Part shown: positions 1 through 64,000 of the stretch, one piece after another
Layout of the letters: each line of letters begins with the position of its first letter
Position numbering within the stretch: position 1 is the first letter of the stretch
IMG/VR virus record: IMGVR_UViG_3300025133_000033
DNA length: 64,000 bases
Direction: 5' to 3' (one strand)
From: a virus
Made by a program: the position numbers and the translations under genes
The notes under the pieces: generated by a model
The model's database searches: none
Seen by the model: only the letters and a program-made list of their open reading frames with translations
What the model was told of the DNA's origin: nothing

Positions 1-1
1 A

Positions 2-1324
2 GCTAAAGCCGCCAAAGCTAAAGCCGCTGCCAAGGCTGCTGCTGAACTAAAAGAGGCTAGAGCTGCCAAAGCTAAAGCCGATAAAAAGGTCGCCGGAATT
101 GGTAAAGGTCGAAAAGATACAGGTGCAAAGAGAAGGGCAGTTAAAGTTGCTGAAGCCGCTGCCAAGGCCGTTAAAGCTGCTGAGGCCGCTTATATCAAAG
201 GGATTCAAGAGTATGAAAAGCTTGCAGAAGAGGCAGAATCGAAAGCGAAAGAAGCCGCTCTAGAGGCCGCAAAAAAAATCAAGCCTGCTGGTCCTGATCC
301 AGCACAAGTTGATAGAGATAGAAGGGCAGCCGATCTAGAAAAACGTAGGGCGGCAGTTCTTAATAAACCTTCGGCTAAGCCTTCGACAGCAACCCCTTCT
401 AGTCCCGCTGCACTTGGAGGATTATCTCCTACTCCACAAAACCGTATTTTAAAGAAGCCGAAGTCGGACGCTGAAGTCGAGCGTGCCAGGGCTGACAAAT
501 TCAATAAAGAGAGAAGATTAGCTCTTACTCCGTTTGAGCGTTTAAAGGAAGCCAGAAGAGATAGGCATGAAAAAGTTATGCAAGGAAGAAGAGATGCTCG
601 TGCCGAGCAACAGGCAGCAGCAAGAGAGAGATTTGGCGGTCTAAGCTCTGTTAGAGGGCAGGCTGCTCAAGCTAAAGACTTCTCAGTATTTCGCAAGCAG
701 CAGCTTGAGCCTTCAAGACTAGGAGGAATCCAGCCAACCTTTGAGAATAATACGGTGGCAAGAAGAATAGTTGGTAGAGGGCTAGGAGCCAAAGGAGGCT
801 TGGATGCCACCTCTAAGAGTGTCTTAGATACTGTTAGCGGTCAGCACGCATCTAGCCAAAAAGCTTTTATCCGAAGCTTTAGAGGAGAAGAGAGAAATCG
901 TGTATTCCAACAGTTGAATACAGATAAAAATACAAACCTTAGAGAAGACTCAGAGTTTAATGCTCTAAGAGAGAGGCTTGGTCGTAAGCAAGAGACAAAG
1001 ACTGGAAACTCAGGATTTGGCACTCGTTTGCCTGACGGAGGAACAACCTCTCAGGTAGATTCTATTAAGCCTACTGTAGAGACCTTTGCGGCAGCACAAA
1101 ATACTTTTGGTCAACACGTAGGAGCATTAGCAAAAGCTGCCGAGAAACTAGAAAATATGAATGGACTAACAGTTCAGTTTGAAACAAAGGTACAGCCGAT
1201 TGAGGTACTTCTTAATGGTGCTCAGTTAATAGCCGAAGCCACTCCAACAATTCTGAAGAATGTCATGAGTCAATTGTCTGAGAAGATAAAGGAAATGGCT
1301 GGTGGTAATGACCCTACTCTTTAA
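2..1324 (+). CDS. C-terminal part of a long Ala/Lys-rich helical protein, probably tail tape-measure (5' truncated by the window)
   Basis: The frame of ORF 578..1324 stays open back to position 2 (AKAAKAKAAAKAAAELKEARAAK...). Low-complexity helical composition; lies just upstream of tail-like genes. Confidence 0.6.
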   Translation, partial: AKAAKAKAAAKAAAELKEARAAKAKADKKVAGIGKGRKDTGAKRRAVKVAEAAAKAVKAAEAAYIKGIQEYEKLAEEAESKAKEAALEAAKKIKPAGPDPAQVDRDRRAADLEKRRAAVLNKPSAKPSTATPSSPAALGGLSPTPQNRILKKPKSDAEVERARADKFNKERRLALTPFERLKEARRDRHEKVMQGRRDARAEQQAAARERFGGLSSVRGQAAQAKDFSVFRKQQLEPSRLGGIQPTFENNTVARRIVGRGLGAKGGLDATSKSVLDTVSGQHASSQKAFIRSFRGEERNRVFQQLNTDKNTNLREDSEFNALRERLGRKQETKTGNSGFGTRLPDGGTTSQVDSIKPTVETFAAAQNTFGQHVGALAKAAEKLENMNGLTVQFETKVQPIEVLLNGAQLIAEATPTILKNVMSQLSEKIKEMAGGNDPTL

Positions 1325-1339
1325 CAAGGATTAAAAAAA

Positions 1340-2869
1340 ATGTCAAGCGGATTATCATTTGCTTATGGAGACTACAACTTCAGGCCAAGACCTTTCTTTT
1401 CGATTCAGTCTCGACCACTAAAAACTCCAGATGGCTCTGGCTATGGAATTACTCATTCTGTGTCTCTAGAAGGAGATCTGCTCTTAACGGGAACTACTCA
1501 GTTAAGTAGCGGTATACTTGGGGTGTCTGAAAAGATTGAACTCTTAAAGGATGCTCTAGATACAGATGGGCGTCTTTTAGCCATTTCTTGTAATGACAGT
1601 CCAATTATTAGTGGTTATCCGATAGTAGAAGGATATGCCTTTGATCGTGAAAGCGATAATATGACTCGTCGTGCGTCATATAAAATTGATTTTGTTATGC
1701 CTACCATTAAATTAGGTAGCGGAAACGATACATTTAATAATGGAACTTCTTTTCCTCCTTTTATTGAGAGTGCTACTGAGACATGGGACGTTGATTTCGC
1801 TGATGAAAGAATGCCTTTTGATTGGCAGCTACTTGATGGTACTGATGAAAAGTTTGGCCATAAAATGGCTGTTACTCATACAGTTAATGTGGTTGCAAGA
1901 AAAACTTATACTGGAACTGAGGTTGGCAACATTCCGTGGCAAGATGCCCGTGATTATGCTATTGATAGGCTTGGCTTTGATGCTGAGTTTGTTACCCTTA
2001 CAGGGGTTCTAGGTTTGCCTGGAACAGCCTACTTCTCTCAACAGGATGTGTTTAATCATTTCCGCCAAGTCTCTACTGATAAAACTGCCGGGTCTATTCA
2101 AGTTGTTGAAACTTTTATTGTTACTCCTAGCGGTTCAGACAGTTTGCCTAATAACGCTATTGAAAATTTTGACATTAATATTGGCCAAGAAGACGGAATT
2201 GCTACTGTTGGTATCAATGGGAATATTGAAGGCTTAGCATCAATAACGTATACTGGAGATGGAGGTAGTCAAAATGGTTTTAATGTTGGTTCTAGCAAAT
2301 ATTCTGCTGCTTCGGGGTACTATAATATAATAAAGGATAGGTTATTTCAAAGGGCAAAGACAGCATACGCCGCTGTTAGTGGATCGTGTTTTAACCGATC
2401 ACTTAACGCAACAGTTCGTAGTCGTTCGGTAGGCATCAATCCTATTGAAGGAACAATCTCTTATGATTATACGTTTGATACAATTCCAAGCGGCTGCATC
2501 ACTGGCGAATGCATACTTTCCCAAAACATCTCTATTGACGACACGTTGGCATCAGATGTATTTGCTACTCAGACAGTATTAGGACGAGCCCAAGGGCCAA
2601 TTCTACAAGACATTGGGACAATAACAGCAAGCACAAGGACAGTAAGTATCGAGCTAGTAACCCTGCCTCCTACAGACTGTTCTACAGTTGATGCAATTTA
2701 TGCTCCTGTTCCAACTGGTGCTGTTGATGATTTTATCGCAGTGATCTCTGGAGATCTTGCTAGTGCAAATAGTCAGGTATTTGTATCAGCTCAGAGCCAG
2801 AACTGGAACTTTACTATTGGTCGATATACAAAAACTATCGCCTTTACTTACAATAACTGTAGCTCTTAG
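1340..2869 (+). CDS. putative tail/baseplate structural protein
   Basis: 509 aa, beta-rich S/T/G/D composition, follows the tape-measure-like gene, AAGGA RBS. Confidence 0.55.
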   Translation: MSSGLSFAYGDYNFRPRPFFSIQSRPLKTPDGSGYGITHSVSLEGDLLLTGTTQLSSGILGVSEKIELLKDALDTDGRLLAISCNDSPIISGYPIVEGYAFDRESDNMTRRASYKIDFVMPTIKLGSGNDTFNNGTSFPPFIESATETWDVDFADERMPFDWQLLDGTDEKFGHKMAVTHTVNVVARKTYTGTEVGNIPWQDARDYAIDRLGFDAEFVTLTGVLGLPGTAYFSQQDVFNHFRQVSTDKTAGSIQVVETFIVTPSGSDSLPNNAIENFDINIGQEDGIATVGINGNIEGLASITYTGDGGSQNGFNVGSSKYSAASGYYNIIKDRLFQRAKTAYAAVSGSCFNRSLNATVRSRSVGINPIEGTISYDYTFDTIPSGCITGECILSQNISIDDTLASDVFATQTVLGRAQGPILQDIGTITASTRTVSIELVTLPPTDCSTVDAIYAPVPTGAVDDFIAVISGDLASANSQVFVSAQSQNWNFTIGRYTKTIAFTYNNCSS

Positions 2870-2877
2870 GATTTAAA

Positions 2878-5800
2878 ATGGCTGTATTAGGTCAAAATTT
2901 ATGTACTCCCGCTAGAATCTATGGGCCTATCCCACAGGTTCTTTTTTGCGGTTGTAGTGTATTAAGCTTTAATGCTCAAGCAGGATGGAATGAGCAGTCT
3001 TCTAGTATGAGCATTGAGCTTATACAAGACACTTGTGCAGGCCCAAGGGTCTGGTGGGATCAGTCTCTAGCTAGACAATCCTCTTCTAGTTTAGCTGATC
3101 CAGGCTTTACTTTTCCAGAGCCAGGAGTAGCGGCTTATTTTCGTGTTGAAGAAGATCCCGATGGAGCTACCGAAGCTGATCGCGGAGGCTTTGAGTATGC
3201 GGGTATAGTTGAAGGATGGACTCAAAAAAACGATGCCAATGGAAATCCTGTCTATACTGTTAAGCTTGTTGATCCTCGCGTAATTATCGAAAATACTCAG
3301 GTAATTGTTAATAATTTTCCTGGCCAAACTTCTGGCGTATGGAACCTAATCAATGCCTATGGGTTTATTGAAAGTCTGGGCGATACCTGCACATCTTCTC
3401 CTGCTCAAGCTATAGGAGGAGTCTCATGGCTTAATACTATTGGCAACCAAGCCAACTCTAGAGGAATGGTCTGGAACGATGTTCGTTGTGCTATCTCGAC
3501 ATTAACAGCAGCAAACAATAGACCTATGGCATCGTTTTTCTATGACGACTGGTGCCGTGACGCTCGCATTCTCTACGTAGGCCCTGATCCAGCAGATGAT
3601 GGATATGGTATTATTGAAAGAGACGCGGTAATTACCGATCCTGTCTTTCAGACTATCCCTAACGCAAACTTAAATGCCTCTTTTTATCTCATAGATATTA
3701 GAGAGATCCCTTTTACTCCTTTGTACTATAGAATCTCTGGGCCTAATATCAGCCTAATGGAGATGATAAGTCAGGTATGTCAGGACGCGGGGTGCGATTA
3801 TTATGTTGAGCTATTACCGTTCCGCAATGCCGGTAATGTATTCAAGATGATAAAAGTCCGTGTTGCTGTGCGTTCTACCCAACCTACCTTGGGGGTTATA
3901 GATGATTTTATAGCCGCTAAGCAAGCCGCTGTTGCCAAAGCCAATGGGGGTATTCTTGCTTATACTAAAGGTGAAGAGATACGGAATGAAAGCACTTCTA
4001 CCTACCTTATAGGTGGAGAGTTGCGTCAGCACTTTGAGGCTTCCGCTTCTAATATGCTACCATTCTGGGGGCTAGATATAAATGGAGACTTGATCCATGC
4101 TACTGTAGCAAACGATGAGTATAGTGTCCGCATGGATTTGTCTCGTTTAAATGTCTCTTTAAATACTCCTTTTGCTGCTCAATTCCAATGGATAACAGAG
4201 AGAGAATTGCGTGCGGCTTTAAGTGATATTGATGCATGGAAAGAAGTAACCCATTTTATAGATGGAGATTTCGCTGTATGGTTAAGGACAATCAAACAAC
4301 ATAAAAGGTTCCGTCAGCAATTATTAATGGATGCGTTAAACGAGAAGCTGCCAGCAGCAGCTATTAGTATTGGCGGGCCTGACGCTAACAGCTTAGACAA
4401 GGCATTTAATGAGGCAGAAGCCAAAGACTTAGAGATGGCATATGAGTTTGTTCGAACATATGCTGATGAGTTCTATGGTAAGCAGTGGTTGGTAAATGCC
4501 ACCTCTTTTGTTTGCTTTACAACAGATCCAGAATCATCAAAGCTAAGGTATTCTCATGAGCCTTCTACTGAGGGGTGCTGGGTTAATGATGATGTAACTA
4601 CAGTGATTGGCTTAACTCATGACAGCACATCTACAGATTTTTTCCGCGATGAGACCGGAAAGTATCAGCCTATTGTTAAGTTCCCTCTTGTCTCAGCACA
4701 GAGAATTGGAGGAGGTGCTTTCTCTTATACGGCAGACCCTTCTAAGCTAGGAGATGATAATTACATAACAGATGGAGTAGGTGAACTATGGGTTAAGGCA
4801 GAGGTAGATGAGCGTTGGGTAATGGGCACTCCTCTTGTTCCAGCAGCCTCTACTATTTCCTTTTTATTAAAAACCAATGCTCCTGTTACCAATAATACTA
4901 GCGATACCAATAATTTTATTGAAGCCTTCGGGGGCCTTGATATTCTATTAGATGATGAGGCTCTTATTAATGCTAATCCATTGATTCAAGATCGAGGACA
5001 GTTTGCTTTAGGTGCTCTCCACTTTGCATTAGCTCCAAGTGCTGCCCTTGCTCCAACATTGAATCATGTTCAGGTGTATGGTGCCTGGGGGGTAGCTGGA
5101 TTGCCAGGGCAGGTTGATCTAGAAACAGACGATGGTTTTGTTCCGTGGGAGTATGGTAGCGATACTATCATGAATCAAGCCGCCTATAACAAGGTGAGCG
5201 ATTCAGTCACTCAAATGCGTAAAGGCGAAAGAGGATCGATTACTGTTGCGGGCCTTCCTAATATTCCTCTTGGTGCTGAGCTGTTTTCAGTAGATTCAGC
5301 AAGCCCTCCTCACTCACAGGGCACCCAGAAATACCTTGGGACCAGAGTTCAGAGCTTATATCAATGTAGTCCAATCATACCTCATATATCTATAGATATG
5401 AATGAATGGACCGGAGAATTTGGTCCGAATGTCACTAATATAACAGTGAATGCTGGAGCGGGTGGCTTTACTACCGAATACCAATTCAGTACATATACTC
5501 CTACTTTTGGTAGATTTAATAAAGATAATGCGGAGAGATTAAAGCAGGTTGGTCAAACTCGTCTAAGCAACATGAGGAATATACGTGCTCAGAATGCATT
5601 GCGTAGGCAAGTAGGAGCCTCTATTGCCCGTGGAAGACAAATCTTATTGAATCAGCTTGGACGCACCGATAGAGTTCCTAAGAGTGCTCATCATACTTTT
5701 GTTGGTAGATATCTTGATGTGGGGCCGGGCTATAGAAACGAGCTAGCTAGTCACGCTGTTCGTGAGCTAACTCTAGGAATCTCAACAGATGCCGTATATG

Positions 5801-7047
5801 CTAAGTCAGCAATAATGAGTATGGATGGATTACTACGCCCTGTGTCAAAGGCTGGGGATGGGAATCTTTCTCAATATACTTCTTGGGGAGGAGGCTATTG
5901 TACAGACTTTCCCGGTCACGCTAGACAGTCCGATCCTCCCGTTAGAAGCTATACTGGCTTAGCAGTCACTTTAGATTATCTAGACGCTTTAGCAAATCCT
6001 AGTTCTTCTCTACCAACAGATCGTTCTGATACCGCTTTGAGTGGGCATGATATTGAGATTTTAGCTCGCGGCTCCACCCCTCCTCAAAGTGGATGGGCAA
6101 TAACAGAGGGGGCTGATAATGCAGAGGGTTATTCTAGCGATTATCGCTTTTTTGCACTTCGTGGTCCTCTGCTTATTCAACAGTGGGGATATGATCTTGA
6201 AGGCAAGCCCGTTCCAAACAAGGCAGATGCTCCTGCTGATGCACGAGCGGGGAGTTTTCAGACTTCTACTTTGCATGATAAGTTTATGGATGGATGGCTG
6301 CAAGATCCAAAGTCATGGCCATTAGCTCCTCTTGATCTTCGTCTGGATCGAGACAGAGGAGTATGGACTACTCCTCAGCCCCCTAGACCTGTTCATGTTA
6401 CCCCAACAGGCTTTTGTTTATTATCCTCTTCTGGAGCGACCGTTAATAATTCCAGCACAATGTATAAAGCTGATGGAACAACGGTGACTAGTAAGCTAGT
6501 AGATGTAGCATGGCCTTGGACTATTGCTCCTCCTACAGGGATTGGTAAAATTCCTACATATTATGATAATGTAGACTGTAAATATTATGCCTATCCGATC
6601 AACCGTCTTAATGTGGGATCGTTTAGTGGATGGGGAGAGAACGATGATGAACGTACGGTTACTTCCGTTGGAAACGTAACTGATGAAATACATGATACTA
6701 AGAGATTGCTCTTTCAAAATATCCTTGGCCTACCCGGCTCTGGCTGTAAGCCTCTTGCTGGAAATGGGCTTGGGTTTGCAATCAGCGGACACTTAGATTC
6801 TTGCTCAAGAGATGTATATGTTTCTATAACTGGCTCGCCAAGACTTATTGATAATGCTACAGGCACTTGGAGCCTTAACTACATATGTGGTATCAATGTG
6901 AATAAAGACGGGTCTGGATATGTGAAGGACGTAAACTATACTTGTGCAAATCTGACGGGGTTTATTACAGAGTGCAGTGAGTTAGTAATGGTTATGCCTA
7001 CGGGTGACTTGTCTTTATGTGTTTGTGGTCCTGATACTCAGGGATAA
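2878..7047 (+). CDS. large tail/baseplate hub-like virion protein
   Basis: 1389 aa ORF in the tail operon with a Cys-rich C-terminus; no enzymatic motif recognised. Confidence 0.55.
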   Translation: MAVLGQNLCTPARIYGPIPQVLFCGCSVLSFNAQAGWNEQSSSMSIELIQDTCAGPRVWWDQSLARQSSSSLADPGFTFPEPGVAAYFRVEEDPDGATEADRGGFEYAGIVEGWTQKNDANGNPVYTVKLVDPRVIIENTQVIVNNFPGQTSGVWNLINAYGFIESLGDTCTSSPAQAIGGVSWLNTIGNQANSRGMVWNDVRCAISTLTAANNRPMASFFYDDWCRDARILYVGPDPADDGYGIIERDAVITDPVFQTIPNANLNASFYLIDIREIPFTPLYYRISGPNISLMEMISQVCQDAGCDYYVELLPFRNAGNVFKMIKVRVAVRSTQPTLGVIDDFIAAKQAAVAKANGGILAYTKGEEIRNESTSTYLIGGELRQHFEASASNMLPFWGLDINGDLIHATVANDEYSVRMDLSRLNVSLNTPFAAQFQWITERELRAALSDIDAWKEVTHFIDGDFAVWLRTIKQHKRFRQQLLMDALNEKLPAAAISIGGPDANSLDKAFNEAEAKDLEMAYEFVRTYADEFYGKQWLVNATSFVCFTTDPESSKLRYSHEPSTEGCWVNDDVTTVIGLTHDSTSTDFFRDETGKYQPIVKFPLVSAQRIGGGAFSYTADPSKLGDDNYITDGVGELWVKAEVDERWVMGTPLVPAASTISFLLKTNAPVTNNTSDTNNFIEAFGGLDILLDDEALINANPLIQDRGQFALGALHFALAPSAALAPTLNHVQVYGAWGVAGLPGQVDLETDDGFVPWEYGSDTIMNQAAYNKVSDSVTQMRKGERGSITVAGLPNIPLGAELFSVDSASPPHSQGTQKYLGTRVQSLYQCSPIIPHISIDMNEWTGEFGPNVTNITVNAGAGGFTTEYQFSTYTPTFGRFNKDNAERLKQVGQTRLSNMRNIRAQNALRRQVGASIARGRQILLNQLGRTDRVPKSAHHTFVGRYLDVGPGYRNELASHAVRELTLGISTDAVYAKSAIMSMDGLLRPVSKAGDGNLSQYTSWGGGYCTDFPGHARQSDPPVRSYTGLAVTLDYLDALANPSSSLPTDRSDTALSGHDIEILARGSTPPQSGWAITEGADNAEGYSSDYRFFALRGPLLIQQWGYDLEGKPVPNKADAPADARAGSFQTSTLHDKFMDGWLQDPKSWPLAPLDLRLDRDRGVWTTPQPPRPVHVTPTGFCLLSSSGATVNNSSTMYKADGTTVTSKLVDVAWPWTIAPPTGIGKIPTYYDNVDCKYYAYPINRLNVGSFSGWGENDDERTVTSVGNVTDEIHDTKRLLFQNILGLPGSGCKPLAGNGLGFAISGHLDSCSRDVYVSITGSPRLIDNATGTWSLNYICGINVNKDGSGYVKDVNYTCANLTGFITECSELVMVMPTGDLSLCVCGPDTQG

Positions 7048-7063
7048 TTTAACGGAGAAGATT

Positions 7064-7333
7064 ATGAATGAGAAGCCTATCGCTGAAAGAATAGATGAGG
7101 TGGTGGCTCATCTTGAGAAAAACGAAGACATACGCTTAGACAATATCCACACCAAAGATTCCCAAGGAGTGGGAGATACTTTACATAAGGTATTCGAGAA
7201 GTTCGGCTTGACAGAAGAAGGCATTCAGCAAGCAAGTGGGATGCGTTGGTGCGGCTGTCATAAGAGGCGTCAATTCTTAAATCGCATCTTCCCGTATAGA
7301 AAAAAGGCTGACCCAGAACAGGGCAAAGATTAA
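7064..7333 (+). CDS. small phage protein with a GVGDT...CGCxxR...LN..FP motif
   Basis: ORF 7004..7333; likely start MNEKPIAER after GGAG. Confidence 0.55.
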   Translation: MNEKPIAERIDEVVAHLEKNEDIRLDNIHTKDSQGVGDTLHKVFEKFGLTEEGIQQASGMRWCGCHKRRQFLNRIFPYRKKADPEQGKD

Positions 7334-7378
7334 AAAAAGGGCCAGGGTCATTTAAATTCTTTTGACCCCGACCCCCCA
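7333..7378 (-). terminator. intrinsic terminator at the convergence of the + and - transcription units
   Basis: GGGGGTCGGGGTCA...TGACCCTGGCCC hairpin followed by a T-run on the - strand. Confidence 0.6.
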
Positions 7379-7427
7379 CTTGCCCGACGTCACGGTTGTC
7401 ACACCGCCAGTCGCAACAGGACTACTT

Positions 7428-7820
7428 CTAGTCCTTCTTTTTATATACGAACCAACCCTTATTGGGCAAGAAGCCCGAGTGTTGTTCTGCATAAGCCTCT
7501 TCATCTGCTCGTCCTTGCTTCTGCGTATCAGATAGTAGACTCCATCTATGCTTAGGGTAAATCTCTCCACCCTTTCCTTTGACTTGACCAAAGACTAGCT
7601 TTGCTCTGCATTGAATGCTTTGGCAAACTATCTCTAGCCAGTCATTGTCATCTTTATCTTGACGACAAACAAATCTCACATCCTTGTTTCCACATTTTCC
7701 ACACTGGCTATGCTGGAAGATTTCTTGGACACGGGCCATACCCTTGAACAAGTCAACTTCTTTATCGGAGTCTACATCCATCCAGATAGCATCAGTTATC
7801 TTAACTCTAGCAACAGTCAT
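7428..7820 (-). CDS. zinc-ribbon protein
   Basis: CGKC...CQSIQC. Confidence 0.55.
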   Translation of the reverse strand: MTVARVKITDAIWMDVDSDKEVDLFKGMARVQEIFQHSQCGKCGNKDVRFVCRQDKDDNDWLEIVCQSIQCRAKLVFGQVKGKGGEIYPKHRWSLLSDTQKQGRADEEAYAEQHSGFLPNKGWFVYKKKD

Positions 7821-7823
7821 TTC

Positions 7824-8579
7824 TTACCTCTTCTTGTCGAACGATTCTTTCCAGTTTTCATCATAGCCTACTAGATCTTCACTGATAGTAGACTGGTTAC
7901 GTTGATATTCTGCCAACTTAGTCAGAATAAATCGCCCCTCAATGTTTTTAACATCTCTGAGCTTCTTTGCAGCTTTCGCTGTTTCTTGAATAACGGCCAA
8001 CGCATTGACGTTATTACGCTTACACATCTGGTTTATAGCCAGGATTTGCTGATCGTTAATAGGTTCTCCACCAACATCCTCATCAGGATCTTCGGTTGTT
8101 ATTATCTCTTCTGCTGTTTGTACACGAATCTTTAAAGCACGACGCAAAGCCTTGCCTTCCGCTCTTGTACATGCAGTAGCAACAATATGCTGATTAAAAG
8201 GAGAGGGCAACTTACTGCCGACAACATCGACACAGGCCGAAACATCCAGGGTTCCTTTACCATCATTTCTTTCAAAGACAAGTCTATGCTTAGCAGTACA
8301 CTTACCAGTAAGGGCTTGGGCTGGAACCTCAAGGATGTGAGTATCAGATAAAAGGATTTGGCCAAATACCGCTTCAGCTACACGTCGTAGTCCATCAGTA
8401 GTAGGACTTCCATATGAAAGCTCATGGTCTGCAAGCTGATCAAGGATATGCTCAACCCAATCAGAATCAGTACACTTGTGTTGAGGCTCGGTAGAAGAGT
8501 TGGTAGTAATAGCCTCGTCTTCAATAACCTCATCAATGATGCCTACAACGCTTAAATCTTCATCTTTTATATTACTCAT
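7824..8579 (-). CDS. Rad52/Sak-like single-strand annealing protein (putative)
   Basis: ATACTRAEGKALRRALKI resembles the Rad52-family A.T.A.KRA helix. Confidence 0.5.
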   Translation of the reverse strand: MSNIKDEDLSVVGIIDEVIEDEAITTNSSTEPQHKCTDSDWVEHILDQLADHELSYGSPTTDGLRRVAEAVFGQILLSDTHILEVPAQALTGKCTAKHRLVFERNDGKGTLDVSACVDVVGSKLPSPFNQHIVATACTRAEGKALRRALKIRVQTAEEIITTEDPDEDVGGEPINDQQILAINQMCKRNNVNALAVIQETAKAAKKLRDVKNIEGRFILTKLAEYQRNQSTISEDLVGYDENWKESFDKKR

Positions 8580-9376
8580 ACTTCAAAATACCTCTCGTGT
8601 TCAGGGGGGAACTTATTCTTTACTTTAGCTAGAACCTCTTCAACGCTAGACCAGAGTTCTCTCATGTAGCGTTGAGATTCTCGCTTAACTAATTTTACTC
8701 TGATAAGTACCATTCCCGAAGACAAAATCAGGCCATTCTTCTGTTGATCTGCTGCCTGCCTCTTCTCAAGCTTGTCTTCTCCAAACACGGGCTCAAAGTG
8801 TAGAGGCCCATCCACCTCGATTGCAGCCCGACATGAAGGAACATACAGGTCTATATGTAGCCTTTCGTTCTGCAAGATATGTTCTTTATGCTTGTCTACT
8901 CTATATCCCTCCTGAGTGAGCTTTTCGAACAGGAAGTTCTCCGCCTTAGATCCATTTCTGGATGCCTGCTGGATCGCCTCGCTGCTCTTTTTAAAAAAGG
9001 TCGCCCTCTCACTGGGGGTCTTTTTATTCCATGCTTCTTTGCCTATATTTGACCGATCATTTCTTTCATTTTCAGTCAATCCATCCCATACTTTTCCTTG
9101 ACTTTCACTGATCTTAGCTCTAGTCTCTTGTGATTGAGTTTTACCCTCTGTGGGATGCTCGTTTCGACCTTCCGAGATGGCCACTTTTTGAGCCTCTCTT
9201 TTGTCTCTAGACTGAACTCCAAGCTTAGTAGCATCTCTACGAACCTTGTTTGGATATGTCCCCACTAGCTTGGCAACCTCTCCCCAGCTTAATTGGTCCT
9301 TATTATACCATTTATTATAGTGCTTCAAACGAACACTATCTGGCTCTGCGAAAAACTCTTCTCTTAGGGTTGTCAT
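8576..9376 (-). CDS. NUMOD3-repeat plus DUF559/Vsr-like PD-(D/E)XK endonuclease
   Basis: SQETRAKISES (NUMOD3-like); HIDLYVP..AIEVDGPLH...D..KN..L...G..LIRV. Confidence 0.65.
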   Translation of the reverse strand: MTTLREEFFAEPDSVRLKHYNKWYNKDQLSWGEVAKLVGTYPNKVRRDATKLGVQSRDKREAQKVAISEGRNEHPTEGKTQSQETRAKISESQGKVWDGLTENERNDRSNIGKEAWNKKTPSERATFFKKSSEAIQQASRNGSKAENFLFEKLTQEGYRVDKHKEHILQNERLHIDLYVPSCRAAIEVDGPLHFEPVFGEDKLEKRQAADQQKNGLILSSGMVLIRVKLVKRESQRYMRELWSSVEEVLAKVKNKFPPEHERYFEV

Positions 9377-9819
9377 AGTATCACCTCCTCAAGCGATTCT
9401 CTATCCCAATTATACGCAATCCCCGCAGGCTGTTTAAATAGCTGACTAAATAGATTATAGTGGGTCTTACCGCGTGCAATTATCTCCATCTCGTCATGAT
9501 AAAAAATCTTATTAATTTGTTGAAAACCAAACTGTTGTAGCTGCATCCATTCAAAATGCCAAATATAGTAGTATTTCTTAGTTGCGGTTAAGCAGTTCGC
9601 AGCTACTTGTGCAGATAGCATTGAAGTAGCAATCAGTATGCCTGGATGATGAAGTGCTTCTATCTGCTGCATAATAGCAAACTTATTCTCCATCGGCAAC
9701 TGCTTCAAGCCGCTGGTAAATAAATATACATCCTGGGTTTTTGATAGCTCATTCAGAGCCTTAAACATAAAGTGGTTTTGGGGCGAGCCCACGACCTCAT
9801 CAACAATTACGCCTATCAT
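9373..9819 (-). CDS. hypothetical protein, glycosyltransferase-cluster associated
   Basis: 148 aa ORF overlapping its neighbours. Confidence 0.55.
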   Translation of the reverse strand: MIGVIVDEVVGSPQNHFMFKALNELSKTQDVYLFTSGLKQLPMENKFAIMQQIEALHHPGILIATSMLSAQVAANCLTATKKYYYIWHFEWMQLQQFGFQQINKIFYHDEMEIIARGKTHYNLFSQLFKQPAGIAYNWDRESLEEVIL

Positions 9820-10645
9820 ATTGGTATATCCTTTGTTTGGTTATTTCTCTTAGTTCCTCAAGGCCCAGCTTATCAAATATTTCAGATAAGGTGTGGTGGT
9901 AAGTATCTTGGTAGGCCATGACCACCTTGTCTGCGAGTAGCTCTTTGCCTTTAATAGCCTCTTGGCATTTTTCAATCAATTCCTCAATGCTGCTGAAGTT
10001 GTGCTCTTCCTTTTTTTGTCTAGAAAAAACAAGAGGAGTGCAATTATTATAGCAGGCATCATTAACCCTCTGCTCATCAAATGAGACAAAGACCTTTGCG
10101 GAAGCAAAAGCTTTCTTATAGTCGTCGGGTCTAAGCTGCCCCAAGTAGTTTGGGATTGGTACGCGAGTGTTGCCATAAATTTTAGTTTGAAATTGGTGGC
10201 TTAATACCCTCAATGCCAACATTTCAAATTCATTCTTTATGTCTGTGTTGTCTGTTATGGCTACTACATCGGTAAGAAAACTAGGAGCCTCTTGACCGCC
10301 AGTCATGTCCACCATGTCCGTAGAGTAGCCCATCATTATGTCAGCACCATTAGATACCTCATCAGTCATACCTATTCTAAGATTAGGAGTAGCGGTACTT
10401 AAAGTAGGTTGAAATTGGAAGAAGACAAACTTAGTGTCTGGAAATTCCTTTTGAGCCAATTCTATAGATCTATCTAGAGCATCCCTATCATGGTAGAAAA
10501 GAATATCAGGCTTTTGGTCCTGCATCAAATCGAATAGAGGCATCTCTTGATCGTTCCACAGGAAAGTATGTGGAATCACAGTCCTTAGTGCTTGGGCTAA
10601 CCCATAAACTCTTAGGTCTGGATGCTGGGAAATAAATACCTTCAT
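9800..10645 (-). CDS. diverged glycosyltransferase-like protein
   Basis: KPDILF N-terminal motif; NYLGQL...KAFASAKVFV resembles the GT-B C-terminal domain. Confidence 0.45.
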   Translation of the reverse strand: MKVFISQHPDLRVYGLAQALRTVIPHTFLWNDQEMPLFDLMQDQKPDILFYHDRDALDRSIELAQKEFPDTKFVFFQFQPTLSTATPNLRIGMTDEVSNGADIMMGYSTDMVDMTGGQEAPSFLTDVVAITDNTDIKNEFEMLALRVLSHQFQTKIYGNTRVPIPNYLGQLRPDDYKKAFASAKVFVSFDEQRVNDACYNNCTPLVFSRQKKEEHNFSSIEELIEKCQEAIKGKELLADKVVMAYQDTYHHTLSEIFDKLGLEELREITKQRIYQYDRRNC

Positions 10646-11346
10646 ATAACCGTCCCTACCCTTTCTAAATCTTTATTAGTATCAATATCAATTACCCTTG
10701 CTTTCTTGTCATAACAACCAGCCACCTTGCCTCCGTTTGAGACAATATGATTGATGGCCTCAAATCCAAATCTAGAATAGTAGATAGGATTCCAACAAAA
10801 TTCTTTTAGAAGCTTAAGCTCGCGACCCTTAAAGAACCCCATCTGACCCCACTTAACAGGAAGGTCATACATCATGTTCTCTAATCCTCCTTTTTTATTT
10901 ACAATACATCCCACTTCCTTATCTCCCATTATTTCATCTCCTACAAGAATAGAGGAATGGTTGTAGTCTATAGTACGTAAGGCATATTCATTAAATACTA
11001 AGTCCCCATATACCACAAGAACATCTCTCTTGCAAGCCCGAAGACCCATTCCCAAAGACCTCACTACATTTGTATCCTCGTATCGCTCGTTTTCTACTTT
11101 AACAATTTCGCTTGGGGTGTTATTCATTAGCCGGTCAGCATCAAAGCCTGTAACAAGAATAATATTAGAGGCAGGAAGTACCTTGCGAAATAGCTTAAGC
11201 TGGTTAGCTAGTATTGTAGTGTTGTTCTTGATCTGGATTAGGGGCTTTGGCCCATAAGACTTCATACGACGGCCTAGTCCTGCCGCAGGAATTACAATAT
11301 CAATAGGAGGTAATTCGTGAGGCTTATGAATATGACGAATGCTCAT
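10642..11346 (-). CDS. NTP transferase (LicC/MobA-like nucleotidyltransferase)
   Basis: IPAAGLGRRMKSYGPKPL, NERYEDTN, YGDLVF, DIDT. Confidence 0.85.
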   Translation of the reverse strand: MSIRHIHKPHELPPIDIVIPAAGLGRRMKSYGPKPLIQIKNNTTILANQLKLFRKVLPASNIILVTGFDADRLMNNTPSEIVKVENERYEDTNVVRSLGMGLRACKRDVLVVYGDLVFNEYALRTIDYNHSSILVGDEIMGDKEVGCIVNKKGGLENMMYDLPVKWGQMGFFKGRELKLLKEFCWNPIYYSRFGFEAINHIVSNGGKVAGCYDKKARVIDIDTNKDLERVGTVI

Positions 11347-11825
11347 TACTTATATACCGTAATTAAAGGGTCTGGTAAATGGATAAATAATCTATTCGCT
11401 TGCATCATATACTGCATCACTCTAATTTTAGAGTCGGACCCCTCATCAAAATTGATGGGGATTGTCAGATTAGCAAAGAAGCTTTCGTCTGGCAAGTCTC
11501 GTCCGCTAAAGAAGTCTACAAACTCTTGCCCTCTTGTTTTGATTAGAGCATCTGTATATACGAACCCTATTTCTGGGCAACGGCTAAATAAGTCAATCAC
11601 TATTGCCTCTAAAGAGGAGTTTGTAATCTTAGTGTCTTGCGTAATAAAAGCCACAGGGTTTATTTTTTCTGTGGGATTAAAAAGAGCCTTTGTATGCTTG
11701 TTAAAGAACTCATGCTCTGGCAACTTGTTTTCGTTGCGAATAACAATATACTCTTCAGGTAGCTCGTAGTCATTATTAACCAAAAAGGTCATTCTAGGCA
11801 TGGGCATATTTCTTTCGCCTCGCAA
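11346..11825 (-). CDS. hypothetical protein (GT-A-like fragment)
   Basis: PEIGFVYTD motif; coupled ORF. Confidence 0.45.
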   Translation of the reverse strand: MRGERNMPMPRMTFLVNNDYELPEEYIVIRNENKLPEHEFFNKHTKALFNPTEKINPVAFITQDTKITNSSLEAIVIDLFSRCPEIGFVYTDALIKTRGQEFVDFFSGRDLPDESFFANLTIPINFDEGSDSKIRVMQYMMQANRLFIHLPDPLITVYK

Positions 11826-12643
11826 ATAAAGTTGGTTCCGTTAGCTTCAAACTTCTCTATCTTGTCTTCTAAATGAATACCAAAAGCATTCCCTCCATGC
11901 TTCTTATGGGCGGTACGATTGACAATCATTCCGTTAAGGTCGTCTACTGGTTTTCCAAACCCCACCTGCATCATCTTGATTAGAATTGCATCATTCAATT
12001 CTTTACTAAAGTCTTCGGGCACTTTGAAGGAGGAACGGAAGACAACATAAAAAGGATATGATAGATCTCCGGTAGAATCAAACACTAGATCAATCCAGCT
12101 TCTATCACTTAAGCTGTCATCATAAACATTCTTGCATGAATACTGATAAAACTCTTGGTCCTGTATCGCCTCTAAAATGCTACTAGGCTGAATATTATTT
12201 TCAGGATCTTTAACAAAGTCTATATACTGCTGATTGATAACGGTCACCATATTAGGCACAACCTCTTGGGTTTTTAGATTGTGTAATATATCCTTTAGTT
12301 GTAGGAGGGTGCTTCCTTTTTCAAAAAAGATGATGGCCTGATAGGGACACTTCGTAGTCATGCGGGCTATATCTTCCCAGCTACTACGAGGGTAGTCTTT
12401 CATAAGCTCTTGGGTACGATAAAATAAACAGAATCTACCATTTATTAGATAGAACTCTTTATGAGATTCATCGAATACTTCTAGCACCTCAATACCTGCC
12501 TCTTTATAATCTTTTATCTTGTCAAGAGAGCATCCCTTCTGACGGTCCTTCTCAAACTTAGCAAAGACGCAGTTTCTACAGGTGGTATGGATATGACTAA
12601 TCTCTACGTCTTCTTGAACCTCTTGAGCCTGTTCGTCTATCAT
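11789..12643 (-). CDS. hypothetical protein with an N-terminal Cys cluster
   Basis: CRNCVF...C...C; 284 aa. Confidence 0.55.
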   Translation of the reverse strand: MIDEQAQEVQEDVEISHIHTTCRNCVFAKFEKDRQKGCSLDKIKDYKEAGIEVLEVFDESHKEFYLINGRFCLFYRTQELMKDYPRSSWEDIARMTTKCPYQAIIFFEKGSTLLQLKDILHNLKTQEVVPNMVTVINQQYIDFVKDPENNIQPSSILEAIQDQEFYQYSCKNVYDDSLSDRSWIDLVFDSTGDLSYPFYVVFRSSFKVPEDFSKELNDAILIKMMQVGFGKPVDDLNGMIVNRTAHKKHGGNAFGIHLEDKIEKFEANGTNFICEAKEICPCLE

Positions 12644-13035
12644 GTTCTTGTGACCTCCATTAGGTAACGGCCATTATTTAGTCCTGCGAATTTAACAGGC
12701 CATTTCTTTTGTGCAAAATATATTTTCAAAGTAGCCACAGAATTCAGATTATTGACTCTAGAGAAAAAATTAGTCGCTGATTCTTTTAAAGACATATCCC
12801 CATAATGAACCCTGCGGCATATATCTAGTGCGTCTATTCCCTCAAGGATTAGACTTCCCCCTTTACGAACCTTCTCTGTAATTGAATCTAGGATATCAGG
12901 ATTTTCAGACATTTCTAATACGTCCTGAACACAGATCTTCTGAAAAAATGAATTAGGGGCGAGTGCGAATTCTTCTTCTGAAATCTGAGTTCCTGAATTG
13001 TTTTTAGCTACAACCAGCTCTATTTCTTTGTGCAT
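12640..13035 (-). CDS. methyltransferase-like fragment
   Basis: DVLE...KVRKGGSLIL resembles the C-terminal half of a class I methyltransferase. Confidence 0.4.
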   Translation of the reverse strand: MHKEIELVVAKNNSGTQISEEEFALAPNSFFQKICVQDVLEMSENPDILDSITEKVRKGGSLILEGIDALDICRRVHYGDMSLKESATNFFSRVNNLNSVATLKIYFAQKKWPVKFAGLNNGRYLMEVTRT

Positions 13036-13036
13036 T

Positions 13037-13987
13037 TTATCCTCTCAGGTAGAATGAGTTTCTAGCGTAATTGAATACATCGTTCCACAACTGAACGAAT
13101 TTATCTGGACTATGCCCTTCGGTCGCTATCGAAAGAGCATTTTCTATAACTTGCTGTGTTTTATCAAACTCTAGTATTTGCTGAACAATGTCTGGCTGCA
13201 TAAGAGAGTTTAGATTTTCAATTATAATAATAGCTCCTTTCTCTAGAAAGATATCAAAGTCAGAGCTTTTAAGAGTGACTACCGGAATTCCTAGAGCCAT
13301 AGCCTCTAGCATCTTAGGAGTAATGGTTTGCCATAAGTGAAGATAGAAGGCCGCTTCGGACAAAGAGGTGGTAAACCTGATATCAGTTAAAGCAAGAGGC
13401 AGGCTCTTTATATACTCTTCTGGTAAATCCTTATCCACTGCAATTTTTGTATTAGCTCTAGGATTGACCTTTCTCTCTATCGGATTATGAGGAATAGGTA
13501 TGGTAGTAGAGACGGAAGTTGAGGTGGAGGTCCAGCCCTGTGTGATTGATTTGCTAGACCCTACGGTAACAATCCCCCCCCGTTGATACATTGCCTCTGG
13601 ATTATCAATGCTTAGATTAGCAAAGAAGGGGTGTTGAAGCTTGGTAGCATTGCTTACTATATCAACAGTAACGATTGGAATATGCCAAGCTCTCGATAGA
13701 CCGGAAGCAGTCTCCCATTGTCCAAGCCTATTAAAACAAATGATTAAATCATACGCTCTTTCGAATGAGAAGAGGGGATTTCTGCATATTCTTAGATTCA
13801 GAGGAGTATGCTTAACCTCTCTTTTCCATTGTGATAGATGATATTGTTCTGTAAAAAGAAAGAAATTATGTCCCGTCTGGCACAAAGCTGAGATATAATC
13901 TTCTTCGTTATCACACATTACAATAATGTTGAGCTTATCGTCTGAGGATCGAGTAGCTGTTCTAATAATATTCTCTAATTGATACAT
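13037..13987 (-). CDS. glycosyltransferase (GT-B, GT4-like)
   Basis: LEAMALGIPVVT; DKFVQLWNDVF. Confidence 0.7.
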   Translation of the reverse strand: MYQLENIIRTATRSSDDKLNIIVMCDNEEDYISALCQTGHNFFLFTEQYHLSQWKREVKHTPLNLRICRNPLFSFERAYDLIICFNRLGQWETASGLSRAWHIPIVTVDIVSNATKLQHPFFANLSIDNPEAMYQRGGIVTVGSSKSITQGWTSTSTSVSTTIPIPHNPIERKVNPRANTKIAVDKDLPEEYIKSLPLALTDIRFTTSLSEAAFYLHLWQTITPKMLEAMALGIPVVTLKSSDFDIFLEKGAIIIIENLNSLMQPDIVQQILEFDKTQQVIENALSIATEGHSPDKFVQLWNDVFNYARNSFYLRG

Positions 13988-15054
13988 AAGAAGCCCTTTA
14001 TTTCATTGTTTGGCACAGTAAATAACTGCTGCTTAAAGGCCGCTAGTCCCTGTTGAATTCTTTCAAACTCCTCTTTTTCAAACGCTGCCTTCTTCATACA
14101 AGACATTATACTCGCAATCTTTGGTTTTTTCCATAGAAACTCAGCACTCCACAGGTGATCAATTTGCCGCTGAGGATATACTGGTACATCTTCAAATGTT
14201 TCAACGTAGAAATCATAGTCATCACCAAGTATAGCTGCTGTCTCAGGAACAATTGGAATACTTCCGTGAACGATTGCTCTTAAAAGATTTTGATTAGGAG
14301 TATAGTTATATCCTGCATCAACATAGAAATTTCCTTTTTGATGAAGGAAGTTCACTATCTCGTTGGATGAATTATTAATAACAACAACATTTGGGTAGTA
14401 TTCACTTAAGGAATATATGCCCAAGGAGCTTTTCAGCTCAGACACTTTATCTTGGATAGATTGAGACAAGTCTTCTCTGGTGCATACAGCAAATTGAACT
14501 GAGTCATGAACACTAAAGGAGGCAAGATAAGCGGTCAGCATCTCTTCTAGCCCCGACCTAGTATCTAGCGTTCCTACTGTATAGAAGCATGTGTTTGACG
14601 ATGGCAACTCTAGATGATGAGTTTTAGTAATCATGTGTAGAGGAGGGAAGTCAAAATTAAAGACTTTATCGCAATCAATCCCCGAAGATACTAGCAGTTG
14701 CTTTTCTGACTGAGAGAACACAATGATCTTGTCCATCAACTGTAAATGGTAAATCCAGTCTGTATTATCAATGCGGCTATCTACGGAGAGGACCGCTATG
14801 TTGGTTTTAAAATCACCATTATAATTAATAAATGATGGTAGGCCATGCTGTATTAATATGTCTTTTGTCGATAGCTTATTCTCCTCGTAAATTTCTAACG
14901 TCTCAACGTCCTTGGAATCTTTTTCGTCAGTAAACCAGGCGGGACGAAGCACTAGATTAACATCCTGTGCTGCCAGTAAAGTAGCAAGGGCTTTGCTTGT
15001 GTAGCCCCAGTCATCATTTTGTCTGTATGGTCCTATATAGAGTATATCTATCAT
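13975..15054 (-). CDS. glycosyltransferase (GT4-like, diverged)
   Basis: FYTVGTLDTRSGLEEMLTAYLASF motif. Confidence 0.65.
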   Translation of the reverse strand: MIDILYIGPYRQNDDWGYTSKALATLLAAQDVNLVLRPAWFTDEKDSKDVETLEIYEENKLSTKDILIQHGLPSFINYNGDFKTNIAVLSVDSRIDNTDWIYHLQLMDKIIVFSQSEKQLLVSSGIDCDKVFNFDFPPLHMITKTHHLELPSSNTCFYTVGTLDTRSGLEEMLTAYLASFSVHDSVQFAVCTREDLSQSIQDKVSELKSSLGIYSLSEYYPNVVVINNSSNEIVNFLHQKGNFYVDAGYNYTPNQNLLRAIVHGSIPIVPETAAILGDDYDFYVETFEDVPVYPQRQIDHLWSAEFLWKKPKIASIMSCMKKAAFEKEEFERIQQGLAAFKQQLFTVPNNEIKGFLCIN

Positions 15055-16703
15055 TTTTTATGCCTCCTATGAGCTTCCTCTATAAATTTATGAGGATGTT
15101 CCTGTGCCTGCCCTGTTCGCAAGGCATCAAATAGATAGCGACGGTGTGCTAAAGGAAGGTGTTCTTCAAACACAGATTTTTGAGTGCAGGACTTAAGTTG
15201 TCCACTGCCAAAGTCTGCTCCAAAGTTTAAGCTTCTAGAAATTAATAACATCCTATAGTTAAACGCAGAGTATTGGTCTTGGATGAGACGAGTGCAAACC
15301 CATTCCGCAAATTGGTGATGAGTCATGTTCTTTGGGGGCTCATCTGGAGGAACAGCCATTGTAGGAGGAGAATTCCATTGACCTTCTAGGCCCTTCCCCT
15401 CTACATTATCTATATAGTTCTCCCAAGCCTTTGCCGCATTATCCCAGGTGTATCTGTCAAGACACCCCTTGCGTGTTTCTAAGCGATGCCTTTTTGCTTT
15501 ATCTTTGTCTTGACACGCCAAGAGCAATAAAGCTTTTGTTAATTCTTTATTGTTTGGTCCTGAACGATTAGCGTTTGTTTCCATTTCGCGAGCCAGGGAA
15601 GGAGCGATAGGAACTCCTTTTACTTGTTTCACTATATCTTCCATAGCACTATAGTCTATAGCCACAACAGGAACCCCACATGCTGCTGCTTCGACTTGAG
15701 GCATACCAAAGCCCTCGCAAATAGCATACTGTACATAGCAATCCATAAGATTATAGATTTGCATTAGCTCCTCTCGGGATACTCCTGTAGACACTCCTGG
15801 CATTACTGCACTCTGGTGCTTGCAGAACCGACAGATAGTAATGGCATCACGAAAGTGAGAAGGGAAGAACTTACCGCAACCTCTACATTTATAGGTACAT
15901 AAAACCTTAGATCCTAGCCCATACTCGTGTACCAAAGAGGTTATCTCCCAGCCCATTTTTTCTGGGTAGCTTGTATGTAGATATAGAAAGCTTTTTTCAG
16001 CTATCTCTGGAGGGGCCTGATCTAAGAAGTCCTTAAATGATTGCATTAACTCAGGAAACATCTTGCGTTTTTGATTACGCATTACTGTTCCAACAATGAA
16101 GCTATCTGGGTCAAGGCCAAATGATCGTTTATGGTTTTTTTTATTAGGAATTAAACCAAAGATATCTTCTTCCATAGCTGGAGAAGCACATCCTACGGGC
16201 TTAAGGCGACCTTGAGTTTGTTTGTCTAAGGCACGAATACCAAACTCTGAGTAAGCCATAAGGCCATCACATCTATTGAAGAGTTGGTATAGCCACTCTA
16301 GCTTTTGTGGCTCAGAGTCAATAGTAGGCATCCAAACCCAGTGAAAGAAGGGTAAGAATGGACTATCTGCAATATAGGCATCCATCCAAGGGTCACGATA
16401 AGTAATCACAATATCAGGCTTAAAGTCTAGACAGGCACGTTCAAAACGAACAATGCCCCATTGGACTTGAGGCTGGGCTGTATGCTCTTTGGCATAGCCT
16501 TCCTCTCCCTCCATAGGAGCCACCCCATAGGTGAGCCAATCTGACTGCTGGTCTACCGAAGTAGGACTACAATAACAGGCTAGCTCAGCAAGCTCGTACT
16601 TCCCCGTCTTATGCAGCCTCTTAAGGATCTCTATCCCATATACTCCAAATCCAGAAGCTAATTTGTGTGATTCTGTTACAACTAGGATTTTCTTTTTACG
16701 CAT
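15051..16703 (-). CDS. GT4 glycosyltransferase with an inserted zinc ribbon
   Basis: SGFG, RNQKRK, EGFGMPQVEAAACGVPVV; CRGC...CRFC insert. Confidence 0.85.
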   Translation of the reverse strand: MRKKKILVVTESHKLASGFGVYGIEILKRLHKTGKYELAELACYCSPTSVDQQSDWLTYGVAPMEGEEGYAKEHTAQPQVQWGIVRFERACLDFKPDIVITYRDPWMDAYIADSPFLPFFHWVWMPTIDSEPQKLEWLYQLFNRCDGLMAYSEFGIRALDKQTQGRLKPVGCASPAMEEDIFGLIPNKKNHKRSFGLDPDSFIVGTVMRNQKRKMFPELMQSFKDFLDQAPPEIAEKSFLYLHTSYPEKMGWEITSLVHEYGLGSKVLCTYKCRGCGKFFPSHFRDAITICRFCKHQSAVMPGVSTGVSREELMQIYNLMDCYVQYAICEGFGMPQVEAAACGVPVVAIDYSAMEDIVKQVKGVPIAPSLAREMETNANRSGPNNKELTKALLLLACQDKDKAKRHRLETRKGCLDRYTWDNAAKAWENYIDNVEGKGLEGQWNSPPTMAVPPDEPPKNMTHHQFAEWVCTRLIQDQYSAFNYRMLLISRSLNFGADFGSGQLKSCTQKSVFEEHLPLAHRRYLFDALRTGQAQEHPHKFIEEAHRRHKK

Positions 16704-17142
16704 CGTTTCCTTCTCTGATCTTACGTAAGGCTTTATAGAAGCGGTTCTTGACAGCAGATGGCGTATCGCCTACAATCTCACAGATTTCGCGGAACTTGTA
16801 TCCTTGGCATCTCAACTCTATCAATCGTTTTTCTTCGTCATTCATATCGGAAGTGAAGTATTCCCAAACTCTTTCAGGAGTCATCATAGATGGAGTAGGG
16901 GCATCTTCAATAGAACTATGTCGTTGTCGAGCTTTAAGTTCGCGAATAATTGCCCACTGAATTGGTCGCCAAGCATAGGTGGAGATAAGATTTCCTTTAG
17001 AAGGATCATATTTCTGTAGTGCTTTCCATAATCCAATTCTACCAGCGTCAAGCAAGTCTTGTCGTTCGGTGTGATTTCTGGGCTCAAACTTATTGACAAT
17101 AGATGCCACGAGAGGCATGTTGTCTTCAATTAGTTTATCCAT
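16696..17142 (-). CDS. sigma-70 family RNA polymerase sigma factor (regions 2 and 4)
   Basis: DLLDAGRIGLWKALQKYDPSKG..STYA; C-terminal HTH YKFREICEIVG. Confidence 0.85.
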   Translation of the reverse strand: MDKLIEDNMPLVASIVNKFEPRNHTERQDLLDAGRIGLWKALQKYDPSKGNLISTYAWRPIQWAIIRELKARQRHSSIEDAPTPSMMTPERVWEYFTSDMNDEEKRLIELRCQGYKFREICEIVGDTPSAVKNRFYKALRKIREGNDA

Positions 17143-17164
17143 GCTATACCTTTATTATATATTG

Positions 17165-18781
17165 TTAGGTTAGTTTTTGCACACGCTTTACCAGAAAACT
17201 TCCGCGATTTTGGTCGCGTGATCCACGAAAAAGCAATATGCTGTCTCTTGTTACGTCCTCTCGATGCTTCTCCCAAGCCTCTGAAAACATGGTTACGTTG
17301 TCAAGGGCACAGGTTCCATCGCTTATTTTTAAGAAAGCCATAGTTTGACCCTTGCTTTTACCCTTTTTAATAGTCCATTCTCTCACGTCATTAATTTTTG
17401 CCGCTATCGAGATAGATTGTGAATTAAACCCTTTGATGTATTCACGACAAGAACAATTAGCATCGCTAGTATCATATTCATCAATCTCCGTACAGGTTAA
17501 TTCTACGCTTAAATACTCACGTTCTTGCCTAGCTCTCCACTTAGCACTGTCTACTAGGTCATATGGGGGGTTGTCCAGAGCAGAGATTGTTCCTTTCATT
17601 AGCTCGATGAACCTATCTGTATGAGCAGTACGTCTCTCGTTTGGGATCTTCTTATACAGAATCTCTTCCACACCACCCCTAAAGGTCTTACAGTCAGATG
17701 CCTCTAGGAACTTGTGATCGGAATCTCTAAATTCACGATACATTTCCAGATCATATAGCATCTTGTTCCGATTGATCTTATAGTAATCTAAGGCACCGGC
17801 TAAGATCATGGCCTGGAAAGCATCTCTCTTGATGAATCTGCCTAGTTTCATTAAGAATTGGTCCCATGTAAAACTAGCCAAATCATATTTATTGTTCTTT
17901 ACTACACCACGAAGCTGATCAAAAACCGAGTTTCCCACGTTTTTTATATTAGTGATTCCATAAGTCGGGCAGTTGTCTATCAGCTTAAAAACTCTATTCA
18001 TTTTAATAACACTCGGAGGCATGATATCAATATCCATCATTCGAGCATTATTCACAAGGTCTTGGATTTCCATGTGAGGGTCTTGCTTGCCGTTAGCATG
18101 ACGTAGCCAAGCAGTGAAGAAAGGACGAGGGAAGTGAGCCTTAATATAGGCTGTTAGATATCCTGTGTTGGCATAGCTAAAGGAGTGAGACTTGTTGAAC
18201 GAGTATCTCTGAGACTTCTCAATCCAACTAAAGATCTCCTCTGCTTCTTCCTTGTTGATGATGCCTAGACCTATGGACTTTTTAAGGAACTCTTCCTTAA
18301 TCTTGGCCATGAGTTCTACCTTTTTCTTACCAATAGCCTTGCGAAGTAATTCCGCCTCCTGAAGATTATACCCTGCTATTTGCCGAGCAATACCTAAAGC
18401 TTCCTCCTGATAGATCATAATCCCGTAGGTGCCTTCAAGGATAGGCTCTAAGGCGGGGTGGAGGTATGCTACAGTATCACGGCCACTCTTGCGATCTATA
18501 TAGTGCTGAGTCAAATTTTTCCCATCAACAATTGCCTCTAAACAACCGGGACGAATTATTGCTATAAGATCAGACAACTCTTCCATGTGAGCGGGAGCGG
18601 TCTTTGCTGCCGTACTTTGACCTAGCTGAGACTCTAGTTGGAATACCCCCTTGGTATTACCATCGGAAATCATCTGCCATGTCTTCGGACAATCCAGACG
18701 CAGCTTGGTAAGATCGGGATTTATTACAGGCTTTCCTTTTGAGTTCTCCTCAAACCTACATCCACAGTCGAATTCAATCAT
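17165..18781 (-). CDS. dnaE: DNA polymerase III alpha, C-terminal half (fingers/HhH/OB)
   Basis: GVFQLES, IRPG, TYGIMIYQE, LRKAIGKK, YSFNKSHS. Confidence 0.92.
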   Translation of the reverse strand: MIEFDCGCRFEENSKGKPVINPDLTKLRLDCPKTWQMISDGNTKGVFQLESQLGQSTAAKTAPAHMEELSDLIAIIRPGCLEAIVDGKNLTQHYIDRKSGRDTVAYLHPALEPILEGTYGIMIYQEEALGIARQIAGYNLQEAELLRKAIGKKKVELMAKIKEEFLKKSIGLGIINKEEAEEIFSWIEKSQRYSFNKSHSFSYANTGYLTAYIKAHFPRPFFTAWLRHANGKQDPHMEIQDLVNNARMMDIDIMPPSVIKMNRVFKLIDNCPTYGITNIKNVGNSVFDQLRGVVKNNKYDLASFTWDQFLMKLGRFIKRDAFQAMILAGALDYYKINRNKMLYDLEMYREFRDSDHKFLEASDCKTFRGGVEEILYKKIPNERRTAHTDRFIELMKGTISALDNPPYDLVDSAKWRARQEREYLSVELTCTEIDEYDTSDANCSCREYIKGFNSQSISIAAKINDVREWTIKKGKSKGQTMAFLKISDGTCALDNVTMFSEAWEKHREDVTRDSILLFRGSRDQNRGSFLVKRVQKLT

Positions 18782-18981
18782 TTGAGTCTTTCTTCAACCT
18801 TGATTTCTTGAACTTCTAAAGAAACATAAGACCCATCTCTCCCTGGCCCCTCCTTGTCTTCATCCCCGTCTAGGCTATGAGCGAACAAGTCTAGCTCTTT
18901 CTTAGTTGGTTTCTTCATAACTAAAAAGGGACCATAGTGATCACAGGATTCGCTGTCTGCTGTTATTGACCAAACCTTCAT
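18778..18981 (-). CDS. small hypothetical protein
   Basis: 67 aa with ATGA overlaps on both sides. Confidence 0.55.
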   Translation of the reverse strand: MKVWSITADSESCDHYGPFLVMKKPTKKELDLFAHSLDGDEDKEGPGRDGSYVSLEVQEIKVEERLK

Positions 18982-19664
18982 GCCTTGACTCCTTTAAATG
19001 ACCCTTTAAACTTGGCTACCGAAGCCTGCTTACGATGGAACTTCAAGAACCTAACAAAGATTTCTGACTCTTCGTACACGTCTACGAGAGCATCGTGTGC
19101 TTGACCTTGAGACTCTATCCCGAAGAACTTACGAAGAGTGTCCATCTTGAAATCAGTTGGCTCGTCTAGGCTTTCCATCCACCAAAAGATCTGATCAAAA
19201 ACATCCATCTTAGTAACCTCAGAAAACGGCACCTTAGTCTTATGTTTTGCCGCCAGTCTATCTACAATGACCTTATCGTATCCCCAGATATTATATCCCA
19301 CGGGGATAGGTTGAGGATACCATTGGCCAGGGCGTTTGTCAACTTCGTACTTGGCACAGTAGGTACAGAATTGTTTCCAGGCAGTCTTTTGTGCGACCCC
19401 TCCCTTCCACTTTTCTACTACTTGGTCAAATTCAAGACCCATGTTGTCTGCGTGCCACTGAATAGTTTTACTCCGCTCGTCATCAAAATAGTCCTCGTTG
19501 TCGATCCCTGGTGGACGAATCCATACATTGAAAGAAAACTCTTTCTTAATTTCTAGCGTATCTGGATCAATAGGAACCGCCGCCAGTTGTACGGGGTTAC
19601 ATTCATTAGGATTTTTCCCATCTGTTTCAAAGTCGAAACATAAAAACCATCTATTATTTTTCAT
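18978..19664 (-). CDS. DEDDh 3'-5' exonuclease (DnaQ/epsilon-like)
   Basis: FDFETDG, GYNI..YD, AHDALVD. Confidence 0.85.
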   Translation of the reverse strand: MKNNRWFLCFDFETDGKNPNECNPVQLAAVPIDPDTLEIKKEFSFNVWIRPPGIDNEDYFDDERSKTIQWHADNMGLEFDQVVEKWKGGVAQKTAWKQFCTYCAKYEVDKRPGQWYPQPIPVGYNIWGYDKVIVDRLAAKHKTKVPFSEVTKMDVFDQIFWWMESLDEPTDFKMDTLRKFFGIESQGQAHDALVDVYEESEIFVRFLKFHRKQASVAKFKGSFKGVKA

Positions 19665-19921
19665 ATAACATCCTCGTTTTCTACAAATAGATCTTGGAAT
19701 TTCATAGAGCCATCACAACTACTTATGTGCTTTTCTGTCGTGCCTTCCTCGCGGTCAAAGTTTTTATCGAAAGATTTACACATAGCCCCCCACGCATCCT
19801 CATCAATCGTAACTCTCTTGATGAAGGGGTATTTTTGTGACAACTTTACCATTTCCAATCTGAACTCTGTTATCTTTTGGTCAGTCTGCATCATCTTCTC
19901 CTGCTGTAATTTTAATTGCAT
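19661..19921 (-). CDS. small hypothetical protein
   Basis: 86 aa ORF; true start probably MMQTDQK. Confidence 0.5.
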   Translation of the reverse strand: MQLKLQQEKMMQTDQKITEFRLEMVKLSQKYPFIKRVTIDEDAWGAMCKSFDKNFDREEGTTEKHISSCDGSMKFQDLFVENEDVI

Positions 19922-21773
19922 CCATAGTTTTATCTAACGTAGTAACACCCAAGCAGTCTAGCTTAAGTAGTCCCGCTGCCTCGCAGCTTGGACCTTCAAA
20001 GCCTGCCAGTTGATTGTTCCCCTGCTTGTCAAGGACCATCGGACAGGTATCGCTGATAGGGTTTGCGGAAATAACTACTCCCGCAGCGTGCTTACCAGAG
20101 ATAATCTTCGTACCCTCTAAGCGAATAGCTTGTTCAAATATGCGAGACATTGGCCCCTCAAGCTTTCCGTTCTCACCAATAGAGCACCATCGTTTTAATT
20201 TACTAGAGTTATTCTCCAGTGCCCAAAGGATGACTGAAGAGATTCCATACTCTTCTTTAATATCTCCAAGCTCATCAGCAATCTTGCTTTCGTCTACAAT
20301 GCACTTAGTTATTGCATTCTGTTCATCAAAAGAGATGTTTCCACGAGCCCCCATAACACGTTTAAGAGAAGCTCTCCCCTTTAGTGTTTGGAATGTAATG
20401 ATCTGAGCAACGTTGTCTTCTCCGTATTTTTTACGGATATACTCAACAATCTCACCCCTAGCAGCTTTGGGTACATCGAAGTCAATATCAGGCCACGACA
20501 CTTTACCAGGAGCATTACGTCCAGCGTTATAGAAACGCTCAAAGATTAGGTTATAGGGGATAGGATCAATTTGAGTGATGCCAAGTAGATAAGAAACCAT
20601 GCATCCAGCAGCACTACCACGGCCAGGACCAGTTAGATAGCCTCGACTGCGAGTAAAGTTTAAGATATCATTCACAATCAAGAAGTAACTAGACAGGTTA
20701 ATTCCCGTGAATACATCCAACTCCATATTCACACGGCTACCATACTTATTGAATTCTGTAGACTCAGTATTAATATGGGCCATCTTGTCGTTCCATCCTG
20801 TACGACAGAGATAGCGAAGATACTCATTAGGGTCCATCCCTTTAGGGCAATCAAACCTTGGAGGATCTGGCGGGTGTAGGATATTATAATCCTCGCACAT
20901 ATCCGCGATAACATTGGTATTAGCAAGCTCCTCTTCTGTATGAAACTCTAGCATATCTTCGAAAGAAGGAATATGGTAGTTGTGAGATTTGAAGAAGGTC
21001 TGTAGGGTACGATTAGCCGTTCCCTGTTTTAATTCTCTCTTGACTTGTCCCAAGGTCTTTTTAAAGTTTGTGCAGAGCAAGACCTGTTGATCCTCCGCGT
21101 CTTCCCTTTCGGCATAGTGAGCATCAGGTGTAGCAACACAAGGGATTCCTGTCTTGACGGAAATCTGCCTTAAAGCGTTAGCCACCATTCCCGCGAAGGT
21201 ATTAATCTTGGAGTCTATTAACTGAATCTCAATGAAGAAGTTTCCTTTGCCAAAAACAACCTGTAGGTTCTTAGCACAAGCAATCCCCTTTTTCATCCAG
21301 TCAGGATCAAGTCTTTCTCCATCAGTTATAGCATTCGCCAGTACTGATCCAAGGTGCCCGCTAAAAGATACTAGATTTCCAAAGCTGGCAGTCTTAGCCA
21401 TCATATCAATGTCGATACGTGGCTTATAGTACATATTTTCCTTCCTATTAGCATCAGATACTAAATGCAATAGCTGCTTCCAACCTACCGCATTCTTAGC
21501 TAGGATGACCTGATGGTCTAGCGACCTATTATCTTTGTTCTTTATTTTCACATCCTGCTTTGACACATACATCTCACAACCCAGTATCGGACGAAAATCT
21601 TTATCCTTCATTTTTCCAAAGAAGTCGATAGCACCCGATACCGTACCGTGATCCGTAATAGCTCCAGCCTTCGCCCCGATCTTCTCATAGCGATCAGCCA
21701 TAGCTTCGCAGCTAGACAATCCATCTAGCAGAGAGTATTCGGAGTGACAGTGTAGTGGAGTGTAGTGTTTCAT
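19881..21773 (-). CDS. dnaE: DNA polymerase III alpha, N-terminal half (PHP plus palm)
   Basis: LHCHSEYSLLDG, ITDHG, DAHY, GPGRGSAAG, FERF, PDIDFD, HAAGVVI, GLLKLDCLG. Start placed at MKHYTPL. Confidence 0.92.
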   Translation of the reverse strand: MKHYTPLHCHSEYSLLDGLSSCEAMADRYEKIGAKAGAITDHGTVSGAIDFFGKMKDKDFRPILGCEMYVSKQDVKIKNKDNRSLDHQVILAKNAVGWKQLLHLVSDANRKENMYYKPRIDIDMMAKTASFGNLVSFSGHLGSVLANAITDGERLDPDWMKKGIACAKNLQVVFGKGNFFIEIQLIDSKINTFAGMVANALRQISVKTGIPCVATPDAHYAEREDAEDQQVLLCTNFKKTLGQVKRELKQGTANRTLQTFFKSHNYHIPSFEDMLEFHTEEELANTNVIADMCEDYNILHPPDPPRFDCPKGMDPNEYLRYLCRTGWNDKMAHINTESTEFNKYGSRVNMELDVFTGINLSSYFLIVNDILNFTRSRGYLTGPGRGSAAGCMVSYLLGITQIDPIPYNLIFERFYNAGRNAPGKVSWPDIDFDVPKAARGEIVEYIRKKYGEDNVAQIITFQTLKGRASLKRVMGARGNISFDEQNAITKCIVDESKIADELGDIKEEYGISSVILWALENNSSKLKRWCSIGENGKLEGPMSRIFEQAIRLEGTKIISGKHAAGVVISANPISDTCPMVLDKQGNNQLAGFEGPSCEAAGLLKLDCLGVTTLDKTMDAIKITAGEDDAD

Positions 21774-21905
21774 CCAAACAAGCCTTTCTAAAGCCATATA
21801 CCTATCTCGACCATTTTCCATAAGCCGAAAGGCACAAAAATTACGGCGGTAAAGAACAACCCTTTTATTAGTCCTTCTATACCGCTAAACATTTTACCGT
21901 CCATC

Positions 21906-22175
21906 TTACTCTTCCTCTACAAGAATAATCTCTTTAATTACTATATTCTTTTTTAAGACGTGTTCTGAAAACTCCTCAATCATTTCCTCGGCTCCTGCCT
22001 CTGTCTCCGACCAGCTAGCAAATTTAAACAAATGGTCTCCTACAGCCTCCCATATTCTCGTACTGTAATCCTTTTGCATGTAGAACTCTTTATACTTAGG
22101 ATAATACCTCTTGGTTAGAGGATAGTATTCTAATGAAAAGGGAGAGGGAGTCTCAGGTTTTTTCCACGGCCACAT
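21906..22175 (-). CDS. hypothetical protein
   Basis: 89 aa ORF with a TAATG overlap. Confidence 0.55.
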   Translation of the reverse strand: MWPWKKPETPSPFSLEYYPLTKRYYPKYKEFYMQKDYSTRIWEAVGDHLFKFASWSETEAGAEEMIEEFSEHVLKKNIVIKEIILVEEE

Positions 22176-23323
22176 TAGTTTTCTCCTTTATGACTATCAT
22201 CATGAACCTTACCTCCACCTTCTCCATATGATCCATGAGTATGATCAGGATGAGCATAGTTCTCTGTCACCCAGTCAATCCCCATCTTGTCTATCATATA
22301 GCGGAGCTGTTCACACTTAGTCATTACTTGCTTGTACTTTGTTAGTTTACCAGGACGTTCTTCAATCAATGCGGCAACGTGATCGTCTTCTTCGAAAGTT
22401 GTCTTGCCCGCATGACATAGCTTAGAGCACTTCCAGCTTTGCTTGATATCAATCTGACGGATAGTCTTTGGCTTCTCAGTATTTCTAATAGCTTCGAATC
22501 GCCGCTGGATCATATCCTCTGTCTTTTCTAAGTCTGAGTCTTGGAAGTGGACAGTAAAGGCCCCTCCATCATTGATGAAGTAAATGGTTACTAGGAAGGT
22601 ATGAACGTGAGGATACATCTGTTTTGCTGCATAGTGATATAGCCTTAGCTGAGGATCAGAAAAAAGCTTATGCTGGTCCTTAGTTTTTCCCGTCGCCCAA
22701 TCCAATCGCTTGCCAGTCTTCCAGTCCACAATCTCATACACGCCATCTCCCAGGTCAGAAATCAGGTCGATGGTTCCCTTGAGAGCGAGCTGACCCTTGA
22801 GTCCCTGCTCAGGATAATTGTACTCTGCCCAATCGTAAGGTAGCTCAAAATCGAAGTGCGGTTCTGCATCCACGACATTCAGATTGCGGGGATCGAACAT
22901 GCCTTCATTATACTTTAATGTTTTCCAGGTCCAATTTACACAATCTTTAAAATCTCTCTCGGTCCAAGAGTGATGGGAAACCCCTTTGATATAATCCTGA
23001 TAGACCCTTGCACAAATGTTGCCGAGATACTCTGGGTCGTAGTTGGAGGTCTCAACTTCTCCAATATCATCATCCATAATCATCAGCTCGCCATCCTGGT
23101 AAGCCTTCTTTGCCAACGCAACTATCTCTAGTACCTTATGGACAATGCTTCCTTTGTCTGCTTTTTTATTTGATAGACCTCTCAAGCCTAAAGTGTATTC
23201 AGAATAAAACTGCATAGGACAGAACCTATGACAGTTGAACGAGCTACTTCGAAAATATACTATTGGAATTGTCATGCTTAATCCTCTAAGGGCCAATCGA
23301 CATAGGAGGCTTCTACTCCACAC
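22175..23323 (-). CDS. RecB/AddB/Cas4-like PD-(D/E)XK exonuclease
   Basis: FCP..F, G..VH..LE, GTIDL, IVDWKTG, QLRLY, distal Cys (KCSKLC). Likely start MTIPIVYF. Confidence 0.8.
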   Translation of the reverse strand: MWSRSLLCRLALRGLSMTIPIVYFRSSSFNCHRFCPMQFYSEYTLGLRGLSNKKADKGSIVHKVLEIVALAKKAYQDGELMIMDDDIGEVETSNYDPEYLGNICARVYQDYIKGVSHHSWTERDFKDCVNWTWKTLKYNEGMFDPRNLNVVDAEPHFDFELPYDWAEYNYPEQGLKGQLALKGTIDLISDLGDGVYEIVDWKTGKRLDWATGKTKDQHKLFSDPQLRLYHYAAKQMYPHVHTFLVTIYFINDGGAFTVHFQDSDLEKTEDMIQRRFEAIRNTEKPKTIRQIDIKQSWKCSKLCHAGKTTFEEDDHVAALIEERPGKLTKYKQVMTKCEQLRYMIDKMGIDWVTENYAHPDHTHGSYGEGGGKVHDDSHKGEN

Positions 23324-23350
23324 ACTTTACACTTTTTAATATCTACTGTA

Positions 23351-24196
23351 CTAACTCCCTATTACAGCGTGAGGAAGATTCTTGCAGCCCAGCTTTTGTA
23401 ATGCTTCATAGATAGCCTTACACTGGTCCTCAATCTCCATGTCTTGGTTATCAATCACTAGGCTGCACAAACTAAAATCAATTTGCTCGCTTGCATGGGT
23501 ATCTTTAGAGTCGAAGATATCGCGAGACAATCCAAGGATTATAGCACCCTCGTCTCGTAGGAGGTTTATCTCATTTGGAAAACGCACGTCGCAGATGACA
23601 GCTATCTCTGGTTCCTCAGCTTTTATTTTACGTAACAGAGAATCAACCCAGACTGTTTCATACATCTTACGGAAGATCTCAGTACCCATATACTGGAGGA
23701 CTTCACGGATGGTCATTGGTCCTGGTTCATGAACAGTCAACTCCCCTATTTCAATGGCTCCTTGGGTTTCATAATCTTTAACGGCAACAACCCCAGGCAT
23801 ATTCTCCCACAGAAGGTGAGTTAGCTCGCTCTTATCCGCATCTGTTCCATATACCTTACTTGCGGGCAGACCAAGCACCTGAATAGCAATACTCTTTAAA
23901 GTATCTGCTAAGGCATAGATCTTACAGAAGGGACCAACTGACTCATAGAGACCTTCTATATTGACATTGCCAGGAGTGAATGAGAACCATCCTCCGTTCA
24001 TAGCGGTTTGACCAAGAACATCCTTAACCTCTAGCTCGCCTGTCTCTTCATTAATCCGAAGCTCCTCTGAAAGACCAAGCTCTTTCATTTTAAGCATAGT
24101 AATAAAATTACAGCTAGTGTTTTTACCACTTTGTTTCTTACCGGCGAATCCGATTATCTGAGTCATTGATAACTCTCCTTTGCTAATTCTATCCAC
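23351..24196 (-). CDS. deoxynucleoside monophosphate kinase
   Basis: IIGFAGKKQSGKNT, REVLQYMGTE, DVRFPNE, HASE. Confidence 0.85.
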   Translation of the reverse strand: MDRISKGELSMTQIIGFAGKKQSGKNTSCNFITMLKMKELGLSEELRINEETGELEVKDVLGQTAMNGGWFSFTPGNVNIEGLYESVGPFCKIYALADTLKSIAIQVLGLPASKVYGTDADKSELTHLLWENMPGVVAVKDYETQGAIEIGELTVHEPGPMTIREVLQYMGTEIFRKMYETVWVDSLLRKIKAEEPEIAVICDVRFPNEINLLRDEGAIILGLSRDIFDSKDTHASEQIDFSLCSLVIDNQDMEIEDQCKAIYEALQKLGCKNLPHAVIGS

Positions 24197-25335
24197 GGCT
24201 TAATGTCCGAGGTTATACTATCTATATTGAGGTCTGCTATATCATTACCCTCGAACGAAGGGAAATACAGTCTGTATGTTTTGCCACAGCTTGCTTTTAT
24301 ATCTGTCGCGGCACGCTGTCCAGCCGCATCATTATCCATTAAGGCAACAATAGAAAGGGCACCTGATTCATCAATCAAGCCTCTCTGGGCGTCAGATAGG
24401 TCCGCACCAAATAATGCAACAGAGTTGTGGACTCCTGCCTCTTCTAGCCTCCACACATTACCAGGAGATTCAACTAAGATAATAACCCCCGTCTTTTGAA
24501 TGTATGGCTTCGCCTTCCAATAATTATACAGACACTTTTCCTTTTCGAAGCCCTTTGTATGCCTCCATTTTGGAAAAACATGACAATTTTTCTCAGGATC
24601 ATGCCACTCTTTACATTCTTTACACTGACCAAAGATACTACGGCCTGTAAACCCAATTATAACTGTCCCGCAATCACTATAAATGGGAACCATTGCCCTA
24701 TTATACATAGGTTTCTTTGGGGAATGGCATACTCCTACGTCATAGTCATCTAGTACTTCGATAGAATAGCCACGTTGCAGGTAATAGGTGGCTGGTATCT
24801 CTACTTTATTTCTATAATAATCCTTCGTAATGATACCACTGAGAGGCTTTGGTTCATCAATACTGCTAACTAAACGGCAAAAGTCCTGGTGGTCATTGAC
24901 ATAAGTTTCACCCGATAGCTGACCAAAGCTTACCTTGTATCTATCTAGTAGCCAACTAACAGTATCATCGAATGATACCATAGGGTCTCCAGGGACCGAC
25001 CAGCCACGCAGGTTAGACAGCCCCCCACGAATCATACTTAGAAGAGATGTGCCAAAGTGTGCTTCGCATTGGTGGGTTCTACATTTGAAATGCACCCTGT
25101 AGTCTGCATTATAATATAAGTTTAAGGCAGAGGTATTATCCCCTCCATGTATAAAACAAGAGGAGAAAATTAGCTTCTCTCCCCTGCGAAACTTAACGTC
25201 AAAATAATCATAGATATCTTCAATGTTCTCTAAGACAACATTGGTTAGGCCGTTTAGTTTTTCTTGATCTTTATATTTAGAATGCCACGTCTTCGTCATC
25301 GTCTGGTCCTGTGTCTGTTGCAGGTACTCCTGCAT
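24163..25335 (-). CDS. dnaG: DNA primase (Zn-binding plus TOPRIM)
   Basis: CFIHGGDN..A, GFTGR, LVES, MDNDAAG. Confidence 0.8.
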   Translation of the reverse strand: MQEYLQQTQDQTMTKTWHSKYKDQEKLNGLTNVVLENIEDIYDYFDVKFRRGEKLIFSSCFIHGGDNTSALNLYYNADYRVHFKCRTHQCEAHFGTSLLSMIRGGLSNLRGWSVPGDPMVSFDDTVSWLLDRYKVSFGQLSGETYVNDHQDFCRLVSSIDEPKPLSGIITKDYYRNKVEIPATYYLQRGYSIEVLDDYDVGVCHSPKKPMYNRAMVPIYSDCGTVIIGFTGRSIFGQCKECKEWHDPEKNCHVFPKWRHTKGFEKEKCLYNYWKAKPYIQKTGVIILVESPGNVWRLEEAGVHNSVALFGADLSDAQRGLIDESGALSIVALMDNDAAGQRAATDIKASCGKTYRLYFPSFEGNDIADLNIDSITSDIKPWIELAKESYQ

Positions 25336-27781
25336 CTAATTCGTATGCTGTCTTACCTTCGATAAGCTTAGCGTATTGACCCTTCATTAGAATATTTATA
25401 TAGTCTCCATCCTCTAATCCTTCCCCGTGGCGGGCAACTACTGGTACTAGTTTACGATTCCCGTTCTCGGGGCCGTCCTTTGCCACCTCTTCATCAGACT
25501 TATTTTTATAGATTGTAAAGTTTGAGCATAGCCAAATGATACGATCAGAACCACTAGCGGTATCTGTTGACTCTTTCGTAATACCATCCCTATTCAATTG
25601 GACAAAGGTTAGAATAGGTACATCATAACGTAGAGAGAAATTATGCAAGGCGGTCATCATAAAGCCTAGAACTTGGAACTCTTTCATGTCCCCACGAATT
25701 TCTGCTGAGTCCATTAGCTTCAGATAGTCATAGATTATAACACAGTCTTTAGCTTTTCCTTGATCGTTGAGACCAACTACACGGGCTATCCATCTTCTCA
25801 TAATTGATAGCTGGTCTTCAAATGGCTTTCCTCCTACATTTTTATGGTAGTAGGGGATATTCTTATTCTGTCTACCTTGTTCTAATAGTCTCTCAGACTG
25901 GTACTGGCTCTTGGTAAACTGCCCTGTTTCCATCTCATTAATTGTAGTCTTGTGATCAGAGTCGTATGACAGCATAGCCATACCACGATTCTGATGATCG
26001 CTTTTCCTCATTTCAGTATCAAGGTCAAGGACTGGTATATCGAAGGACTTGGCAATATGCACTCCTATATTCTCTGCCATCACTGTCTTGCCTGTGTTCT
26101 TGGTGGCAATATAATCGTCTGTTATATACATTTCATCATAAGCATCTACCTTAATACATCTGGTATCCATCTGTCCTAAAGATTTCACCTCAATAAGACC
26201 GCGTGTTAATACTCCTCTTTGCCTAGCGTGGCACCTATCTTTTTTGCGAGATAAACGAAAGCATAGTCTATTATCATTCAATCGTGGATGGACCCGATAA
26301 GACAGGAAGGAAGATCCTTCGCAGGTTGTGATTCTACTTTTGTAAGTTGCCATTCCTCCCAATGATTGTACTAGACTAACCATGTCTTTAGCTAATTCCT
26401 CGGATGTGGTGGAATACTCTAGAAATCCACGCTTATCAACCGATCCATCTCCATCCATAAGTCCCTGCAATAAGGCAGTCCTGTTTTCTAAAGAGGAGAA
26501 TAAGTACTCTTTAGGAATGAATTTATAATGACTAGTTTTGCCGAATAGCTGTAAACGTCTTAGCTCATTAGTAAAAATATTTTGTTTATACTCTGTGCTT
26601 CCTCCTCTTCTGCCGTGAGTGATTGCGTAGTCGTATCGCGACCTATGTTTAACAAAATAATCTTTGTTGGTTGTAGAAACGATTTCTTGTATATTATCAA
26701 TAATTTCAGCATCAGCGGAACTGAATCCCGTGGAATGAGTAAGACTTCCCTCAGCAATCAGTATTCCCAATAAGTAAGGATCAATTATATGGCCTTGATC
26801 CTTATTAAGTTGTAATGGCGATACTAGAGGGAATCTCCATCGTGCTCTTTCATGAATAGATCCGGGGGCTATAAAGAGTGAATCATTTTGCAGGTTTTGC
26901 CATGACAGAGTTTGATAGTCTTTACTTTTAGTATGTCTTACTTTCCAGCGGTGCTCATCACACGCCCGTGTTGAAGAGCCATCGTTAAATCTAAACTCAA
27001 AGACTTCTTTAGACCCCGTATTAAATACCTCTAGGACTTTAGTAGTTCCCCCGTCTGGATGACATATTATATCTCCAACCTTAATATCGCGATATAGAAT
27101 CCATCCCTCTGGAGTAAGAATCTTCGCATCTAAAGGTTGGCACTTAGGACGAGCACCAATAACATTGACTGTTCCTCTTCTAAGCCCTCCGCCAATAGCA
27201 AAGTCGTACTTAATAAAGCCTGTAGGAATACCAATTTGATCGACGGGATTTTCGCCTAGCTCTGCCAAGTATTCTTCAATATCCTCAAATACCTTCTGCG
27301 GAGCATCGTCATGGTCATTTAGCAGGGAGGTAAAGTCGAAGATAGACTCTTCGGCAATTCCTAAGATATGGGAGATTGGCTCATCGCCCTTTAGGAGTAG
27401 ATACTTATCCTTTGTTTCCTCTAGCTGGTCATGCATCATTCGGGCTATTTGTAGCTTGCGAATCTTGCCTGCGAATCGACGCACATTATCTAAGAGTACA
27501 GGAAACTTAAGAATAGCAGTAAGATGAGCTAGTTCTTGACGCTGTTGAATAAAGTCTGAGACGCCTAGCTCTTTCGCAGAGGACAGGATAGATGCTATGT
27601 CTATCTTTCTCGCATCGTCCTCCTCCAGCATCCTCTTTATACACGCATACAAAACTCCGTTAGACTCAATAGTAAATGATTCACTATTGATAATATCGGC
27701 AACATCGTAGTATGCTTCTCCGTTGTATCTACATAGCCCAGCCAGAACAGCACGTTCGGCAGCGGGGTCAGATAGTATCAT
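25277..27781 (-). CDS. dnaB: replicative DNA helicase containing an intein
   Basis: AERAVL, GIPTGF..D...GG, ARPK|TGKT Walker A, IYDYLKLM, QLNR, SGSD. Confidence 0.92.
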   Translation of the reverse strand: MILSDPAAERAVLAGLCRYNGEAYYDVADIINSESFTIESNGVLYACIKRMLEEDDARKIDIASILSSAKELGVSDFIQQRQELAHLTAILKFPVLLDNVRRFAGKIRKLQIARMMHDQLEETKDKYLLLKGDEPISHILGIAEESIFDFTSLLNDHDDAPQKVFEDIEEYLAELGENPVDQIGIPTGFIKYDFAIGGGLRRGTVNVIGARPKCQPLDAKILTPEGWILYRDIKVGDIICHPDGGTTKVLEVFNTGSKEVFEFRFNDGSSTRACDEHRWKVRHTKSKDYQTLSWQNLQNDSLFIAPGSIHERARWRFPLVSPLQLNKDQGHIIDPYLLGILIAEGSLTHSTGFSSADAEIIDNIQEIVSTTNKDYFVKHRSRYDYAITHGRRGGSTEYKQNIFTNELRRLQLFGKTSHYKFIPKEYLFSSLENRTALLQGLMDGDGSVDKRGFLEYSTTSEELAKDMVSLVQSLGGMATYKSRITTCEGSSFLSYRVHPRLNDNRLCFRLSRKKDRCHARQRGVLTRGLIEVKSLGQMDTRCIKVDAYDEMYITDDYIATKNTGKTVMAENIGVHIAKSFDIPVLDLDTEMRKSDHQNRGMAMLSYDSDHKTTINEMETGQFTKSQYQSERLLEQGRQNKNIPYYHKNVGGKPFEDQLSIMRRWIARVVGLNDQGKAKDCVIIYDYLKLMDSAEIRGDMKEFQVLGFMMTALHNFSLRYDVPILTFVQLNRDGITKESTDTASGSDRIIWLCSNFTIYKNKSDEEVAKDGPENGNRKLVPVVARHGEGLEDGDYINILMKGQYAKLIEGKTAYELDAGVPATDTGPDDDEDVAF
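26096..27142 (-). mobile_element. intein (349 aa) with a LAGLIDADG homing endonuclease, in the DnaB P-loop
   Basis: Starts CQPLDAKILTPEG and ends YITDDYIATKN, followed by Thr. LLGILIAEGS and LLQGLMDGDGS motifs. Removing it restores GARPKTGKT. Confidence 0.92.
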
Positions 27782-27924
27782 TCATTTCTCCATAACATCA
27801 AAATAGCAACCGGAATAATCACTGCGGGATAAGGTCTATCAAACCCCACTCTATACAAATGGTCGAAGAACATCCCAACCACCACCATTATACATAGAAG
27901 CTCAACAAGATGAAGTCTAATCAT
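27778..27924 (-). CDS. 48-aa membrane peptide (not in ORF track)
   Basis: MIRLHLVELLCIMVVVGMFF...; TAATG overlap upstream and ATGA overlap with dnaB. Confidence 0.55.
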   Translation of the reverse strand: MIRLHLVELLCIMVVVGMFFDHLYRVGFDRPYPAVIIPVAILMLWRNE

Positions 27925-28487
27925 TATCCGCAAGCCGTAGCTGAACAGTCGTTACATTTGTATCTTTTTACATTATGAACCATAGAAGCAGAGACTTCCT
28001 CTTCCTCTCCGCAGCCACGACAACGCACCCAAATCATTGGAGAGGGACGGGCCTGCTTCTTCGTTTTTCTTTTGTTATTTTTATCAAGCTTAGAAGCATC
28101 TTTTAATTCTTGTCGTTCTTCTGCATCGAGAGAAGTATCTCCAATAAAATCTAAGAACCTATTCTCACGAGGAGAGTCAATGTCATACTCAAGAGTTCTG
28201 CACGCTGACCCCTTACTAATCTTACGCTCTTGTGTACGAGGTCTGCTTCTTTTTCCCCTTTTGTTGCGACGAGGACGCTGTTCTTCGATCTCTTCTAAAT
28301 CGGTACTATCTTCTTGCCTACGTTTCTTTCCACGCCCACGACGGCGGTTAGGTTTCTTCTGAATCTCATGCTTCGTAGGCTTCTCCTCTGGTGCTTCGCT
28401 GTCACCCAAAGCCTCTTCAAGCTTATCGAGCATAGAGTTATCCATCTTAGCAAGCAGGCTTGCTATTCTATCTTTTTTATTACTCAT
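27924..28487 (-). CDS. basic protein with a C-terminal zinc ribbon
   Basis: CRGC...CNDC; Arg/Lys-rich. Confidence 0.6.
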   Translation of the reverse strand: MSNKKDRIASLLAKMDNSMLDKLEEALGDSEAPEEKPTKHEIQKKPNRRRGRGKKRRQEDSTDLEEIEEQRPRRNKRGKRSRPRTQERKISKGSACRTLEYDIDSPRENRFLDFIGDTSLDAEERQELKDASKLDKNNKRKTKKQARPSPMIWVRCRGCGEEEEVSASMVHNVKRYKCNDCSATACG

Positions 28488-28981
28488 CCCTTCATTACCT
28501 TTGCTTTCTGTAGGTTCACGAATAAATCGCTTAGGTTTTTAATGGAAGTGGAAAGGTATGTTATACGGTCTGCCCGCTGTTGTGCATACCTTTGAATCCT
28601 TAATACTCCACTAGCATAGCCATCTTCTTTAGTAGCTTGGAAGAACTGACTTTCCCATGACCCTGTATATTGAGACTCTCTGCCAGAGATGAACTCTTTA
28701 AGGACCGCTGTGGCCCAATTGATCCTGGCATTTTCACGGTTAAGTGCTCGTTGTAAGTAAAATGCGTAGTTGCCTAGCACCAACGCTGCCTCAGCACAAT
28801 CTTCTAGCGTTAGTTTTTCGCGGTCCCTTGGACCCAGCGACAAGTATCGTTGAACTTCTGTGTCTTCTTGGCCCTCAATAAAGGCTGGCAATCCCAGCCC
28901 CTTTTCGTACTCATTCAACACCTCATCGAGTTTATCAAGCCTATCCCTTGGCGTCATCGGCTTTGTATTCTCGTCAGCCAT
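28484..28981 (-). CDS. helical hypothetical protein (possibly a UvsY-like mediator)
   Basis: Coiled-coil character; lies between recA and dnaB. Confidence 0.4.
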   Translation of the reverse strand: MADENTKPMTPRDRLDKLDEVLNEYEKGLGLPAFIEGQEDTEVQRYLSLGPRDREKLTLEDCAEAALVLGNYAFYLQRALNRENARINWATAVLKEFISGRESQYTGSWESQFFQATKEDGYASGVLRIQRYAQQRADRITYLSTSIKNLSDLFVNLQKAKVMKG

Positions 28982-29364
28982 TCTTCTATCTTTTCGTTAT
29001 AGGGTAATTCTATCAAGGTTATTCTGTTTTGTTCGCACCAGTCCCGCTTGTCCTGGTCCCTCTTTTTTTGAGCCATAAAGTCGGAAGCTGTAGAGTGGAA
29101 CAGACTATTGAATTTGTAGTGCTGCTGGCCGTTGACCTCCACAGCCAATTTAATATTGCTTATGAAGAAATCAAAGTACTGAGTTACCCCCCTTTTAATA
29201 GGGATGGACACCTCTTCAATTATCTGTGTCGTAGGGAACAGTTCATAAAGTATCTGTCGAGCTGCTAGATGTAACTGTGATCTATTACGGGTATCCTCCG
29301 CCGTCACAATCTCACCGCTTGGCTTCCAGTCTACTATATCCCCATCAAGATCGCGAGTTTTCAT
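28954..29364 (-). CDS. DUF559-like PD-(D/E)XK endonuclease
   Basis: YFDFFI...AVEVNGQQHY...RDQDKRDWC...LIELPY. Confidence 0.7.
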   Translation of the reverse strand: MKTRDLDGDIVDWKPSGEIVTAEDTRNRSQLHLAARQILYELFPTTQIIEEVSIPIKRGVTQYFDFFISNIKLAVEVNGQQHYKFNSLFHSTASDFMAQKKRDQDKRDWCEQNRITLIELPYNEKIEEWLTRIQSR

Positions 29365-29395
29365 TTACGCCCTTTAAAAAACTTCTTCTTCGCAT

Positions 29396-30532
29396 TTAAT
29401 ATCTCCCTAAGATCGTATACTTATTATTCAATACAGAGATTCCCTGTAGGCCCCAACCATACATTCCTGCACGCCGTTGTCGATGAGGGTTAGAATCACT
29501 ATAAAGCATGATATCCTTTTGTGTCTCTGGCCTGGTTATATAAAAAGGATATGATCCATTGGACTGATCTAGACCAAGACAAAACATTTCGCTCTTAAGA
29601 GAAATAGGAGGTAGCCCCAACTCATATGTTATAAATCTGTTAGCTTCTCCCGCATAAGAGAAGCTGTCATGGAAATGTATCTTGATACCTTTATAAAGAA
29701 GTCCTTTATTTTTGATAGCTTCTTGCCAAGCCTTTTCTCCATATTCTTCTATAAACCACGACTGAATAAGCTCGGGACTAGTATAAGCGTCGGTAAGACA
29801 CCTTCCATCCTCCCTCATCTTTTCTTTCATCTTCTCTATCAGCATGATACTCTGTCCTGATACAGTGTTATTGCGATCAAAGGCAGCAGCAATCAAAGTA
29901 TTCCAAGCGTCTGTAGATAGTTTGCTTCTAAAGGATTCAATGAAGGCTTCTATTGCTGCCCCTAATATATCCCATCGAACATCACGACAGTAGACCAAAC
30001 GCCAGTCTATTGAGCTTGCTATTTCATAGTTTGGTACGGCTACATGGTCTCCTTCTGTGAGTCTATCTGGGACATGGCCATGATTAGGTATTATATAGGC
30101 ACTGTCTATGCCTTTTGGCAACGAGAAGACACAATAGGAGTTGTGGTTTGGAGACTCTGGAACATAGTGAAGCTCATGAAAAATATCAAAGACAATATCT
30201 TCCCGTATAGAAGCATTTACGCCATCCTGAATAATAACACAGAACTCTTCCATCGCAGCTTCAGAGGTCTTCATGTCATAACTGCCTATCCTCATGACAA
30301 TATCATTAATCACTGCTTGTGGAGGCAGATTAAAGCCTTTATTCGAAGGGGCTGTCTTCCTCATAGGAGACATTACCTTCTTGAGATCTACCTTTAAGTC
30401 CTTGCCTATATCGGGATCTACATCATCTAAAGTAGTAGTTGATATGTTGACTCCAGCAGCCTCAAGATCGACAGCAAGAGGGACGCTAATACCTAAGACG
30501 CCTAACGCTTTTACAAAGTCTCTTCTTTTCAT
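29396..30532 (-). CDS. Tat-signal protein resembling a major capsid protein
   Basis: MKRRDFVK plus h-region plus LEA. The body (IPNHGHVP...EGD.V.VP.Y.I.SSID...RWDI; HRQRRAGMYGW) matches from memory the capsid proteins of related large phages. Confidence 0.6.
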   Translation of the reverse strand: MKRRDFVKALGVLGISVPLAVDLEAAGVNISTTTLDDVDPDIGKDLKVDLKKVMSPMRKTAPSNKGFNLPPQAVINDIVMRIGSYDMKTSEAAMEEFCVIIQDGVNASIREDIVFDIFHELHYVPESPNHNSYCVFSLPKGIDSAYIIPNHGHVPDRLTEGDHVAVPNYEIASSIDWRLVYCRDVRWDILGAAIEAFIESFRSKLSTDAWNTLIAAAFDRNNTVSGQSIMLIEKMKEKMREDGRCLTDAYTSPELIQSWFIEEYGEKAWQEAIKNKGLLYKGIKIHFHDSFSYAGEANRFITYELGLPPISLKSEMFCLGLDQSNGSYPFYITRPETQKDIMLYSDSNPHRQRRAGMYGWGLQGISVLNNKYTILGRY

Positions 30533-31539
30533 TATTCTAGTCCTGCCATTTCTCTTACTTGTTTATTTAAATCATCAAAAGCTTCTCTGTCTTGTTCAAG
30601 ATACGCGGCTGCTTTTACCTTCCCTTGGAACTGACTATCATCTGGCCACTTGATCCATGCTCCAGCTTTTCTTAAGATCCCAAAGTCACATGCCACGTCA
30701 ACCAATTCCATTTCCTCCCAAATGCCATGCCCATACTTCATGTAGCTTTGCACCTTTTGACCTGGAGGAGTGTTCGTTGCGGTGTTCTCCACGATCCAAT
30801 TAATCTTCTGCCCTATCTGATGCTCACCTTGTTTTAAAGGCTCTTTATGGGTAGCGTATAGCTTCACGTCTTGGGCATATTTCAGTGCGTTGCCCGACTT
30901 CTCTGTCTTCTTTTTTGCATTTCCCATAGCACCAATGTTAGCCATGATATGAGTGATCCCTACAAGAGTTACTCTATTGATAGGCAACACATTAGCGAAG
31001 CGACGGGTAAACTTTGCAATAAACTTTTGCATAACCGCAACCTGTGCATCTTCAATATCTTGCACCAGCTCTTTTTCTGAAGCTAGAGCTGAGAAGGAGT
31101 CTATAACTCCAACAGAATGTGGTACATAGTGAACCAGCTTATCAAAAATTGAAAGATATTTCTCTCCCGTTAAGATGTTGCCTTTCTTTGATCCGATAAC
31201 CTTAAAAAACTCTGGGTCAAGATCAAGGCCGTTCACTCCAAGTAGGTCACGCTTCTTGAGGCGACCCTCAATATTGCCATACATAATCTTACGACGAGTG
31301 CCATCTTCTAGCAGTACCTTCTGAGCGTTCTTACAGAACTGTAATGCTGTAACAGTTTTACCAACCTTCTCTGGGCCAGTCATGACAAACAAAGAGCCTT
31401 CGGGAACTCCTCCCCCCAAGGCTATGTCTAGTTTAGGTGATAGTGGAATTATAGGAGGAGCATTCTCAATGATCGTTGCTGGATCAAGTAATACTTCCCC
31501 GTACTCTTTAAGGATATCTTTTTCAAATGCGTCATTCAT
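30532..31539 (-). CDS. recA: RecA/UvsX-like recombinase
   Basis: LDIALGGGVPEG, GPEKVGKT, IDSFSAL, SGNALKY, KAGAW. Confidence 0.88.
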   Translation of the reverse strand: MNDAFEKDILKEYGEVLLDPATIIENAPPIIPLSPKLDIALGGGVPEGSLFVMTGPEKVGKTVTALQFCKNAQKVLLEDGTRRKIMYGNIEGRLKKRDLLGVNGLDLDPEFFKVIGSKKGNILTGEKYLSIFDKLVHYVPHSVGVIDSFSALASEKELVQDIEDAQVAVMQKFIAKFTRRFANVLPINRVTLVGITHIMANIGAMGNAKKKTEKSGNALKYAQDVKLYATHKEPLKQGEHQIGQKINWIVENTATNTPPGQKVQSYMKYGHGIWEEMELVDVACDFGILRKAGAWIKWPDDSQFQGKVKAAAYLEQDREAFDDLNKQVREMAGLE

Positions 31540-31970
31540 TCTAGGTCTTTCAGTTCTGATATTACGGATTTCTTTGAATTGTTACTATCAAAGGTCTTCT
31601 TTTCCCTAAAATCATATAACACCTCTTCAGCTATTTGTCGAGAGATCTCCTCCTTCAGTACATACTCTTCAATGACCTTATGTAGCCACCCGCTACGAAG
31701 AGAGTAGGTCTTGTATGTACGATTATCGCGTAGAGCAGCGATAACAGCATGTTCTCCATGCTCTTTGATGAGGCGGTTAGCTAATACGACCTGAAATTGA
31801 AAATACTTTTTCCAATCTGGCAATTCCCAGAAGCGAAGGGGTAGATCCGCTCTGTCATTCTGAGCCTTTTTTTCACAGATAAGCTCAGCTATGTACTGGG
31901 CGGCATGAACCCATCCTCGGGGAGCATACCTGGATTGATAGCGACTTTTATCAGATCGTTCTTTGGCCAT
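31536..31970 (-). CDS. hypothetical protein
   Basis: 144 aa coupled ORF. Confidence 0.6.
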   Translation of the reverse strand: MAKERSDKSRYQSRYAPRGWVHAAQYIAELICEKKAQNDRADLPLRFWELPDWKKYFQFQVVLANRLIKEHGEHAVIAALRDNRTYKTYSLRSGWLHKVIEEYVLKEEISRQIAEEVLYDFREKKTFDSNNSKKSVISELKDLE

Positions 31971-32324
31971 TTATTTTTCGTCAGAGATTTTATGGATTGT
32001 TTTCTTGTACCTTTCCTTAATTGTACTCTGGCTTTCCCCTTTTGGCCTCTCACCCCTAGAAGATTCTGCTTCGGTCATAATGCTGACACCTGTGCTATTT
32101 TTCATCATAGTTTTACGAACAAAGAGTCCCTTGTTTTTACCTTTCGGCTTTTCTTTTTCAGTCTCTTCTACCTCCGCCTCGGCCAGACTACGTAGATGCT
32201 TCTCAATAGTAGCTTCCTTGCGACCTGTCTCTTCTTCTATTTCTGCGAAGCTATATCCGTCCTCAAACATACCCTCTATCACATACTTCTCTGACTTTCC
32301 TAGTCTACCTTTTGCTGTCATCAT
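31971..32324 (-). CDS. HTH-containing protein
   Basis: GYSFAEIEEETGRKEATIEKHL. Confidence 0.55.
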   Translation of the reverse strand: MMTAKGRLGKSEKYVIEGMFEDGYSFAEIEEETGRKEATIEKHLRSLAEAEVEETEKEKPKGKNKGLFVRKTMMKNSTGVSIMTEAESSRGERPKGESQSTIKERYKKTIHKISDEK

Positions 32325-32731
32325 ACTTCCCTTTCTGCGTTGTTAAGCCATGCTGCATTTCTACTACGGAGAAACTTGATATAGTAGGTAAAAACCTTTT
32401 GGGTCGCTTCTTTAAACTCCCATGCTGGCTTACCCGCATGACGGTGTTGTTTACGTTGAGTCCCCTCGCTGTATAGTCCGATGGGATTAAATAGCTTTCC
32501 GTACTTTCCTCTTTTCACATAATAGCGAATTCGAGTTCCTGTATCTACCCTTATTGCATAGGCATCAGGAAGGGCGAAGATATCTGTCCCTTCGTCAAGG
32601 GCATTTATATCAACCATAGGATATTCTTCAGCATTTAAATAGTCTTCTGTGCCTTTAAATGTGAATACTTCTGTGGCCTGATCCCTGACTGTATCATTAG
32701 CATCATCATTTTTGATTTGAAAATAACTCAT
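32321..32731 (-). CDS. hypothetical protein
   Basis: 136 aa coupled ORF. Confidence 0.6.
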   Translation of the reverse strand: MSYFQIKNDDANDTVRDQATEVFTFKGTEDYLNAEEYPMVDINALDEGTDIFALPDAYAIRVDTGTRIRYYVKRGKYGKLFNPIGLYSEGTQRKQHRHAGKPAWEFKEATQKVFTYYIKFLRSRNAAWLNNAEREV

Positions 32732-33162
32732 TTCTTTTTCTTTCTCTTCTTTATAGCCTGTTTCTTAGTAATAGGAGAAGGCATACTGCCGTCCTCGGTC
32801 ATTCGGGTCATACCAGTAGGCAATTCTTCCATCCCTCCGCTGCGATTTTCCCTTTTATCAAACTTATTAAAGTCCTGGCTCATTTCTTCGCATTTATCTT
32901 TGCCGTATTTTTTAGTTTGTTTGTCCGCATATTCACCAAGTGTCGCACACTCGTGGAGACCCTTGATATAATTAGTGACCATAGTATCCGAAGAGTAATC
33001 CCTATAGACCTTACTACTAGAACACTCAGGGCACTCAGCATCATTAAGCTTCTTTTCATAGTCGTTAAAGCTCCATAATTCGCTCCAGGGTTGATCGCAA
33101 TCCTCGCATCTTAAACTATACTCAGGCATTTTTTGCTCCTTTAGCAAGGATATCTGCCGCAC
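32728..33162 (-). CDS. FmdB-like zinc-ribbon protein
   Basis: MPEYSLRCEDC...CPECSS; likely start MPEY. Confidence 0.7.
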   Translation of the reverse strand: MRQISLLKEQKMPEYSLRCEDCDQPWSELWSFNDYEKKLNDAECPECSSSKVYRDYSSDTMVTNYIKGLHECATLGEYADKQTKKYGKDKCEEMSQDFNKFDKRENRSGGMEELPTGMTRMTEDGSMPSPITKKQAIKKRKKKK

Positions 33163-33772
33163 GAGCCATTACATCCCATCGAGCATCCTTGCAATACATT
33201 AGCTGGAAATCAATAGCAGAGCTAACAGGCTTCTCTTCTTTTGGTTCTGTCCAAGACTTGGTATTCCCAACCATTGTTATTTCTTCTGTAAAGTCATCAT
33301 CAACAGGAAAGATTAGATGCCTACGGTAAGGGCCTCTGCGACCTAATTCATGAATCTCTTCCCTGTCTAAGTCTTTACATACACCAATTGAGCTTCCATG
33401 CATATGAGCTATTTCCGAAGAGTTACTTAATATTTCTTTTCGTGTTTCTTCGTCTATTTGATCGACACTCCAGTTTTTAATGTCCTCCATAGCCTCTGGA
33501 GATATATATAAATCGGAAAGATTACCTTTATCCCAGTAGTAAGAAGGATTTGCTTTCTGCTTTTTCATGACCTCTTTCATTCTTTTAGTGAAACCTTCTC
33601 CATAATCGAATTCCACTAGATTTTCGTCTACCCCTAATGATGCAGGCTCGACCCCCTTTGTGTGGTCTACTAGGTCTTTAGCTTGTCCCGAACGGGAAAG
33701 AGGGCTCGCTCCAACAGCAGCCGCCAAGCCTATAGCACACGTTCTAAAGAAGCTTCTTCTGTTTATATTCAT
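33122..33772 (-). CDS. Tat-signal mosaic of capsid-like and tail-tube-like segments
   Basis: NRRSFFR plus h-region plus GQA; shares two segments with 29396..30532 and one with 33975..34559. Confidence 0.6.
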   Translation of the reverse strand: MNINRRSFFRTCAIGLAAAVGASPLSRSGQAKDLVDHTKGVEPASLGVDENLVEFDYGEGFTKRMKEVMKKQKANPSYYWDKGNLSDLYISPEAMEDIKNWSVDQIDEETRKEILSNSSEIAHMHGSSIGVCKDLDREEIHELGRRGPYRRHLIFPVDDDFTEEITMVGNTKSWTEPKEEKPVSSAIDFQLMYCKDARWDVMARAADILAKGAKNA

Positions 33773-33974
33773 TTACTACATCCTCGTAAGAAATTCTTGC
33801 TCGTCCTCTTTTAGTTTTCATAACTTTTAGAAAACGCTTTCGTTGCCATTCAATAAAGTATAGCACAGATTCAGTCAATTCGTGGCCATCCAGAAAATAA
33901 TGTTCTGCCAGAATGGGGTCATCAATTAGGTTGTCTGTAAAATGACGGAGAACATCATCTATTTCAATAGCCAT
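33744..33974 (-). CDS. hypothetical protein
   Basis: 76 aa coupled ORF. Confidence 0.5.
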   Translation of the reverse strand: MAIEIDDVLRHFTDNLIDDPILAEHYFLDGHELTESVLYFIEWQRKRFLKVMKTKRGRARISYEDVVNEYKQKKLL

Positions 33975-34559
33975 TTAGATAGTAGCCTTTGCTAGTTCTT
34001 TAGGAGGGATAGGAGACCATTGTAAACAGCATAATTTTAGATCAGAGATGGTGCATCTCCTATAGGTATTCCCTCCTTCACTGTTTATTCCACCGTCTTT
34101 TATTATCATAATCAGCTCATACTTCTCACCATAAGGAGTGGCAGGATGGTCTTCCAGAAGATCATATATAGGCTTTCCGTCACGTCGAAGAATATGATAA
34201 GGTTCATCTCGATTATGGAAGGACTTTTGAGCAGGAGACTCGTCCCATCTCATATTTTGATCTCCTAGTGCCTGTAATGTCATGATCGTGACAATACCCT
34301 TGTACTCTATCTCTATCTCAACATCAATTGTACGAAAACGGTCAGGGTTTTCATATAAAGCTATTTGACCAAGCTCAAAGACTTGCTCTAGATCATAAGA
34401 GATAGTAATATTCACGCTTTTAATATTATCTGATGAGATATATTTGGGACCACGACCCTTGACTAGAGGCTCTGCTTTAGCAGCCTTCTCGCCTAAAAAA
34501 GGCAACGCCCCCAGAAAAGGAAGCGTTGCCATAGACTTAAGTAGATTTCTTCTCTTCAT
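33975..34559 (-). CDS. Tat-signal protein with a tail-tube-like segment
   Basis: MKRRNLLK plus h-region plus AKA; SVNITISYDLEQVFELGQIALYEN. Confidence 0.55.
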   Translation of the reverse strand: MKRRNLLKSMATLPFLGALPFLGEKAAKAEPLVKGRGPKYISSDNIKSVNITISYDLEQVFELGQIALYENPDRFRTIDVEIEIEYKGIVTIMTLQALGDQNMRWDESPAQKSFHNRDEPYHILRRDGKPIYDLLEDHPATPYGEKYELIMIIKDGGINSEGGNTYRRCTISDLKLCCLQWSPIPPKELAKATI

Positions 34560-34779
34560 CCTCTTGTTCCTCCAGAATATATCCTGAGTAGTTTAAACAT
34601 TTCTTACAGTACAGCTTAGCCGCTCTTAGTTCAACGGCGTCAGGAGACATTTTGAGGCGAACAGATGCGTCAGATTTATTATATCTGTTCGTAACTTTAA
34701 CATTTGGGATGAGTACCGTTACATTATCACCATCGTCGAACATGCGATTACAGCCATCACAACGATTTTCGTGCGTCAT
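34537..34779 (-). CDS. zinc-finger protein
   Basis: CDGC...CKKC. Confidence 0.55.
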   Translation of the reverse strand: MTHENRCDGCNRMFDDGDNVTVLIPNVKVTNRYNKSDASVRLKMSPDAVELRAAKLYCKKCLNYSGYILEEQEDEEKKST

Positions 34780-35330
34780 ACTTTAACGAAATCCTTCCAT
34801 TCTTCTGGCATGGACTGCCAAGGGGATAGCCCCACATAGAACGAACCACTCTCAGGTTCTTTAGGCACGGCCAATAGACGCATATTGGCCTGCTTTGGAG
34901 TTCTGTTTCCTTTTGAAGAGTTGCAACGCCAGCAAGCAATAACTGTGTTGTTCCAAGTATGAGCCTCTACAGGGTCATCAAAGTGAGACTTTGGTACAAC
35001 ATGGTCAATAGTAGATTTCCCCGGCTGTACTCCCTCTCCACAGTATTGACAAGAGCGATTATCGCGAATCAATAGGTTCCGCTTTTTCAATGCAATCTTA
35101 CGACGACGCTTAACGTATCGGTTAGATACAGCTACGGCAGGCAGAGGGAACGGATCTCCTCCTGCGGAGATAACATAGTCGTCATCGTAGTATGAGATAA
35201 CACGGATGCCTTCTCCTGGCATTTCTTTACCGATAATGTCCAAGCATAGTGCTCTCTTCCAACTAACAACCAGCAAGGGTCGATAGTCTTGGTTTAAGAT
35301 TAAACATGGTTGGTGCTTTATTTCAAGCAT
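34776..35330 (-). CDS. HNH endonuclease (McrA-like)
   Basis: LILNQDY.P, RDNRSCQYCG, TIDHVVPKS, W.N.V.AC..CN..KGNRTP. Confidence 0.9.
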   Translation of the reverse strand: MLEIKHQPCLILNQDYRPLLVVSWKRALCLDIIGKEMPGEGIRVISYYDDDYVISAGGDPFPLPAVAVSNRYVKRRRKIALKKRNLLIRDNRSCQYCGEGVQPGKSTIDHVVPKSHFDDPVEAHTWNNTVIACWRCNSSKGNRTPKQANMRLLAVPKEPESGSFYVGLSPWQSMPEEWKDFVKV

Positions 35331-35460
35331 TTTAAAACTCCGGCGAAAGGATTATAAAAACAGCCCTACAAAGATAATTATAGCGGCTTATCACACCTCA
35401 AGGGCATTTTCTAGGGATTCATGTAAAAAAAGGGGCCGTGTTTCCACAACCCCTAAGTCA

Positions 35461-35691
35461 CTAATCTGTGTCTATTTTTACTTGGATATTTTTTAACTTA
35501 ATATTAATTTCAACCCCATCAGGAGTCTCTTTAACATCAACTTTATCCCATAGTTTGGTCGCCTTTGCAACATGCTCGCGAGTAATTCCAAGTTCAAGCA
35601 AGAACTTGTCTATCATCCAACTACGTAGTGACCCCGCTCTCTCTTCTCTCTTTTTCGACATCGTTTTCTTCTTCCTCTTTGTGTGCGTCAA
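35461..35691 (-). CDS. hypothetical protein
   Basis: 76 aa ORF followed by a hairpin/T-run terminator at about 35426-35455. Confidence 0.5.
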   Translation of the reverse strand: MTHTKRKKKTMSKKREERAGSLRSWMIDKFLLELGITREHVAKATKLWDKVDVKETPDGVEINIKLKNIQVKIDTD

Positions 35692-35950
35692 CTAACATAG
35701 GGAAGACTTCTTTAAGCTTAACGCAAGCCTCGTCTAAGCCGTGCTCACGACAACCATCAGCAAGACATTCCCATTTACATACTAGATCGGCCAACTCAGA
35801 TTCATTATGCACGACAGGCTTTTTCTCTGAGTCATCCCAGAAGTCACCTAAGTACCCTTGGATGGTAGGCCATAGTAAAAACGCACCCGCCGCAAGAAGA
35901 ATAAGTTGAAAGGTATCAAGGTTTTTTACAAATCCTAAAATATTATCCAT
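35621..35950 (-). CDS. single-TM membrane protein
   Basis: FQLILLAAGAFLLWP. Confidence 0.55.
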   Translation of the reverse strand: MDNILGFVKNLDTFQLILLAAGAFLLWPTIQGYLGDFWDDSEKKPVVHNESELADLVCKWECLADGCREHGLDEACVKLKEVFPMLVDAHKEEEENDVEKERRESGVTT

Positions 35951-35965
35951 TACTCGCCCCTTCTC

Positions 35966-36145
35966 TTATTTGGTTTCACGAACAGCATCACCGATGATCC
36001 ATGCCACAACTATAGTAGAGATAGCAACCAGTTGCTCGGTATCTAATTCCACACCAAACACATCTTGACCAACTACAGCCACCAAACCTGCTGCTGCTGC
36101 CCAGAATCTACGGGATTTTAAAAGCGTTGATAGTTTATTTTTCAT
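35966..36145 (-). CDS. 59-aa two-TM holin-like protein (not in ORF track)
   Basis: MKNKLSTLLKSRRFWAAAAGLVAVVG...LVAISTIVVAWIIGDAVRETK; AGGGG RBS. Confidence 0.6.
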   Translation of the reverse strand: MKNKLSTLLKSRRFWAAAAGLVAVVGQDVFGVELDTEQLVAISTIVVAWIIGDAVRETK

Positions 36146-36163
36146 TATGTTCCCCTTTCAGGA

Positions 36164-36541
36164 TTAATACGATTTAAACCAAAGTTTACGTTCATCGTCA
36201 GTAAACTTATACACCATACCCACAACACCGTCATACAAATAGGCTCTTTCTTTTCTCGGAACCTTGCGTGCTACGACAGTCCATAGGATAAATCTTTGAA
36301 AAATTGAAAGCTTACAGCTTTTTCTAATAGCCAGCTCTTTATCTCGATGATACCAGTTCCAGATTATCATTCCAATCCGGTATAATAGATTCACTAACAT
36401 GATTATAGTGACTATATCAAAGGTATAATTGTCTTCTTTTGCATCTTCACTAGCTAGATCATAGACCTTTGCTGCTAATGGAAGTAGCTCAGGATGATCA
36501 ACTTCTGACCCAAACCGAGCCTGTATTTCTTCTAATTTCAT
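36164..36541 (-). CDS. membrane protein
   Basis: Hydrophobic segment DIVTIIMLVNLLYRIGMIIW. Confidence 0.55.
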   Translation of the reverse strand: MKLEEIQARFGSEVDHPELLPLAAKVYDLASEDAKEDNYTFDIVTIIMLVNLLYRIGMIIWNWYHRDKELAIRKSCKLSIFQRFILWTVVARKVPRKERAYLYDGVVGMVYKFTDDERKLWFKSY

Positions 36542-37359
36542 CGTCTAAATAGACCTCCGAAAATACCCCTACGTCTATATCTTCTATTAGACGAGGGTGG
36601 TGAAACTTTAGGTGGAGATGCCTTCTTACAAGAGACACACTCTTTCTTCTTTGGAACCTCTACAGGAGGAGCCTCAGTACCACACTTAGGGTTATGGGTG
36701 CATTTCTTACCAGATTCTATGCATGGGCATGGAGTACGGTGCCCATCTCCATGAATAATATATCCCAGCCCCTCGCACGGACAGTCTTCGTCTTCGTCTT
36801 CGTCTGGAGGGTCGGGCTCTACATTAGCATATTCCTTAATCGCTGACAATGCCTTCGCTTTATACGACTCGTATTCTTTATCTTGTTCAGACTTATATAG
36901 TTTCCATGACAAGCCATAGAAGAGTCGAGCTAATCTTCTTTTTTTATCTCCAGTTATAGGGTCCGTATCAGTCTGTGGCCCTAAAACTTTAGTCATAGCT
37001 TTCGCAACGGATGGAGAGAACTTTGGATATTTAGGAGACCCGTTGTCCATAAGCTCCGAACCAAATGTTTTCTTGCCAATAAAATCCATAAGGTATTGGA
37101 CTTGGAGATTCGTGTTAAGCGTAACCTTATCGAGCTTCTCTGATAAAGCATTGAACAGTCCTGCCAGCTTACTAGAGCCAGCATCATCTGAAACACTAAT
37201 ACCGTCAACAAGTGCAACGATATCTGCTTCTGGCTTCTCCAGCTTTGCATCACCTAGAGGTAATATTCCTCCAGACTTATACAAAAACGCTATAGCGATA
37301 AGCAAAATTCCTAGCAGCCCCCTAAAATTTAACCTACTCTCTTTTTCCATTATACCCAA
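36538..37359 (-). CDS. membrane-anchored protein with a Cys-rich C-terminus
   Basis: N-terminal TM; CPCEGLGYIIHGDGHRTPCPC. Confidence 0.6.
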   Translation of the reverse strand: MGIMEKESRLNFRGLLGILLIAIAFLYKSGGILPLGDAKLEKPEADIVALVDGISVSDDAGSSKLAGLFNALSEKLDKVTLNTNLQVQYLMDFIGKKTFGSELMDNGSPKYPKFSPSVAKAMTKVLGPQTDTDPITGDKKRRLARLFYGLSWKLYKSEQDKEYESYKAKALSAIKEYANVEPDPPDEDEDEDCPCEGLGYIIHGDGHRTPCPCIESGKKCTHNPKCGTEAPPVEVPKKKECVSCKKASPPKVSPPSSNRRYRRRGIFGGLFRR

Positions 37360-38276
37360 CCTCCTAAGCCATAATTTGGTAACTGACGTGCAGGAAATCC
37401 TTTTACATCGCTGAACGCAAAGGAACCGCGAGCATTCAAAATGGATCGAGCATCACGCTCACGCACCCAAAAGCTTCCATCAGGTTGACCGTGACGCTTG
37501 GGACCACCATTCCATTTTCCCCAGCTATTCTGAATTAAAAACAACATCTCATCAAAAAGTTCGCGAGTATCATCACAGGCTATCCAGGCCATCGCATGAT
37601 TCCAAGAGCCAGAGCGTCTTGCAATGCCCTGAGCATCACGAGTAGACGAAAAGCCCAGACTACTACAGCATGACAAGGCGTATCCATTACCTAATGCGTC
37701 TCTAGCCTCTTCAACAGTTGACACTAAAGAGATAGTATTAACAGGATGCTTACGTGCCTCTGTTCTATATACTGAATCTGGTATCCGATGCTTAGCACCA
37801 CTAGATGAATCATAAACAGACAAGTCGAAATCAGGATATGCTTTACGAAGCAATACTCCTCCTGTTTGATTTACATATCGTGCCGCACCAGAACAAGACA
37901 TTCCTTGTCCTCTGTGGTCTCTTGACTGGTAAATCCCCTCAGTAGCACCTCGTGCTTCCCAAGATTCAGCCTCTCCTTTAATATCTATTTCTACAGCCCG
38001 AGTAATATCAACGGCACCTCTAGTAGCATGGCTTACACAGTCGCCCGTAGTTTGACGCTCCGAAGGACCATACCCAGGATCAAATTTTATTAAAGATTTA
38101 AACGGCAGACTGAGCTTTCCAGCCCCGCTCTCAGATAGTTCCCACGCTGCCGCACCAAACATAGGCATAGGCAGCTCTCCCAAAAGAGCCTTTAGGTCTT
38201 CTGGATCACACTCTGCTCCCGCAAAGCCCTGTGTATAGGCTTCAACGAGTTCTTCTGGAGAATTATAGTCATCCAT
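37350..38276 (-). CDS. papain-like (C1) cysteine peptidase
   Basis: RQTTGDCVSH (Q/C), WNHAM (H), IQNSWG (N). Confidence 0.85.
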   Translation of the reverse strand: MDDYNSPEELVEAYTQGFAGAECDPEDLKALLGELPMPMFGAAAWELSESGAGKLSLPFKSLIKFDPGYGPSERQTTGDCVSHATRGAVDITRAVEIDIKGEAESWEARGATEGIYQSRDHRGQGMSCSGAARYVNQTGGVLLRKAYPDFDLSVYDSSSGAKHRIPDSVYRTEARKHPVNTISLVSTVEEARDALGNGYALSCCSSLGFSSTRDAQGIARRSGSWNHAMAWIACDDTRELFDEMLFLIQNSWGKWNGGPKRHGQPDGSFWVRERDARSILNARGSFAFSDVKGFPARQLPNYGLGGWV

Positions 38277-38346
38277 TAAATCTTTCCCTTTTTATTTTAT
38301 TATAAAAATTAGATAGGCAAAGCAAGCCATACCTAATATAAATACA

Positions 38347-40899
38347 CTAAGCACACTTCGAAAAGCCACATTGAGTACAGGTAATACATCCTTCTTGACG
38401 GATCAGACTCTCTTTTCCCTCGCATTCAGGACAAGCACAGTTTTCTTTAGCACCATCAGGGATGTATTTTTTAATGGCTCTAGCCATACTTTTCGCAAAG
38501 CATGTCATATCGCCCTTTACCTTCTCAAGCTGCTGTACAATCAGATGTATATCTGCACCATGTCGTAGACCTAGTGAGGTCATACGGGTCAAGGCATCTT
38601 CTTCAGCGGAACACGTTTGGTTTATTGGGGAAAGTTCTAAGCCGTCTTCTAAAATGGCCTTGTACACCCCTTTAGGTCTACCCAACTTTATTATAGTTCC
38701 ATTTAATACCTTTTTGTCTATGAATCCATTCTTACCCGCAAATACTTCATAAGGATCACCATTATATAATCCAACTAAAACGAAGTATGACTCGCCCTTT
38801 ACCTTAATGTGGTAGACATCACACGGTAATTCGCGGGGACGGTCGGGTGAAACGGTAGGTTTGATTTTGTCCTCGTTATCATCCAAAGATGATTCCGCAG
38901 CGAGAACAAAGGTCATGGTGCCTGCTCTATAGGTAGTAAAACCCTTGATACCATTTTTCCACGCCTTGGTATACACCATTTTAAAGTCATCATATGGGTA
39001 TTCTTTGGTCAGGTTAATGGTTTTAGAGATGGCAGAGTCTACCCATTTTGCGAAGATTGACATTGTATTAACATGGGCATCTACATCTAGCTCCATAGAA
39101 CATGATGCCCACTGAGCTTCAGGATTCCACTTGTCGAGCCCCTTCAGAATAGACACTCCATAGTCTTCGACCCACTCCTCTTTAGTTAGACCTCTATTAC
39201 GGTCAAACTTCCAGGTCTTATCTTCAAATGAAGTAGCTAAGAGATTTTCATCTCCTTCTTTTATCCATTTCCAATCAGTATGAGGGCTTCCGTTATAACT
39301 GTCTATATCAAACTTCTTGTTTTCCCAGCTCACATTTTTTGGAACAGCTAACCCTTCTGGAGGAACAGGCTGTATGGAAGTTCTGACATAACCATGCATA
39401 AATAAGGGCTCAAGACCACCGCTAACAAGGTTCGCGAAACACGAACTATTGCCGGTAGGTTGAATTGAGGTGACATGAGAATTTCTCATTCCATGCTTCT
39501 TAATCAATGCTATAGTTGATGGGTCAAGCTTCTCAATAAACTCTCCCCTTAAGTACTGTTCTTCATCATATAGGTCAAAAGACCCCTTCTCTTTTGCTAA
39601 TAAAGCAGATGCCTTGTACGCCTCATTGGTAAAGAATTCCATTAGTTCTTCTGTCATCTTCAACGCTTTTGGACTACCATATTTAACACGAGCCATGAGC
39701 ATAGCAGAGCCATAGCCCAAGACACCGAGACCAATACGTCGTTTGTCTTTCAGGTTTTTCTTTTGAGAAGACAATGGAACGTTTGTAATATCATTTACAT
39801 TATCCATAAACCTTACGGCTGTATGTATATTTTCCTTTAGCTCTTTCCACTTCCATTCTTTTGTTAACGGATCAATGAAGTGAACTAAATTAATAGAACC
39901 AAGTAGACAAACAGCACCTATAGGAAGAACTTGTTCTCCACAGGGATTGGTCGCATTTATCCATTCCAACCAGTGCAAATTATTCATGCGATTCATAGTA
40001 TCAACAAACAATACTCCCGGTTCGTTCCGGTTATATGTATTGCTCATGATAAGATCCCATAGCTCACGAGCCGAATCAAATTTATGGTGAACAACCAAAG
40101 GGTCTTTTGGTTCCTCTAGGCGTATGATAGAGTTGAATGACTCCGCTTTCTCTACGTTATCAACCCACCTCTCTATGCTCCCATCCCAGCCCTCTTTGTA
40201 TAGCTTTGGATATGCCTCATAGTTAGGAAAGACTAGCTCCCAAGGCTGATCGTTTTCTACAGCATTCATAAATTCATCAGTACATAGCACCGACATATTG
40301 AACTTAGTCAGACGACCAGGGGTTTTCTTGGCCTCTATAAACTCTAGAACATCGGGGTGCCAGCATGACATTGTTACCATCTGGGCACCTTTACGAATGA
40401 AGTTCTTTTCATTCTTATTTGACTTTTTATTTGAGCCAGCAGTAATAATTTCAGAAGACTTGTCCCATAGCTCTAAGAACTTAACTGAGCCAGGAGATTG
40501 GTTGGCTATGCCGTGAATATGAGACCCGCAAGGACGCATAATATCAGCACAGAAGCCATAGCCACCCTCTGACTTAAGGATTTGGGCTTGCTTTGTAAGA
40601 GTGCCGTAGATACCCTCTATGGAGTCTTTGTCTCGGCCTTCGAACCCATCAACGAAGCAGTTGATATAGGTCGTTCCTTTGATTCCGGTCCCAGCATTTG
40701 AGGTAATGCGACCGCCAGGAACAAATTTGAAATTTTCTAGAGCTTGATAGAATTTCTTAGTCCACTTTTCTTTATCTTTTTCTACCCCTGCTAGGTTGAC
40801 TGCTACTCTCTTCCATGTGTCCTCTACACAAGTATCATCCTTGAACTTATACTTCTGAAACCACGTCTCTTCCGAGAACGAATTGGTAAACGCACTCAT
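38347..40899 (-). CDS. nrdJ: class II (adenosylcobalamin) ribonucleotide reductase with a TSCPD/zinc-ribbon tail
   Basis: PGGR, NCF, RKGAQM, TNPCGEQ, CLLGSINL, QPTG, SAISKT, C-terminal CPEC...C..CGFSKC; no R2 subunit gene nearby. Confidence 0.9.
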   Translation of the reverse strand: MSAFTNSFSEETWFQKYKFKDDTCVEDTWKRVAVNLAGVEKDKEKWTKKFYQALENFKFVPGGRITSNAGTGIKGTTYINCFVDGFEGRDKDSIEGIYGTLTKQAQILKSEGGYGFCADIMRPCGSHIHGIANQSPGSVKFLELWDKSSEIITAGSNKKSNKNEKNFIRKGAQMVTMSCWHPDVLEFIEAKKTPGRLTKFNMSVLCTDEFMNAVENDQPWELVFPNYEAYPKLYKEGWDGSIERWVDNVEKAESFNSIIRLEEPKDPLVVHHKFDSARELWDLIMSNTYNRNEPGVLFVDTMNRMNNLHWLEWINATNPCGEQVLPIGAVCLLGSINLVHFIDPLTKEWKWKELKENIHTAVRFMDNVNDITNVPLSSQKKNLKDKRRIGLGVLGYGSAMLMARVKYGSPKALKMTEELMEFFTNEAYKASALLAKEKGSFDLYDEEQYLRGEFIEKLDPSTIALIKKHGMRNSHVTSIQPTGNSSCFANLVSGGLEPLFMHGYVRTSIQPVPPEGLAVPKNVSWENKKFDIDSYNGSPHTDWKWIKEGDENLLATSFEDKTWKFDRNRGLTKEEWVEDYGVSILKGLDKWNPEAQWASCSMELDVDAHVNTMSIFAKWVDSAISKTINLTKEYPYDDFKMVYTKAWKNGIKGFTTYRAGTMTFVLAAESSLDDNEDKIKPTVSPDRPRELPCDVYHIKVKGESYFVLVGLYNGDPYEVFAGKNGFIDKKVLNGTIIKLGRPKGVYKAILEDGLELSPINQTCSAEEDALTRMTSLGLRHGADIHLIVQQLEKVKGDMTCFAKSMARAIKKYIPDGAKENCACPECEGKESLIRQEGCITCTQCGFSKCA

Positions 40900-40912
40900 T
40901 TATTTCCTCCAT

Positions 40913-40955
40913 AAAAAAAGACCCACTCCGTATGCGTGTACAGACAGAGTGGGTC
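40913..40955 (-). terminator. terminator hairpin directly upstream of the nrdJ RBS
   Basis: GACCCACTC...GAGTGGGTC followed by T7, then GGAGG and ATG. Confidence 0.75.
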
Positions 40956-41195
40956 GTAATTTTTAAAAGCGACACGTATGATGGCTGAAGTCAGACTACT
41001 AGGGGTTAATTGTAAGTTTGTTGTTCATTAAAAGTAATCATCCAACCTGACGCTTATCATGGTAGCCTTACAACCATTCTAGAAATGATCGGGATGTGTC
41101 GCTTTAACGGTGAGAATTTGACTCGCTCGTTTCTTCCCGACCTCTATAATATACACCGTTACTCTACCAAAAAAAGTTACGCTCAACTTTTAAAA

Positions 41196-41723
41196 TTAAG
41201 ATTTGTACAAGTTTCTAATATCATACTCAGAAGAAACTGGAACTATGGTTCTTTTGATGCCCGCATGAACCAACATTTCTTTTGCAATAGCTAAGTTGTC
41301 ATCCCACTGCTTTCCCTTTCCGGTAAACTTAAAGTCTGTTCCTCGAACCTCGACAATCCCCGCCTGAATCACACCCCTAGTACAATCGGTGCATGGAGTA
41401 GGCTCAAACGGCAAGTACATAATGGAGCCCTCTAGACGAACACCTTTGCGGGCCGCGTTATAGATAGCATTACGCTCCGCATGTTCTGTAATGCTGTATT
41501 TCATAGGGCGAAGGTGATATTCTTTGATCTCGTCATCAAGACCACGCGGAAATCCATTAAAACCAATAGACAATACGGTGTTGTCTGGAGAAACTATAAC
41601 TGCTCCCAGCTTAGTACTCTTATCCTTTGATTTTTTAGAAGCATGTAGGCACATTCCAATAAAAAATTCATCCCATGACAGTTCTTTATTCATCCATATT
41701 TCCTTTGATTCTTTCTGACGCAC
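41196..41723 (-). CDS. dCMP deaminase
   Basis: SKD.STKLGAVI, GFNGFPRG, HAERNAI, PCTDC. Confidence 0.92.
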   Translation of the reverse strand: MRQKESKEIWMNKELSWDEFFIGMCLHASKKSKDKSTKLGAVIVSPDNTVLSIGFNGFPRGLDDEIKEYHLRPMKYSITEHAERNAIYNAARKGVRLEGSIMYLPFEPTPCTDCTRGVIQAGIVEVRGTDFKFTGKGKQWDDNLAIAKEMLVHAGIKRTIVPVSSEYDIRNLYKS

Positions 41724-41932
41724 TGACAGTAATTAATAGACTGAATTACAGAGCCTCCACGTCTAATAGTCCCTCCTCCAGTCCCCTGTTGTGAGCGAAC
41801 TACTCCCTTGCCAAAGCACTCCTTGCAGTTGCTCTTAGCATACATTTCTGCTACTTCTTCATCTACTTTAAATCTATAGCGAAAACTCTTTGATTCCTTG
41901 TCATCCATATCTTCCCCAATAAAAAAAGGCAA
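41690..41932 (-). CDS. small DnaJ-type zinc-finger protein
   Basis: CKECFGKG...CQC; likely start MDDKE. Confidence 0.5.
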   Translation of the reverse strand: MPFFIGEDMDDKESKSFRYRFKVDEEVAEMYAKSNCKECFGKGVVRSQQGTGGGTIRRGGSVIQSINYCQCVRKNQRKYG

Positions 41933-41967
41933 AGTACAAAACCCGTTAAGGAATTGTACTCTGCCTT
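41921..41967 (-). terminator. intrinsic terminator
   Basis: GGCAGAGTACAA...TTGTACTTTGCC followed by a T-run. Confidence 0.7.
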
Positions 41968-41986
41968 ATGCAGTTTCTCGATAGGA

Positions 41987-42337
41987 TTATTCGCGACCGT
42001 TTCGACGATCAATCCGGTCAAGGATCTCAACGCATCTTTCCATTGTGTTGGCTAGTAAGGCTTGGGTATGAGCCACTTCGCTAACAGTTTGTAAGATTTC
42101 TTTTTGAGTCTTTGTCCATGATCTAGGAACGTACCAAATAGGAGTCCCATCGCCGTCTACCTTGTCATGCATTTCATACAACCTATTCAAATACGATAAA
42201 GCCCTGTCTTTCTCTTCTTCTTGCCACCCATCACTAGGGAATAGCTTTTTAATGAAAGAGCTAACTACAAGGTCTAGTATCTTAACCAGGGCTATTGAAA
42301 TAGCAACTATCCCTCCAATTATTGCAGGATCACTCAT
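41987..42337 (-). CDS. N-terminal TM protein
   Basis: AIIGGIVAISIALVKIL. Confidence 0.55.
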   Translation of the reverse strand: MSDPAIIGGIVAISIALVKILDLVVSSFIKKLFPSDGWQEEEKDRALSYLNRLYEMHDKVDGDGTPIWYVPRSWTKTQKEILQTVSEVAHTQALLANTMERCVEILDRIDRRNGRE

Positions 42338-42369
42338 GATGATTTCCTCAAAGGAGTTAAAGGGCTAGC

Positions 42370-42963
42370 TTAAAATAGGGTCTTGGCTGCGTAGTCATCC
42401 TGTACTGGAGTTGGACTACCATCACGATAAACGAATTCACCAGGAATAGCAGCAGTTGGGTGAGCTGCATCATCAGTGGTGTTGGTTCTGGCATCATCAC
42501 CTTGATCGGCATCAGTTGCTTGATCCCAAATACCAGAGTTCGCAGTTTCAGGAAAGCCAGCTTCCCATACTCCAGAGAAATGATTCCAGTGATTTTCACG
42601 GATACCTCTCTTGTAGTATACGACAGCATTCTTGAATACAGTATGGATAGATTGACCATTCGCAGAGTTAGAAGCACCGGCCAAGAGAACATTGTTCGCA
42701 ACATTAGCGATATCGGTTGTCACCCGACGGATAACTTGGTCACCACCATTGAAAGGACCAGCACTCAAAATGCCACTTAATCCATCAACACCAGATACGA
42801 GGGTTGTTACGCGGTTTGGCCCACCCAATGCTGTTGCATTGAAGAAGGTTGAGTCTGCAACATTGCCACCATATCGAATGGTTCCAATGTCGTTGTCTCC
42901 AGATGTAGGCAGACCATTGGTTATTCCGTGGTCTATACCTAGCGAGATATTAAAATCAGTCAT
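42370..42963 (-). CDS. putative virion structural protein
   Basis: G/T/N/D-rich, no Cys, preceded by the GTGTA promoter-like motif. Confidence 0.45.
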   Translation of the reverse strand: MTDFNISLGIDHGITNGLPTSGDNDIGTIRYGGNVADSTFFNATALGGPNRVTTLVSGVDGLSGILSAGPFNGGDQVIRRVTTDIANVANNVLLAGASNSANGQSIHTVFKNAVVYYKRGIRENHWNHFSGVWEAGFPETANSGIWDQATDADQGDDARTNTTDDAAHPTAAIPGEFVYRDGSPTPVQDDYAAKTLF

Positions 42964-43008
42964 AATATTACTCCGACTTTTAGTCGTAGTGTCCCTTTAA
43001 TTCCAACA

Positions 43009-43653
43009 TTACAAGTCCTGTTCCTGCTTATATTTACACCAAAGGGATAGATTATACAGTCTAGCACCAAATAACTTAGATTTTTTAATTATTTCCATGT
43101 GTTCGGGGGTCCACATATACCCATTAAAGATGACGGAAAGGCTAGTTTGTTTCTCTACCATCTTTGCATTAAGTAGGTTATCAAAAAAATCGTCATGATG
43201 ATATCCAAGAGTAGGAAAGACTATCTCTACCCCTAGTTTCTCCAATTGACGAGAGAATGTGATGATATTACTGATATGATGATAGTCTAAAAATACCCTT
43301 AGAGTGGCCCCATAGTCCTTGCACATTGCCAGAGCAGTCTTAACCTCTTCGCTTACCTCAGTGAACTTATTGCGAACGAAATATTGGTTGGGTACGTAGT
43401 CAATGGCTGTGACGTTCGATTTAAGAGCAGTGAGCACAGCATGACTACGGGTCTTGGGGGAGCTATAGCCAGAAGGATAGTCTATGGCCGTAGCTAGGAC
43501 CGTTCCTGCTGGCATATATTCTTTCACTTCGCGAATCAGATGGATAGGTAGGGCTAAGCCCCCTAACCCTTTATCAACGGCCCCAAAGATATGGGTAAGC
43601 TCTTTGCCGTAATCATCTATATATTTATTGTAGTTGCAGTATTCAAAGTACAT
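43009..43653 (-). CDS. deoxyribose-phosphate aldolase (DeoC)-like TIM barrel, probably inactive
   Basis: IDYPSG, AIDYV, LRVFLD align to DeoC; no Lys at the KTSTG position. Confidence 0.55.
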   Translation of the reverse strand: MYFEYCNYNKYIDDYGKELTHIFGAVDKGLGGLALPIHLIREVKEYMPAGTVLATAIDYPSGYSSPKTRSHAVLTALKSNVTAIDYVPNQYFVRNKFTEVSEEVKTALAMCKDYGATLRVFLDYHHISNIITFSRQLEKLGVEIVFPTLGYHHDDFFDNLLNAKMVEKQTSLSVIFNGYMWTPEHMEIIKKSKLFGARLYNLSLWCKYKQEQDL

Positions 43654-44326
43654 GGCTTTTGATTGCTTCTAAGGACTCGTAGTTTTCTGTGCCCCATATG
43701 GCATCAGCAAAACCGTGACTTACAGCGTCCCCGGACGATAGCCACCAATCCTGTTTCTTCTCAAGCTTCTTAGCGATGTGGTTTTTGATTTGTCTTTCGC
43801 TCATTTCCTTATAGACAGCCCCATTTGCACATGCTCCCGCATATATGTTCATCATCTCTTTGCCTGTGATATCTTCCCAGTTTGCCCATGCCTTTGCCAT
43901 TCTGATAGAGAAGTCGGATTGAACATCTGTTGTCCCATCATGGATTAGCCACCAACAATTAGGCATATTTATGCGAAGGTCTGCTGCCTGGGGGATTATG
44001 CTGCCCATAGAAGCAGCTATACCATGCATAATTATAACTACTGGACAAGTGCATGTAGCAATAGCATCAAAGATCATCATACCCTCTGTCCACTCACCAC
44101 CAGTCGAATGCTGATGTACAATGATAGGTTTTTGATCGTCTATACGATCTAGCAAGGTCATATTTTTAACAAAGTTATTAGACATGCGATAATCGACACC
44201 AGGGTCACCATCATTGTCAAAACACGCATGTAAAAAAACTTCTCTTGACTCTAACAGGATATTAAAGCGATGCATCTCATCAACAATATATCCCTTTGAT
44301 ACCCTATCACGATTTTTTAGACTCAT
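43643..44326 (-). CDS. clpP: ClpP-family protease
   Basis: HSTGG, GIAASMGS, LIHDG, DWWLS..AV..GFAD. Confidence 0.85.
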   Translation of the reverse strand: MSLKNRDRVSKGYIVDEMHRFNILLESREVFLHACFDNDGDPGVDYRMSNNFVKNMTLLDRIDDQKPIIVHQHSTGGEWTEGMMIFDAIATCTCPVVIIMHGIAASMGSIIPQAADLRINMPNCWWLIHDGTTDVQSDFSIRMAKAWANWEDITGKEMMNIYAGACANGAVYKEMSERQIKNHIAKKLEKKQDWWLSSGDAVSHGFADAIWGTENYESLEAIKSHVL

Positions 44327-44810
44327 TTTTTAACGCCTCAAGAAGTGCCTCTTTTACTTTTTCCTTAACCTCATTATCCTGAAACATCTTTCCTACCGCT
44401 ATCCTAAAACGAAGCGGAGTTAGTATATCAACGGATTCTACGCCTAGAACATTTCCAATAACTTCGTAGTAGTGCTCCCATAATTTAAAGTTGGTATGTC
44501 CTACCCAAAACTTAAAGTGCTTGCTTGCAAAAGAATCTTCTGTTAGAGGCAGCACTCCAAAGGGGGTCATCATTGTTTTTATTTGAGGATTAAAAAAAGG
44601 TATATCCTCTTCATCGAAGTCGTCATTATAAGCAACAGGTTCTCCTGCCAGCATTGCATCTGTCTCTTCTTCAATCTCTTGAATCATTTTTTTTGTGTTG
44701 TCAATACCTTCATTGTTATAGGCATCAACCCAATGCTCCCAATAAACATCATTCCCTGATGGGTATGGTACAAGTTCACCATTAACAGTTAACTCATTGT
44801 GCTCGCTCAT
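44307..44810 (-). CDS. hypothetical protein
   Basis: 167 aa; FWVGHTNF...RFRIAVGKMF. Confidence 0.55.
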   Translation of the reverse strand: MSEHNELTVNGELVPYPSGNDVYWEHWVDAYNNEGIDNTKKMIQEIEEETDAMLAGEPVAYNDDFDEEDIPFFNPQIKTMMTPFGVLPLTEDSFASKHFKFWVGHTNFKLWEHYYEVIGNVLGVESVDILTPLRFRIAVGKMFQDNEVKEKVKEALLEALKNESKKS

Positions 44811-44819
44811 CTGCTCACC

Positions 44820-45773
44820 TCATACTGCGACTTTGCCAAAGTCTATTTTTGGATGGGGGTCGTAATTATTTAAACTATAATCCTCATGCGTCCAATTAAA
44901 GATATCAAAGCCACCATATGGGATCGTGATAGTCGGTAATCGTCTGGGGTCACGCTCAAGCTGCTGGACTGCACCTTTCATTTTGTCTTCATAGATATGA
45001 CAATCCTCTAAAATACCTACCAACTCTCCCGGTATTAAGCCACTTTCTTTACAAATCAACTCTAAAAGCAGTGCATAGCTGGCAATATTAAACGGTACTC
45101 CTAGCATAAGATCGCAGGATCTTTGCTTCCAACATAAATTTAATACACCATTGATATGAACTAAAGTAAAGGCGTAATGGCAGGGAGGAAGTGCCATCAA
45201 GTGTATTTGGTTAGGATTCCAGGCAGATATGACCATCCTGCGGTCGTCTGGATTAGTTTTTAATGTATTAATTACATTTTTTAGTTGGTCACACCCCTTC
45301 TCTATTCCGTTTACCGGCCAATCTAGAGAAGCTCTATCCCCAAAGTCTTCTGGTCCTGCGTCCCATTGTACAGGATAATGCTCATCAAAATTACGCCATT
45401 GATAGCCATATATAGGACCGAGATCATTGGCTATCTCCTGTACCATCTCTGTTGAGTAGTCTTCCTTAGTAGGATGAGCCTCCTTTAACTCTGCCTTCAT
45501 ACTCTCTACCGACTTAGGGTTTGCCCACTCGTTCCATATCTTACATCTCCGCTCCTGATACCATCCCTTACTTGTTATACCGTTGAGAAAGCCTTCTAGT
45601 TCGACAGCAATCCCATGCATATATGTTTTTTTGGTTGTTAAAAGTGGAAAACCGTCAGCCATATTATGTCTGAATACTTCACAAAAAGTGGTCTTTGCTC
45701 GCACTCCGGTACGATTCCCTTTCAAGTGTCCGTTCTCCATAACGTTCCGCACTATGTCAAGATACTGCTTCAT
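44820..45773 (-). CDS. thyA: thymidylate synthase
   Basis: NRTG, FPLLTTKK, LGPIYGYQWR, MALPPCH, QRSCD..LGVPFNIASY, DCHIY. Confidence 0.96.
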   Translation of the reverse strand: MKQYLDIVRNVMENGHLKGNRTGVRAKTTFCEVFRHNMADGFPLLTTKKTYMHGIAVELEGFLNGITSKGWYQERRCKIWNEWANPKSVESMKAELKEAHPTKEDYSTEMVQEIANDLGPIYGYQWRNFDEHYPVQWDAGPEDFGDRASLDWPVNGIEKGCDQLKNVINTLKTNPDDRRMVISAWNPNQIHLMALPPCHYAFTLVHINGVLNLCWKQRSCDLMLGVPFNIASYALLLELICKESGLIPGELVGILEDCHIYEDKMKGAVQQLERDPRRLPTITIPYGGFDIFNWTHEDYSLNNYDPHPKIDFGKVAV

Positions 45774-46243
45774 TCTTTTATGTTCCTAAAATCAAAAACT
45801 TGTGAGGGGTCAACTGCCAGCTTCTTTTTACCTTTCTCTGTACCACGAAGCTCCATTAGTCGTATCGCTACCTTCTCCATAAATTGCAATCTATGAATAT
45901 CTTCCTGTGCCCATACACTGAGAGCCTGATATACAAACTCTGCTATCTCTCCAGTCTCTATTCGAAGACAAGTACGAGCCAGTAGATCAGCAGATGTTTC
46001 GGAAGCATCCTCTACCGCTGCTGAGACATATAGCTGCCCATCCTTACAGCTATACTCAATACCTATCTTGCCATCGCACTCCTCGTCTTCTCCCATACGA
46101 GCATTATGACAATCAGTACATCGTGCTGAGGTTCCAGCCCAGTAGACAGGGTCGCAGGACTTACCACAGTCGGCACAATCTACGGAGGCAGGGGGCTTGG
46201 CATTATAATCAAAGATTAGTGATACTAACTTTCGCAAAACCAT
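45770..46243 (-). CDS. zinc-finger hypothetical protein
   Basis: CADC...CTDC. Confidence 0.5.
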   Translation of the reverse strand: MVLRKLVSLIFDYNAKPPASVDCADCGKSCDPVYWAGTSARCTDCHNARMGEDEECDGKIGIEYSCKDGQLYVSAAVEDASETSADLLARTCLRIETGEIAEFVYQALSVWAQEDIHRLQFMEKVAIRLMELRGTEKGKKKLAVDPSQVFDFRNIKE

Positions 46244-47060
46244 CTTGATCCTTTCCGCTTAAAAATGTCCCAATCTTACGTGCCACCCCTAATCGAAACT
46301 CTTGAGGTACTGAGCTATCGCTATAGTCGGTTGTTATATAAGAGCCATTAGCATAGGCGTTGGCTCCTGGGGTAGGTTCTCCCAAAGGTCTCGTAATGAT
46401 TGTGCCTTTTCGCAACACCTGAACCTTACCGCCCTTCATAACATCTGAGGCAAGAGGGTAGTGAGAATTGGTTAAATCAATGTTTACTACATCGTTTAGA
46501 AGAATACCTGCAACAGGCTCGTCTCCTTGTTGTAGTCTAACGCATTCTACTGGGCACTCAGGATGACTTATCCCATCGTAGGTTACTACAGAGCCTTTCT
46601 CTGCCACCTGATCCATAAAAAAGGATGAGTCCACCTCTCGAATATCTCTCTGTGCCCTTAAGCCTTTCGCCGTACCAGTGTCCCATAGATCAAGAGTTCC
46701 CGAAAGAGGAGAAACTCCATAGTTGTGGGTCGTCATAGGAGAGGGGCTGTCAGGACTATGTATCTCATGGATACAATCATCAAGGCTTTCATAATACTCA
46801 ATTTTAAAATCTTCGCCAAGAGGAAGAAGATTTCCCGACCCACCGTTTATGACCTTATTCTCTAGCCACTTTGGCCACTCTGTTCTAACTCCGTTAACGG
46901 AAGTTGTTTCGTCTGGAAACGTAGTCTTAGTATAGGTGACTGCGGCATCCTTTTCAATCGTCGCCTGCTCTATCGCTTCTACTTTTTTTACTAAAGGTGC
47001 TGCTGCTAGAGCACCAATGCCAAGTCCTAATTTTTTAAAAAAATCTCTGCGTCCTGTCAT
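46209..47060 (-). CDS. Tat-signal protein with a capsid decoration/cement-like C-terminal domain
   Basis: GRRDFFKK plus h-region plus VEA; SFFM...GILLNDVVNIDLT...KGGKV..LRKG...GTFLSGKDQDGFAKV. Confidence 0.6.
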   Translation of the reverse strand: MTGRRDFFKKLGLGIGALAAAPLVKKVEAIEQATIEKDAAVTYTKTTFPDETTSVNGVRTEWPKWLENKVINGGSGNLLPLGEDFKIEYYESLDDCIHEIHSPDSPSPMTTHNYGVSPLSGTLDLWDTGTAKGLRAQRDIREVDSSFFMDQVAEKGSVVTYDGISHPECPVECVRLQQGDEPVAGILLNDVVNIDLTNSHYPLASDVMKGGKVQVLRKGTIITRPLGEPTPGANAYANGSYITTDYSDSSVPQEFRLGVARKIGTFLSGKDQDGFAKVSITNL

Positions 47061-48142
47061 TTCATAATCCCCATTTTATTTACTGTTGAATTGAATAGAT
47101 CTATATCTACATCTGCATATGTTAGTGGTCTACGCTGACTAACATCAGACGATAATGCCGCAGCAATAAACCCTGCGGCTGTAGCCTTTTGCATAGCACT
47201 ATACCCATCTGTTTCAAAGTCAGCATGGATAGCGTGAGAGACGCGATACTCGAAACGATCTGAGTATCCCCATACATCTAAAATAACAATATCTTTTTCT
47301 CTATGAGGGGCAAACAATTCTGATAATCCCTTTGGAGAGAATCCTTTGGTATGAATAAAGTAGTGGACAAGATCTCTATGTCCTTGGTATCTTAGTGTCT
47401 TGTATGAGCAATGCTTAACCCCTCTGTCTTTCATTAACTGGAGAGTATGCGATGCTCCACCGCTAGTAAAAAAGGCTTCAAGCGGGGTATGACACCCCTG
47501 CCAATTGAGAACCCCCTGAGTTTTTACATCCTCTAGCCCCAACATTCCCGGCACTGTAGTAATCTTTCCGCCCTCTAGCACTTCACAGTCGTCTGCATAC
47601 TCGTTGTACAATCCATCAGCAGACCATGTTTTTGCATACCCGAACGGATCTTCGTGCTTTGGTAGCTGCTGTGCTGAAAGACCTCCGCAACGCATTCTTA
47701 TTTCTTCTACTGCACCTGTACGAGACAGCTCTCTATAGGCTTCCTCTGCCATTATATTTACCCATCCCGGTGCAAGCCCTAGATCAGTGAATACTGTAGC
47801 ATTTTTATATCTCTCGTTGATTTTGCGGCTGATAGGTACTGACCCACCAAGATCAAAATACGGAACGTCTGCCGCTACCGCTAGGCTTGCAACCTTGGGA
47901 TTATAGAAGTAGGGCAGGGCCGAGAATACAAGGTCAAAATCTTTTCCATATATAGGACTTGTCTCATGACTATATGATTGATTAACATCAATACTATGAT
48001 ATTCATCACACTGTAAACCTCTAGGGCATTCCTCTTCTCTATCAAACGCTACTATAGAAATAGGTTCTGAGAAGTAGACCGTTTTCAGTAGGTGGATGAT
48101 GGCCTTTCCCATTCCACCTGTTCCGAATATAGCTATCTTCAT
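47057..48142 (-). CDS. saccharopine dehydrogenase / lysine 6-dehydrogenase family oxidoreductase
   Basis: GTGGMG, SALPY, YFDLGG, GLAPG, WS.DGL.NEY, LEAF.TSGG, YKTLRY.GH. Confidence 0.85.
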   Translation of the reverse strand: MKIAIFGTGGMGKAIIHLLKTVYFSEPISIVAFDREEECPRGLQCDEYHSIDVNQSYSHETSPIYGKDFDLVFSALPYFYNPKVASLAVAADVPYFDLGGSVPISRKINERYKNATVFTDLGLAPGWVNIMAEEAYRELSRTGAVEEIRMRCGGLSAQQLPKHEDPFGYAKTWSADGLYNEYADDCEVLEGGKITTVPGMLGLEDVKTQGVLNWQGCHTPLEAFFTSGGASHTLQLMKDRGVKHCSYKTLRYQGHRDLVHYFIHTKGFSPKGLSELFAPHREKDIVILDVWGYSDRFEYRVSHAIHADFETDGYSAMQKATAAGFIAAALSSDVSQRRPLTYADVDIDLFNSTVNKMGIMK

Positions 48143-48172
48143 AACTCGCGTGCCTCCAAATGAGCCTGACTA

Positions 48173-49351
48173 CTAGATTGTTTGATCATAATGTGTTCGT
48201 GCTACGCGAACGAAATCTGCACACTTGCTCATATCTTTAATTGATGTTGAACCAATATACGAACAGCAGCTACGTATACCTCCTACTATATCTCTTAATA
48301 CGTGTTCTGCTGATCCCTTATAATCAATATATTTTACTCGACCTTCGCTGGTCTTATAGTTTTTCATTTCACCACAGTGTTTGTCTTGTGCGTGCTCTGA
48401 TGACATTCCATAGAATTCAAGCTGTGCTTTTACTAGACTTTCCGAGCTTATGATACTCTCCCTCTCTAGTTCTTCTAGAAGAGAAAGGTCTTTTAGGGTG
48501 TTTTTGGGGAAGGTAGGATCACGATATAACCATTTACCCTCACACTCGTCTGTACCAGCCAACATGCCCCCAAGCATCACAAAATCTGCGTTCGCCGCGA
48601 AAGCCTTACAAACATCTCCAGGCGTGCGACAACCACCGTCAGCACAGATCAGTCCTAGCCGTTTCTCGTAGCTCTTGAGGCCGTGGGCAGCATGAGAACA
48701 CTCTGCTATGGCCGAGAGCTGAGGATAGCCCACTCCTGTCTTGAGGCGTGTCGTACAGGCTGAGCCAGGACCGATGCCAACCTTGACAATATCCACTCCT
48801 CCATGCAAGATTAGCTCTTGAACCATCTCAGGAGTACAGACGTTGCCAGCCATAATAATAGGGTACTCATCATTGGTGGCATAGTGTTCTCTAATCTTAG
48901 AGCAATGCTTAACAAAATCGTCTGTGTATCCATTAGCTACATCAATACATATATTAGGAACGCCTTCTATCTCAGTGACTAGTGCGTCCAGTCTATCAAA
49001 ATCATGGTCTTTGATGCCTATACTAACCCAGGCGTGAGCCATTAGCCAGCTCTTTTCTGCTTCGTGAACATCGTTAAAGAACTCTGCTAATTCGGGATAG
49101 GTATAATGCTTATGAAGACACGTAATCATGTCATGAGCCCATAAACGATCAGCCATATCTATAGTTCCTGTAGTATCCATGTTAGCAGCCATGATAGGCG
49201 TGCCACTCCAGGTTCTATTCGAGTGATAAAACTGAAAGTCTCTCTCGACAGATACGCTCTTGCGAGATGCTGCCCTAGTACGCTTAGGGACCAAGAGAAC
49301 ATCATCAAAGTCAAGCTTCAGATCATTCTTTATTAGCGACATTACTAGCAA
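48173..49351 (-). CDS. guaC: GMP reductase
   Basis: [46 protein letters not shown]. Confidence 0.92.
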
Positions 49352-49556
49352 ATCCTATCTTGTGTTTTTCAGAACGGGCGTGATCACGAACTTCATACTC
49401 AGCCAACCATTTATCATGTCTAGCATCACCATTCCACCAAACGACATTGTATATAACCCCCGATTCACGAATAGTTATAGCATGAACATGCCCCTTGATG
49501 CTCTTTCCATCAGATTGCCATATCTCTACTTCGGTTCCGATTTTGTATAGAGTCAT
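49323..49556 (-). CDS. small hypothetical protein
   Basis: 77 aa coupled ORF. Confidence 0.5.
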   Translation of the reverse strand: MTLYKIGTEVEIWQSDGKSIKGHVHAITIRESGVIYNVVWWNGDARHDKWLAEYEVRDHARSEKHKIGFASNVANKE

Positions 49557-50004
49557 TTTCCACTGCTCCCAAACCCAGAGCCTCCACGTTCAGAGGTTGT
49601 TAGTTCTGATACTGCGTGCATTTTAAACTGATAAGTCTCATGGAATAGTATTTGTGCTATTCTATCTCCCTTCTTAATCCTCACTTGAACATTCTCATCT
49701 TGAGGGGTTTCAAAAAGAGGAAGAGGTATAGTAGAGTTGAACAGGCACACCATGATCTCTCCACGGTAGCCCTGATCTATTACTCCTGCCAGTACATCTA
49801 TTCCTTTTTTAACAGCAAGTCCTGATCGAGGCCAGATAAGACCGGCATAGCCCTCTGGTATCTCAATAGAAATTCCTGTCTTAACCGTCTTCCTTTCCCC
49901 TCCATTTATTGTAACGTCTTCGATGGCATACAGATCCCAGCCTGCATCAGATTTATTGGCTTTTGTTGGAACCTTTGCGTCTTCATGTAGAAGTTTGACT
50001 TTCA
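49553..50004 (-). CDS. dut: dUTPase
   Basis: AGWDL, PRSGL, GVIDQGYRGE, DRIAQ, RGGSGFGSSG; start at MKVKLL. Confidence 0.95.
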
Positions 50005-51093
50005 TGCAGTAGTTATCTCCAATAATGAGGCGGCTGTTTTTTCCCAAGAGAGTTCTTTTGCTGTTTCGATACCTGCCTCGTTAGGCATCTCACGATCACT
50101 CTGCCATCGCTTATATACTTCTCGTAGACGGTTGATTAACTCATCATAAGCGTCACCTTCTAGTGATGCCCATGTACCATTATCTCCCGTGAACCAGTAC
50201 CCATCAAACATAGGTTCTTCTTCTGTTATTTTAACTAGGTTGCAATTGTCCTTATTGCAGAACTCAGTATGTGCTGAGTAGTCCGTAGCAATAACTTGCT
50301 TGCCCATACTCATAAGCTCTAATATCTCAAGGTTCCAGCCCTCAGCACGAGCAGGGAAGACCCCGCAGTTAATTCTAGCCATAATTCTTGCTAGTTCGTC
50401 CTGGTATTGAACCTTCTCTATCAGCTTGATTCGATAGTCTCCCTTATAAGAAGACTCCCATTGACTCTTCTGATTCTCATTGAGGAATGGATTGTCTGCC
50501 ATCATCCATAATTCTACGTCATGAACGTTCGGAAACGCATCTTTGAAAGCTTTATGTAGAATATCATGGCCCTTACGAACCTCCCACTTGCCGCAATTAA
50601 AAAAGATACACTTATGGGGATCAGTGTTATTAAACGTCTCGTTAAAGATGGTGCGGTCCACGCCCATAGGTACGATATGAGGCTTCTCGTCAGCAGGTTT
50701 GATCTTTAGCTGGTCAATAACAATGGCAGCGGCCCAGAGAGAGGGGACTGCTATTCGATCTGCCGACTTAAGATGAGACTTGCGGCGAGCATCAAACTTA
50801 TTTACTTCAAAGAAAGAAAGATTTGTTAAAGGACCAACCCCAATACGTTCCCCTAGATGGTTCTCATGCCAAATCTTCAAGCATGGAGCAGTAGGATCAA
50901 ACTCATTTTGCTTCATGATATCAATCTGAAACTGATGAGTCTGCTCCTCGTTCATTTTAATAGGAGTGCTTATCTGATTACTGACAGGCCAGAGAGTCAC
51001 ATCATCAGTCTTGTTTAGCTCCTTCCATACATTATAACTTACTACTCCATATCCCAGAGAATTGATGGGGCAAAACAGATTTACTTTCTTCAT
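50002..51093 (-). CDS. GT4 glycosyltransferase
   Basis: GKWEVRKG, PARAEGWNLEILE.MSMGK.VIATDYSAH. Confidence 0.85.
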   Translation of the reverse strand: MKKVNLFCPINSLGYGVVSYNVWKELNKTDDVTLWPVSNQISTPIKMNEEQTHQFQIDIMKQNEFDPTAPCLKIWHENHLGERIGVGPLTNLSFFEVNKFDARRKSHLKSADRIAVPSLWAAAIVIDQLKIKPADEKPHIVPMGVDRTIFNETFNNTDPHKCIFFNCGKWEVRKGHDILHKAFKDAFPNVHDVELWMMADNPFLNENQKSQWESSYKGDYRIKLIEKVQYQDELARIMARINCGVFPARAEGWNLEILELMSMGKQVIATDYSAHTEFCNKDNCNLVKITEEEPMFDGYWFTGDNGTWASLEGDAYDELINRLREVYKRWQSDREMPNEAGIETAKELSWEKTAASLLEITTA

Positions 51094-51128
51094 ATTAGAT
51101 CCTTATATATTAGATGGTTACTGCAACT

Positions 51129-51416
51129 CTACTCTTCCTTTTTGCCAGCCTCGTACAGATGATCGAAGAACATCTTAGCACAAGTATTATCAGTCAATAT
51201 TAATCCCATCAAGTCTCCTGTCTTGGCTGCATCATACAGTCGGGGAACATAGAGTGCGGGAAATTTCTGAACTAATCGAAAATTCCAAATATCATCGGCT
51301 GTTAAGAATATAATATCTTTAGCACCGCGACCCTTTGCTGCCTCCTGCTCCCGATTCCAGTCTTGTGCGACAGCTTCGCACATTTCTCTATATGTTATCT
51401 GTTCAGTAGAACCCAT
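51129..51416 (-). CDS. hypothetical protein
   Basis: 95 aa ORF. Confidence 0.5.
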   Translation of the reverse strand: MGSTEQITYREMCEAVAQDWNREQEAAKGRGAKDIIFLTADDIWNFRLVQKFPALYVPRLYDAAKTGDLMGLILTDNTCAKMFFDHLYEAGKKEE

Positions 51417-51420
51417 ACCT

Positions 51421-51642
51421 CTATCCTCCCCACGGTAAATGAACAGCAGTCAATACAACCTTTGTCTTTCCCAGGTACTCCAATGTCTGTTCCTGTGAGG
51501 GAAGGGGACTGTCTGCTTTATGCGGATAGTCGTCCACAACCTCCACCTCTCCGCCAGCGTCCTCGATCAACTTCTTAATCGAATCCATCTGTGGCCAGAT
51601 AGTCCCGCCAGGACCACGAACCTCAATATGTATAGGATACAT
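51421..51642 (-). CDS. hypothetical protein
   Basis: 73 aa ORF with GGAG RBS. Confidence 0.5.
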   Translation of the reverse strand: MYPIHIEVRGPGGTIWPQMDSIKKLIEDAGGEVEVVDDYPHKADSPLPSQEQTLEYLGKTKVVLTAVHLPWGG

Positions 51643-51713
51643 TAGTCTCTCCTATATGTAATAAAAAACCGCAAGAGGAAAAGCCTCTCACGGTTAATTG
51701 TACTCTGCTAGGT

Positions 51714-52232
51714 TTATAGTGACCGCCTCACCGCTTCACAAAACCCTATAACTTCTTCGTCAGAAAATTTATTTCGTGCTAGATTAAACATCACAGAGAC
51801 AAATCTAACATTGCCCTTTACGTATCCCCTTCCATTGTCGATACGGTCAAGCGATGCATGTTCTGGCCTAAGAGCTTCAGTCTTATAAGACTGATGGTTT
51901 CTGAGGATTAAATTCCACCCAGTAAAAGGACAACTTCCTGCCTGATCTTCCCAAAGACACTTCAAGTATTTTGCATCAAGGTCAAAACTTTTATTTCTTT
52001 GTTTGCATAGCTTGATGTAATATCTGAAGTTTGAAAATTCGTCACGTCTATTTTCTGGTATTAAGTTGTCAGAGTTATTGTGTTGTTTAAGATGATCGCA
52101 GTGCTTCGATCCCGAACACTTGAGGCTACAAAAAAAGGCCGTTCTGCCCCTCTTACGCTGACGGACAATCTCGGCCTTTCTTTTTTCGCATTTTTGACCA
52201 CAGTGATCGCAAACAATTTCAATATATTTCAT
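51714..52232 (-). CDS. putative homing endonuclease (Zn finger plus HNH-like domain)
   Basis: CDHC...FCSLKC; Q.G.CPFTG; ASLDRIDNGRGYVKGNVRFV...N..RN. Confidence 0.7.
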   Translation of the reverse strand: MKYIEIVCDHCGQKCEKRKAEIVRQRKRGRTAFFCSLKCSGSKHCDHLKQHNNSDNLIPENRRDEFSNFRYYIKLCKQRNKSFDLDAKYLKCLWEDQAGSCPFTGWNLILRNHQSYKTEALRPEHASLDRIDNGRGYVKGNVRFVSVMFNLARNKFSDEEVIGFCEAVRRSL

Positions 52233-52286
52233 ATCAGCATCCTCCTTGGCTAATTATACACCAATAGTGGAGATACTGTGAATTTT

Positions 52287-52591
52287 TGGTGGAGCCGGGG
52301 GGGATTCGAACCCCCCGTCCCTAATTGTTTTCAATAAAGCGTCTACGTGTTTGTGTCGAGCTAAGCCCTGCACGACCAAGGGGCAGGATAGTTTAATGAC
52401 CTCTTACAGTCCAGCTTCAAAACAGGTATCTAGCTTTGGTTAACAGGGTGCTAGATAACCCCTACTGCTTACGCAGCTAAAGCAAAGTTTTCGTTTGCAA
52501 TTAAATGTTAGTCAATTTTTTAGGTAGCCCTTTGACCAACTACCACACGCAACTTTACATCCGTCCAATAGGTCGAAACCAAGTCGGCCCC
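52287..52591 (-). ncRNA. ssrA: tmRNA
   Basis: 5' GGGGCCG, 3' T-arm plus GGCTCCACCA (G3-U70); tag ORF at 52469..52498 encodes ANENFALAA*. Confidence 0.95.
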
Positions 52592-52597
52592 AAACAG

Positions 52598-52669
52598 AGA
52601 GCGAAGAGGGATTCGAACCCCCGTAGATCTGAGTTGCAGTCAGACGCCTTGCCTCTCGGCCACTCGCTC
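52598..52669 (-). tRNA. tRNA-Cys(GCA)
   Basis: Cloverleaf, loop CTGCAAC, U73. Confidence 0.88.
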
Positions 52670-52675
52670 TAAAAG

Positions 52676-52747
52676 TGCAGCTACGGAGAATCGAACTCCG
52701 ATCTCAACGTTGGCAACGTTATATACTAGCCTTTGTACGATAGCTGC
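52676..52747 (-). tRNA. tRNA-Gly(GCC)
   Basis: Cloverleaf, loop TTGCCAA. Confidence 0.85.
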
Positions 52748-53107
52748 CTATTCTTCCTCAATTGCTTCTCTAACAATTCCTACCCACATATCATCAAGTT
52801 CGTGATCGGTAAAGTCGCCAGGAAACATCTTGCGAATCTGATTCCTAACAGCCATACCCTCTCGAAAATGAACAGGGTGAGGGACTGCCCCGTTAAAGAT
52901 TACAGGATCAACTCTGCCATACTCTCTATAGTAGTCACGGAAAAGTTCGATACCTTCAGGCTTTAACCAGCCCCTAACTCTCTCAACAATATCTTGTCGT
53001 TGAGTTTTCCTGTTGTTTTTAATGACTATGATCCTTGACTTGCTTGCTCCAATGACAAACCTCTCGTCTTTGATACCAGTGTACCATTTTATGACCGTGT
53101 TCATCAT
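52748..53107 (-). CDS. hypothetical protein
   Basis: 119 aa; HPVHFREGMAVRN. Confidence 0.5.
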   Translation of the reverse strand: MMNTVIKWYTGIKDERFVIGASKSRIIVIKNNRKTQRQDIVERVRGWLKPEGIELFRDYYREYGRVDPVIFNGAVPHPVHFREGMAVRNQIRKMFPGDFTDHELDDMWVGIVREAIEEE

Positions 53108-53214
53108 GCTCTACGATCACCAACCAAAACGGAAGGGAAAGTAGGCGTCTGCGTGCATTCTTATGTTCGAATGTCTTACCGCACTTAAGTGCAACATTAA
53201 TAGTATTCATAATA

Positions 53215-53544
53215 CTACCTCCGATAGTACCGTGTTTTTCCAGCTCTAAAATCGAACGTACTATATCCCCGGTACTGAGAAAAATTAACATTAACGCCAA
53301 ATCTTACATACCTCTGTGGCGAGATGTAAGTTGGCCCGATACTCATGTATGTCCCGGTTGGATACCAAGTAACAACTGGGCGATAGGCGATCACAGGCCC
53401 ATGCCTGTGTAGCCCTGCGTGGGGATGTGCGTGCCAGTGTCCGTTGTGATGGTGCTGACCAAAGGCATCGCTTGCAAAGAAGCCAAGGGAAAAGAACATC
53501 AATTGGACAAAGAAAAAGAACAAGATTAAAAGTAGCTTCTTCAT
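53215..53544 (-). CDS. secreted His-rich small protein
   Basis: Start MKKLLLILFFFF (the ORF-track extension overlaps a tRNA); signal peptide, then HHHNGHWHAHPH. Confidence 0.55.
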   Translation of the reverse strand: MKKLLLILFFFFVQLMFFSLGFFASDAFGQHHHNGHWHAHPHAGLHRHGPVIAYRPVVTWYPTGTYMSIGPTYISPQRYVRFGVNVNFSQYRGYSTFDFRAGKTRYYRR

Positions 53545-53562
53545 TACATCACCTTTATAGAG

Positions 53563-53633
53563 TGCAAGATATCGGAATCGAACCGATGACCTTTGAGTGG
53601 AAGTCAAATGTTTTACCACTAAACTAATCTTGC
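53563..53633 (-). tRNA. tRNA-Gly(TCC)
   Basis: Loop CTTCCAC. Confidence 0.88.
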
Positions 53634-53788
53634 CAATGTTCCTTTGCGTGACAGTTGGCACATAGAACTACACATTTTTCAATTTCTTTGAAGATTTTGG
53701 AAACGCCCCCAACGTCTTGAGGTAGGCCCGTCAGCCTATGATCTGCGTGGGAATCGAACCCACCTATGTCCGTTTATCAACGTTTCAG

Positions 53789-53861
53789 TGAGAGCGGTGG
53801 GAATCGAACCCACATTATCTTGGTTAAGAGCCAAGTGCATTACCTTATCTGCCACACTCCC
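53789..53861 (-). tRNA. tRNA-Lys(CTT)
   Basis: Loop CTCTTAA. Confidence 0.88.
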
Positions 53862-53877
53862 GTTAAAGCCCGCCTCG

Positions 53878-54082
53878 GCTGGTGGTACTAACGGACCCTC
53901 ATAAAGTCCTCCCACATTCTTATTTAAACGTCGGCTACAACGTACCGAATTTCGCATCCTTCTAGAACAGATGCCGAGCCTTATCATCACTCTTAGTCAT
54001 CCTGACTTAACGAAAACTTTTCAGCGTCCGAATAAGCCATACAACCGCTCACAGCGTCCATAGACGCCCCCGCTACCACAGC
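53878..54082 (-). ncRNA. unknown structured RNA (~205 nt)
   Basis: Closing helix, 12-bp inner helix and five hairpins; no convincing ORF. Confidence 0.5.
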
Positions 54083-54144
54083 ACTTCTTCAAGTTCACCA
54101 AAAGTTAAGGTATTCATCAAATTCTCCTTATCACGTTAGTGAAG

Positions 54145-54217
54145 TAGGCAATAAGGGAGTCGAACCCCTTCTTCTAGTTCCGTAGACTAGCGTGCTATTC
54201 CGTCACACTCATCGCCC
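54145..54217 (-). tRNA. tRNA-Arg(ACG)
   Basis: Loop CTACGGA. Confidence 0.85.
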
Positions 54218-54222
54218 AAATA

Positions 54223-54540
54223 TTATTCTCTAATCTCTATGTTTTCTAGTCCAGACTCAAATATCTCATCTAGCTTTTGCATCAAGAAAAAGCCAGCCAT
54301 ATAAGACTTCATACTTTCTTTATCTTGACTTAGAATTAAGAGGACAGGCCCCTCGGCATTATCAATAGATCCTGAATCTGCGAAGATAGTAAAGACCTTG
54401 CCCGACTGATTAAATTTCTCAATAAATTCCAGCGGAACCTCGTTCGTATAAACGTCATCGTCCATACTGTATTCATCGGAACCTACCTCTTTCCAAATGC
54501 GAAAGCGGTATAGTTGAGTAGTTTCTAGTGTATCTGTCAT
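54223..54540 (-). CDS. hypothetical protein
   Basis: 105 aa ORF. Confidence 0.5.
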   Translation of the reverse strand: MTDTLETTQLYRFRIWKEVGSDEYSMDDDVYTNEVPLEFIEKFNQSGKVFTIFADSGSIDNAEGPVLLILSQDKESMKSYMAGFFLMQKLDEIFESGLENIEIRE

Positions 54541-54546
54541 AATAAA

Positions 54547-54735
54547 TTATCCTGTTGCTGAAATTGCTTGTCTTTTTCCAGATAGATACTGAGTGTATTC
54601 TATACTCCCTAGCTCGTAAGGAGGTTCTTCTTCGTTAGGAATATTAGGCTCGTCGTCTCGTCTCCCATATAAGTATACCACGTAACCACGGTCAAAAGGC
54701 TCTAAAGCTTCAAAATATTCCTGTGAGATAGTCAT
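54547..54735 (-). CDS. hypothetical protein
   Basis: 62 aa, ATGA overlap. Confidence 0.45.
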   Translation of the reverse strand: MTISQEYFEALEPFDRGYVVYLYGRRDDEPNIPNEEEPPYELGSIEYTQYLSGKRQAISATG

Positions 54736-55067
54736 CTTTTCAAGCCCATTTGAGAACGTTCTAAGTCCTCCAATGCAATTTCACACAGGTTTTTAATGTC
54801 ATCTAAGTCTCCATTATCAACTATGCATTTATCCTCATACGGGTCCAAGAGCCTACGTCTGATCTCAGTTTCGGCAGAAGAGATATGACCTAACGCATTA
54901 CTTAGTTCGGTATATCCACGAGGGTCTAAAATCCCCAACGTCAATCGACAGATGATATAGTTCAGAGCACCTCCTCTTTTTTCCTTTGGGACGTGAAGAG
55001 AATCTTCTATTAATACATCAATACTATCGTCTATTAAGTTTCTATGTTCCTGTGGGATGTAAGGCAT
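54732..55067 (-). CDS. conserved-looking phage protein (MPYI...G.LNY...E..RR...PYED)
   Basis: Motif pattern typical of phage accessory genes. Confidence 0.6.
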   Translation of the reverse strand: MPYIPQEHRNLIDDSIDVLIEDSLHVPKEKRGGALNYIICRLTLGILDPRGYTELSNALGHISSAETEIRRRLLDPYEDKCIVDNGDLDDIKNLCEIALEDLERSQMGLKR

Positions 55068-55098
55068 GTCCTGTCCTTTCGAGTTCCAAGTAAGTAAG

Positions 55099-55184
55099 CG
55101 GAGGGTGAGGGAATCGAACCCGCCAACCCGTCTTAGGGGCTACTGCTTAGCAAGCAGCTTCCGTAGCCAATTTGGTTACCCTCC
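55099..55184 (-). tRNA. tRNA-Ser(GCT)
   Basis: Loop TTGCTAA, long variable arm, G73. Confidence 0.88.
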
Positions 55185-55189
55185 ATTAG

Positions 55190-55263
55190 TAGTACGGGAG
55201 GGAGTCGAACCCTCAAACACTAGTTCCTAAAACTAGTCGCTCTGCCAGTTGGCGTACCGTACC
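55190..55263 (-). tRNA. tRNA-Leu(TAG), short variable loop
   Basis: Loop TTTAGGA. Confidence 0.82.
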
Positions 55264-55268
55264 ATGAG

Positions 55269-55342
55269 TGGTGTGGGAGGGGGTCGAACCCTCAACTACT
55301 AAGGTTTGAGCTTAGCTCCTCTACCTGTTGGGATACCACACC
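55269..55342 (-). tRNA. tRNA-Leu(CAA), short variable loop
   Basis: Loop CTCAAAC. Confidence 0.82.
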
Positions 55343-55441
55343 TAACGAATACCTAGTCCCCTAAGTATTAAGTCTATCCAACAAATTAAAATATCACAAG
55401 TCCAGATTGCCAATCCTCGCCAATCAGGGTATCTCATTTAG

Positions 55442-55516
55442 TGATGCCGGTGGGGGTCGAACCCACAAACTACAAGATTTTAAGTCTTGTTCCTCTACCA
55501 GTTGGGATACGGCACC
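55442..55516 (-). tRNA. tRNA-Leu(TAA), short variable loop
   Basis: Loop CTTAAAA. Confidence 0.82.
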
Positions 55517-55519
55517 GTG

Positions 55520-55700
55520 TTATTAGCTATACCAGTGTGCTACTACGCCAAAGACCATGCTGCATGTTCGCATGACGCCCCCGCACATGCTTTCCGCGAG
55601 AGTTGGTTGTTACCATACGCCCCCTTCTTTCTACGGAAGGGAATCACTCTTTAAATGATGGCTGCTTCTAAGCCCACATCCTAGTAGTCTTCGCTAATAA
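55520..55700 (-). ncRNA. 23S rRNA GTPase-associated-centre (H42-H44) mimic with a 96-nt insertion
   Basis: AGAC-TACTAGGATGTGGGCTTAGAAGCAGCCATCATTTAAAGAGTG[96 nt]GCGTAGTAGCACACTGGT, closed by TTATTAGC/GCTAATAA. Confidence 0.8.
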
Positions 55701-55787
55701 ATTGTCCCCTGCCCAGAACGTACACGGTCGCGACCCGTCCTAGAGGTTCACCAAGGTCACGGTCGAATTGAACGGCCTTCGGGGTAG

Positions 55788-55860
55788 TGGGCAATGAGGG
55801 ATTCGAACCCCCGACCATTTGGATGTAAGCCAAACACTCTAGCCGCTGAGTTAATCGCCC
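55788..55860 (-). tRNA. tRNA-Val(TAC)
   Basis: Loop CTTACAT. Confidence 0.9.
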
Positions 55861-55926
55861 GCTTTATGTTCTTTTCTATGACAATTAGCACATAGAACTT
55901 CACACTTTTTTATCTCTTCTAGTATT

Positions 55927-56325
55927 CTACTTCTTCTTTATTTCCCTAAGTTTTCTTAGTCCTTTTCTATATTCTTTTGGTAAGAGTAGCCTCTCTTGTA
56001 TTTCAGGATCTTCCTGGGTCCAAGACTCGCGTACTATCTTACATTTTATTCTTCTAAGTAATTTCCCATCCATCCATATACACTCGTAAAGTCCCGTCTG
56101 ATAATTGTACGTTGGAATTTGGGATCTATCTTTCAAAAGTCTCCAGGCTTTAACTTGATAACGGTTGGAATAACAGGACCAGTCATAGAAGATAGCTTGG
56201 TCAAAGACCAGTCTAGCCTCATCATCATAAAAGTGATTGACCTCTATTAGATCTACTGTCTCTTCAAGGGCAACTTCTTCGTTGGGTTGTAATGCAAAAC
56301 AAAACAATAGGAGCAGTGCCGCCAT
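55927..56325 (-). CDS. secreted/membrane hypothetical protein
   Basis: Signal-like N-terminus; VDLIEVNHFYD...FDQ.IFYDW...AWR. Confidence 0.6.
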   Translation of the reverse strand: MAALLLLFCFALQPNEEVALEETVDLIEVNHFYDDEARLVFDQAIFYDWSCYSNRYQVKAWRLLKDRSQIPTYNYQTGLYECIWMDGKLLRRIKCKIVRESWTQEDPEIQERLLLPKEYRKGLRKLREIKKK

Positions 56326-56342
56326 TGAGCCAGCCTCCTTAA

Positions 56343-56711
56343 TTAATGTAGAAGATCAATCCTACCTTTCTCTAGCACTTCTTTCAAAGGAGCTGTCTTG
56401 CCGTTAGTATGGTTCGTGACAATTCCCTTTTTGAAATCGTATGTGCGAATCCTTGGAGTGTTTTTAATCTTATCGTCGCGTCTCGCCTTCTTCTCTGCTG
56501 CCTGCTGCTCGTCTTGTTGTTCTTTTATTTTTTCCTCGATACGCTTAAGAGCTATGCGATGATTCTGCTTGCGGGTACGCTGTTCGTCTATCTCCACCTT
56601 TAGTCCTGTGGGGATATGAACAATCCTACATCCTGTCTCTACCTTATTCTTATTCTGACCACCAGGGCCTTTCCCTTTGTAGTAAGAAATCTTTAGGTCT
56701 TTCTTATTCAT
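56343..56711 (-). CDS. minimal class I release-factor domain protein (GGQ peptidyl-tRNA hydrolase, ArfB/PrfH-like)
   Basis: GPGGQNKNKVETGCRIVHIPTG, R.Q..N...AL, RIRTYDF; no codon-recognition domain. Confidence 0.85.
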   Translation of the reverse strand: MNKKDLKISYYKGKGPGGQNKNKVETGCRIVHIPTGLKVEIDEQRTRKQNHRIALKRIEEKIKEQQDEQQAAEKKARRDDKIKNTPRIRTYDFKKGIVTNHTNGKTAPLKEVLEKGRIDLLH

Positions 56712-56734
56712 CTCTTCTTCCTTTTGTTAAGTAA

Positions 56735-56807
56735 GTCGTACTCCTGTGAGTCGAACACAGTACGTCTTCCTTATCAGGGAAAACCGCATAACCGATGCAG
56801 CGAGTAC
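56735..56807 (-). tRNA. tRNA-Ile(GAT)
   Basis: Loop CTGATAA, acceptor CGTACTC/GAGTACG. Confidence 0.78.
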
Positions 56808-56978
56808 GGTGTGCAGGCTCACGAGTTCCTGCGTGCCCCTTGAACTGAACCTTGGCTGGCCAATTTAACTCTGTAAAGAGGACCAAGGTAGGGTAATGTT
56901 CCGACCTACATTCAAAGGCCGTATTGGTTGCGGACGACTACCCCCATGAAGAGTAGCCACTGATCAGGTTATCCGCAG

Positions 56979-57050
56979 TGGACAGTACGGGACTCGAACC
57001 CGTAAAACCAGCTTGCAAGGCTAGGATGATCCCAATTTCATCAACCGCCC
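56979..57050 (-). tRNA. tRNA-Ala(TGC)
   Basis: Loop CTTGCAA, G3-U70. Confidence 0.85.
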
Positions 57051-57061
57051 ATGATTGACAG

Positions 57062-57134
57062 TGGGGCCGGTGGGAATCGAGCCCACATTGCCTTGATTAA
57101 AAGTCAAGTACATTACCTTATCTGTCACAGCCCC
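57062..57134 (-). tRNA. tRNA-Lys(TTT)
   Basis: Loop CTTTTAA. Confidence 0.88.
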
Positions 57135-57327
57135 GTAATAAATGCCTGAATCCTACCGCTTAGGTCTGGCATTCCATCGTTTGCAGCCTCGTCTCTGAGT
57201 TCGACGAGCAAGTCCTTTAGTTCAGATAGCTCGTTGCGTCCTAGCTGAGCTAGATGACAATTCTGCGGATCATCACCATTAAAACCACCTCTTATAATTG
57301 CTTCAAGTACCCAGATAGCATGTTCCA

Positions 57328-57726
57328 TTAATAAACCTCGTGATGACATTCATCGTCTTCTTTATTATACACTTTACAGTAGTATTCTTCGTCGATTATT
57401 TGATGCTCAGACCATGCCCCGTCTTCACAAATCTCATAACCGCACTTGGCACAGTTAATTCTTATGTAGTCGAGCGGATTAGAACCAGAAATATCTGTTG
57501 TCCCCATCAGCCCTACTAGCCATTCTATCTTCTTTTGATCATCAGATAAAACTTCTAGGTCGTCCCAATCAAGCTCGCCACGGATCTCGGGGTGCTTGCC
57601 TAAAGCCTCTCCAAAATAAACTATTTCTCCTACGGCCCGCTCTACATCCTCTTCTTCGGCAACAAACAACCCATGTATATCACCGTGTCTTCCGCAGTCC
57701 CAATGAAACTTGTACAGTTTCTTCAT
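57328..57726 (-). CDS. conserved-looking phage protein (F.WDCGR.G...GLFVA...YFGE.LGKH)
   Basis: 132 aa with a C-terminal Cys motif. Confidence 0.6.
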   Translation of the reverse strand: MKKLYKFHWDCGRHGDIHGLFVAEEEDVERAVGEIVYFGEALGKHPEIRGELDWDDLEVLSDDQKKIEWLVGLMGTTDISGSNPLDYIRINCAKCGYEICEDGAWSEHQIIDEEYYCKVYNKEDDECHHEVY

Positions 57727-57760
57727 GCTTAAGATCCTTTCATAATAATGCCCTTTAAAG

Positions 57761-57845
57761 CGGAAGGTGAGGGACTCGAACCCATCAACCCGTCTTAGGG
57801 GCGGCTGTTTTCAAAACAGTCTGCTTTCCAATTCGCATACCTTCC
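57761..57845 (-). tRNA. tRNA-Ser(TGA)
   Basis: Loop TTTGAAA, long variable arm, G73. Confidence 0.88.
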
Positions 57846-58177
57846 ATTTTTAAAGGTAGAACTTAACAACAATCACAACCATCGTAGCAAGGACAGCAAG
57901 GACTACTGAAGAATATATAGCCCAGTTTGCCGTAGCTATCTGATGATCTATCTTAGCCATACGCTCCTTAATCAATCTCTCTTGTTCCAGTATTTCTTTT
58001 TGCCAATCAGTCATTACCGACCCTCTCTATAAGTGTTAGTGCCACTACAACTCTTGCAAAGAAAAAACGTTCTAAACTCTGAAGTAGGTGAAACATCCAT
58101 CATATTAAAGGAACGACAGTCGTTACAGACTGGAAAAAACTTATTCAGTATCCAGTGAATCATATTCTCTCCTTGTA

Positions 58178-58235
58178 TGGTGGACTGATCGGGGAATCGA
58201 ACCCCGCAGCAACTAGTATAGATCCAACCCAGCCC
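58178..58235 (-). ncRNA. 58-nt tRNA-Ala-like mini-RNA with encoded CCA
   Basis: Acceptor GGGCTGG/TCAGTCC-ACCA, T-arm CGGGG-TTCGATT-CCCCG, no D or anticodon arm. Confidence 0.6.
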
Positions 58236-58240
58236 ATAAG

Positions 58241-58315
58241 AGGTTCCGATGGGACTCGAACCCACATATTCTTGATTACAAATCAAGACCGATTGCCATT
58301 TCCGGTCACGGAACC
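58241..58315 (-). tRNA. tRNA-Thr(TGT)
   Basis: Loop TTTGTAA. Confidence 0.88.
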
Positions 58316-58618
58316 ATACGGCGGTTTTAATTATCCTGGTATTGAGATAGTTACTTTTTTTGATCTAGGATGATCCCATCTGTCTTTGATCTTTTTTAGC
58401 CTGCCGTTAGGCATCTCTTGAAAAACGATATGACTTGACCATAGCAGCACTTCTTCTTGAGGCTCTAAGGAGTCTTCTTTTTCTAAAAGCAAAACCTACC
58501 ACAACGTGATTAACAGTCACGCTCCCCGACCTACGGCGATTCTCTGGAATAAGGCGGGCTACAGACAGTCTTACGCGATTTAACGCACTGTAGCTGGATT
58601 TTCAGCAACCCGCACAAG

Positions 58619-58704
58619 TGGGCCATTCGGGATTCGAACCCTCTTTCACCTAGCACTGCCGCATGTTACCGGAACAATGTGATCTAGGCTAACGCCAGTG
58701 ACCC
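58619..58704 (-). ncRNA. D-armless tRNA-like element
   Basis: Acceptor GGGTCA/TGGCCC-A, T-loop TTCGAAT, extended CCTAG...CTAGG arm. Confidence 0.45.
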
Positions 58705-58763
58705 AAAAAAAATGAGGTGCTTTCACACCCCATTATAACATCTATTAGAGGTGAGTCAATCCT

Positions 58764-59165
58764 TTAAAACGGAATTTCTTCGTCCGCTGGAACGTTCGTA
58801 TTTGCAGCAGGGGCGGAACCACTACTGGTTTTTGGGGAGGTCGAACGAGGGGCCAAGTGGATTCGATCTGCGACCACACGCAGCTTCGAACGCTTATTCC
58901 CATCGGTCTCCCAAGTGTCTAGCTTGAGCCTACCTTCTACCATAATGTATTGCCCCTTCTTTAAATACTCTGCAATTGCTTCTCCCTGCTTCCCCCAGAC
59001 GGTAACGTCTACAAAGCAGGCTTCCTCTTGTTTCTCACCATCCTTCGACCAGACACGATTACTGCATACCGAAACATCGGTAACAGCCGTACCTGCGGGG
59101 GTAAATCGTAGTTCAGCGTCTCGCGTTAATCTACCTGAACCCATCCATTTGTTAAGATCACTCAT
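58764..59165 (-). CDS. ssb: single-stranded DNA-binding protein
   Basis: GRLTRDAELRFTP, VWGKQ, KKGQ..VEGRL, C-terminal DEEIPF. Confidence 0.95.
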   Translation of the reverse strand: MSDLNKWMGSGRLTRDAELRFTPAGTAVTDVSVCSNRVWSKDGEKQEEACFVDVTVWGKQGEAIAEYLKKGQYIMVEGRLKLDTWETDGNKRSKLRVVADRIHLAPRSTSPKTSSGSAPAANTNVPADEEIPF

Positions 59166-59196
59166 TCTTTATCTCTCCTAGTACACCAACAAAAAA

Positions 59197-59430
59197 TTAA
59201 AGGGTCGAAAGGCCACGGTACTTCAAGGCTTTCCGAGCTAAACGACGACCATAAGTAGTGCCATTTTCACGCACTAGGTGCCTGAATTCACCAGCAAAGG
59301 TCGTATGTGCGAGTTGGCTAGATGCCTCTCGGGTTGTTAATTGGCCAGAACTCCAACGTCCAATGACCTTTTTTGCGTCATTGTCAGTCTCTAAAAGTAG
59401 TCGCCAGTCCACAGAATTCACTGTTTTCAT
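59197..59430 (-). CDS. hypothetical protein
   Basis: 77 aa with GAGG RBS. Confidence 0.5.
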   Translation of the reverse strand: MKTVNSVDWRLLLETDNDAKKVIGRWSSGQLTTREASSQLAHTTFAGEFRHLVRENGTTYGRRLARKALKYRGLSTL

Positions 59431-59492
59431 GTCCTAAAATCCTCTCTTTTTAAAAAGTGTTATGTCTTCACCCTATATTATACTCTGGAATC

Positions 59493-59774
59493 TCATTTTT
59501 TCTTGATCATCTCAAAAGGATTTGGTAATTTTATGCTTTCGGTCCTATCTTTAGGGTCAACGTGATGTTCGCTCAGCGGTCTCTCATCTTTACTATCAGA
59601 GAAGGTAGGGATCTCCGTTTGATTTCGGATCTCCTCAAGACACTCCTCTAGGTGTACTTCTAGATCCGCCAAACGCTTCCGGTGCTCGTCAGCAGTAAGC
59701 TTATGTCTATCTATCTCCAGACGTACACTAGCGATATATGCTTGAGCCATTTGTGTTACATTAGGTGCAACCAT
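59493..59774 (-). CDS. coiled-coil hypothetical protein
   Basis: 93 aa with GGAG RBS. Confidence 0.5.
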   Translation of the reverse strand: MVAPNVTQMAQAYIASVRLEIDRHKLTADEHRKRLADLEVHLEECLEEIRNQTEIPTFSDSKDERPLSEHHVDPKDRTESIKLPNPFEMIKKK

Positions 59775-59783
59775 TTTTTCTCC

Positions 59784-60125
59784 TTACTGTATATAAGTTC
59801 GTACTTGTTTAATTTTACCCCAACTATCGAATAAAATAAGGCTTACTATAGGGGTTTCTGTTTCAATGTCTCCCTTTTTTTCTGTAAAAATAGAAGATTC
59901 AACACAAACAAGCTTGTCTCGATAACAGGTATTTTTGATTTGGATACTTATTGTATCGAACTCTTCCCAAACCCCACGATGATCCTCCATTAAATCAGCT
60001 TTCCCAACGAAGTGGGCTTCTGGATCAATGAATTCTACTTCGCTAGAGTACATTTCCTGAAGACCTTTTTCATCTTTTGCCGCAAAAGCTGCCAAATACC
60101 TCTTAGCTGCTTCATCCCATATCAT
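59784..60125 (-). CDS. SnoaL/NTF2-like protein
   Basis: Y..AF..KD...L..MYS..V.F.DP; GKIK.VR.Y. Confidence 0.7.
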   Translation of the reverse strand: MIWDEAAKRYLAAFAAKDEKGLQEMYSSEVEFIDPEAHFVGKADLMEDHRGVWEEFDTISIQIKNTCYRDKLVCVESSIFTEKKGDIETETPIVSLILFDSWGKIKQVRTYIQ

Positions 60126-60795
60126 AACAACATCCTCCTACTGAGCCAATACCACGAGTTTCAGGGTCTATCTCTAGATCAGATAATATAGATCGTAGGG
60201 GCTTCCCGTTAAAATCCAAATAAGTATCACTCCATAACGAACCAGTAATAATATCAGAGACCGCATTATAAATCCCGCATCTCCAATAGGTTATCTTCAT
60301 GCTTGGCTGGTCTGATGCCCGATGAAAGAAGGCTCCGTCTATTTTTCCTACTTCTAATGATTCCCAATACAACATATTCTTGTCACGACTAGAGTTAATC
60401 CACTCATGAAATTCAGAGGTCTTCCAAATATGAGGAGTTAAGAAAAAACTTCCTCCTGCATCAGGACACAGGTTATCTGACCCCTCTATCTTTGTAAAGG
60501 AAGATCGACCTATCTTACGTAGTCGAACGTAAGATAAGTTTCTACTAATCATCTCTCCAGCTACTACCTCAAGAGCCTTAAAGTTAGGGGCTTCTAGCAA
60601 TACTGTCCAGGGAGGATTAAAAATAAGGCACTCTCCTAGATCCACGTCCTGTAGTGCTTGAAGAGTCTCTTTGTGGCTCTTGTTTATATCTGGGGCTAAG
60701 AACACCAAGTCTTTCTCATCAATAAATTTAAGAGCCTGAGACTTGATCACATCTTGTATGTCTTGGTCTACGGGAATAATAAATACGTGTTTCAT
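60112..60795 (-). CDS. hypothetical protein (glycosyltransferase-like)
   Basis: YVRLRK...PHIWKT; lies in the sugar cluster. Confidence 0.45.
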   Translation of the reverse strand: MKHVFIIPVDQDIQDVIKSQALKFIDEKDLVFLAPDINKSHKETLQALQDVDLGECLIFNPPWTVLLEAPNFKALEVVAGEMISRNLSYVRLRKIGRSSFTKIEGSDNLCPDAGGSFFLTPHIWKTSEFHEWINSSRDKNMLYWESLEVGKIDGAFFHRASDQPSMKITYWRCGIYNAVSDIITGSLWSDTYLDFNGKPLRSILSDLEIDPETRGIGSVGGCCYDMG

Positions 60796-61595
60796 TTTTT
60801 AATTCCTAATATATGATTAAGGGCTGGTCTGCCATGATAACCAAAGCTTAGTCTTTGGTCAATGCATTCACCTATTGGTAGGTGCTGCATCATAAAGCCT
60901 TCCTTGCGTGCTGTATATCTAGTAGCCTCTTCACTAACAGCTTCCAAAGAAAATCTAGAAGCCACGTCTACAGGAGCAAAATTAATTCCTCTTATATCAA
61001 AGTATGATCTTGCTCCGACACAGAAAAAGAAATCATCAAACTTCGGAGCAGTAGTAAAATGGTTAAAGTGTACAGGACAAACATGCAAAGGGTAAGTTGA
61101 TTTAGAGCTGACCTCTAAGAACTTTCTACTCCTTAAGCAGAACCCGCTATTGCCAACTAGATATCTATTGGGTACTGTTTCTAAGTCTATTTCATCGTCG
61201 CCCACGTTATAGTAATTATCTAAGTGAGCTTTTAAATTTACCGGGCTCCACGGAGCACCTATGTAATCATACTCTAGGAATTCCTCTTTCCAGTTTTCTG
61301 GATACAGAGGAAAACCATCCAACTGACAGGATACGACAAAATCCTCGGTGAACATATCATATAACTTAAAGACAGAAAGAAGCTGGTACTCCTCATAAGA
61401 CAACTGGGGCATAGGCATATAAGCTATACCTTTAACGCGATAGTCTCTATCAATTTTAGTATGGGTGGCAAAATAAATCTTATCGAAGCAGCTAAAATCT
61501 TGCAGATGCTCCCCAAGAAACCCACAGAAGCTATTAAAGTTCTCTAACGCAAGATCTTCATGAACAGCACAGTCAATTAAAACGCACGATATCAT
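60792..61595 (-). CDS. DUF5672-like (GT-A-related) protein
   Basis: QLDGF...W..EFLEYDYIGAPW, GNSGFCLRSRK, DDFF, A..FS.E, FGYHG. Confidence 0.7.
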   Translation of the reverse strand: MISCVLIDCAVHEDLALENFNSFCGFLGEHLQDFSCFDKIYFATHTKIDRDYRVKGIAYMPMPQLSYEEYQLLSVFKLYDMFTEDFVVSCQLDGFPLYPENWKEEFLEYDYIGAPWSPVNLKAHLDNYYNVGDDEIDLETVPNRYLVGNSGFCLRSRKFLEVSSKSTYPLHVCPVHFNHFTTAPKFDDFFFCVGARSYFDIRGINFAPVDVASRFSLEAVSEEATRYTARKEGFMMQHLPIGECIDQRLSFGYHGRPALNHILGIKK

Positions 61596-62368
61596 GAGAA
61601 TCTCTTTGTGTAAGTGGCAGTATCTAAGTCTTTGTTAGGAGTCTCTTGAAGAATCGAAACACCGTAAGGTTTTCTAATGAGCTTAATATTCTGAGCTACT
61701 AGATGCCATAGTAAAATATTTTCAACTTGAAGATAACAGCCTTGCTCAAGATAGCTATATAGATTATCTAATATTCCACAATGATACTTCTTCATCTGTA
61801 GTTCAGATCCTACAGCAAAAACATCGCATAGACCACCCTTCCAGTTTCCAAATTGAGGAATAAGAATTCCACGTCCATATTCTCCTACTGGAGGCAAGGC
61901 ATGATCTAGCTGATGAGATAGTAATATCCTATCTCTATACCTAACCACATAGTCATAGTTGTATAATGAATGTTTCTCGAATGTTTTATATACACGGTCT
62001 AGCTTATAGAGCGTTGAAACCGTACTGATAGGATTTGACTCTGGCCACTTATCATAGTGTGTCTTTTGAAGATCTAGCATAGCCTCTTGTGATTTGGCGG
62101 TGACTTTCTCTAGGCTCTCTACATCTATATGAACAGGCTGATAAAGTTCAGTAAATTCTTCCACATCTTCGGACTCATAGGTGCTAACATATAGATCTAC
62201 CTCAAGATCGTTGTCTCCATGCCTACAAGATTGCAGGATAGCCCCCCTATAATTTGACCATGTGCGTCTGAAGTCACGAATGCCTCCAGCCCACAAGACT
62301 GCTACCTTTGTCATAAGTTTGTGTTCCGTTGAAAATACTGAAGATCTTCCGGTGTACCAAGCCCCCAC
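61592..62368 (-). CDS. glycan-related hypothetical protein
   Basis: KVAV..AG.IR, YDYVVRYRD, DVFAVG; likely start MTKVAV. Confidence 0.55.
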   Translation of the reverse strand: MGAWYTGRSSVFSTEHKLMTKVAVLWAGGIRDFRRTWSNYRGAILQSCRHGDNDLEVDLYVSTYESEDVEEFTELYQPVHIDVESLEKVTAKSQEAMLDLQKTHYDKWPESNPISTVSTLYKLDRVYKTFEKHSLYNYDYVVRYRDRILLSHQLDHALPPVGEYGRGILIPQFGNWKGGLCDVFAVGSELQMKKYHCGILDNLYSYLEQGCYLQVENILLWHLVAQNIKLIRKPYGVSILQETPNKDLDTATYTKRFS

Positions 62369-63042
62369 ATCTTAGCCGCTTCAGAAGTACGTATGATCTT
62401 CCCATCAGAGATAGCCTCATTAAATACGGGACATACATAGAACTCTCCGTTCACCGTAAGATTCTTCTCTATCATTTGTTGAGCATATTTAATATAATCC
62501 CATGCTCTTTTCCAGTAGTAGATACCTGCTGTAGCATTGGTACTGATAGGTCTTTTCTCTGCTACCTCAACCACCCTTCCCTTGCTATCCAGTCTGGCAT
62601 AGCTCCATTTAGGATGAACTGATTGAAAAGTTAGCATTCCCCCATCAGCATTCTCTTCCTCCATCTCTTCAATAAAGTAGGCTAAGCCTCTCCATTCTAC
62701 AAGCTGATCAGTATTAGCAATAACAAGAGGTTGCTTCTCTACTAGATGTGGCTTTGCGAGCAGAGTAGTACATGCTGCTCCAGCAGTGAGACCATTAACT
62801 AATACTACCTGCATTGTAGTGTTGATAGGGATAATACGCTTTAGCATTTCTTTTATATGATATTTTTTTTCATGCTCTGCCCGAACAAGAAAGATGTAGT
62901 TCGCATAGGGATAAGTGAGATTGTTTACCACTGCCTGGATCATAGGCACTCCATGACCGACCTCGATTAAAGGTTTGGGGAATGTGTATCCCGCAGATTT
63001 AAAACGGCTTCCCTCACCAGCCATAGGGATCACAATATTCAT
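62311..63042 (-). CDS. sugar nucleotidyltransferase (dTDP-glucose pyrophosphorylase-like)
   Basis: IPMAGEGSRF..AGY..PKPLI, T.GAACT, AEK..IS..AT.GIYY, NGEFYVCP, LGTPEDL. Confidence 0.85.
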   Translation of the reverse strand: MNIVIPMAGEGSRFKSAGYTFPKPLIEVGHGVPMIQAVVNNLTYPYANYIFLVRAEHEKKYHIKEMLKRIIPINTTMQVVLVNGLTAGAACTTLLAKPHLVEKQPLVIANTDQLVEWRGLAYFIEEMEEENADGGMLTFQSVHPKWSYARLDSKGRVVEVAEKRPISTNATAGIYYWKRAWDYIKYAQQMIEKNLTVNGEFYVCPVFNEAISDGKIIRTSEAAKMWGLGTPEDLQYFQRNTNL

Positions 63043-63662
63043 TGCATTTTTCCTACTAAATCTAAAAGACCTTGGTTGATATCTTGAGGACCATTAACAC
63101 GATACATATAAGCACCGCTTCTATATCCCGCTAATATGCCTGTATTAGAATCTTCAACGACAATGCACTCATCGGGAGCTACTCCTAGTCTTACCATTGA
63201 TAAGTTATACATCAGAGGGTCAGGCTTTGTTTTAGCTATAGAATAGCTACCAATAACAGAATCAAAAAACAAGGAAATCTCTTTGCGTTTCAATACCTCG
63301 TGGACAAACTCGTCCGATGCATTGGATGCTACGGCATACTTGAGATTATATTTATCTTTACCCTGATGAAGCAAGTCTATAAGGTTATCGTCTCGGCCCA
63401 TTTCAGATATTAGATGCTGAGTATTTCTCTTCTTAGCATCATGTAGTGCAGCTACTTTCTCTTTATCATATAAGATATAGTCCTTATCACACAAGAACTC
63501 TGTGCGTCCTCTGGTAGGAATGTTTCCCATAGACTCATACAACTCTGACGAGACAACAAGGTTGTATACCTTTTTTACTGCGGCTATATATGCCTCATAG
63601 TGGAGAAGATGAGTATCGCTAATGACCCCATCCAGATCAAACAGAATAGCTTTTATTGACAT
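63039..63662 (-). CDS. HAD-family phosphatase
   Basis: FDLDGV, VASN, KPDP, VEDS..G. Confidence 0.88.
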   Translation of the reverse strand: MSIKAILFDLDGVISDTHLLHYEAYIAAVKKVYNLVVSSELYESMGNIPTRGRTEFLCDKDYILYDKEKVAALHDAKKRNTQHLISEMGRDDNLIDLLHQGKDKYNLKYAVASNASDEFVHEVLKRKEISLFFDSVIGSYSIAKTKPDPLMYNLSMVRLGVAPDECIVVEDSNTGILAGYRSGAYMYRVNGPQDINQGLLDLVGKMQ

Positions 63663-64000
63663 GGCTTATAGCTCCTCAATACATCTATAATGTATTCGAT
63701 GGATTCATCTGCCAGCTTTGGATAAAGGGGAACGTAGAATCCTCTTGATGCCAACTCTTCTGAATGAGGATAGGTCCATGCTCCTACGAACTCTTTTAGA
63801 AAGACTTGTTCGCTCATTGGCTGGAAATATGTGCGAGAATCAATGCCATGACTAGCAATATGCTGCCTAATATTATCACGCTCCTCTAAGCTGTCTGCCA
63901 GTAGAGGCATGACCCAATAAGCAGAGTGCTCTGTGGTGACGGGGATAGTTAGATGCGGAACATCTCCCAGTCCTTCCTCATACTTTATTCTAATCTCAGC
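63653..64000 (-). CDS. DegT/DnrJ/perosamine-synthase-family aminotransferase, C-terminal part (5' truncated)
   Basis: Frame is open to the window end; YWVM, GIDSRTYFQPM, RGFYVPLYP.L. Confidence 0.8.
   Translation of the reverse strand, partial: AEIRIKYEEGLGDVPHLTIPVTTEHSAYWVMPLLADSLEERDNIRQHIASHGIDSRTYFQPMSEQVFLKEFVGAWTYPHSEELASRGFYVPLYPKLADESIEYIIDVLRSYKPCQ

What the first reader, a model, noticed from the sequence alone, without database searches (positions are those of the whole stretch)
33122..33772. Patchwork protein: permuted capsid-like blocks with a tail-tube-like block between them
KRMKEVMKK...GNLSDLYISPEAMEDIKNW matches KMKEKMRED..CLTDAYTSPELIQSW of the 29396 ORF. VSSAIDFQLMYCKDARWDVMARA matches IASSIDWRLVYCRDVRWDILGAA, but the two blocks occur in reversed order. 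Between them, DLDREEIHELGRRGPY resembles YDLEQVFELGQIALY of the 33975 ORF. A string of short shuffled segments is unlikely to fold as a capsid and looks more like a multi-epitope decoy.
Basis: partly seen in the sequence, partly recalled or inferred. Interest (0 to 1): 0.82.

Follow-up and report, generated by a model that had tools for sequence, protein, structure and literature searches.

The report
Export-tagged capsid and tail-tube mosaic
An uncultured marine giant phage carries a small, conserved gene that joins a bacterial Tat export tag to four shuffled signature pieces of its capsid and tail-tube protein types, a gene design I found in no paper and whose purpose is untested.

Summary
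ORF 33122-33772 (-) encodes 216 aa. It has a twin-arginine (Tat) type leader followed by four pieces. These are major capsid protein (MCP) positions 158-245, tail-tube protein (TTP) 211-257, TTP 139-169 and MCP 111-138. Both parent proteins are therefore out of their normal order. Profile scores are 65, 39, 29 and 21 bits, against at most 7 bits in 2000 shuffles.

The MCP family has the HK97 fold and its closest solved relative is phage G gp27. The second family folds as a tandem-domain tail tube of the T5 pb6 / P74-26 type.

The gene looks real. It has a Shine-Dalgarno site and orthologues at 46-53% identity with the same piece order. dN/dS is about 0.26, and the identical protein is indexed in 26 blocks of the assembly collection.

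It does not look able to form a capsid. The AlphaFold2 model has pLDDT 57 and pTM 0.21, and the mature part is very hydrophilic.

Sixty-odd other Tat-leader proteins carry the same MCP and TTP pieces in many other orders. The decoy reading is untested but compatible with the data. This scan has already noted the same design (Tat leader plus virion-protein fragments) in other phages. I found no paper on it.

The parts
33122..33772 (-). Whole ORF (P0001, 216 aa plus stop): Tat-leader mosaic protein
   Evidence: The identical protein is indexed in 26 blocks of the assembly collection. Two contigs read are 100% identical at DNA level.
33781..33785 (-). Shine-Dalgarno-like GAGGA, 8 nt before the ATG. 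The start overlaps the end of the upstream 76-aa ORF (33744-33974).
   Evidence: sequence read directly
33680..33772 (-). Tat-type leader, residues 1-31: NRRSFFR, an Ala/Gly/Leu-rich h-region, and a GQA / K putative signal-peptidase site
   Evidence: TIGR01409 gives 14.8 bits (cut-off 16.7) for P0001 and 21.5 bits for orthologue P0004. The leader consensus of 66 relatives is MKRRNFLKGLAALALAP. A natural variant has an AAA insertion inside the h-region.
33392..33631 (-). MCP piece 1, residues 48-127 = MCP profile 158-245 (the part after the block-2 piece in the MCP; by recall of the HK97 fold this is the A-domain; includes SPEAMEDIKNW..DQIDEETRKEI)
   Evidence: 65.1 bits, E 2.7e-22; 53% identity to P0015
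33299..33391 (-). Tail-tube piece 1, core residues 128-158 (the HMM alignment starts at residue 110) = TTP profile 211-257, second tube domain (DLDREEIHELGRRGPY..FPV)
   Evidence: 39.2 bits, E 2.5e-14; hhalign probability 97
33218..33310 (-). Tail-tube piece 2, residues 155-185 = TTP profile 139-169, first tube domain (FPVDDDFTEEITMVGNTKSW). It is joined to piece 1 at the shared FPV motif.
   Evidence: 29.0 bits, E 3.2e-11. Orthologue P0004 has 23 more residues at this junction.
33143..33226 (-). MCP piece 2, residues 183-210 = MCP profile 111-138 (a long helix in the model, 184-210; by recall, the HK97 spine helix). It carries Cys where MCPs have Ala.
   Evidence: 20.7 bits, E 8.9e-9. Ala in 61 of 67 MCP motif matches; Cys in 4 of 6 Tat-linked matches and in P0002.
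29396..30532 (-). Context: P0002, a Tat-type leader plus about 45-aa linker plus a full-length, collinear MCP paralogue
   Evidence: 34% identity over 334 aa to P0015; MCP HMM positions 7-333
33975..34559 (-). Context: P0003, a Tat-type leader plus tail-tube profile 36-83 (first-domain repeat) plus about 100 aa unassigned
46209..47060 (-). Context: P0070, a Tat-type leader plus linker plus a copy of the ~153-aa protein encoded just upstream of the MCP gene (after a ~489-aa ORF) in related head modules
   Evidence: TIGR01409 15.8 bits; residues 137-280 match those ORFs, E about 1e-18

Best explanation
ORF 33122-33772 is a real, selected accessory gene of an uncultured marine giant phage. It encodes a twin-arginine (Tat) type leader followed by a hydrophilic, probably non-globular string of four short pieces. 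The pieces were copied long ago from two virion proteins, and both sets are out of their native order. Two come from the HK97-fold major capsid protein (profile positions 158-245 and 111-138; by recall of the fold, an A-domain segment and the spine helix). Two come from the tandem-domain tail-tube protein, one from each tube domain.

It belongs to a large, undescribed family of large-phage proteins that place the same few capsid and tube pieces behind the same leader in many orders. In this phage it sits with three other Tat-tagged copies of virion proteins.

What is shown: the anatomy, the homology, the family and purifying selection.

What is inferred: (a) the leader sends the protein to the Tat translocon and probably across the inner membrane (odds about 0.6); (b) the protein does not build capsids or tails but works by presenting conserved capsid and tube surface motifs. 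In that reading it acts as a mimic or competitor at the cell envelope, either against a host recogniser of virion proteins or against a superinfecting related phage (odds about 0.25-0.3).
For: Anatomy and significance.

Identity of the parent families:
- The MCP profile hits PDB 6wkk (phage G gp27) at E 4e-12, NCBIfam capsid_Caudo_2 and phrog_2522.
- The tail-tube model has pLDDT 83.7 and matches T5, DT57C, P74-26 and SH-Ab15497 tube proteins at E 1e-10 to 1e-7.
- Both families lie in one structural module in related contigs, and in one of them (L017) the module ends in a tape-measure gene with a PF10145 hit.

A real gene:
- SD site.
- Orthologues P0004, P0071 and P0104 keep the piece order.
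- dN 0.55 and dS 2.1 against P0071.
- The identical protein is in many assemblies.

The family:
- 63 Tat-leader proteins carry MCP and/or TTP pieces in many orders.
- Block 202-232 is almost identical in 43 Tat proteins and 86 MCPs. The one clear change is a hydrophobic position (226) that has turned polar, while the charged residues and the Trp are kept.
- Tat-linked blocks need only 5 state changes on the tree, and a single clade is not rejected (p-AU 0.37).

Export:
- Leader consensus MKRRNFLKGLAALALAP.
- TIGR01409 is above cut-off in orthologue P0004 and just below in P0001.
- The mature part has GRAVY -0.73 and no hydrophobic stretch. According to the Tat review PMC13673990, small unfolded substrates without exposed hydrophobic stretches are tolerated by Tat systems.

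Not a capsid: pLDDT 57, pTM 0.21.

Mimicry lead: PMC13581612 reports that bacterial Avs sensors bind the MCP A-domain interface and the conserved tail-tube beta-hairpin. The gene also lies among replication genes (HNH, RecA), away from and on the opposite strand to the tail genes at the window's start.
Against: No experiment shows export, and P0001 itself scores below the TIGR01409 cut-off. The host is unknown, so its envelope type and Tat system are unknown.

A cytoplasmic sensor decoy would not be expected to carry an export signal. Conversely, capsid protein has no obvious business in the periplasm.

No partner was found. Which structural elements of the tube the two pieces represent was not resolved.

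The strong conservation of block 202-232 is partly an ascertainment effect, because relatives were found through it. The low model confidence may partly reflect the shallow 13-row alignment.

dS is saturated, so dN/dS is only approximate.
Confidence: 0.55

Rival explanations
1. Evolutionary debris. It is a decaying, rearranged remnant of a duplicated Tat-tagged capsid gene (like the neighbouring P0002) with no function of its own.
For: A full-length Tat-MCP paralogue lies 2.6 kb away and shares the Ala-to-Cys change in the spine-helix piece. P0001 has lost 23 residues relative to P0004 between two FPV/FPA motifs. The model has no confident fold.
Against: The frame is intact with an SD site. 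Orthologues at 46-53% identity keep the piece order. dN/dS is about 0.26. The motif residues are nearly invariant across dozens of 50%-identity clusters. The tail-tube pieces cannot derive from an MCP duplicate.
Confidence: 0.08
2. Assembly helper. It is a membrane-tethered or soluble protein whose capsid and tube pieces cap polymerisation interfaces of the phage's own MCP and tail-tube protein, to time or place head and tail assembly.
For: The pieces are the most conserved segments of two self-polymerising proteins. The leader could act as an uncleaved anchor.
Against: It is encoded among replication genes, not in the structural module. The architecture is highly variable between related phages, which is unusual for a core assembly factor. 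A Tat-type leader would place the passenger on the wrong side of the membrane.
Confidence: 0.12
3. The leader is not an export signal. It is a conserved handle recognised by a phage factor (for example for loading into the prohead, like T4 capsid-targeting sequences), or it acts by occupying or jamming the host Tat translocon.
For: The leader is unusually uniform across relatives. Exposed hydrophobic passengers are known to arrest Tat transport (PMC13673990).
Against: The leader matches the canonical S/T-R-R-x-F-L-K motif plus a weakly hydrophobic h-region. The passenger is hydrophilic, which favours transport rather than jamming. Jamming would not explain selection on the passenger motifs.
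Confidence: 0.1

Closest known systems
HK97-fold major capsid protein of Bacillus phage G (gp27; PDB 6WKK; NCBIfam NF042927; phrog_2522)
   Same: Two pieces of P0001 are homologous to this MCP type. These are profile positions 158-245 and 111-138; by recall of the fold, an A-domain segment and the spine helix.
   Different: Only about 110 of about 335 positions are present, and in reversed order. The N-terminal part before profile 111 and the C-terminal part after 245 are missing (by recall: N-arm, E-loop, most of the P-domain). It carries a Tat-type leader, lies outside the structural module, and has no confident fold.
Tandem-domain tail-tube proteins (T5 pb6, PDB 5NGJ/9INY; P74-26 tube, 8ED0; SH-Ab15497, 8XAN)
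   Same: The parent family of the middle pieces has this fold. P0001 holds one piece from each tube domain.
   Different: About 75 of about 350 positions are kept, in swapped order and fused at a shared FPV motif. It cannot form a tube domain.
Twin-arginine (Tat) signal peptides of bacterial periplasmic proteins (TIGR01409 / PF10518)
   Same: An RR-x-F-[FL]-[KR] motif, a short Ala/Gly/Leu h-region and a small-x-small site.
   Different: It is phage-encoded and fused to virion-protein fragments rather than a cofactor enzyme. P0001 scores 14.8 bits against a cut-off of 16.7. Export is untested.
Phage-encoded exported proteins used in phage-phage or lysis control (T4 Imm, Sp, RI; HK97 gp15; T5 Llp). 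This comparison is from my own knowledge.
   Same: They are small accessory proteins sent to the envelope by an N-terminal signal, and are encoded outside the structural genes.
   Different: None of those is built from virion-protein fragments, and none uses a Tat leader as far as I know. No exclusion phenotype is known here.
Short capsid segments or virion proteins as immune triggers (Gol peptide of T4 gp23 with Lit, from my own knowledge; Avs7/8/10 on the MCP A-domain and Avs16 on the tail-tube hairpin, PMC13581612)
   Same: The same classes of virion protein (MCP and tube), and in the MCP case roughly the same domain, are what defences recognise.
   Different: There is no evidence that P0001 meets such a sensor. 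Those sensors are cytoplasmic, while P0001 carries an export leader.

Membership tests
HK97-fold major capsid protein | Significant sequence homology to an established MCP family | tested here: met
   Two pieces at 65.1 and 20.7 bits against the MCP profile. That profile hits 6wkk at E 4e-12.
HK97-fold major capsid protein | Complete, collinear fold (N-arm, E-loop, P-domain with spine helix, A-domain) | tested here: not met
   Only profile positions 158-245 and 111-138 are present, in reversed order. AlphaFold2 gives pTM 0.21.
HK97-fold major capsid protein | Encoded in the head module next to portal, protease or scaffold genes | tested here: not met
   It lies between an HNH endonuclease and RecA-type genes. 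In related contigs the true MCP sits in the head module.
Tail-tube protein (tandem tube domains) | At least one complete tube domain | tested here: not met
   Only profile positions 211-257 and 139-169 of 351 are present.
Tat (twin-arginine) substrate | Consensus S/T-R-R-x-F-L-K followed by a weakly hydrophobic h-region | tested here: met
   N-R-R-S-F-F-R followed by CAIGLAAAVGASPL. The family consensus is MKRRNFLKGLAALALAP.
Tat (twin-arginine) substrate | Score above the curated cut-off of TIGR01409 | tested here: inconclusive
   P0001 scores 14.8 against 16.7 and is below. Orthologue P0004 scores 21.5 and is above. P0070 scores 15.8 and P0002 13.8.
Tat (twin-arginine) substrate | Tat-dependent translocation and leader cleavage | not testable with these tools
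   This needs export assays in tat+ and tat- cells. The only indirect support is that the hydrophilic passenger is compatible with transport.
Tat-leader virion-fragment proteins of large phages (undescribed; noted by this scan) | Tat-type leader directly followed by fragment(s) homologous to virion proteins of the same phage type, encoded outside the structural module | tested here: met
   63 relatives have the same design. Three further Tat-tagged virion-protein copies are in the window.

The most novel reading that the evidence does not exclude
Large phages keep a 'shadow' set of their own virion proteins. Conserved capsid, tail-tube and head-module motifs, whole or as shuffled strings, are fitted with Tat leaders and sent to the cell envelope. 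There they would act as polyvalent molecular mimics that blunt host recognition of the core virion proteome or exclude rival related phages. P0001 would be the first case in which one polypeptide combines motifs of two different virion proteins.
Probability: 0.25. Interest if true: 0.9.

Novelty: categorically new. Interest (0 to 1): 0.8.

Why it matters
If the reading holds, phages reuse the most conserved surfaces of their own capsid and tail tube as exported, shuffled motif strings. That would be a new class of accessory protein and a new use of the Tat pathway by viruses.

It would open a testable question: what in the cell envelope (host or rival phage) reads capsid and tube motifs? It may also reveal a counter-measure to defences that sense core virion proteins.

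The family is also a natural example of module shuffling with sharp piece boundaries and junctions at micro-homologies (ELG, FPV). That is of interest for protein evolution and for annotation, because such ORFs can be mistaken for broken capsid genes.

Tried and rejected
- GenBank phages: no DNA or protein match for the region, P0001 or P0002. Only phage G gp27 matched, for the MCP type.
- IMG/VR scan with P0001: no relative.
- Pfam and PHROGs on P0001, P0003 and ten tail-tube family members: nothing meaningful.
- PDB profile search of the tail-tube family by sequence: nothing. The fold search was needed.
- Direct BLASTP of P0001 against P0003: not significant. hhalign of P0003 against the MCP profile: only the leader aligns.
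- Reading the middle block as a collinear continuation of the MCP was rejected, because the tail-tube profile fits it far better.
- No whole genome is held for this window. Two exact-pattern scans of metagenome contigs found nothing.
- I tried to reach the phage's own MCP and TTP by walking contigs. L014 ends inside a giant ORF. P0134/L017 turned out to be a different, related phage. The pieces therefore could not be compared with this phage's own MCP and TTP.
- P0218 is not on record. The close variant P0219 differs by only two codons plus an AAA insertion, too few for a selection test.
- RNA runs: no RNA holder was listed.
- Complex prediction of P0002 with P0001: no verdict.
- Promoter and terminator scan: not above shuffles.
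- ESM Atlas feature search: only weak leads at 0.80.
- Cys enrichment as a mark of export: Tat mosaics have far more Cys than MCPs, but not more than tail-tube proteins, so it is not decisive.
- I did not run a fold search of the low-confidence P0001 model, as it would be meaningless.

Full report
**The gene and its setting**

The window is a stretch of a large uncultured phage. Genes are dense on the minus strand, there is a tmRNA plus 15 tRNA genes at 52-58 kb, and a RecA-type gene lies next to the finding. Nothing in GenBank phages matches the region.

ORF 33122-33772 (-) gives a 216-aa protein, P0001. A GAGGA lies 8 nt before the ATG, and the start overlaps the end of the upstream 76-aa ORF. 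The identical protein is indexed in 26 blocks of the assembly collection, including marine JGI and ENA samples. Two contigs that I read are 100% identical to the window at DNA level.

**Check of the observation**

Both capsid-like matches to the 29396 ORF (P0002) are real, and they are in reversed order. P0001 183-207 matches P0002 171-195 at E 3e-7. P0001 61-144 matches P0002 231-306 at E 5e-4.

P0002 is a full-length, collinear member of a ~335-aa metagenomic family, with 34% identity over 334 aa to P0015. P0001's first block is closer to typical members of that family (53% identity, E 6e-21) than to P0002.

A 21-sequence profile of the family hits the phage G major capsid protein gp27 (PDB 6wkk, E 4e-12). 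Single members hit NCBIfam capsid_Caudo_2 and phrog_2522. The family is therefore an HK97-fold MCP.

**The middle block**

The direct comparison with the 33975 ORF (P0003) is not significant. An exhaustive search with P0001 brought up a second family of 340-440 aa proteins with no Pfam or PHROG match. These match P0001 around residues 116-166 and, further upstream in themselves, residues 155-174.

The consensus of this family shows an internal repeat (..ELGQL..YEN.. and ..ELGRK.PY.RY..). Its AlphaFold2 model is confident (pLDDT 83.7, pTM 0.83). Foldseek matches the tandem-domain tail-tube and related tail-tip proteins of T5, DT57C, P74-26 and SH-Ab15497 at E 1e-10 to 1e-7.

In related contigs this gene lies about 4 kb downstream of the MCP gene. 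In one of them (L017) a tape-measure gene with a PF10145 hit follows it. It is therefore the tail-tube protein (TTP).

P0001 124-181 aligns to TTP 226-281 (probability 97). P0003 43-91 aligns to TTP 36-84 (probability 96.6).

**Final map of P0001**

| Residues | Element | Bits | E-value |
|---|---|---|---|
| 1-31 | Tat-type leader | n/a | n/a |
| 48-127 | MCP[158-245] | 65.1 | 2.7e-22 |
| 110-158 | TTP[211-257] | 39.2 | 2.5e-14 |
| 155-185 | TTP[139-169] | 29.0 | 3.2e-11 |
| 183-210 | MCP[111-138] | 20.7 | 8.9e-9 |

In 2000 shuffles of the mature sequence the best scores were 7.0 and 3.3 bits.

Both parents are out of order. The junctions fall on short motifs shared by the joined parts. One is ..DL..ELG between the MCP and tube pieces. 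The other is FPV between the two tube pieces. At the FPV junction orthologue P0004 still has 23 more residues.

**Is it a gene under selection?**

Orthologues P0004 (46% identity), P0071 and P0104 keep the leader and the piece order. Against P0071, dN is 0.55 and dS is 2.1. dS is saturated, so the ratio of about 0.26 is approximate.

A close variant differs by one synonymous change, one non-synonymous change and an AAA insertion inside the h-region.

**Does it fold?**

AlphaFold2 with 13 relatives gives pLDDT 57 and pTM 0.21, with only the local helices of the parent pieces. The mature part has GRAVY -0.73, pI 4.9 and no hydrophobic stretch. It is much more hydrophilic than the MCP (-0.26) or the TTP (-0.16). 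The alignment is shallow, so this is a lead and not proof of disorder. A capsid-like fold is excluded by content alone.

**The leader**

The N-terminus reads NRRSFFR, then an Ala/Gly/Leu stretch, then GQA / K. TIGR01409 scores are 14.8 bits for P0001 (cut-off 16.7), 21.5 for P0004, 15.8 for P0070 and 13.8 for P0002.

Across 66 relatives the consensus is MKRRNFLKGLAALALAP, a textbook Tat motif. According to a recent Tat review, small unfolded substrates without exposed hydrophobic stretches are tolerated by Tat systems (PMC13673990). Export itself is not shown.

**The family**

Of the 166 hits to P0001, 63 are short proteins with this leader. They carry MCP and/or TTP pieces in many combinations and orders. 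Examples are MCP C-terminus + MCP 198-240 + TTP 218-281 (P0072), TTP N-terminus + MCP 201-236 + TTP 232-264 (P0075), and spine helix before the A-domain piece (P0069, P0073).

The same piece boundaries recur. MCP positions 202-232 are almost identical in 43 Tat proteins and 86 MCPs, and the flanks diverge at once. Position 226 is hydrophobic in MCPs but polar in the Tat proteins, while the charged residues and the Trp are kept. That pattern would fit a kept surface with a relaxed core. Part of the conservation is ascertainment.

On a tree of this block the Tat/MCP label changes only 5 times, and a single Tat clade is not rejected (p-AU 0.37). The Tat-linked copies therefore look like an old paralogous lineage that shuffles within itself, not repeated fresh captures. 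With about 40 columns the power is low.

The spine-helix piece carries Cys where MCPs have Ala, in P0001, P0002, P0004, P0069 and P0127.

**Neighbours in the window**

Three more genes have the same leader.
- P0002 is a whole MCP paralogue.
- P0003 holds the first-domain tube repeat.
- P0070's C-terminal domain matches the ~153-aa protein encoded just upstream of the MCP gene, after a ~489-aa ORF, in related head modules (E about 1e-18).

A related contig (L013) has three such ORFs side by side. Two of them together cover most of the MCP profile.

**What it does**

Nothing here tests function. The gene lies among replication and recombination genes, not among the structural genes. Its architecture turns over fast between relatives, and it keeps motifs rather than a fold. 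These points speak against a core assembly role and for a conflict-type accessory function.

[quoted passage not shown] The parents of P0001's pieces are therefore known targets of host recognition. The export leader, however, points to the envelope, where no reader of capsid motifs is known.

I therefore commit to an envelope-directed, non-assembling motif string that acts by mimicry or competition, against a host recogniser or a superinfecting relative. I put the odds of that function at about one in four. I rate the anatomy and family membership as near certain and export at about 0.6. Rivals are debris, assembly capping, or a leader that is a handle or a translocon blocker.

**Novelty**

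Four full-text searches found no paper on Tat leaders joined to capsid or tail fragments. The Tat review mentions no phage substrates of this kind.

This scan has noted the same design in other phages, where T4-type and phage-G-type capsid and portal fragments sit behind Tat leaders. I did not re-test those notes. What is new here is one polypeptide that mixes pieces of two different virion proteins, each permuted.

Noticed in passing
window 29396-30532 (-): A full-length, collinear paralogue of the major capsid protein carries a Tat-type leader and a ~45-aa linker. It has 5 Cys against about 0-1 in typical MCPs of the family.
   Followed up: partly
window 33975-34559 (-): The Tat-type leader has a duplicated LPFLG in its h-region. 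It is followed by the first-domain repeat of the tail-tube protein (profile 36-83). About 100 C-terminal residues match nothing I searched.
   Followed up: partly
window 46209-47060 (-): A Tat-type leader and ~110-aa linker are followed by a copy of the ~153-aa protein that related phages encode just upstream of the MCP gene (after a ~489-aa ORF), E about 1e-18. The gene lies among longer ORFs that I did not annotate.
   Followed up: partly
window 52287-58315 (-): Phage-borne tmRNA (tag ANENFALAA) followed by 15 tRNA genes.
   Followed up: no
window 2-1324 (+) and L014 2-8245: The window opens inside a giant ORF of at least 2747 aa. In a related phage (L017) the gene at the equivalent place after the tail-tube gene has a tape-measure hit (PF10145).
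   Followed up: partly
L013 1223-1876 and 2029-2733: In a related phage, two Tat-leader ORFs 150 bp apart (a 58-aa ORF lies between them) together cover most of the MCP profile: 310-335 plus 10-127 in one, and 167-268 plus 111-153 in the other. A third Tat ORF with tube pieces lies beside them.
   Followed up: partly
protein P0123 (396 aa, metagenomic): A full-length tail-tube homologue without a Tat leader has MCP pieces (profile 196-226 and 117-142) inserted in it and a Cys-rich C-terminal extension. MCP/tube mosaics therefore also exist outside the Tat family.
   Followed up: no
L016 5-664 (variant P0219): A natural variant of the gene has a 3-residue AAA insertion inside the leader's h-region, plus only one synonymous and one non-synonymous change elsewhere.
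   Followed up: yes
L003 3364-4458: A related large-phage contig encodes a 364-aa protein with a Tat-type leader that matches neither the MCP nor the tube profile. The same contig holds P0069, a Tat protein with MCP pieces in native order, among glycosyltransferase genes.
   Followed up: no

What the first reader, a model, noticed from the sequence alone, without database searches (positions are those of the whole stretch)
55520..55700. Free-standing mimic of the 23S rRNA GTPase-associated centre inside the tRNA island
Seen in sequence (- strand): AGAC UACUAG GAUGUGGGCUUAGAAGCAGCCAUCAUUUAAAGAGUG [96 nt, 55549-55644] GCGUAGUAGCAC ACUGGU, closed by an 8-bp UUAUUAGC/GCUAAUAA stem. Established: bacterial 23S H42-H44 reads ...AGACAGCCAGGAUGUUGGCUUAGAAGCAGCCAUCAUUUAAAGAAAGCGUAAUAGCUCACUGGU. 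It binds uL11 and uL10/L12, contacts translational GTPases and RelA, and is the thiostrepton site. No other rRNA sequence flanks this element, and a hairpin-rich insert interrupts the base of H44, so it looks like an evolved small RNA rather than a captured rRNA scrap. Inference: it may be a decoy for L11/L10 or for ribosome-targeting toxins or stringent-response factors, or it may titrate r-protein autoregulation.
Basis: partly seen in the sequence, partly recalled or inferred. Interest (0 to 1): 0.9.

Follow-up and report, generated by a model that had tools for sequence, protein, structure and literature searches.

The report
Phage RNA copying ribosome's GTPase centre
An uncultured large phage encodes, between two of its tRNA genes, a 181-nt non-coding RNA whose two ends rebuild the piece of 23S ribosomal RNA that binds protein uL11 and meets the translation GTPases. 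It belongs to a large phage RNA family that I could not find described, and it probably works off the ribosome as an imitation of that site.

Summary
Window 55520-55700 (- strand) matches the H42-H44 part of Rfam's bacterial 23S model (34.9 bits, E 4.7e-9). It is 51/58 identical to enterobacterial 23S 1051-1108. A 97-nt insert sits between positions 1090 and 1091. No other rRNA lies in the window.

It is not a captured scrap. The same architecture recurs in more than 100 phage contigs and in cultured phages (GAP32, XaC1, Aeromonas 4_4572, Pseudomonas UNO-G1W1). That architecture is: closing helix, H43, junction, GAGU, variable insert, UUUG, GCGUAAnAGCACAC. The closing helix, the H43 base, the 1082:1086 tertiary pair and the base of the insert all covary.

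Of 99 unique members, 43 lie within 50 nt of a tRNA gene, and the nearest tRNA is always on the same strand. No protein gene recurs beside the element, and five carrier genomes have no uL11 gene.

This copy is one of about 3 in 99 that also keep the rRNA-like internal loop of H42, where uL10 binds.

Function is inferred, not shown. The most likely role is an off-ribosome mimic that captures a protein or toxin directed at the GTPase centre. Expression could not be tested.

This scan has noted the same family on other DNA many times (51 earlier notes). Ten literature searches and Rfam 15 found no description of it.

The parts
55520..55700 (-). Whole element: 181-nt free-standing copy of 23S H42-H44 (GTPase-associated centre) with an internal 97-nt insert
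   Evidence: Rfam LSU model 1077-1160, 34.9 bits, E 4.7e-9. Family model R1 scores 102.7 bits over 55519-55696 and finds one copy in the window. The window sequence was one of the 31 used to build R1.
55693..55700 (-). 5' strand of the distal closing stem (UUAUUAGC). It pairs with 55520-55527 (GCUAAUAA).
   Evidence: Read from the sequence. Aligned to the distal H42 stem of the rRNA model.
55686..55692 (-). 5' side of the H42 internal loop (GAAGACU), opposite AUA at 55528-55530. It corresponds to the rRNA loop uuAGACA/CgA, the kink-turn-like uL10 site.
   Evidence: Alignment to the Rfam consensus. Only the window, L122 and, by eye, L075 among 99 unique members keep this loop.
55681..55685 (-). 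Proximal H42, 5' strand (1051-1055, ACUAG). It pairs with 55531-55535 (1104-1108).
   Evidence: The H42 pairs covary across the family.
55655..55680 (-). H43 (1056-1081). Its loop UUAGAAGCA is identical to E. coli. A1067 is at 55669.
   Evidence: Family covariation at 1057:1081 (AU 27, CG 4) and 1058:1080 (UA 15, AU 7, GC 6, others 3).
55646..55654 (-). Junction and 5' strand of the H44 base (1082-1090, UUAAAGAGU)
   Evidence: The 1082:1086 tertiary pair covaries in the family: UA 17, CG 10, AU 3.
55549..55645 (-). 97-nt insert between 1090 and 1091. The basal stem is GAUU (55645-55642) paired with GGUC (55556-55553). Several hairpins follow, then the family-wide UUUG linker (55552-55549).
   Evidence: The five pairs of the basal stem all covary in the family. 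The 3' hairpin GCAUGU...ACAUGC is kept in L004/L008 through a compensatory GU/AC to AU/AU change.
55535..55548 (-). Top and 3' strand of H44 (1091-1104, GCGUAGUAGCACAC). A1095 is at 55544. A1101 (rRNA has U) is at 55538 and pairs with U1090.
   Evidence: All 21 free-standing copies found through the 5' half alone also carry GCACAC.
55441..55516 (-). tRNA-Leu(UAA). It starts 3 nt after the element's closing stem, on the same strand.
   Evidence: ARAGORN and Rfam.
55787..55860 (-). tRNA-Val(UAC), 86 nt upstream of the element on the same strand
   Evidence: ARAGORN and Rfam.
55701..55786 (-). 86-nt spacer between tRNA-Val and the element. It holds a hairpin, is of unknown role, and is absent in the nearest relatives.
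   Evidence: Fold (z-score -0.06 for the whole stretch). In L004/L008 a tRNA-Thr ends 21 nt before the element.

Best explanation
The element is a gene for a stable non-coding RNA of a large phage RNA family.

Shown: its two ends fold into the compact H42-H43-H44 domain of 23S rRNA. A variable domain is inserted at a fixed point in the 5' strand of H44. It lies co-oriented inside a tRNA gene array.

Inferred: it is transcribed with the tRNAs. RNase P cutting at tRNA-Leu, 3 nt downstream, would make its 3' end. The RNA then folds like the isolated 58-nt rRNA domain, which is known to bind uL11 and thiostrepton on its own, and it acts away from the ribosome as an imitation of the GTPase-associated centre.

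The most likely use is interception. Probably loaded with host uL11, it would present the 1067/1095 cleft to a factor that normally docks on or attacks that site. Candidates are a host toxin or defence effector directed at the GTPase centre, or a translational GTPase. This would spare or retune the ribosomes the phage needs. This copy also keeps a version of the H42 loop where uL10 binds, so it may imitate the whole stalk base.
For: Identity with the rRNA domain: E 4.7e-9 against the rRNA model and 51/58 identity, with both exposed loops intact.

Family: 21 of the 22 IMG/VR contigs that hold the 5' 27-mer are free-standing, and all 21 have the insert and the 3' half. Model R1 gave 101 matches over the 100 loci searched. 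It also matched cultured phages GAP32, XaC1, 4_4572 and UNO-G1W1 at 88-105 bits, in unannotated gaps.

Selection on the fold: on a MAFFT alignment of 31 members, 82.4% of cells are paired against 63.8% in shuffles. The covariation score is 0.503 against 0.151 in shuffles (0/500 reach it) and 0.10-0.18 when partners are slid. The tertiary pair 1082:1086 covaries as well, so the three-dimensional GAC fold is under selection and not just the helices.

RNA gene context: 43/99 unique members lie within 50 nt of a tRNA gene, and the nearest tRNA is on the same strand in 58/58 cases. In L004/L008 an intrinsic terminator follows the element.

Retention under divergence: the element is 67% identical to L004, while a neighbouring glycosyltransferase is 38% identical in protein.

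Plausibility of the ligands: the isolated RNA domain forms a conserved complex with L11 (PMC1802607). L10 and L11 bind this same region (PMC1635324). A bacterial toxin, Tre23, ADP-ribosylates exactly 23S 1095-1098 and impairs EF-G GTPase activity (PMC8661411). Three large members carry a sarcin-ricin-type hairpin in the insert, which points to factor docking.
Against: There is no expression or binding evidence.

Every member keeps an insert, which a simple decoy would not need, so the insert may be the working part.

No partner protein gene recurs next to the element: the largest cluster covers 7 of 99 loci. No uL11 gene was found in five carrier genomes.

No anti-phage system that attacks the GAC is known to me. 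Tre23 is an interbacterial toxin.

G1096 in this copy differs from rRNA (A) inside the Tre23 target stretch.

The conservation of the two loops in my sample is partly forced by the search patterns used to collect it.
Confidence: 0.5

Rival explanations
1. Titration of ribosomal proteins. The RNA soaks up free host uL11, and in this copy also uL10(bL12)n. New ribosomes would then lack uL11 (a relaxed, relC-like state with altered RF1/RF2 balance), or rplJL autoregulation would be relieved.
For: The isolated domain binds L11 (PMC1802607). L10 binds the same rRNA region (PMC1635324). This copy keeps a 7-nt/3-nt H42 loop that contains AGAC. Carrier phages have no uL11 gene of their own, so any uL11 bound would be the host's.
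Against: 62 of 99 members replace the uL10 loop with a continuous helix, so uL10 cannot be the family-wide ligand. Stoichiometric titration of an abundant r-protein needs very high RNA levels. It does not explain the universal insert or the sarcin-ricin-type hairpins. That uL11 is not a known autoregulator is from my own knowledge.
Confidence: 0.2
2. Scaffold reading. The GAC fold is only a very stable, nuclease-resistant clamp, perhaps protected by uL11. It presents the variable insert, and the insert is the functional part (an aptamer, a guide or a protein-binding domain).
For: Every one of the 21 copies found through the 5' half alone has an insert at the same point. Insert size runs from about 45 to about 370 nt, with sub-family motifs such as CACCCCGUAACUGGUAAGG in up to 25/99. 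Part of this copy's insert is kept in L004/L008 with a compensatory change.
Against: The inserts share no family-wide sequence, while the GAC part is nearly invariant, including exposed bases (A1067 in 91/99) that a mere clamp would not need. The window's insert folds no better than shuffled sequence (z -0.38).
Confidence: 0.13
3. Processing or stabilising element of the polycistronic tRNA transcript. It would be a structured spacer that guides RNases or protects neighbouring tRNAs, with no ligand of its own.
For: It lies tightly next to tRNA genes, always on the same strand. No promoter or terminator lies between it and its neighbours in the window.
Against: Thirty-three of the 99 loci have no tRNA in the fetched DNA. 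In GAP32 and XaC1 the element lies among protein genes. A spacer would not need near-identity to a ribosomal functional centre or a covarying tertiary pair.
Confidence: 0.05
4. The RNA acts on the ribosome. It would be built into, or dock on, 50S subunits in place of a damaged or cleaved host GAC.
For: Fragmented rRNAs that assemble in trans exist in organelles (PMC3382252, listed). The window also encodes tmRNA, an ArfB-like GGQ protein and ClpP, which together look like a ribosome-rescue set.
Against: H42 in the ribosome is continuous with domain II. The phage RNA closes itself with an unrelated helix and carries a bulky insert. No mechanism is known for exchanging an internal rRNA domain.
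Confidence: 0.04
5. Non-functional relic: a fragment of host 23S rDNA, with an intervening sequence or intron, picked up by the phage.
For: High identity to rRNA.
Against: There is no flanking rRNA. The insert gives no Rfam match, group I intron included, at E up to 10. More than 100 divergent phage copies show compensatory changes and family-specific features that rRNA lacks: A1101, the UUUG linker and the self-closing helix. In the one genome tested, the element differs from the assembly's own 23S at 1056, 1078 and 1101.
Confidence: 0.02

Closest known systems
GTPase-associated centre of bacterial 23S rRNA (H42-H44; E. coli 1051-1108, the 58-nt uL11- and thiostrepton-binding domain)
   Same: 51/58 identical. 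Both hairpin loops are intact, with A1067 and A1095. The junction is the same, and so are the bases I recall as forming the base triples (G1071, C1072, G1091-C1100, C1092-G1099). The 1082:1086 pair covaries. This copy also has an rRNA-like H42 loop.
   Different: It is not part of a 23S gene. It is closed on itself by an unrelated helix and carries a 97-nt domain between 1090 and 1091. It has A1101 (pairing with U1090) where rRNA has U, plus a UUUG linker. It is encoded by a phage among tRNA genes.
The apparently undescribed phage 'GAC-mimic' RNA family seen repeatedly in this scan (e.g. in Cronobacter phage GAP32, Xanthomonas phage XaC1, Aeromonas phage 4_4572, Pseudomonas phage UNO-G1W1)
   Same: All signature features are present, and the position next to tRNA genes is the same.
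   Different: This copy keeps the H42 internal loop (about 3% of members). Its insert type was found elsewhere only on the two contigs behind L004/L008. It has no sarcin-ricin-type hairpin.
rplJ (L10) leader, Rfam RF00557: an mRNA structure that imitates the uL10 site of 23S rRNA for autoregulation
   Same: It is an RNA outside the ribosome that imitates part of the same stalk-base region.
   Different: The leader is a cis-regulatory 5' UTR of rplJL and imitates only the uL10 site. Here there is no rplJ, no Rfam match, a stand-alone gene, and H43/H44 copied almost letter for letter.
Protein-sequestering mimic RNAs (6S RNA, CsrB/RsmZ, bacterial and phage Y RNAs with tRNA-like modules)
   Same: The general logic is the same: a small stable RNA that imitates the natural nucleic-acid partner of a protein. 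Y RNAs also occur in phages (PMC4201824, PMC12135203).
   Different: A different structure is imitated. There is no Ro60/TROVE gene or any other recurrent partner gene beside the element.
Phage tRNA islands as counter-defence (phage tRNAs that replace or outcompete host tRNAs cut by anticodon nucleases; from my own knowledge)
   Same: Same genomic compartment and the same idea: the phage supplies an RNA of the translation apparatus.
   Different: A tRNA works in translation. An rRNA domain cannot be inserted into a ribosome, so it must act by imitation.

Membership tests
Bacterial 23S rRNA gene (Rfam RF02541) | Match reaches the family's gathering score and lies within a full-length LSU rRNA | tested here: not met
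   34.9 bits against a gathering score of 50. Only model positions 1077-1160 match. No other rRNA match in the 64-kb window.
Bacterial 23S rRNA gene (Rfam RF02541) | H42-H44 secondary structure and the conserved loop and junction bases of the GTPase-associated centre | tested here: met
   Full alignment to the model's H42-H44. 51/58 identity to a real 23S.
Phage GAC-mimic RNA family (defined here by model R1 and its signature) | H43 hairpin GGCUUAGAAGCAGCC on a covarying base stem, followed by a U/C/A-UAA-A/G/U junction and GAGU | tested here: met
   Window sequence. Family statistics.
Phage GAC-mimic RNA family (defined here by model R1 and its signature) | Insert between 1090 and 1091 with a paired base, then UUUG, then GCGUARNAGCACAC (A1101) | tested here: met
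   97-nt insert, GAUU/GGUC base, UUUG linker, GCGUAGUAGCACAC. All 21 copies selected through the 5' half alone show the same.
Phage GAC-mimic RNA family (defined here by model R1 and its signature) | Self-closing helix of non-rRNA sequence in place of the rest of H42 | tested here: met
   8-bp UUAUUAGC/GCUAAUAA. H42 pairs covary across the family.
Phage GAC-mimic RNA family (defined here by model R1 and its signature) | Significant score to the family covariance model | tested here: met
   102.7 bits, E 5e-29. Caveat: the window sequence was in the seed alignment. A real 23S scores 51 bits.
Phage GAC-mimic RNA family (defined here by model R1 and its signature) | Expressed as a discrete stable RNA | not testable with these tools
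rplJ/L10 leader (RF00557) | Rfam match and position upstream of rplJL | tested here: not met
   No match even at E up to 10. The neighbours are tRNA genes.
Group I intron or rRNA intervening sequence as the nature of the insert | Match to an intron model, or flanking exons that continue as rRNA | tested here: not met
   No RF00028 match in the window. The flanks are not rRNA. The insert point is fixed across the family, but the insert sequences are unrelated.
Kink-turn 42 / uL10 site of H42 | Asymmetric loop with a 3-nt bulge followed by tandem G.A, A.G pairs (criterion from my own knowledge) | tested here: inconclusive
   The loop GAAGACU/AUA has the right size and the first G.A. The second pair is A.U instead of A.G, as also in L122 and L075. 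Binding of uL10 was not testable.

The most novel reading that the evidence does not exclude
Phages make a free-standing ribonucleoprotein copy of the ribosome's factor-docking site. In this copy that would be the GAC RNA plus host uL11, perhaps with the uL10/bL12 stalk, and in larger relatives a sarcin-ricin loop as well. The particle would act as a lightning rod: it would draw ribosome-directed immune effectors or toxins (ADP-ribosyltransferases of the Tre23 type, stalk-captured nucleases, rogue GTPases) away from the ribosomes that translate phage mRNA. That would be a new class of viral counter-defence based on imitating rRNA.
Probability: 0.3. Interest if true: 0.92.

Novelty: categorically new. 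Interest (0 to 1): 0.8.

Why it matters
Phages are known to carry tRNAs, tmRNA, ribosomal proteins and translation factors. A stand-alone gene that copies a functional centre of ribosomal RNA has not, as far as I could find, been described.

The family is large. It is under clear selection for the three-dimensional fold of the uL11/thiostrepton site. It is present in cultured, tractable phages of Cronobacter, Pectobacterium, Yersinia, Xanthomonas, Aeromonas and Pseudomonas, so its function can be tested directly.

If it is a decoy, it would reveal host defences or toxins aimed at the GTPase-associated centre, or a viral way of retuning translation factors. It would also give a natural minimal 'ribosome in pieces' for structural work. 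This copy adds a point of interest because it extends the imitation to the uL10 side of the stalk base.

Tried and rejected
- **Expression:** There is no evidence either way.
- **Rfam:** nothing but the sub-threshold LSU match covers the element.
- **More rRNA pieces in large relatives:** an E-value scan of L066, L082, L139 and L129 gave only an H43 match in L082.
- **Partner protein:** all-against-all BLASTP of 2270 ORFs within 5 kb of 99 members gave no cluster in more than 7 loci.
- **Pfam Ribosomal_L11:** absent from five carrier genomes.
- **RF-1 domain:** the window has one 640 nt upstream of the element, but only 1 of 5 other carriers has one.
- **Sarcin-ricin-type hairpin:** present in 4 of 99 members (0.56 expected) but not in the window. 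The window's first insert hairpin, CCUUC-C-GUA-GAAA-GAA-GGGGG, only resembles it and is not kept in L004/L008.
- **Relatives with the window's insert type:** the IMG/VR and metagenome scans returned only L004/L008 and L261/L262. The insert fold therefore rests on three sequences.
- **Host tracking:** only one assembly held both an element and 23S pieces. The element there differs from the 23S at 1056, 1078 and 1101. This is too little to conclude anything.
- **Prokaryote genome scan with the 3' 17-mer:** 107 of 120 rows are chance matches and 13 are real members.
- **Literature:** ten searches found no description of the family.
- **Coding reading:** rejected, because no ORF longer than 55 aa overlaps the element.

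Full report
**1. Observation**

On the - strand, window 55700-55520 reads UUAUUAGC GAAGACU ACUAG GAUGUGGGCUUAGAAGCAGCCAUCAUUUAAAGAGU [97 nt] GCGUAGUAGCACAC UGGU AUA GCUAAUAA.

- An E-value scan of Rfam 15 aligns exactly these 181 nt to positions 1077-1160 of the bacterial LSU model (H42-H44). The score is 34.9 bits, E 4.7e-9, with 105 nt where the model has 8.
The differences are at 1051, 1053, 1061, 1089, 1090, 1096 and 1101. The interruption lies between 1090 and 1091.
- At gathering scores the window holds 12 tRNAs (ARAGORN) and a tmRNA, and no other rRNA.
- No ORF above 55 aa overlaps the element.

**2. Setting**

The window is part of an uncultured large phage with about 42% G+C.

- It encodes a split DnaE-type polymerase, ribonucleotide reductase, thymidylate synthase, dUTPase, dCMP deaminase and ClpP.
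- The element lies in a 6-kb island (52.3-58.3 kb) in which all tRNA genes, a tmRNA (tag ANENFALAA) and a few small ORFs are on the - strand. One of these ORFs is a 122-aa RF-1/GGQ-domain protein at 56343-56711.
- tRNA-Val(UAC) ends 86 nt upstream of the element. tRNA-Leu(UAA) begins 3 nt after its closing stem.
- The consensus scan finds no promoter-like or terminator-like site between the element and its neighbours. A strong promoter-like site lies at 58759-58732.
- Co-transcription with the tRNAs, and a 3' end made by RNase P at tRNA-Leu, are therefore plausible. Both are inferred.

**3. It is a member of a large phage RNA family**

- The 27-mer GGCUUAGAAGCAGCCAUCAUUUAAAGA occurs in 22 IMG/VR contigs. 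Only one of these (L020) is a real 23S.
- The other 21 were selected through the 5' half alone. All of them show the same split design: closing helix, H43, junction, GAGU, insert, UUU(G/A), GCGUAAnAGCACAC, closing helix.
- Simple anchors recovered both halves in 116 loci, giving 99 unique cores. The distance from G1062 to C1104 is 88-412 nt, against 43 in rRNA.
- A covariance model (R1) built from 31 short members gave 101 matches over the 100 loci searched. It finds one copy in the window at 102.7 bits (the window was in the seed).
- R1 also scores copies in the unannotated gaps of four cultured phages at 88-105 bits: Cronobacter GAP32, Xanthomonas XaC1, Aeromonas 4_4572 and Pseudomonas UNO-G1W1. 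A real 23S scores 51 bits.
- In the prokaryote genome collection the same 17-mer gave mostly chance matches (107 of 120 rows). The 13 true members are largely on MAG contigs.

**4. The fold is under selection**

I scored the rRNA-derived pairing on a MAFFT alignment that was not fitted to any structure (A1, 31 sequences), using count of structure pairs.

| Measure | Observed | Shuffled columns | Partners slid by 1-3 columns |
|---|---|---|---|
| Cells paired | 82.4% | 63.8% | not compared here |
| Covariation score | 0.503 | 0.151 (0/500 shuffles reach it) | 0.10-0.18 |

- Compensatory changes are seen in 13 of 14 closing-helix pairs.
- They are also seen at 1057:1081 (AU 27, CG 4) and at 1058:1080 (UA 15, AU 7, GC 6, others 3).
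- All five pairs at the base of the insert covary.
- The tertiary pair 1082:1086 covaries (UA 17, CG 10, AU 3). This indicates selection on the compact three-dimensional GAC fold and not only on the hairpins.
- The family differs from rRNA in fixed ways. It has A1101, which makes a Watson-Crick pair with U1090 at the new three-way junction. It has a UUUG linker and a self-closing helix.
- The near-invariance of the two loops in my sample is partly imposed by the search patterns. Each half was nonetheless found intact when selection used only the other half.

**5. What is special about this copy**

- In 62 of 99 members the closing helix is continuous. Only the window, L122 and (by eye) L075 keep an asymmetric internal loop of the rRNA type. 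These loops are GAAGACU/AUA in the window, AAAGACU/AUA in L122 and AAAGACA/UUA in L075, against uuAGACA/CgA in rRNA.
- In the ribosome this loop is the kink-turn-like site where uL10 anchors the bL12 stalk (my knowledge; L10 and L11 share this region according to PMC1635324).
- The phage versions keep the first G.A pair but have A.U where rRNA has A.G. Whether they bind uL10 is open.
- The window's insert type was found elsewhere only on the two contigs behind L004/L008.
- Against those contigs the element is 67% identical overall. The 3' hairpin of the insert is 76% identical, with a compensatory GU/AC to AU/AU change. A neighbouring glycosyltransferase is only 38% identical in protein.
- In L004/L008 a tRNA-Thr ends 21 nt before the element and an intrinsic terminator follows it.

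**6. Clues to function**

- Context: 43 of 99 members are within 50 nt of a tRNA gene, and the nearest tRNA is on the same strand in 58 of 58 cases.
- No protein family recurs beside the element.
- Five carrier genomes have no uL11 gene, so any uL11 bound would be the host's.
- An RF-1 domain protein is present in only 1 of those 5.
- Three of the largest members carry a hairpin of the sarcin-ricin type inside the insert: stem, GUA, C, GNRA, G, GA(A/G), stem. One has 11 nt identical to the 23S loop. The stems differ but stay paired, and the tetraloops differ (GAGA, GGGA, GAAA). With a fourth pattern hit (L129, at a different place) that makes 4 members, against 0.56 expected by chance.
- So some members imitate both halves of the docking site of the translational GTPases. 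The window's copy does not.

Known biochemistry makes an off-ribosome role credible.

- The isolated RNA domain forms a conserved complex with L11 and binds thiostrepton (PMC1802607).
- EF-G binds oligonucleotide copies of this domain and of the sarcin-ricin loop (Munishkin and Wool 1997; from my memory, not checked here).
- A bacterial toxin, Tre23, ADP-ribosylates 23S at 1095-1098 and cripples EF-G GTPase activity (PMC8661411).
[quoted passage not shown] That it is captured by the stalk is from my memory of its original description.

**7. Most likely mechanism and rivals**

I judge it most likely (0.5) that the RNA is released from the tRNA transcript, folds as the GAC, probably carries host uL11, and intercepts something that normally docks on or attacks that site.

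| Reading | Confidence | Main objection or note |
|---|---|---|
| Off-ribosome mimic that intercepts a GAC-directed factor | 0.5 | No expression or binding data |
| Plain titration of uL11/uL10 | 0.2 | The H42 loop is lost in most members |
| GAC as a clamp for a functional insert | 0.13 | Weakened by invariant exposed bases; kept alive by the universal insert |
| Transcript-processing element | 0.05 | |
| Action on the ribosome | 0.04 | |
| Dead rRNA scrap | 0.02 | Contradicted by the covariation and the family-specific features |

**8. Comparison and novelty**

- It works like the GAC of 23S rRNA, but it is not an rRNA gene. It scores below the gathering threshold, has no flanking rRNA and is self-closed.
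- It is not the rplJ leader, an intron or a Y RNA.
- Rfam 15 has no family for it, and ten full-text searches found no description.
- This scan has met the same family many times on other DNA: 51 notes in at least 39 genomes, including members that bear a sarcin-ricin loop. I checked the main claims of those notes independently here. Their agreement is not independent evidence.
- I rate it as a real, apparently undescribed kind of phage RNA. Its structure is established, and its function is still a hypothesis.

Noticed in passing
window 52287-52591 (-), 56343-56711 (-), 43643-44326 (-): The phage carries a 305-nt tmRNA (tag ANENFALAA), a 122-aa RF-1/GGQ-domain protein of ArfB size inside the tRNA island, and a ClpP protease. 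Together these look like a ribosome-rescue set.
   Followed up: partly
L066, L082, L139 (inserts of the largest family members): Sarcin-ricin-loop-type hairpins lie inside the GAC insert (GUA-C-GNRA-G-GA(A/G), with paired but differing stems). With a fourth pattern hit in L129 that is 4 of 99 members, against 0.56 expected. These members seem to copy both halves of the GTPase docking site.
   Followed up: partly
L122 7821-8033 (-); L075 1694-1891 (-): These are the only other members among 99 that keep an rRNA-like H42 internal loop (AAAGACU/AUA and AAAGACA/UUA). All three phage versions have U where rRNA has the second G of the kink-turn.
   Followed up: partly
window 55701-55786 (-): The 86-nt spacer between tRNA-Val and the element holds a roughly 34-nt hairpin closed by CCCC/GGGG. 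It is absent in the nearest relatives, and its role is unknown.
   Followed up: no
window 55866-55918 and 53636-53688: A 53-nt repeat (79% identical) with an internal hairpin (UUCUAUG...CAUAGAA) lies just upstream of tRNA-Val and of tRNA-Gly(UCC). It may be a processing or regulatory signal of the tRNA island.
   Followed up: no
window 58617-58644 and 53748-53767: T-arm-like sequences (GGGATTCGAACCC type) that neither ARAGORN nor Rfam calls as tRNAs. They may be tRNA remnants or unusual tRNAs.
   Followed up: no
inserts of up to 25 of 99 family members (e.g. L015, L025, L026, L045): A shared motif of the type CACCCCGUAACUGGUAAGG lies just before the 3' strand of the insert's basal stem. Its core GGUAAGG is in 25 members and CACCCCG in 17. 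It marks a large sub-family, and the window's copy lacks it.
   Followed up: no
L070, L033, L093, L119, L125, L097, L126, L094, L059: Some members appear to have a second insertion, within the 3' strand of H43 directly after GCAGCCA. In these the GAC would be rebuilt from three pieces.
   Followed up: no
L251 (three model matches at 3989-5395); G005 (two contigs): Some genomes carry two or three copies of the element, and in L251 they are in tandem.
   Followed up: no
window 17165-18781 and 19881-21821 (-): The DnaE-type DNA polymerase is split into two ORFs about 1.1 kb apart, with a 228-aa ORF (18978-19664) between them. This may be an intron, an intein or a homing-endonuclease insertion.
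   Followed up: no
L021 6062-6099 (-); L011 2334-2589; L129 2941-3164: Other RNA elements lie in the tRNA islands of carrier phages: an abiF RNA match and group I introns.
   Followed up: no
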